Shown here: positions 1-8,156 of the stretch, in pieces
How positions within the stretch are numbered: the stretch's first letter is position 1
Layout of the letters: each line of letters opens with the position of its first letter
Source of the DNA: Entomortierella parvispora E1425
Lineage: Eukaryota; Fungi; Mortierellomycota
DNA length: 8,156 bases
Direction: 5' to 3'
NCBI GenBank assembly: GCA_020891255.1
Contig: BQFW01000019.1
Coordinates: 1 to 8,156 of the forward strand
Notes under the pieces: generated by a model
What the model saw: the letters and a program-made list of their open reading frames with translations, nothing else
Database searches by the model: none
What the model was told of the DNA's origin: nothing
Program-made: the position numbers and the translations under genes

Positions 1-261
1 AAAGTGCCCCAAATGCAGAATTTCTTGTCCGTTATAGAGAAATAATATCCTCTAATTTACTCCCAGACCTTGCCTATCTGAGTTTTATAACCGGCTACTT
101 CACTCTCAGCCCTTGCCTAACTGAGTTTTATAACTGGCTAGCTCGATATTATAAATTAATCAAATGTTTTTTAACTTTTTAAACCTTGGCCTTGTTAATG
201 CCTCTAAATTAACTAACTCTTCCTATATTATTAGATCCTTTTCTAATTCTAATTATTCCTT
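1..261 (+). repeat. Left terminal inverted repeat (261 bp visible; probably missing at least 11 terminal nt)
   Basis: Position i pairs with 8146-i from base 1 (AAAGTGCCCC...) to 261. The first mismatch is 262/7884. The repeat includes the ATG at 164 and the first 32 codons of the DNA polymerase ORF. Confidence 0.97.
55..140 (+). repeat. 43-bp imperfect tandem duplication inside the TIR (mirror copy at 8006-8091)
   Basis: 56-97 versus 99-140 match at 37 of 42 nt. The cores are CCTTGCCTATCTGAGTTTTATAACCGGCTA (68-97) and CCTTGCCTAACTGAGTTTTATAACTGGCTA (111-140). Confidence 0.9.
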
Positions 262-3200
262 AAAAAATAAAAAAGAAATTATCACAAAAATTTCTAAATC
301 AGAGGATACTCCTTTTATGGATAAATTCTCTAAATATAAATCTGATTTTAATCAAAAATATATTACTCCTTTAAAATACAAATACACTACTACTTTAAAA
401 TTTTCTCCTTATTTCTGTACTTATGATTTGGAAACATTTAAAAATACTCAAGGTATAGCTACTCCTTATTTATTTGGTATTTATATTCCTAATGTAGGTT
501 TTAAAGCTTTTTATGGATTAGATTGTGTTGAAAAAGCCTTAGAGTTTATCTTTAATTTTGATTACCCTGTTAAAAAAGTCTCTTTCTTCGCCCATTTCGC
601 TGGTGGGTTTGATGTTTATTTAATTATGAAAGATATCATAAAAAGCAAAGGTGCAAATAAAATAGAATATTTAATGGATCCTAGTAATAATATATTTTAT
701 CTTAGTTTCGAACATAATAATCATGTATTTGAATTTAAAGACTCTTATAAATTAATTCCTATTAAATTAGATAGAATCTTAAAAGGTTTTAAAATTATCG
801 TAAATGAATCTTTAGGAAAATTACCTTTTAATCATAATTGGGTGAATGAAAGTACTATTTTTTATAATAATAAAATACCTTCATGGTTAATCTCGCATAA
901 AGAATTATTAGTAAATGCTGGTGTTTTAGATGATAATGAAAATTTTAATTTTCAAAAATATTCTACAATTTACAATGAAATTGATACTATTGGTTTACAC
1001 AAATCTATTGATAAATTCTTTAAAATTTTAGTAGATAATTTTCATATAGATTTTTCTCATTGTATTACTTTACCTCAATTAGTAATGGATTTATTTAGAA
1101 AAAGAAACCTAGATGAGAATATTAAAATTAGAATGTTTAGTAAAAAAATGCAAAATATTATTTCTAAAGCTTACTATGGAGCTCATACTGCTGTTTACAA
1201 ACCTTATGGAGAAAAATTATATTATTATGATATTAATTCTCTTTATCCTGCCTGTATGCTTAAAACAATGCCTATTGGTACACCTAAAAAATTCGATGTG
1301 TCAAAAGGATTAAATAATTTCTTTGGTTTTGCTTTAGTTAAAGTAACTGTGCCTGAATCCTTAAATATACCTGTTTTACCTTTATATGTTAAAATAGAAG
1401 GTTTAGATAGATTAGTATTTCCTACAGGAAGTTTTAAAGGATATTACTTTTCAGAAGAGTTAAAATATGCAGAGTCTTTAGGTTGTAAAATAGAATTAAT
1501 AGAAGCATGGGAATTTCAAAAAGGATATGATGTATTCAAAGATTATATTGAACCTTTATTTGAATTAAAAAGAACAGGGAATAAGGATGAAAGAGATGTA
1601 TTCAAACTTTGTTTAAATACTTTATATGGTAAATGGGGTCAACATAGAGAATATAGACTTAATGTTATAACAGGAGATATGGATCTAATGGAACAAATAG
1701 AAAAAAAATTTACAAATGTTAAACAAATTACATTTAATGAAAATTTAGCTGGTTATTCATTTGATAAAGCACCTAATCCTAATTTATTTGAGGATTCTCC
1801 AGAATTATTTAATGAATTATCTAATCTTTTTGAAAAAGGTCTTGAATCTAGACCTGTAAATATTGCAATAGCTGCAGCTATAACAGCTTATGCTAGAATA
1901 GAAATAGATCATTTTAAACGATTACCGGGTTATGTAGTATATTATTCTGATACAGATTGTGTAATTTTAAATTTACCTTTACCTAAAGAATATTTAGGTG
2001 ATGGTTTAGGTCAAATGAAAAATGAATTATCTGATGATAATTACACCATTGATAAAGATCACGAATACTTTTTAGAAAAAGGTATATTTTTAAGAGATAA
2101 ATTATATAGTATTAAACCTGTAAATGGTAGTCCTATTACTAAATTCTCTGGTTTACATAAAAATTATATTACTAAAGAATTACATGAGACTATAGAAAAT
2201 ATTTATTTAACTTCAGGTAAAAATATAACATTAAATACTGAAATAAGTACTAAAAATATTAATAGTTTTGAAATTAAAAATAATGAAAAAACACAGAAAA
2301 CATTTACATTTAATTATAATAAACGAATTATGATTAGAAACAATGAAGGAACTTGGGTTGATACTAAACCTATCCATATTTCATCTGTTAAAACACAACA
2401 TTTTGATTTAGAACCTATAATAGGACGACAAAATAGAGAAGAAAATTTAAGTAAAAAAGTCTATTTAAGTTATAAAGATGTTAAGATAAATCATTATAAT
2501 GTATTTAATACAGATTATAAAAAATTTGATGGATTTTTATTAGCTTACATAGCACCAATTTATGATAGTAATTATTCAAATAATTTAATTTTAACAGATA
2601 AATTTTTAATTGAAACTGATAACTTGTTTGAAAAAGCTAAAAATATATTATTAGCAAATTTATATACTTTAGCAGAAAAAGCTATAGAAGAAAATATTTT
2701 AGTTGATGGAATAGGTTATTTAATATCCGAAGAATATATTACACCAGAGGGTATTAAAAAAATTAACACTATAAGTTATCTTAATTCATTTAACTCCCTT
2801 AATGAATTAATTAGTATTTATGAACAACATTTAAATGGATTAATTGAGGGTGGACAGGAAAGTGGAAATATGATTGTTTTGAGTGACACTATAGATAAAT
2901 CTAGTTATAATATTAAAACATTATATTTAAGAATACTTATTCCTAAAGATTTGATTAAATCTAATTTAGTTCCAGCTAAATTTTTACAATTAGAATCCGG
3001 TGAAAATAAAATATTATTATTAGAATCAGGTATTACTAATTTTCCACGATTAGAATCAGGTATTACTAATTTTTTACGAATAGAATCAGGAGTAACTAAA
3101 TTTTTACAATTAGAATCCGGTGAAAATAAAATAGAAAATAAAAACAAAAAAATATCTAAAAAACCAAATAAAAAAAATAAAACAATTATTACAAAAGTAG

Positions 3201-4348
3201 TAAAAGCACATTTAAATCCTATTTCTAAAAATCAAATTAGAAAATATTCAACCAATATTTATAAACAACTTGTTCCTTATGAAAATAAAATATTTTTAAA
3301 ACCAATTTTAAATGTTAAAGATAAACTTTTAGCTCCAATAATTTATGATAATATTATTTTATCTGAAATAAATAAAATTCAATTTATTTTAAATAGATTC
3401 CATGATTTAAATTTTGTAAAATTATGGTTAATAAATAAACTTCAAGAAGATAAAATTATAATTAATGCAGAACTTAATGAAAATACAAAAGAATTATTAA
3501 ATATAATTATAAAAATAAATTATGAAAGTATAATTAAAAAAGATAATCTGAAATGTAAATCAATATTTACCTTTAAAAATAACGAATTTATTACAACATT
3601 ACTTAAAAATAAAAAAATAAATAAACTTTATACAGCATGTTATATTATTACTTTTAATAATAAATATTATTATTATATAGGTTCTTCTACAGATTTTATA
3701 ACTAGATTTAATACACATTCCTTAAATATAAAAAATTATAAAAATAATAAAAATAATAAATTGAGTGAATTATTTAAATATTTTTTAGATTCAAAAACAA
3801 AAAATGTAAAATTTAATATAAATATATTGTATTTATCTTTTAATTATTTAACTTTATTTCAAACAGAATATCCTGATTATAAATTAAGTAAAGGAGAATT
3901 TATTTTATTAAATAAAATCTCTGATTTTCTAGTAAAAACTTTAGAAATAAGTTTATTAGAAAAATTTCAACCTAAACTTAACACTTTTAATAAAGTAGCT
4001 TTTAAACATTTCGAATGGAATGATGAATATTTAAATATTTATAGAGAAAATAATAAAAATATAGAATATTTAAAAGCATCAATATATGAAATATATGGTT
4101 TAAGTAGAAATGCACGTATCATAGAAGAGTTAGCTAACTTTTTAAAATTAGAATTTACTAAAAATGAAAGAGAAAAATATTTTAACAAAACAGGTAATCA
4201 TATTTTAATACGTAAAACAACTTTACAAGATATTTGTCAAAGATATAATTTAAATTCTACTGAAGTATTAAATAATCTTAATAGATTCCATTATTATAAT
4301 AATTCTGGATTTTTAAAAAATCCTTTAAAAATTATAAAAATAAAATAA
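164..4348 (+). CDS. dpo: Protein-primed family B DNA polymerase with a long C-terminal extension containing a GIY-YIG endonuclease domain (1394 aa)
   Basis: Motifs: ExoI YDLET (D88), ExoII HFAGGFD (H144), ExoIII YNEID (Y270), YYGA (YxG[G/A]), motif A DINSLYP (D356), motif B KLCLNTLYG (K481), ITAYAR (Tx2[G/A]R), motif C YSDTDC (Y594) and KLY. The plasmid-type C-terminal end YNKR...WVDTKPIHI falls at about aa 739. The frame stays open to TAA at 4346-4348. Confidence 0.95.
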   Translation: MFFNFLNLGLVNASKLTNSSYIIRSFSNSNYSLKNKKEIITKISKSEDTPFMDKFSKYKSDFNQKYITPLKYKYTTTLKFSPYFCTYDLETFKNTQGIATPYLFGIYIPNVGFKAFYGLDCVEKALEFIFNFDYPVKKVSFFAHFAGGFDVYLIMKDIIKSKGANKIEYLMDPSNNIFYLSFEHNNHVFEFKDSYKLIPIKLDRILKGFKIIVNESLGKLPFNHNWVNESTIFYNNKIPSWLISHKELLVNAGVLDDNENFNFQKYSTIYNEIDTIGLHKSIDKFFKILVDNFHIDFSHCITLPQLVMDLFRKRNLDENIKIRMFSKKMQNIISKAYYGAHTAVYKPYGEKLYYYDINSLYPACMLKTMPIGTPKKFDVSKGLNNFFGFALVKVTVPESLNIPVLPLYVKIEGLDRLVFPTGSFKGYYFSEELKYAESLGCKIELIEAWEFQKGYDVFKDYIEPLFELKRTGNKDERDVFKLCLNTLYGKWGQHREYRLNVITGDMDLMEQIEKKFTNVKQITFNENLAGYSFDKAPNPNLFEDSPELFNELSNLFEKGLESRPVNIAIAAAITAYARIEIDHFKRLPGYVVYYSDTDCVILNLPLPKEYLGDGLGQMKNELSDDNYTIDKDHEYFLEKGIFLRDKLYSIKPVNGSPITKFSGLHKNYITKELHETIENIYLTSGKNITLNTEISTKNINSFEIKNNEKTQKTFTFNYNKRIMIRNNEGTWVDTKPIHISSVKTQHFDLEPIIGRQNREENLSKKVYLSYKDVKINHYNVFNTDYKKFDGFLLAYIAPIYDSNYSNNLILTDKFLIETDNLFEKAKNILLANLYTLAEKAIEENILVDGIGYLISEEYITPEGIKKINTISYLNSFNSLNELISIYEQHLNGLIEGGQESGNMIVLSDTIDKSSYNIKTLYLRILIPKDLIKSNLVPAKFLQLESGENKILLLESGITNFPRLESGITNFLRIESGVTKFLQLESGENKIENKNKKISKKPNKKNKTIITKVVKAHLNPISKNQIRKYSTNIYKQLVPYENKIFLKPILNVKDKLLAPIIYDNIILSEINKIQFILNRFHDLNFVKLWLINKLQEDKIIINAELNENTKELLNIIIKINYESIIKKDNLKCKSIFTFKNNEFITTLLKNKKINKLYTACYIITFNNKYYYYIGSSTDFITRFNTHSLNIKNYKNNKNNKLSELFKYFLDSKTKNVKFNINILYLSFNYLTLFQTEYPDYKLSKGEFILLNKISDFLVKTLEISLLEKFQPKLNTFNKVAFKHFEWNDEYLNIYRENNKNIEYLKASIYEIYGLSRNARIIEELANFLKLEFTKNEREKYFNKTGNHILIRKTTLQDICQRYNLNSTEVLNNLNRFHYYNNSGFLKNPLKIIKIK
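2978..3127 (+). repeat. Five in-frame 30-nt tandem repeats encoding 10-aa units with a (L/I)ESG core
   Basis: The units are KFLQLESGEN / KILLLESGIT / NFPRLESGIT / NFLRIESGVT / KFLQLESGEN. TAGAATC(A/C)GG recurs at 2991, 3021, 3051, 3081 and 3111. 2976-3013 is identical to 3096-3133 (38 bp). Confidence 0.97.
3635..3982 (+). other. GIY-YIG endonuclease domain within the dpo ORF (aa 1158-1273)
   Basis: ACY-x10-YIG-SSTDFIT-R-FNT-H has the same spacing as I-TevI GIY-x10-YVG-SAKDFEK-R27-WKR-H31. The downstream LEISLLEKFQPKLN supplies the conserved Glu (3944) and Asn (3980) in an E-x8-P-x2-N pattern like that of organellar GIY-YIG enzymes. Confidence 0.85.
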
Positions 4349-4391
4349 AAAAAATAAATAAAATCCCCCTTTATTATAATAAAATTATTAT

Positions 4392-4463
4392 GGAAGTGTA
4401 ATTTAATTGAAAAATAAAGGAGTTCTTGTTCCTGAAATATGAGTTCAAATCTCATTACTTCCC
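4392..4463 (+). ncRNA. tRNA-like cloverleaf or degenerate tRNA, identity uncertain (canonical numbering gives anticodon TCT)
   Basis: Acceptor stem GGAAGTG/TACTTCC (7 bp, one G-U), T8-A9, D-stem ATTT/AAAT with loop AATTGAA, 5-nt variable loop, and a perfect T-arm ATGAG-TTCAAAT-CTCAT. The anticodon arm is imperfect and the D-loop lacks GG. Confidence 0.72.
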
Positions 4464-4487
4464 TTAATACAAAAGAAAATAATTATT

Positions 4488-4528
4488 GGGTGTTGGGTGT
4501 TGGGGGGAGTGGGGAGTTTTTTAAAAAA
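4488..4528 (+). terminator. G-quadruplex-type G-tract followed by T6 (candidate terminator or 3'-end signal)
   Basis: GGG-TGTT-GGG-TGTT-GGGGGG-AGT-GGGG (4488-4514) fits G3+N1-7 x4 and is followed by AG-TTTTTT-AAAAAA, 4 nt before the convergent rpo stop. The function is inferred. Confidence 0.4.
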
Positions 4529-4532
4529 TTAG

Positions 4533-7500
4533 TTAACTAATTAAATATAAAGCTTTTTGAATATTTTCTTTAAAAACTTTAAATTCACCTGTTTTAGGAA
4601 AATTAGGTAATTCTATTGAATTTCCTTTATCATTTACAATAAATTTACCATTAGTAATCATTTCTTTAGTAATTATTGTGCTTTCATCAATTAATACGTC
4701 ATTATAGAAAACTTTAAAATTTCCTTTTAAATACAGTATAAAAAATTTATGTAAATTTATTAAAAAATCATCATTAGCATAAATTTCACAGAAAGATTCT
4801 CTTACTAATTCGTTTACTAAAGATATATTTTTAACTGTTGTAGCAAAACAATCATGAATTGTATATAAATTATAAATTCCTAAGAATCTTAATTTTTTAA
4901 CTAATAATGAAATAGTAGAAGCATCCATACTATGAATTAAATTAGGCATAAAAGCACTTTCTTGAGAAACTTTATCTATTTTATCTGTAGGAATTACAAT
5001 ATAATATGAAGCTCCTTTAAAAGATCCACTTCTAATTCTTGTTGATTTTTTTCTTGCATAATTTTGATTTATTTCTAATCCAGATGGTGTCATCCATGCA
5101 ACAGGTAAATTAAGAATTGTCATTAAATTAACCATATTTTTAAAGTAATCTACAACTTCTTGTAATTCGGGATGAGTTTCATATAAAGTACTATGAATTA
5201 TATTTGCTAATTTAAATAGATCTTTACCAGATATAAATTTTGTACCATGAATTTTATTTTTAGGTAAATATAAATAAGTATTATCAATATATTTTTTATC
5301 TAAAAATTCTTTAAGATGTTCAACTATTCCATTAATTGTTACATTATAAGGAATTGTCATAATAGAACGTTTAATTATAGAACGATCAATATAAAAATAT
5401 TTTAAATTTACATATAATGGTTCTTTTAAAACTAAATCAGCTATTTTTTCATTAATAAGATCTAAAGCAACAGTATAAAGATCAAAAGGTTTTTCATCTT
5501 CTGTACTAGGTAAAAGATTAACTAATTTAGCTAAATTTTGATTTGCTGACATTATAGAAAGATGTTGTAATCCATTACAAGTAGCATCTAATTGTATAGG
5601 AATATGAGTAGTAACTATATCTGATGTATTAATTTTTTTATATTCTAGACAAAAAGCTAAAAATAATAATGGTTCATCAGCTTTTAACCAAAAATCTTTA
5701 TCAAAATTTATTATATCTTGATGATGAGATTTAATCCAATCCACACGATCTTTAAATGATAATTTACTTAAATCAGATTTAAAAGGATAATGGCCAAATT
5801 TATTATTATCTAAATTTTTAGCACCTTTTCCGAAACAATTAGCTCCATAAACATTTAACCAATAAAGAGAATTTCTAACATTTTTTATTTCTGGTAAATT
5901 TTGTTCGGGTATTTCCCCAAAACTAATATCTAAATTATTAACACTGTTATAAACTTTCATATCTAATTTATCTCCATTAGCAAATAAAATTAATGCTTTA
6001 GCTAATGAAAGACTCTGATAATGTAAATATGATGTATTACTATAAATTCTACCTCTCCAATCAAAAAATAAAGGAAAATAAATTTTTTCTACATCTCTAA
6101 ATAATTGAGCTATTCCTAAGATATTTTTTTCTTGAAAATATCTTGAATTATGAGATTTAACTTGCTCTCTTTCAAAAGAATCTAATTCATCTATAACATT
6201 AGTTTTTTCATGTAAAGAACCTAATATTAATTTATATTCTACACCTTTCTCTAATATAAAATCTAAAACTTCCGTATTAATTTTAAAAGGAATTTCACTC
6301 ATATAATTAATTTGACCATAAATCATATTTTTATCTTTAATTACTGTAGGATTAATATTATTAACTCCTTGATGAATAATATCGTCAAAATGGTAATTAT
6401 TATTTAATAAATAACCTCCATCATTCTCATCACTCCAAGAAGTAGGTTTACAAATCATAGGTAATTTATAACCTATAATATCGAAACTTTTTTCGAAAAG
6501 TCTTAAAGTAGTATCGCTTACTTTAATAATAATTTCCTCTCTTTTCGTATTTTCTATAGGTAAGGTATCAAATTCTAATAAAGAACCCATATTAACTAGC
6601 TCATGTAATAAATATTCACCTATATTTCCTTTATGAATAGAAGAAATATTTAAGCTAATTTTAAAATCTTTAAAACTTTCTCTATTTTCTTTATAAATCA
6701 CATTTTTTTTATTTTTATTTGAAATTATATATTTTTCATCATATTTTTCTAATGCCCAACTATGGAATATACTATCACCTATTTTCATTAAAAGATCAGA
6801 TTTAGTAATACGATTATTATCACTTAATAAAGGTATAACTTCGTTAAAAACTATAGCAGAAATTTGTGTTTTATTTAATTCAAATAAGGGTTTAAAACTA
6901 AATTTAAAATCGGGTTTTTTATTTCTATTTTGTTTTTTAGAAATATCTTTACGTAAATCATGAATATAATCTTCAAATTCTTTTACATGTTTGTGTAAAA
7001 ATTTAAAGCTTTCAGATGTAGCAACACCATCAATAGGAATATTATCCATTTTATGGTGAATAATATCTGTCCATGTAGAATATAAAAATTTTTCTATTTC
7101 TAATTGAATTTCAGTATTAGATTTATTTTTATTTAAATCATTTAATTTTTCTTTAACAACGTTAAAAACAGGACTATAATCGAAATAAATAGTTTGTTTA
7201 GAAAAACTATCTCCCTCTGAAGAAGTAGGGTTTGAATAAGTAGAATAATTTCTTTTTCCGATATCAGATATATTTTTTAAGGGGGATTTATTACTCTCAT
7301 TACTAGCTTTTAAAAGTAAGTCATTAACTTTGTCTTGAATTCCTGAATTACCTTTAATTAATAATTTATTATTATTATGATAAGCATTATTTGAAAATTC
7401 AAAAGGAATACTAAGAAAATCTAGAACAAAATTTAATTTACGAGCTGAAGGAGATATAATATGTCTTTTAGATGATAATCCTCCAGAAACATAAAATCTA

Positions 7501-7982
7501 TTAATTTGTAATTGATTATAAATTACATCCCAAGGATAATCAACAGAGATAAAACAAGATGTTTCTAAAACATGAGTAAATTCTTCAGGAGAATTTTCTC
7601 TCATTTCAACTAATAAGCTAATTAATTTTTCTAAAGTTAAAATAGATAAAAATTTTTTATTAGGAAGAGTGTCAAGACTAAATTCTTGATTTTCAAATAA
7701 AAAGAAACAACCGTTAATATTAGCTGAGGAATTAAATAAGTATTCTAATTTATCTTGTTTAGGGATATCAGGAATACAAGAAATAGAAGTAAATAAATTT
7801 GTAAATTTATTTGTTCTAACACTAATATTAAAAAGGAAAATAATGAAATCTTTATCATAATCAATAAAAGGTAAAACAGGGGAAAAGGAATAATTAGAAT
7901 TAGAAAAGGATCTAATAATATAGGAAGAGTTAGTTAATTTAGAGGCATTAACAAGGCCAAGGTTTAAAAAGTTAAAAAACAT
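4533..7982 (-). CDS. rpo: Single-subunit (T3/T7-like) DNA-directed RNA polymerase, linear-plasmid type (1149 aa)
   Basis: Motifs: FDWRGRIY (D641), motif A LDATCNGLQH (D799), motif B RSIIKRSIMTIPYN (R-x3-K-x7-Y), PNLIHSMDA and motif C IHDCF (H1043). The stop is TAA at 4535-4533. Confidence 0.96.
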   Translation of the reverse strand: MFFNFLNLGLVNASKLTNSSYIIRSFSNSNYSFSPVLPFIDYDKDFIIFLFNISVRTNKFTNLFTSISCIPDIPKQDKLEYLFNSSANINGCFFLFENQEFSLDTLPNKKFLSILTLEKLISLLVEMRENSPEEFTHVLETSCFISVDYPWDVIYNQLQINRFYVSGGLSSKRHIISPSARKLNFVLDFLSIPFEFSNNAYHNNNKLLIKGNSGIQDKVNDLLLKASNESNKSPLKNISDIGKRNYSTYSNPTSSEGDSFSKQTIYFDYSPVFNVVKEKLNDLNKNKSNTEIQLEIEKFLYSTWTDIIHHKMDNIPIDGVATSESFKFLHKHVKEFEDYIHDLRKDISKKQNRNKKPDFKFSFKPLFELNKTQISAIVFNEVIPLLSDNNRITKSDLLMKIGDSIFHSWALEKYDEKYIISNKNKKNVIYKENRESFKDFKISLNISSIHKGNIGEYLLHELVNMGSLLEFDTLPIENTKREEIIIKVSDTTLRLFEKSFDIIGYKLPMICKPTSWSDENDGGYLLNNNYHFDDIIHQGVNNINPTVIKDKNMIYGQINYMSEIPFKINTEVLDFILEKGVEYKLILGSLHEKTNVIDELDSFEREQVKSHNSRYFQEKNILGIAQLFRDVEKIYFPLFFDWRGRIYSNTSYLHYQSLSLAKALILFANGDKLDMKVYNSVNNLDISFGEIPEQNLPEIKNVRNSLYWLNVYGANCFGKGAKNLDNNKFGHYPFKSDLSKLSFKDRVDWIKSHHQDIINFDKDFWLKADEPLLFLAFCLEYKKINTSDIVTTHIPIQLDATCNGLQHLSIMSANQNLAKLVNLLPSTEDEKPFDLYTVALDLINEKIADLVLKEPLYVNLKYFYIDRSIIKRSIMTIPYNVTINGIVEHLKEFLDKKYIDNTYLYLPKNKIHGTKFISGKDLFKLANIIHSTLYETHPELQEVVDYFKNMVNLMTILNLPVAWMTPSGLEINQNYARKKSTRIRSGSFKGASYYIVIPTDKIDKVSQESAFMPNLIHSMDASTISLLVKKLRFLGIYNLYTIHDCFATTVKNISLVNELVRESFCEIYANDDFLINLHKFFILYLKGNFKVFYNDVLIDESTIITKEMITNGKFIVNDKGNSIELPNFPKTGEFKVFKENIQKALYLIS

Positions 7983-8156
7983 TTGATTAATTTATAATAT
8001 CGAGCTAGCCAGTTATAAAACTCAGTTAGGCAAGGGCTGAGAGTGAAGTAGCCGGTTATAAAACTCAGATAGGCAAGGTCTGGGAGTAAATTAGAGGATA
8101 TTATTTCTCTATAACGGACAAGAAATTCTGCATTTGGGGCACTTTAACTAATATCA
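7885..8156 (-). repeat. Right terminal inverted repeat (7885-8145 mirrors 1-261, plus 11 extra distal nt)
   Basis: 7885-8145 is the reverse complement of 1-261. 8146-8156 (AACTAATATCA) has no partner on the left. The repeat contains the RNAP start at 7982. Confidence 0.96.

Follow-up and report, generated by a model that had tools for sequence, protein, structure and literature searches.

A candidate C-terminal terminal-protein domain in the DNA polymerase of a two-gene linear plasmid from Entomortierella parvispora

The mitochondrial two-gene linear plasmids kalilo, maranhar, pAL2-1, pClK1 and pMLP1 and the Brassica 11.6-kb plasmid, from fungi and plants, carry terminal inverted repeats (TIRs) and convergent genes for a protein-primed family B DNA polymerase (PolB) and a T7-like RNA polymerase (RNAP), which start in the TIRs. 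These plasmids are AT-rich, and their presence is strain-specific. The little-finger/PAD domain is natively an accessory DNA-binding domain of Y-family polymerases, which contacts the DNA backbone and has no primer role; terminal proteins (TPs) of the PRD1 type have been proposed to derive from the little-finger arrangement of these polymerases. Krupovic et al. (2024) reported the little-finger/PAD fold in PRD1/adenovirus-type TPs and also in the N-terminal primer (D1) domain of eukaryotic protein-primed PolBs (PMC11071308). The linking residues of the PRD1 and adenovirus TPs lie in the unstructured α2-β4 loop, with Gly or Pro nearby, and it was stated that all eukaryotic protein-primed PolBs have either an N-terminal primer domain or a separately encoded one, as in adenoviruses (PMC11071308). 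For some mitochondrial plasmids, the protein found on the DNA is equal in mass to the complete polymerase (PMC11071308).

The element described here, a small linear plasmid of a soil fungus, has the TIRs, the convergent gene pair starting in them, the AT-richness and the strain-specific presence of these plasmids. Nevertheless, four features set it apart from the kalilo/pMLP1-type plasmids: the ExoI motif is at aa 88 of the polymerase rather than at aa 200–400 as in two-gene mitochondrial linear plasmids, the polymerase carries a C-terminal tail with a predicted little-finger fold, a GIY-YIG endonuclease is fused to it in frame, and the N-terminus of the RNAP is ∼200–350 aa longer.

Plasmid layout and the polymerase N-terminus

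The window, i.e. the whole 8,156-nt stretch of DNA that was analysed, was found to be a two-gene linear plasmid with TIR arms of 261 nt. The left TIR (1–261) is 100% complementary to the right TIR (7885–8145). One contig runs 13 nt past window position 1, and the true left end lies at least 11–13 nt beyond that position; the right end and contig L003 extend further, with a (GAT)n-like sequence (TGATAT...) that was assigned to a reiterated GAT terminus. The protein-primed PolB ORF (164–4348, + strand) encodes 1394 aa including C-terminal additions (Pfam DNA_pol_B_2, E 7.7e-66), and the ORF of the T7-like single-subunit RNAP (4533–7982, – strand) encodes 1149 aa (Pfam RNA_pol at aa 704–1148, E 4.4e-70). 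With its TIRs, a DNA_pol_B_2 polymerase containing Exo I–III and motifs A–C, and a T7-like RNAP, the plasmid was classified as an invertron. Its A+T content is 77%, and the contig depth was high in the source strain. Among public contigs, the plasmid was found only in those of the source strain and not in other strains under the same species label, and no RNA run holding it was found among public reads. The A+T content, the contig depth, the strain specificity and the GAT terminus are indirect signs, read from sequence data, of a mitochondrial location and of protein-bound 5' ends.

In the polymerase, ExoI was found as TYD88LE and motif C as YSD596TD598, with D356 in motif A. The exonuclease and polymerase core spans aa 88–735 (425–2368, + strand), with dN/dS of 0.12–0.23. 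Because just 424 nt precede the D88 codon, a domain of at least 200 aa cannot lie upstream of D88. The first 32 residues (164–259, + strand) are encoded within the TIR and are identical in Pol and RNAP, with RSF|SN at aa 24–28; this N-terminal peptide of Pol contains many Ser, Thr and Tyr residues. Residues 1–54 vary in length and evolve neutrally (dN/dS ∼0.95). The following segment, aa 55–87 (326–424, + strand), is conserved, with invariant columns and dN/dS of 0.07–0.43, and alignments showed it to be colinear with the stretch that directly precedes ExoI in other plasmid PolBs. The original prediction, which had placed the ExoI Asp at aa 88, had assigned the 32 leading residues to the TIR and had seen no space for an N-terminal TP, was thus borne out on all three points. 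It had also denied a third substantial ORF. This held for separate ORFs, as the window has just two further ones of at least 60 aa, both nested (66 and 80 aa), but the in-frame GIY-YIG module was overlooked.

The question arises of what primes replication. A hydroxyl residue in aa 1–87 of the whole polymerase might do so, in line with the DNA-bound protein of whole-polymerase mass in some mitochondrial plasmids (PMC11071308) and with the many Ser, Thr and Tyr residues of the N-terminal peptide, or a primer might be supplied in trans by a co-resident element. Both the neutral, length-variable character of residues 1–54 and the lack of conservation of Y58 in the sister subclade argue against this reading, as does a minimal relative (L002), which consists of the same two genes only. 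It has a 951-aa Pol that ends right behind the tail domain, an RNAP and no other gene. Since other strains under this species label lack the plasmid, no dedicated host-encoded helper is expected. A primer within aa 1–87 or supplied in trans was therefore considered very improbable.

Extent and conservation of the polymerase tail

The remaining plasmid PolBs end at about aa 736–747 in window numbering (0–38 aa from residue 736). Because they terminate near residue 736, residues 740–938 of the present polymerase are extra. The thumb is followed by a linker at aa 736–783 (2369–2512, + strand; 44–48 aa), which is predicted to be disordered (pLDDT 34–38 at model residues 1–34). Its sequence is nevertheless conserved, with dN/dS of 0.15–0.55. 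The candidate TP domain follows at aa 784–930 (∼147 aa; 2513–2953, + strand). It was also observed that the tail domain begins exactly where ordinary plasmid PolBs stop.

The tail was present in all complete members of one plasmid PolB clade of 13 rows (SH-aLRT 100), and in every homologue it was located C-terminally, behind the thumb. The clade with the tail is the clade without space for an N-terminal TP; in all other plasmid PolB clades ExoI lies at aa 200–290, and most of these polymerases end near the thumb. A few PolBs of other clades bear unrelated C-terminal tails of 100–190 aa. Exhaustive HMMER searches with the tail gave 12 matches in 1.84 billion representatives, all of which were PolB tails or fragments of them, and two scans of JGI metagenome contigs with tail alignments found no relatives. 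The dN/dS of the tail was 0.10–0.38, indicating purifying selection like that on the core. Its pI in the window is 4.5, compared with >9 for the neighbouring segments, and all 13 homologues have an acidic domain (net charge of –1 to –10, pI 4.5–6.3). Acidity was dropped as a positive hallmark of TPs, since in other plasmids the TP regions at the N-terminus span acidic to basic values, and was used solely to argue against DNA binding.

No sequence match of the tail was found in Pfam with 19 tail sequences (no IMS_C, PF11799, at E ≤1), nor in the PDB by profile search. One Pfam match, to Phage_endo_I, was rejected as noise (E 0.04, 14 bits versus a 29-bit cut-off). Sequence similarity of the tail to PRD1/adenovirus TPs or to D1 was not detectable. 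The original prediction had described an orphan domain of ∼200 aa behind the polymerase, non-repetitive and acidic. The acidic, non-repetitive character of aa 740–938 was confirmed, and the segment is conserved as well. It is indeed extra and without a sequence match, but its predicted fold is a known one, and the folded part comprises aa 784–930 only. The comparison that had been proposed with the N-termini of other plasmid PolBs was negative: hhalign of the tail profile against N-terminal TP regions from two further groups of plasmid PolBs detected no similarity.

Several relatives differ at the N-terminus in ways that speak against a C-terminal primer. The sister-subclade members have N-termini of 130–230 aa, mostly helical or hydrophobic, and the sister-subclade contigs L009–L012 are arrays of polymerase fragments, with no RNAP and no detectable tail. 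Another relative (P0005) has an extra N-terminal stretch of ∼310 aa, in which neither similarity to known TP regions nor explanatory repeats were found.

Predicted fold and candidate linking residue

The AlphaFold (AF2) model of the tail (pTM 0.73) has the topology β-α-β-β-α-β. Three independent fold searches matched it almost exclusively to the little-finger/PAD domain of Y-family polymerases (Pol IV, Dpo4, pol kappa, eta, iota, Rev1; IMS_C, PF11799). The top 50 matches of Foldseek in the PDB were all Y-family (probability up to 1.00), and all ten rows from the ESM Atlas were Y-family polymerase clusters, nine of them with IMS_C. The PRD1/adenovirus TPs and the D1 domains of eukaryotic protein-primed PolBs likewise have a four-stranded sheet with two helices and find their best matches in little-finger/PAD domains. 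Structure prediction thus gave a fold of the type reported for PRD1/adenovirus-type TPs, one of the families with which comparison had been proposed. A likeness to the phi29 TP, with which comparison had also been proposed, was not seen: the tail model is α/β, the phi29 TP is elongated, all-helical and separately encoded, and no phi29 TP chain was among the fold matches. A Foldseek search of BFVD for viral TPs gave no significant match (best E 7e-3; adenovirus TP, E 0.21), and the PolBs of adintovirus, MELD and bidna-like elements matched at E 0.016–0.14, for which the matched target ranges were not given.

These structural matches could also be explained if the tail were a little-finger-like accessory domain that helps hold DNA or docks RNAP, a membrane or the parental TP, with the primer located elsewhere. 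The nearest structures are Y-family little fingers, which lie C-terminal to their catalytic core on a flexible linker, the same placement as that of the tail, and no viral TP was significant in the fold search. The conserved sequence of the linker would be expected of a docking segment. However, the tail sits on a protein-primed family B core (DNA_pol_B_2) and not on a Y-family IMS core. It has no IMS_C sequence match, and its overall acidity appears unlike a DNA-binding little finger; a net charge of –1 to –10 in all homologues contrasts with the DNA-backbone contacts of little fingers. This reading would also leave the clade without an identified primer.

A further difference was found in the α2-β4 loop. 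In Dpo4 this loop is just a few residues long, whereas in the tail model it comprises 18 aa (aa 896–913; 2849–2902, + strand) with a conserved Ser-Gly, S900-G901. S900 (codon 2861–2863) is conserved in 16 of the 17 homologues and G901 in 15, and the pLDDT of the loop is low at aa 897–901 (model residues 162–166). No other hydroxyl residue of the tail is both conserved and located in a flexible loop. In the model, the position of S900-G901 matches that of the PRD1/adenovirus TP linking residues as described (PMC11071308), where a Ser beside a Gly is likewise found in an unstructured α2-β4 loop. The long flexible loop and its near-invariant Ser-Gly are left unexplained by an accessory role, which we consider rather unlikely.

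The best reading, to which we give about even chances, is that aa 784–930 form a C-terminally permuted TP domain. That the clade moved its primer to the Pol C-terminus or re-evolved it there, giving the order Exo-Pol-linker-TP with Ser900 as linking residue, is put slightly below an even chance. Attached behind the thumb through the flexible linker of ∼48 aa, the tail domain would serve as the TP of the plasmid. In the envisaged mechanism, the acidic domain would insert into the channel beside the thumb through which the duplex exits, whether in the same polymerase molecule or in another one, and the flexible α2-β4 loop would be offered to the active site, where the Ser900 hydroxyl would take the first dNMP. 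Starting at the TIR end, synthesis would then continue, and a jump-back would probably take place at the terminus with its reiterated GAT. In this the proposed tail would resemble the phi29 TP, whose acidic domain is thought to occupy the duplex channel and whose priming Ser is in a loop. With D1 it shares the flexible tether to a protein-primed PolB in an element with TIRs. In contrast, D1 and TPs are N-terminal to the exonuclease or separately encoded, whereas the tail is C-terminal to the thumb, and in two plasmids it is internal, with a homing endonuclease behind it, unlike D1 or TP. A further difference is the lack of a vOTU or DX domain.

The position of the primer may thus be opposite to that in every described case. 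If priming from the C-terminus is true of this clade, the N-terminal-or-separate rule of the 2024 survey would be broken, and the mechanism of priming would place no constraint on fusion order. A little-finger fold attached behind a replicative protein-primed polymerase would then be seen in nature for the first time, and the core-linker-little-finger order of Y-family polymerases, the proposed ancestral arrangement, would have been preserved or re-created. The plasmid, with a single polypeptide and a single candidate serine, would offer a compact natural system to test by what route a tethered primer gets to the active site, and also whether TPs descend from little-finger domains. Orthogonal replication systems built on TP-PolB plasmids could make use of the alternative architecture.

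The RNA polymerase extension and the segments behind the tail

Another candidate for the primer was the N-terminal extension of the RNAP at aa 33–242 (7257–7886, – strand), which is clade-specific and predicted to be α/β. The RNAP is 1149 aa long here, whereas ordinary plasmids have RNAPs of 791 aa and ≥813 aa. Conservation of the extension, of ∼230 aa, is moderate, with the islands GG-LS-x-KRH and KRxYST invariant. The latter is the invariant KRNYST at aa 243–248 (7239–7256, – strand), within an otherwise variable linker. Cleavage between Tyr and Ser of this island would leave a canonical RNAP of ∼900 aa and release a product of ∼25 kDa, a typical size for a TP. The order of a domain, a disordered linker, [KR]x[YF]S[ST] and the enzyme also resembles that at the N-terminus of other plasmid PolBs, where this motif is ∼9-fold enriched upstream of ExoI, usually 47–70 aa away. 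Nevertheless, the AF2 model of the extension, built from 4 sequences, was poor (pLDDT 45), the ESM Atlas gave no features for it, and a word search with it found one relative only. By hhalign against the tail and other Pol N-termini, the best match paired KRNYST with the KRSYST found at the N-terminus of other plasmid Pols and was non-significant (E 0.078); outside this 6-aa motif, the profile resembled no known TP region. Priming by the extension would also leave unexplained why the polymerase acquired and kept a TP-fold domain. It was judged unlikely, although it would be equally unprecedented if true. Of the originally predicted C-terminal primer, what stood was a conserved domain under selection, with a predicted fold of TP type and a near-invariant Ser-Gly in the linking loop. 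It was weakened by the DNA-binding accessory role of the same fold in Y-family polymerases and by the RNAP extension, which is likewise clade-specific and has behind it a KRxYST island of the kind that follows the N-terminal TP region in other plasmid polymerases.

Behind aa 938, the polymerase ORF continues with a 10-aa tandem repeat, a Lys-rich spacer and a GIY-YIG endonuclease module. The repeat (2976–3133, + strand; 30/60 nt at the DNA level) encodes LESGxxxFxx decapeptides as a spacer behind the tail domain, and it is expanded in this plasmid only. From its sequence, the region beyond aa 1085 was identified as a fused GIY-YIG homing endonuclease, which is in frame at aa ∼1085–1394 (3416–4345, + strand); the Pfam match at aa 1158–1201 scored 22.3 bits against a cut-off of 22.6. 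The module is absent in P0002, P0004 and P0005, and a free-standing homologue of 314 aa is encoded on the opposite strand in L001 (3180–4124).

The plasmid and the N-terminal side of its polymerase

The window (8156 nt) is a linear plasmid, complete or nearly so, with an A+T content of 75–86% and perfect terminal inverted repeats (TIRs) of 261 nt at 1–261 and 7885–8145. It has two convergent genes: a DNA_pol_B_2 polymerase (PolB) ORF of 1394 aa at 164–4348 (+; Pfam E 7.7e-66) and a T7-like RNA polymerase (RNAP) ORF of 1149 aa at 4533–7982 (–; Pfam E 4.4e-70). The plasmid was present only in the runs of the source strain, with high contig depth, and was absent from runs of other strains under the same species label. 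The true ends reach at least 11–13 nt past the left edge of the window (window 8146–8156; L003 1–17). L003, a 94%-identical relative, begins GATGATGATAT, a reiterated trinucleotide resembling the reiterated CATCATCAAT terminus of adenovirus, which serves jump-back priming; the right end of the window reads TGATAT. Each TIR contains a 43-nt unit twice (86% identity; window 52–140 and 8006–8094), which may serve to bind a replication or transcription protein.

The start codons of both ORFs lie within the TIR, and the first 32 residues are common to PolB and RNAP; the original prediction had already put 32 PolB residues in the TIR. The PolB motifs were located as ExoI TYD88LE, motif A with D356 and motif C YSD596TD598. 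Only 424 nt lie upstream of the D88 codon, too few for an N-terminal terminal protein (TP) of ordinary length, which bears out the original prediction that there was no room for one. Residues 1–54 differ in length from relative to relative and show neutral evolution (dN/dS about 0.95), while residues 55–87 are conserved (dN/dS 0.07–0.43) and could be aligned to the segment that directly precedes ExoI in the polymerases of other plasmids. In a set of 62 homologues, most plasmid PolBs from outside the clade of the window polymerase have ExoI at aa 200–290 and stop 0–38 residues past the equivalent of window residue 736; a few of these outsiders bear unrelated C-terminal extensions of about 100–190 aa. 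Since other plasmid PolBs end near residue 736, everything from about aa 740 is extra, in line with the predicted additional segment behind the polymerase.

A clade-specific domain behind the polymerase

A word search with residues 700–1150 returned five relatives, and in the alignment every one of them was conserved without interruption as far as about aa 940. P0002 (951 aa) stops at exactly this point, P0004 and P0005 a little past it, P0003 goes on into an unrelated tail, and only the window and P0001 run on into a GIY-YIG module. An exhaustive HMMER search with residues 721–960 (E of 1e-3 or better) gave 12 matches among 1.84 billion representatives, all of which were PolB tails or pieces of them; by local phmmer, the tail was also C-terminal in four further homologues (P0006, P0007, P0014 and P0015). 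The tail had no Pfam match and no PDB sequence match. Its dN/dS at aa 780–930 was 0.10–0.38, comparable to that of the core (0.12–0.23). In a maximum-likelihood tree of 52 near-complete cores, the tail-bearing polymerases formed one clade (13 rows; SH-aLRT 100, stem length 0.89). As a domain, the tail is rare, under selection and confined to this clade. Clade members listed as tail-less came from gene calls that were truncated or frameshifted; the contigs concerned resemble decayed insertions. On contigs L010 and L012, polymerase genes of the sister subclade were found as head-to-tail fragment arrays that lack an RNAP and resemble decayed insertions of a plasmid into mitochondrial DNA.

Predicted fold and candidate terminal proteins

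AlphaFold2 on a 19-sequence alignment (A2) gave a tail model with mean pLDDT 75 and pTM 0.73, in which residues 736–770 were disordered and the core was confident (10-residue block means 69 to 96). The order of elements was beta1 (792–798), alpha1 (821–842), beta2 (851–859), beta3 (865–875), alpha2 (879–895), a loop (896–913) and beta4 (914–925). Three fold searches without a common ranking step concurred on Y-family polymerases. The best 50 matches listed by Foldseek against the PDB were all Y-family (best E 3e-3, probability up to 1.00), and all ten matches listed by the ESM Atlas shape search were Y-family polymerase clusters, 9 of them with IMS_C, the Pfam little finger. In BFVD the best E was 7e-3; its weak rows included adenovirus TP (E 0.21) and three protein-primed PolBs from groups bearing the N-terminal TP domain D1, with target ranges not given, and no viral TP model reached significance. 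Lacking an IMS_C sequence match and sitting on the wrong catalytic core, the tail was not classed among the Y-family little fingers. The tail domain is acidic in 13/13 homologues (pI 4.5–6.3) and the other added parts of the polymerase have a pI above 9; such acidity does not sit well with a little finger that contacts DNA.

Krupovic and colleagues modelled PolBs of polintons, virophages, adenoviruses, and cytoplasmic and mitochondrial plasmids, stating extended N-terminal regions for all eukaryotic protein-primed PolBs (PMC11071308). D1 in these models is a four-stranded sheet with two helices, and PRD1 and adenovirus TPs have the same fold; the linking residues mapped by experiment (Tyr190 in PRD1, Ser580 in adenovirus) fall within the unstructured alpha2–beta4 loop close to Gly or Pro, with Gly at +1 conserved in adenoviruses (PMC11071308). 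The predicted tail structure has this fold. Its equivalent loop carries S900-G901 (S in 16/17 sequences, G in 15/17), the exception being a degenerate fragment joined to a LAGLIDADG piece. S900 is the sole conserved hydroxyl residue of the model to lie in a flexible loop; conserved Tyr, Thr and Ser elsewhere are within strands or helices.

On the model, the tail may thus be a variant of the TP–polymerase fusion, sharing fold and loop signature with TPs of the PRD1/adenovirus type but departing from them in its C-terminal position; we consider the chances about even. The original prediction of a C-terminally encoded primer gained real structural support, short of decisive: the predicted fold was TP-like, but the viral TP models did not reach significance, which holds confidence at this level. 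The profile comparison proposed with it found no similarity to N-terminal regions of other plasmid PolBs. TPs are known to be without sequence similarity, so this result was expected and unhelpful. Another reason for the even balance is P0005, whose extra N-terminal stretch of about 310 aa found no explanation. The literature searched described no C-terminal TP, nor such a plasmid from Mortierella-like fungi.

In the phi29 Pol–TP structure, the thumb C-terminus of this polymerase type adjoins the product-duplex exit channel (cited in PMC11071308). With its linker of ~48 residues, the tail would be able to reach that channel, in cis or in trans, and could there offer Ser900 to the catalytic aspartates. 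A jump-back step as in adenovirus would then be possible, because the terminus is reiterated in L003 and at the right end of the window.

The clade-specific RNAP extension is a further reason why the tail as TP remains evenly poised. RNAPs of the clade have 1149–1150 aa; those of ordinary plasmids are 200–350 aa shorter, with lengths of 791 and at least 813 aa. The clade-restricted N-terminal extension (7257–7886, –; ~230 aa) comprises an alpha/beta region, then a variable linker that holds the invariant KRxYST island (7239–7256, –; RNAP aa 243–248). It therefore has a layout of domain, linker, motif and enzyme, which is seen at the N-termini where other plasmids keep their TP. AlphaFold2 modelled the extension poorly (pLDDT 45), and a search by fold, with no little-finger match, was uninformative. 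Plasmid PolBs have the motif R-x-[FY]-[SA]-[STN] about nine times as often upstream of ExoI as elsewhere (15 occurrences in 10,951 aa versus 5 in 33,468 aa), usually 47–70 residues ahead of it; carriers include the N-termini of P0018, P0021, P0025, P0028 and P0035, and the TIR-encoded peptide of the window has it 64 residues ahead of ExoI (233–247, +). The invariant island of the RNAP linker is a further occurrence of this motif. It presumably resembles the R-3 site of mitochondrial processing peptidase, and could be a cleavage site freeing terminal proteins. No R-x-[YF]|S-type motif was seen in the Pol linker.

Inserted parts

The GIY-YIG module (3416–4345, +; aa ~1085–1394) is in frame with the PolB ORF. 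Because its homologue in the related plasmid L001 stands alone as a 314-aa ORF on the other strand (3180–4124, –), this part was assigned to a fused mobile endonuclease gene. It is absent from three other relatives, and appears to behave as a mobile gene fused in frame in the window and L003. A decapeptide tandem repeat (2976–3133, +; 30/60-nt units, about five LESGxxxFxx), expanded in the window plasmid only, and a Lys-rich spacer separate the tail domain from the module.

Between the polymerase genes, L001 carries two ORFs of 119 and 137 aa (4526–5331, –), neither with a Pfam match, and L003 an RNase III ORF of 308 aa (4560–5486, –). The metagenomic protein P0066 (229 aa) joins a LAGLIDADG-like N-terminal piece to the final third of the tail domain, with Ser-Gly lost; this architecture suggests that a second homing-endonuclease type has invaded the polymerase gene.

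Follow-up and report, generated by a model that had tools for sequence, protein, structure and literature searches.

The question raised by this locus is how a GIY-YIG endonuclease came to form the end of a plasmid DNA polymerase, and what it does there. The window, meaning the whole stretch of DNA analysed (8,156 nt, contig BQFW01000019.1 of assembly GCA_020891255.1, Entomortierella parvispora E1425), is a mitochondrial plasmid of linear form. It carries terminal inverted repeats of 261 nt and encodes a protein-primed PolB and an RNA polymerase of the single-subunit type (Table 1). The word depth of the plasmid is high, and other runs under the same species label are without it. The tRNA-like element found between the two stop codons sits in the block that is missing from the sister plasmid L006, and is conserved at 4376-4449 of another sister, L001.

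Table 1. Features of the window, with positions in nucleotides and residue numbers of the fused ORF
Feature	Position	Strand	Basis or remark
Left terminal inverted repeat	1..261	.	Pairs with 7885-8145; 261 nt, 100% complementary
Single ORF of 1394 aa: PolB, linker and complete GIY-YIG endonuclease module	164..4348	+	No stop or frameshift; Logan contigs identical
PolB part with Pfam PF03175 match	416..2380	+	E 7.7e-66; dN/dS 0.12 vs L001
Clade-specific native C-terminal extension of PolB, aa 740-943	2381..2992	+	Conserved in P0077, P0078, P0079, P0080
Variable linker, aa 944-1021: tandem repeats, then Lys-rich stretch	2993..3226	+	TRF 2976-3133
N-terminal helical domain of the endonuclease ORF, about aa 1022-1155	3227..3628	+	Aligns with N-termini of P0004-P0013
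GIY-YIG catalytic domain, aa 1156-1276	3629..3991	+	Y1160, Y1171, G1173, R1181, H1185, E1261, N1273; ~32-aa insertion
C-terminal domain of the endonuclease, aa 1305-1394	4076..4345	+	Weak structural matches; end motif NPLKI
Block missing from endonuclease-less L006 (occupied vs empty site)	3015..4506	+	blastn homology stops at 3014, resumes at 4507
tRNA-like element between PolB and RNA polymerase stop codons	4392..4463	+	ARAGORN tRNA-???
T7-type single-subunit RNA polymerase gene, convergent with PolB	4533..7982	-	Pfam PF00940, E 4.4e-70
Right terminal inverted repeat	7885..8145	.	Pairs with 1-261

An in-frame fusion of PolB to a GIY-YIG endonuclease of intact appearance had been proposed in a preliminary description of this DNA, and it was borne out: both lie in one uninterrupted ORF, with the match to Pfam DNA_pol_B_2 (PF03175) covering aa 138-582 of the 1394 residues. 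It could be argued that the two parts are joined only through an error of assembly or annotation, with a missed stop, frameshift or intron between them, as the linker is of an error-prone kind (AT-rich, with homopolymer runs and tandem repeats) and the sole support at read level stems from the sample that also gave the assembly. This is very improbable. Logan contigs of the plasmid-holding run have 0 differences and 0 indels over 2300-4600 and show no variant at a word depth of about 1000, although they are not independent proof of the fusion because they probably derive from the same data as the assembly. The same continuous PolB-to-GIY-YIG ORF was independently assembled in L001 (an ENA metagenome contig) and in contigs of two mine-drainage runs, despite nucleotide divergence of 10-19% across these and L001.

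The distance of about 420 aa from PolB to the endonuclease motif, as originally given, stands, but this interval is not empty: it consists of a native extension of PolB (204 aa), a repeat and Lys-rich linker (80 aa) and an N-terminal domain of the endonuclease (130 aa). Nor do plasmid PolBs stop right after the polymerase domain in this clade, as had been supposed, since they extend beyond it even without an endonuclease. The extension has a dN/dS of 0.12, and P0077 ends at the position equivalent to aa 943. In the linker, tandem repeats of 30 nt (10 aa, LESGxxxxxx) number five in the window and two in L001; the Lys-rich stretch holds A7, A6 and A8 runs, and linker GC3 is 0.04. At the A runs (3146-3177), a -1 slippage would be followed by a stop within 0-1 codons. 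Programmed slippage of this kind, as a source of PolB without endonuclease, was considered and given little weight, since L001 retains an A6 run only. The PolB tail gives way to the endonuclease ORF at about aa 1003-1022. The last Met codon of the ORF is at aa 903 or earlier; because the endonuclease module has no Met codon of its own and PolB has no stop before it, standard initiation yields the module only as a C-terminal extension of PolB.

The catalytic domain was found as it had been described from the letters alone. All seven catalytic and structural residues (Table 1) are at the claimed positions, with nt 3635-3982 corresponding to aa 1158-1273 and the motif pair read as C-Y-I (1159-1161) and Y-I-G (1171-1173). 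The claimed spacing of I-TevI was also recovered, the Y-to-Y, G-to-R and R-to-H distances being equal in alignment to 1mk0 (R27 and H31 of I-TevI). The same seven residues are kept in the window, L001 and the sister plasmid L007, and alignments of 22-25 family members show no variation at either Y or at G, R, E and N, with H conserved to at least 90%. A search with the Pfam profile PF01541 gave a partial answer: the domain matches at 22.3 bits, against a gathering cut-off of 22.6, and over the first half of the profile only, owing to the insertion of ~32 aa, while relatives at 45-52% identity exceed the cut-off (25.9-38.1 bits). When the C-terminal 315 aa were compared with PDB sequences by phmmer no match was returned; with a family profile, the top six PDB sequences were all GIY-YIG enzymes (E 0.004-0.12). 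Structural comparison of an AlphaFold model (pLDDT 84.7) by VIA-align placed the catalytic domain of I-TevI (1ln0) first of 48,161 PDB chains (Z 8.0, rmsd 2.1 A, 89/92 residues), followed by T4 EndoII (Z 5.8), a GIY-YIG restriction enzyme and UvrC-N (Z 4.5). Foldseek with the whole three-domain model gave only matches with E > 1. In the predicted model, the module adopts the alpha/beta GIY-YIG fold.

The module is larger than the preliminary description supposed. From about aa 1022 to 1394 it aligns to whole free-standing mitochondrial GIY-YIG ORFs (340-460 aa), starting at their N-termini, and comprises an N-terminal, a catalytic and a C-terminal domain. The N-terminal domain is modelled as helices with pLDDT 80-95, and a Pfam scan of it returned no match. 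The C-terminal domain is probably DNA-binding, as suggested by weak structural matches of these 90 aa to the domains with which I-HmuI (Z 4.2) and I-TevI (Z 3.1) bind DNA; a Pfam match of NUMOD or HTH type was not obtained. The NPLKI motif at the end is conserved in the family, whose members occupy unrelated places such as the nad4 3' end, or positions beside nad6 and beside RNase III genes. No relatives of the ORF were found in IMG/VR viral contigs, and the exact window protein is absent from a collection of 15 billion proteins. An ORF upstream of the free-standing homologue P0009 (L005) was considered as a PolB fragment, and hence as a second plasmid context, and was rejected as it is not PolB. 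An intein origin was likewise rejected: no intein or Hint Pfam match was obtained, and the module is terminal, not internal.

Sister plasmids present the site in three states. In L006 it is empty, PolB ending at the position of aa 943 with no module; in L007 (GCA_040960375.1) the endonuclease is a free-standing copy of 314 aa on the opposite strand; in the window and L001 it is fused. PolB and RNA polymerase flank both the occupied and the empty versions of the site. L006 and L001 come from the same sample. The plasmid-borne copies of the module form one clade (support 98/95), and their divergence scales with that of PolB, so that the association is older than the split of these plasmids. A captured homing endonuclease gene inserted in frame is accordingly the best-fitting of the three readings first offered, given that the module is a whole ORF of free-standing type, which L006 lacks and L007 carries inverted and on its own, and that it shares 49% identity with a homing endonuclease fused to nad4; the qualification that the insertion is recent was rejected on the evidence of the single clade and the parallel divergence. 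The PolB tree is (L007,(L006,(window,L001))), with support of only 86/87 for the fork that nests the empty L006 among endonuclease-bearing plasmids.

We consider it more probable than not that the module is a mobile GIY-YIG endonuclease ORF of mORF type that has long resided in this family of plasmids and would here be translated by way of PolB. On this view the last ~370 codons of PolB make up an entire mobile ORF like the mORFs of fungal mitochondria, and an ancestor of the plasmid family would have acquired it in the spacer that separates its convergent genes for PolB and RNA polymerase. In the window and L001, which share a lineage, the ORF lies in the direction of PolB, has lost its own start codon and is attached to PolB through the flexible, repeat-rich linker. 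Support for this explanation comes from the homology to whole free-standing ORFs and to the module on Porodaedalea nad4, the three states of the site, the single clade of plasmid-borne copies, purifying selection with indels that keep the frame, the invariant catalytic residues and I-TevI-like fold of the model, the GC of the module (15.5%, against 24% in PolB) and the precedent of mORFs. The weak fork at L006 counts against this explanation, as do the scattered, unrelated sites of the family and the lack of a duplicated host C-terminus.

The module is under purifying selection. Between the window and L001, dN/dS is 0.35 for the module, 0.29 for the GIY-YIG domain alone and 0.12 for PolB, the module thus evolving about three times faster than PolB by this ratio, with dN below dS at Fisher p 5e-8 for the module and 4e-5 for the domain alone. 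These values bear on whether the endonuclease is a decaying passenger, inactive, its frame kept open by chance or by hanging on PolB. Homing endonucleases commonly degenerate after fixation, which counts for such decay, as do the Pfam score just below the cut-off, the very low GC (15.5% in the module vs 24% in PolB) and the position of the module region as the most diverged window vs L001 (81% nucleotide identity, compared with 90% for PolB and 97% for RNA polymerase). Decay is nevertheless improbable, judging from the deficit of nonsynonymous change, the retention of all seven residues in three plasmids, the three indels between the window and L001 (90, 12 and 66 nt), all of them in frame, and ~450 AT-rich codons without a stop.

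A function of benefit to the plasmid would also account for long residence and purifying selection, which weighs against the explanation by a mobile ORF. The nuclease could have been domesticated within the PolB (presumably terminal-protein) polypeptide, where it would cut host mtDNA for integration, exclude rival plasmids or process replication intermediates. Retention of the module in the family across PolB divergence to about 70% identity, as a single clade, speaks for domestication, together with purifying selection, in-frame indels and a co-translation with PolB that is obligate because the module has no Met codon of its own. Wang et al. propose that endonuclease domains help plasmids to spread into target sites (PMC10583447). 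We regard domestication as unlikely, although a more serious contender than decay, since L006 does without the module and in L007 it stands unfused on the opposite strand, so that fusion is not needed for plasmid life. The dN/dS of three times that of PolB also argues against it, as do the nearest relatives, which are ordinary free-standing or gene-fused mitochondrial endonuclease ORFs. A nicking or end-processing activity tied to replication, the remaining reading of the preliminary description, found no support for the same reasons, namely the existence of sisters without the endonuclease or with an unfused copy and the faster evolution of the module.

The PolB polypeptide of such plasmids is believed to prime replication and to remain attached to the DNA ends. 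The nuclease might on this basis be a plasmid weapon or an integration device: made within the PolB polypeptide, it would be delivered with the plasmid ends and would cut rivals such as L006, leading to their conversion or loss, or open host mtDNA for insertion. We hold this to be doubtful. Under the preferred explanation of a resident mobile ORF, the nuclease would be active now or have been so until recently, and would cut, near the PolB 3' end, plasmid relatives lacking the endonuclease (or some other target in the mitochondrion); repair of the break would then copy the endonuclease into the cut site. Through fusion the endonuclease would borrow promoter and start codon from a gene that the plasmid cannot do without, and its clean deletion would become costly.

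Fusions of this kind are known from fungal mitochondria. Mobile endonuclease ORFs (mORFs) form in-phase extensions at the 3' ends of Allomyces macrogynus atp6, Glomus sp. atp6, atp9, cox2 and nad3, Rhizopus atp9 and Mortierella verticillata cox2, and hybrid transcripts have been shown for in-phase 3' endonuclease ORFs in mitochondrial genes (PMC3630166). As in these mORFs (of GIY-YIG type in Glomus atp9), which move horizontally, a complete endonuclease ORF continues the reading frame of a resident gene at its end without an intervening stop, and occupied and empty alleles occur among relatives. Unlike them, the host gene is the replicase of a linear plasmid and not a core mitochondrial gene, and the junction is a repeat and Lys-rich linker. 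A duplicated PolB 3' fragment downstream, of the Allomyces/Glomus type, was not found by tblastn of the PolB ORF in window-like loci, and the native PolB tail appears to lie upstream of the module. In nad4 of Porodaedalea niemelaei / P. chrysoloma (842 aa, YP_010697781.1), a C-terminal GIY-YIG module is likewise present at the 3' end of the host gene, with catalytic and C-terminal domains 49% identical to those of the window and a near-identical C-terminal end, but this is a gene of a basidiomycete mitogenome, and the N-terminal domain (aa 1035-1123) is not detectable there. I-TevI (phage T4 td intron; PDB 1ln0, 1mk0, 1t2t) shares the catalytic residues, the first-half spacing and the order of domains, with the catalytic one preceding a separate C-terminal one. 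It differs in its identity of ~17%, in the ~32-aa insertion of the window between H and E and in the extra 130-aa N-terminal domain of the module, which is not intron-encoded and whose similarity to the I-TevI DNA-binding domain is weak (Z 3.1).

The novelty first claimed for the fusion was overstated, related cases having been reported (PMC10583447, PMC11071308, PMC3630166). GIY-YIG domains (PF01541) have been reported from complete linear plasmids of fungal and plant mitochondria and read as derived from homing endonucleases (Wang, Gong and Han 2023, PMC10583447). Domain family and kind of element are the same as here; in its available part that survey gives domain frequencies and describes neither a pPolB fusion, nor a series of empty, free-standing and fused states, nor this plasmid family. 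Polinton pPolBs also contain homing-endonuclease domains, and Tlr1-like helicases carry GIY-YIG or HNH domains at their C-termini (PMC11071308, PMC12721341), again in the same polypeptide as a replication protein of protein-primed-PolB type of a selfish linear element. Those are ascribed to intein-type insertions, or follow an inactivated pPolB-helicase, whereas the module of the window is a terminal addition of a whole ORF with no intein domain. Since published examples of endonuclease domains exist both for pPolBs and for plasmids of this kind, no new category is opened.

What the locus adds is a natural series, within one plasmid family, of empty site, free-standing gene and in-frame fusion. 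The module itself is a compact predicted GIY-YIG enzyme with two accessory domains, and with these plasmids homing between co-resident molecules could be put to the test. The habit of mORF fusion here reaches beyond core mitochondrial genes to a linear plasmid's replicase, and this in an early-diverging fungus; the series shows a route by which a selfish endonuclease can gain expression via an essential replication gene.

The window represents all or nearly all of a linear plasmid, with a GC content of 14-28%. In Pfam, its PolB ORF matches DNA_pol_B_2 over aa 138-582 (E 7.7e-66), and its second large ORF matches T7-type RNA_pol (E 4.4e-70). Sampled words of the window were found at 96% in Logan contigs of one sample, at a word depth of ~1000, and in none of 9 other Logan runs under the same species label, so the plasmid appears to be strain-specific and of high copy number.

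Features of the window plasmid and of related contigs
Contig	Feature	Position	Strand	Remarks
Window	Terminal inverted repeats	1-261 and 7885-8145		261 nt, perfect
Window	43-nt tandem duplication	52-140 and 8006-8094		2.1 copies, inside each terminal inverted repeat
Window	PolB-endonuclease ORF	164-4348	+	1394 aa; convergent with RNA polymerase ORF
Window	Segment ahead of Exo I motif	164-415		84 aa only
Window	PolB extension	2381-2992		204 aa
Window	In-frame 30-nt repeats (LESGxxxxxx)	2976-3133		5 copies; 2 in L001
Window	A7, A6 and A8 runs	3146-3177		Just ahead of module; A6 only in L001
Window	tRNA-like cloverleaf	4392-4463	+	Between two stop codons; 'tRNA-???' (ARAGORN); kept in L001 (4376-4449)
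Window	RNA polymerase ORF	4533-7982	-	1149 aa
L001	RNase III	4560-5486	-	Adjoins the fusion
L002	RNase III	5074-5940		Directly upstream of free-standing homologue
L003	RNase III	4325-5191		Directly upstream of free-standing homologue
L009	RNase III	6786-7598		Directly upstream of free-standing homologue
L007	Two ORFs	4526-5331	-	119 and 137 aa; between free-standing endonuclease and RNA polymerase
L007	tRNA-Arg(cct)	5502-5574	-

The GIY-YIG domain that the preliminary description placed on the PolB ORF at nt 3635-3982 (aa 1158-1273) is confirmed by residues, family alignments, profile and predicted fold. Y1160, Y1171, G1173, R1181, H1185, E1261 and N1273 all lie where they were claimed, and the proposed insertion of ~30 aa corresponds to ~32 extra residues between His and Glu. 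These residues confine the Pfam match to profile positions 3-50. Its score is 22.3 bits, below the cut-off of 22.6; homologues 45-52% identical lie above the cut-off (25.9-38.1 bits). Alignments of 25 and 22 family members show no variation at the two Tyr, Gly, Arg, Glu and Asn, and conservation of at least 90% at His. With a family profile, the top six PDB sequences were all GIY-YIG enzymes (E 0.004-0.12), the enzymes matched being T4 EndoII, I-TevI, SLX1 and UvrC. AlphaFold2 was used to model aa 1029-1394 (pLDDT 84.7, pTM 0.74); compared with 48,161 chains, the predicted fold of model residues 128-248 (aa 1156-1276) was closest to the I-TevI catalytic domain (Z 8.0, rmsd 2.1 A, 89/92 residues), followed by T4 EndoII (Z 5.8), a GIY-YIG restriction enzyme (Z 5.1) and UvrC-N (Z 4.5).

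What is fused extends far beyond this motif. Free-standing relatives of 340-460 aa, starting at their own N-termini, can be aligned with the window ORF from aa 1022-1041 onward (alignments, tblastn), so the module consists of an N-terminal helical domain of 130 aa, the GIY-YIG domain and a C-terminal domain of ~90 aa, whose modelled structure weakly resembles the DNA-binding domains of I-HmuI (Z 4.2) and I-TevI (Z 3.1). The module's GC content is 15.5%, compared with 24.3% for PolB and 22.5% for RNA polymerase. The last 271 aa matched 15 proteins of 150-460 aa, and a complete HMMER search of 1.84 billion representatives gave 65 relatives, with no PolB among them; the window's exact protein is absent from a large protein collection. 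Relatives in mitogenome-like contexts adjoin atp9 (82-kb contig) and nad6, and the catalytic and C-terminal domains are present in nad4 of two Porodaedalea species (842 aa, RefSeq YP_010697781.1), at 49% identity to the window module and with a near-identical C-terminal end. In another family relative, P0031 (661 aa), the fusion partner is an OTT_1508-like deaminase domain. RNase III genes stand beside the endonuclease in L001, a sister plasmid, and in three mitogenome-like contigs (48-52% protein identity), and the pair may form a two-gene mobile cassette. The window has no RNase III; in L001-like contigs, the stretch corresponding to window 4459-4533 is longer by 1214 bases.

The nearest PolBs are P0001 (1351 aa, 85% identity), which is also fused, P0077 (951 aa, 74%) and P0078 (1000 aa, 70%), with P0079 and P0080 as further close relatives. 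All five share a strongly conserved extension matching aa 740-943, and P0077 ends exactly at the position of window aa 943. Past this point, the window has five 10-aa LESG-type repeats and then a Lys-rich stretch, and P0001 two repeats. The tail of P0078 itself carries comparable repeats and ends Lys-rich; the linker is therefore probably for the most part native PolB sequence, and the junction with the endonuclease ORF is placed at about aa 1003-1022. Contigs from mine-drainage runs show 30-nt insertions at the repeats, so copy number varies there too. A -1 slip at the A runs would reach a stop in 0-1 codons, giving an endonuclease-less PolB. The extension occurs in all PolBs of the clade, with or without endonuclease, and is a candidate priming domain; little space is left ahead of the Exo I motif for an N-terminal terminal protein. 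P0079 (1412 aa, 167-kb contig) and P0080 (1305 aa) are both much longer than P0077, with no Pfam match in the ~480-aa C-terminal tail of the former or the last 126 aa of the latter, and the PolB 3' end, at least in P0079, looks like a site of coding-sequence accretion.

Read mapping for a missed stop between the two parts had been proposed as a check. Logan contigs of the plasmid-bearing run, probably the assembly's own data, are identical over 2300-4600; stronger support for continuity comes from L001 and from contigs of two mine-drainage metagenome runs, where the frame is also open at 10-19% nucleotide divergence. The three indels between window and L001 in linker and module (90, 12 and 66 nt) are all in frame. 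Free-standing homologues start with Met; the window ORF has no Met codon after aa 903, so that by standard initiation its module could be made only as part of PolB.

Three states are found among sister plasmids. L001 (9089 nt) carries the fusion as in the window. Its ENA sample also yielded L006 (6704 nt), in which the PolB and RNA polymerase genes are present but window 3015-4506 has no counterpart. In L007, an NCBI assembly contig of 9715 nt, the endonuclease is free-standing, with 314 aa, and is encoded between the two polymerase genes on the opposite strand; its nucleotide identity to window 3620-4348 is 71%. In a maximum-likelihood tree of the endonuclease family, the three plasmid-borne endonucleases form one clade (support 98/95), whose sister group is made up of free-standing mitochondrial copies. 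PolB branches as (L007,(L006,(window,L001))), the fork nesting empty L006 being supported at 86/87, and endonuclease path lengths are 3-4.4 times those of PolB in both comparisons. These data fit an endonuclease long co-resident with the plasmid family and later lost in L006, with transfer between plasmids a possible alternative. The recent in-frame insertion entertained earlier is not upheld: the association is old, since the plasmid copies are one clade and path lengths fit long co-residence. Window and L001 differ as a mosaic (97.4% nucleotide identity in the RNA polymerase region, 90.3% in PolB, 81% in the endonuclease region), which suggests inter-plasmid recombination or very unequal rates. 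The tRNA-like cloverleaf lies within the block missing from L006; L007 has tRNA-Arg(cct) instead, and its 119-aa and 137-aa ORFs gave no family match.

Between window and L001, dN/dS is 0.12 in both the PolB core and the native extension and 0.35 over the whole module (N-domain 0.35, GIY-YIG domain 0.29, C-domain 0.43), with dN below dS for the module (Fisher p 5e-8) and its catalytic domain (4e-5). The main rival explanation is that the module serves the plasmid, for example in integration or exclusion. Such a role would also be compatible with the long residence and the purifying selection, but empty and unfused sister plasmids exist and the module protein evolves threefold faster. Domains of this kind are not new to such plasmids: in a set of 95 complete mitochondrial linear plasmids, Wang, Gong and Han 2023 (PMC10583447) describe GIY-YIG (PF01541), LAGLIDADG, HNH and PD-(D/E)xK as 'frequently identified' and suggest that they aid plasmid spread. 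Krupovic and colleagues report homing-endonuclease domains within polinton pPolBs and Tlr1-like helicases with C-terminal GIY-YIG or HNH (PMC11071308; PMC12721341). No paper was found on this particular PolB-GIY-YIG fusion, its plasmid family or the three-state series.

Altogether, the module is best read as a mobile endonuclease ORF of the mORF type known from early-diverging fungi; of the readings proposed earlier, a captured or in-frame homing-endonuclease gene fits best, as a whole ORF and not a recent arrival. mORFs are whole LAGLIDADG or GIY-YIG ORFs joined in phase to the 3' end of atp6, atp9, cox2 or nad3 and transcribed together with the host gene, in Allomyces, Glomus, Rhizopus and Mortierella verticillata (PMC3630166); Ophiostomatales have a similar in-frame fusion, rps3-LAGLIDADG (PMC12308204). 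Here, however, the host gene is a plasmid replicase, and the duplicated host C-terminus that lies downstream in classic mORFs was not found by tblastn. The endonuclease is presumably active now or was so until recently, its target may be endonuclease-less plasmid relatives or another mitochondrial site, and fusion to PolB would provide it with expression and shelter from deletion.
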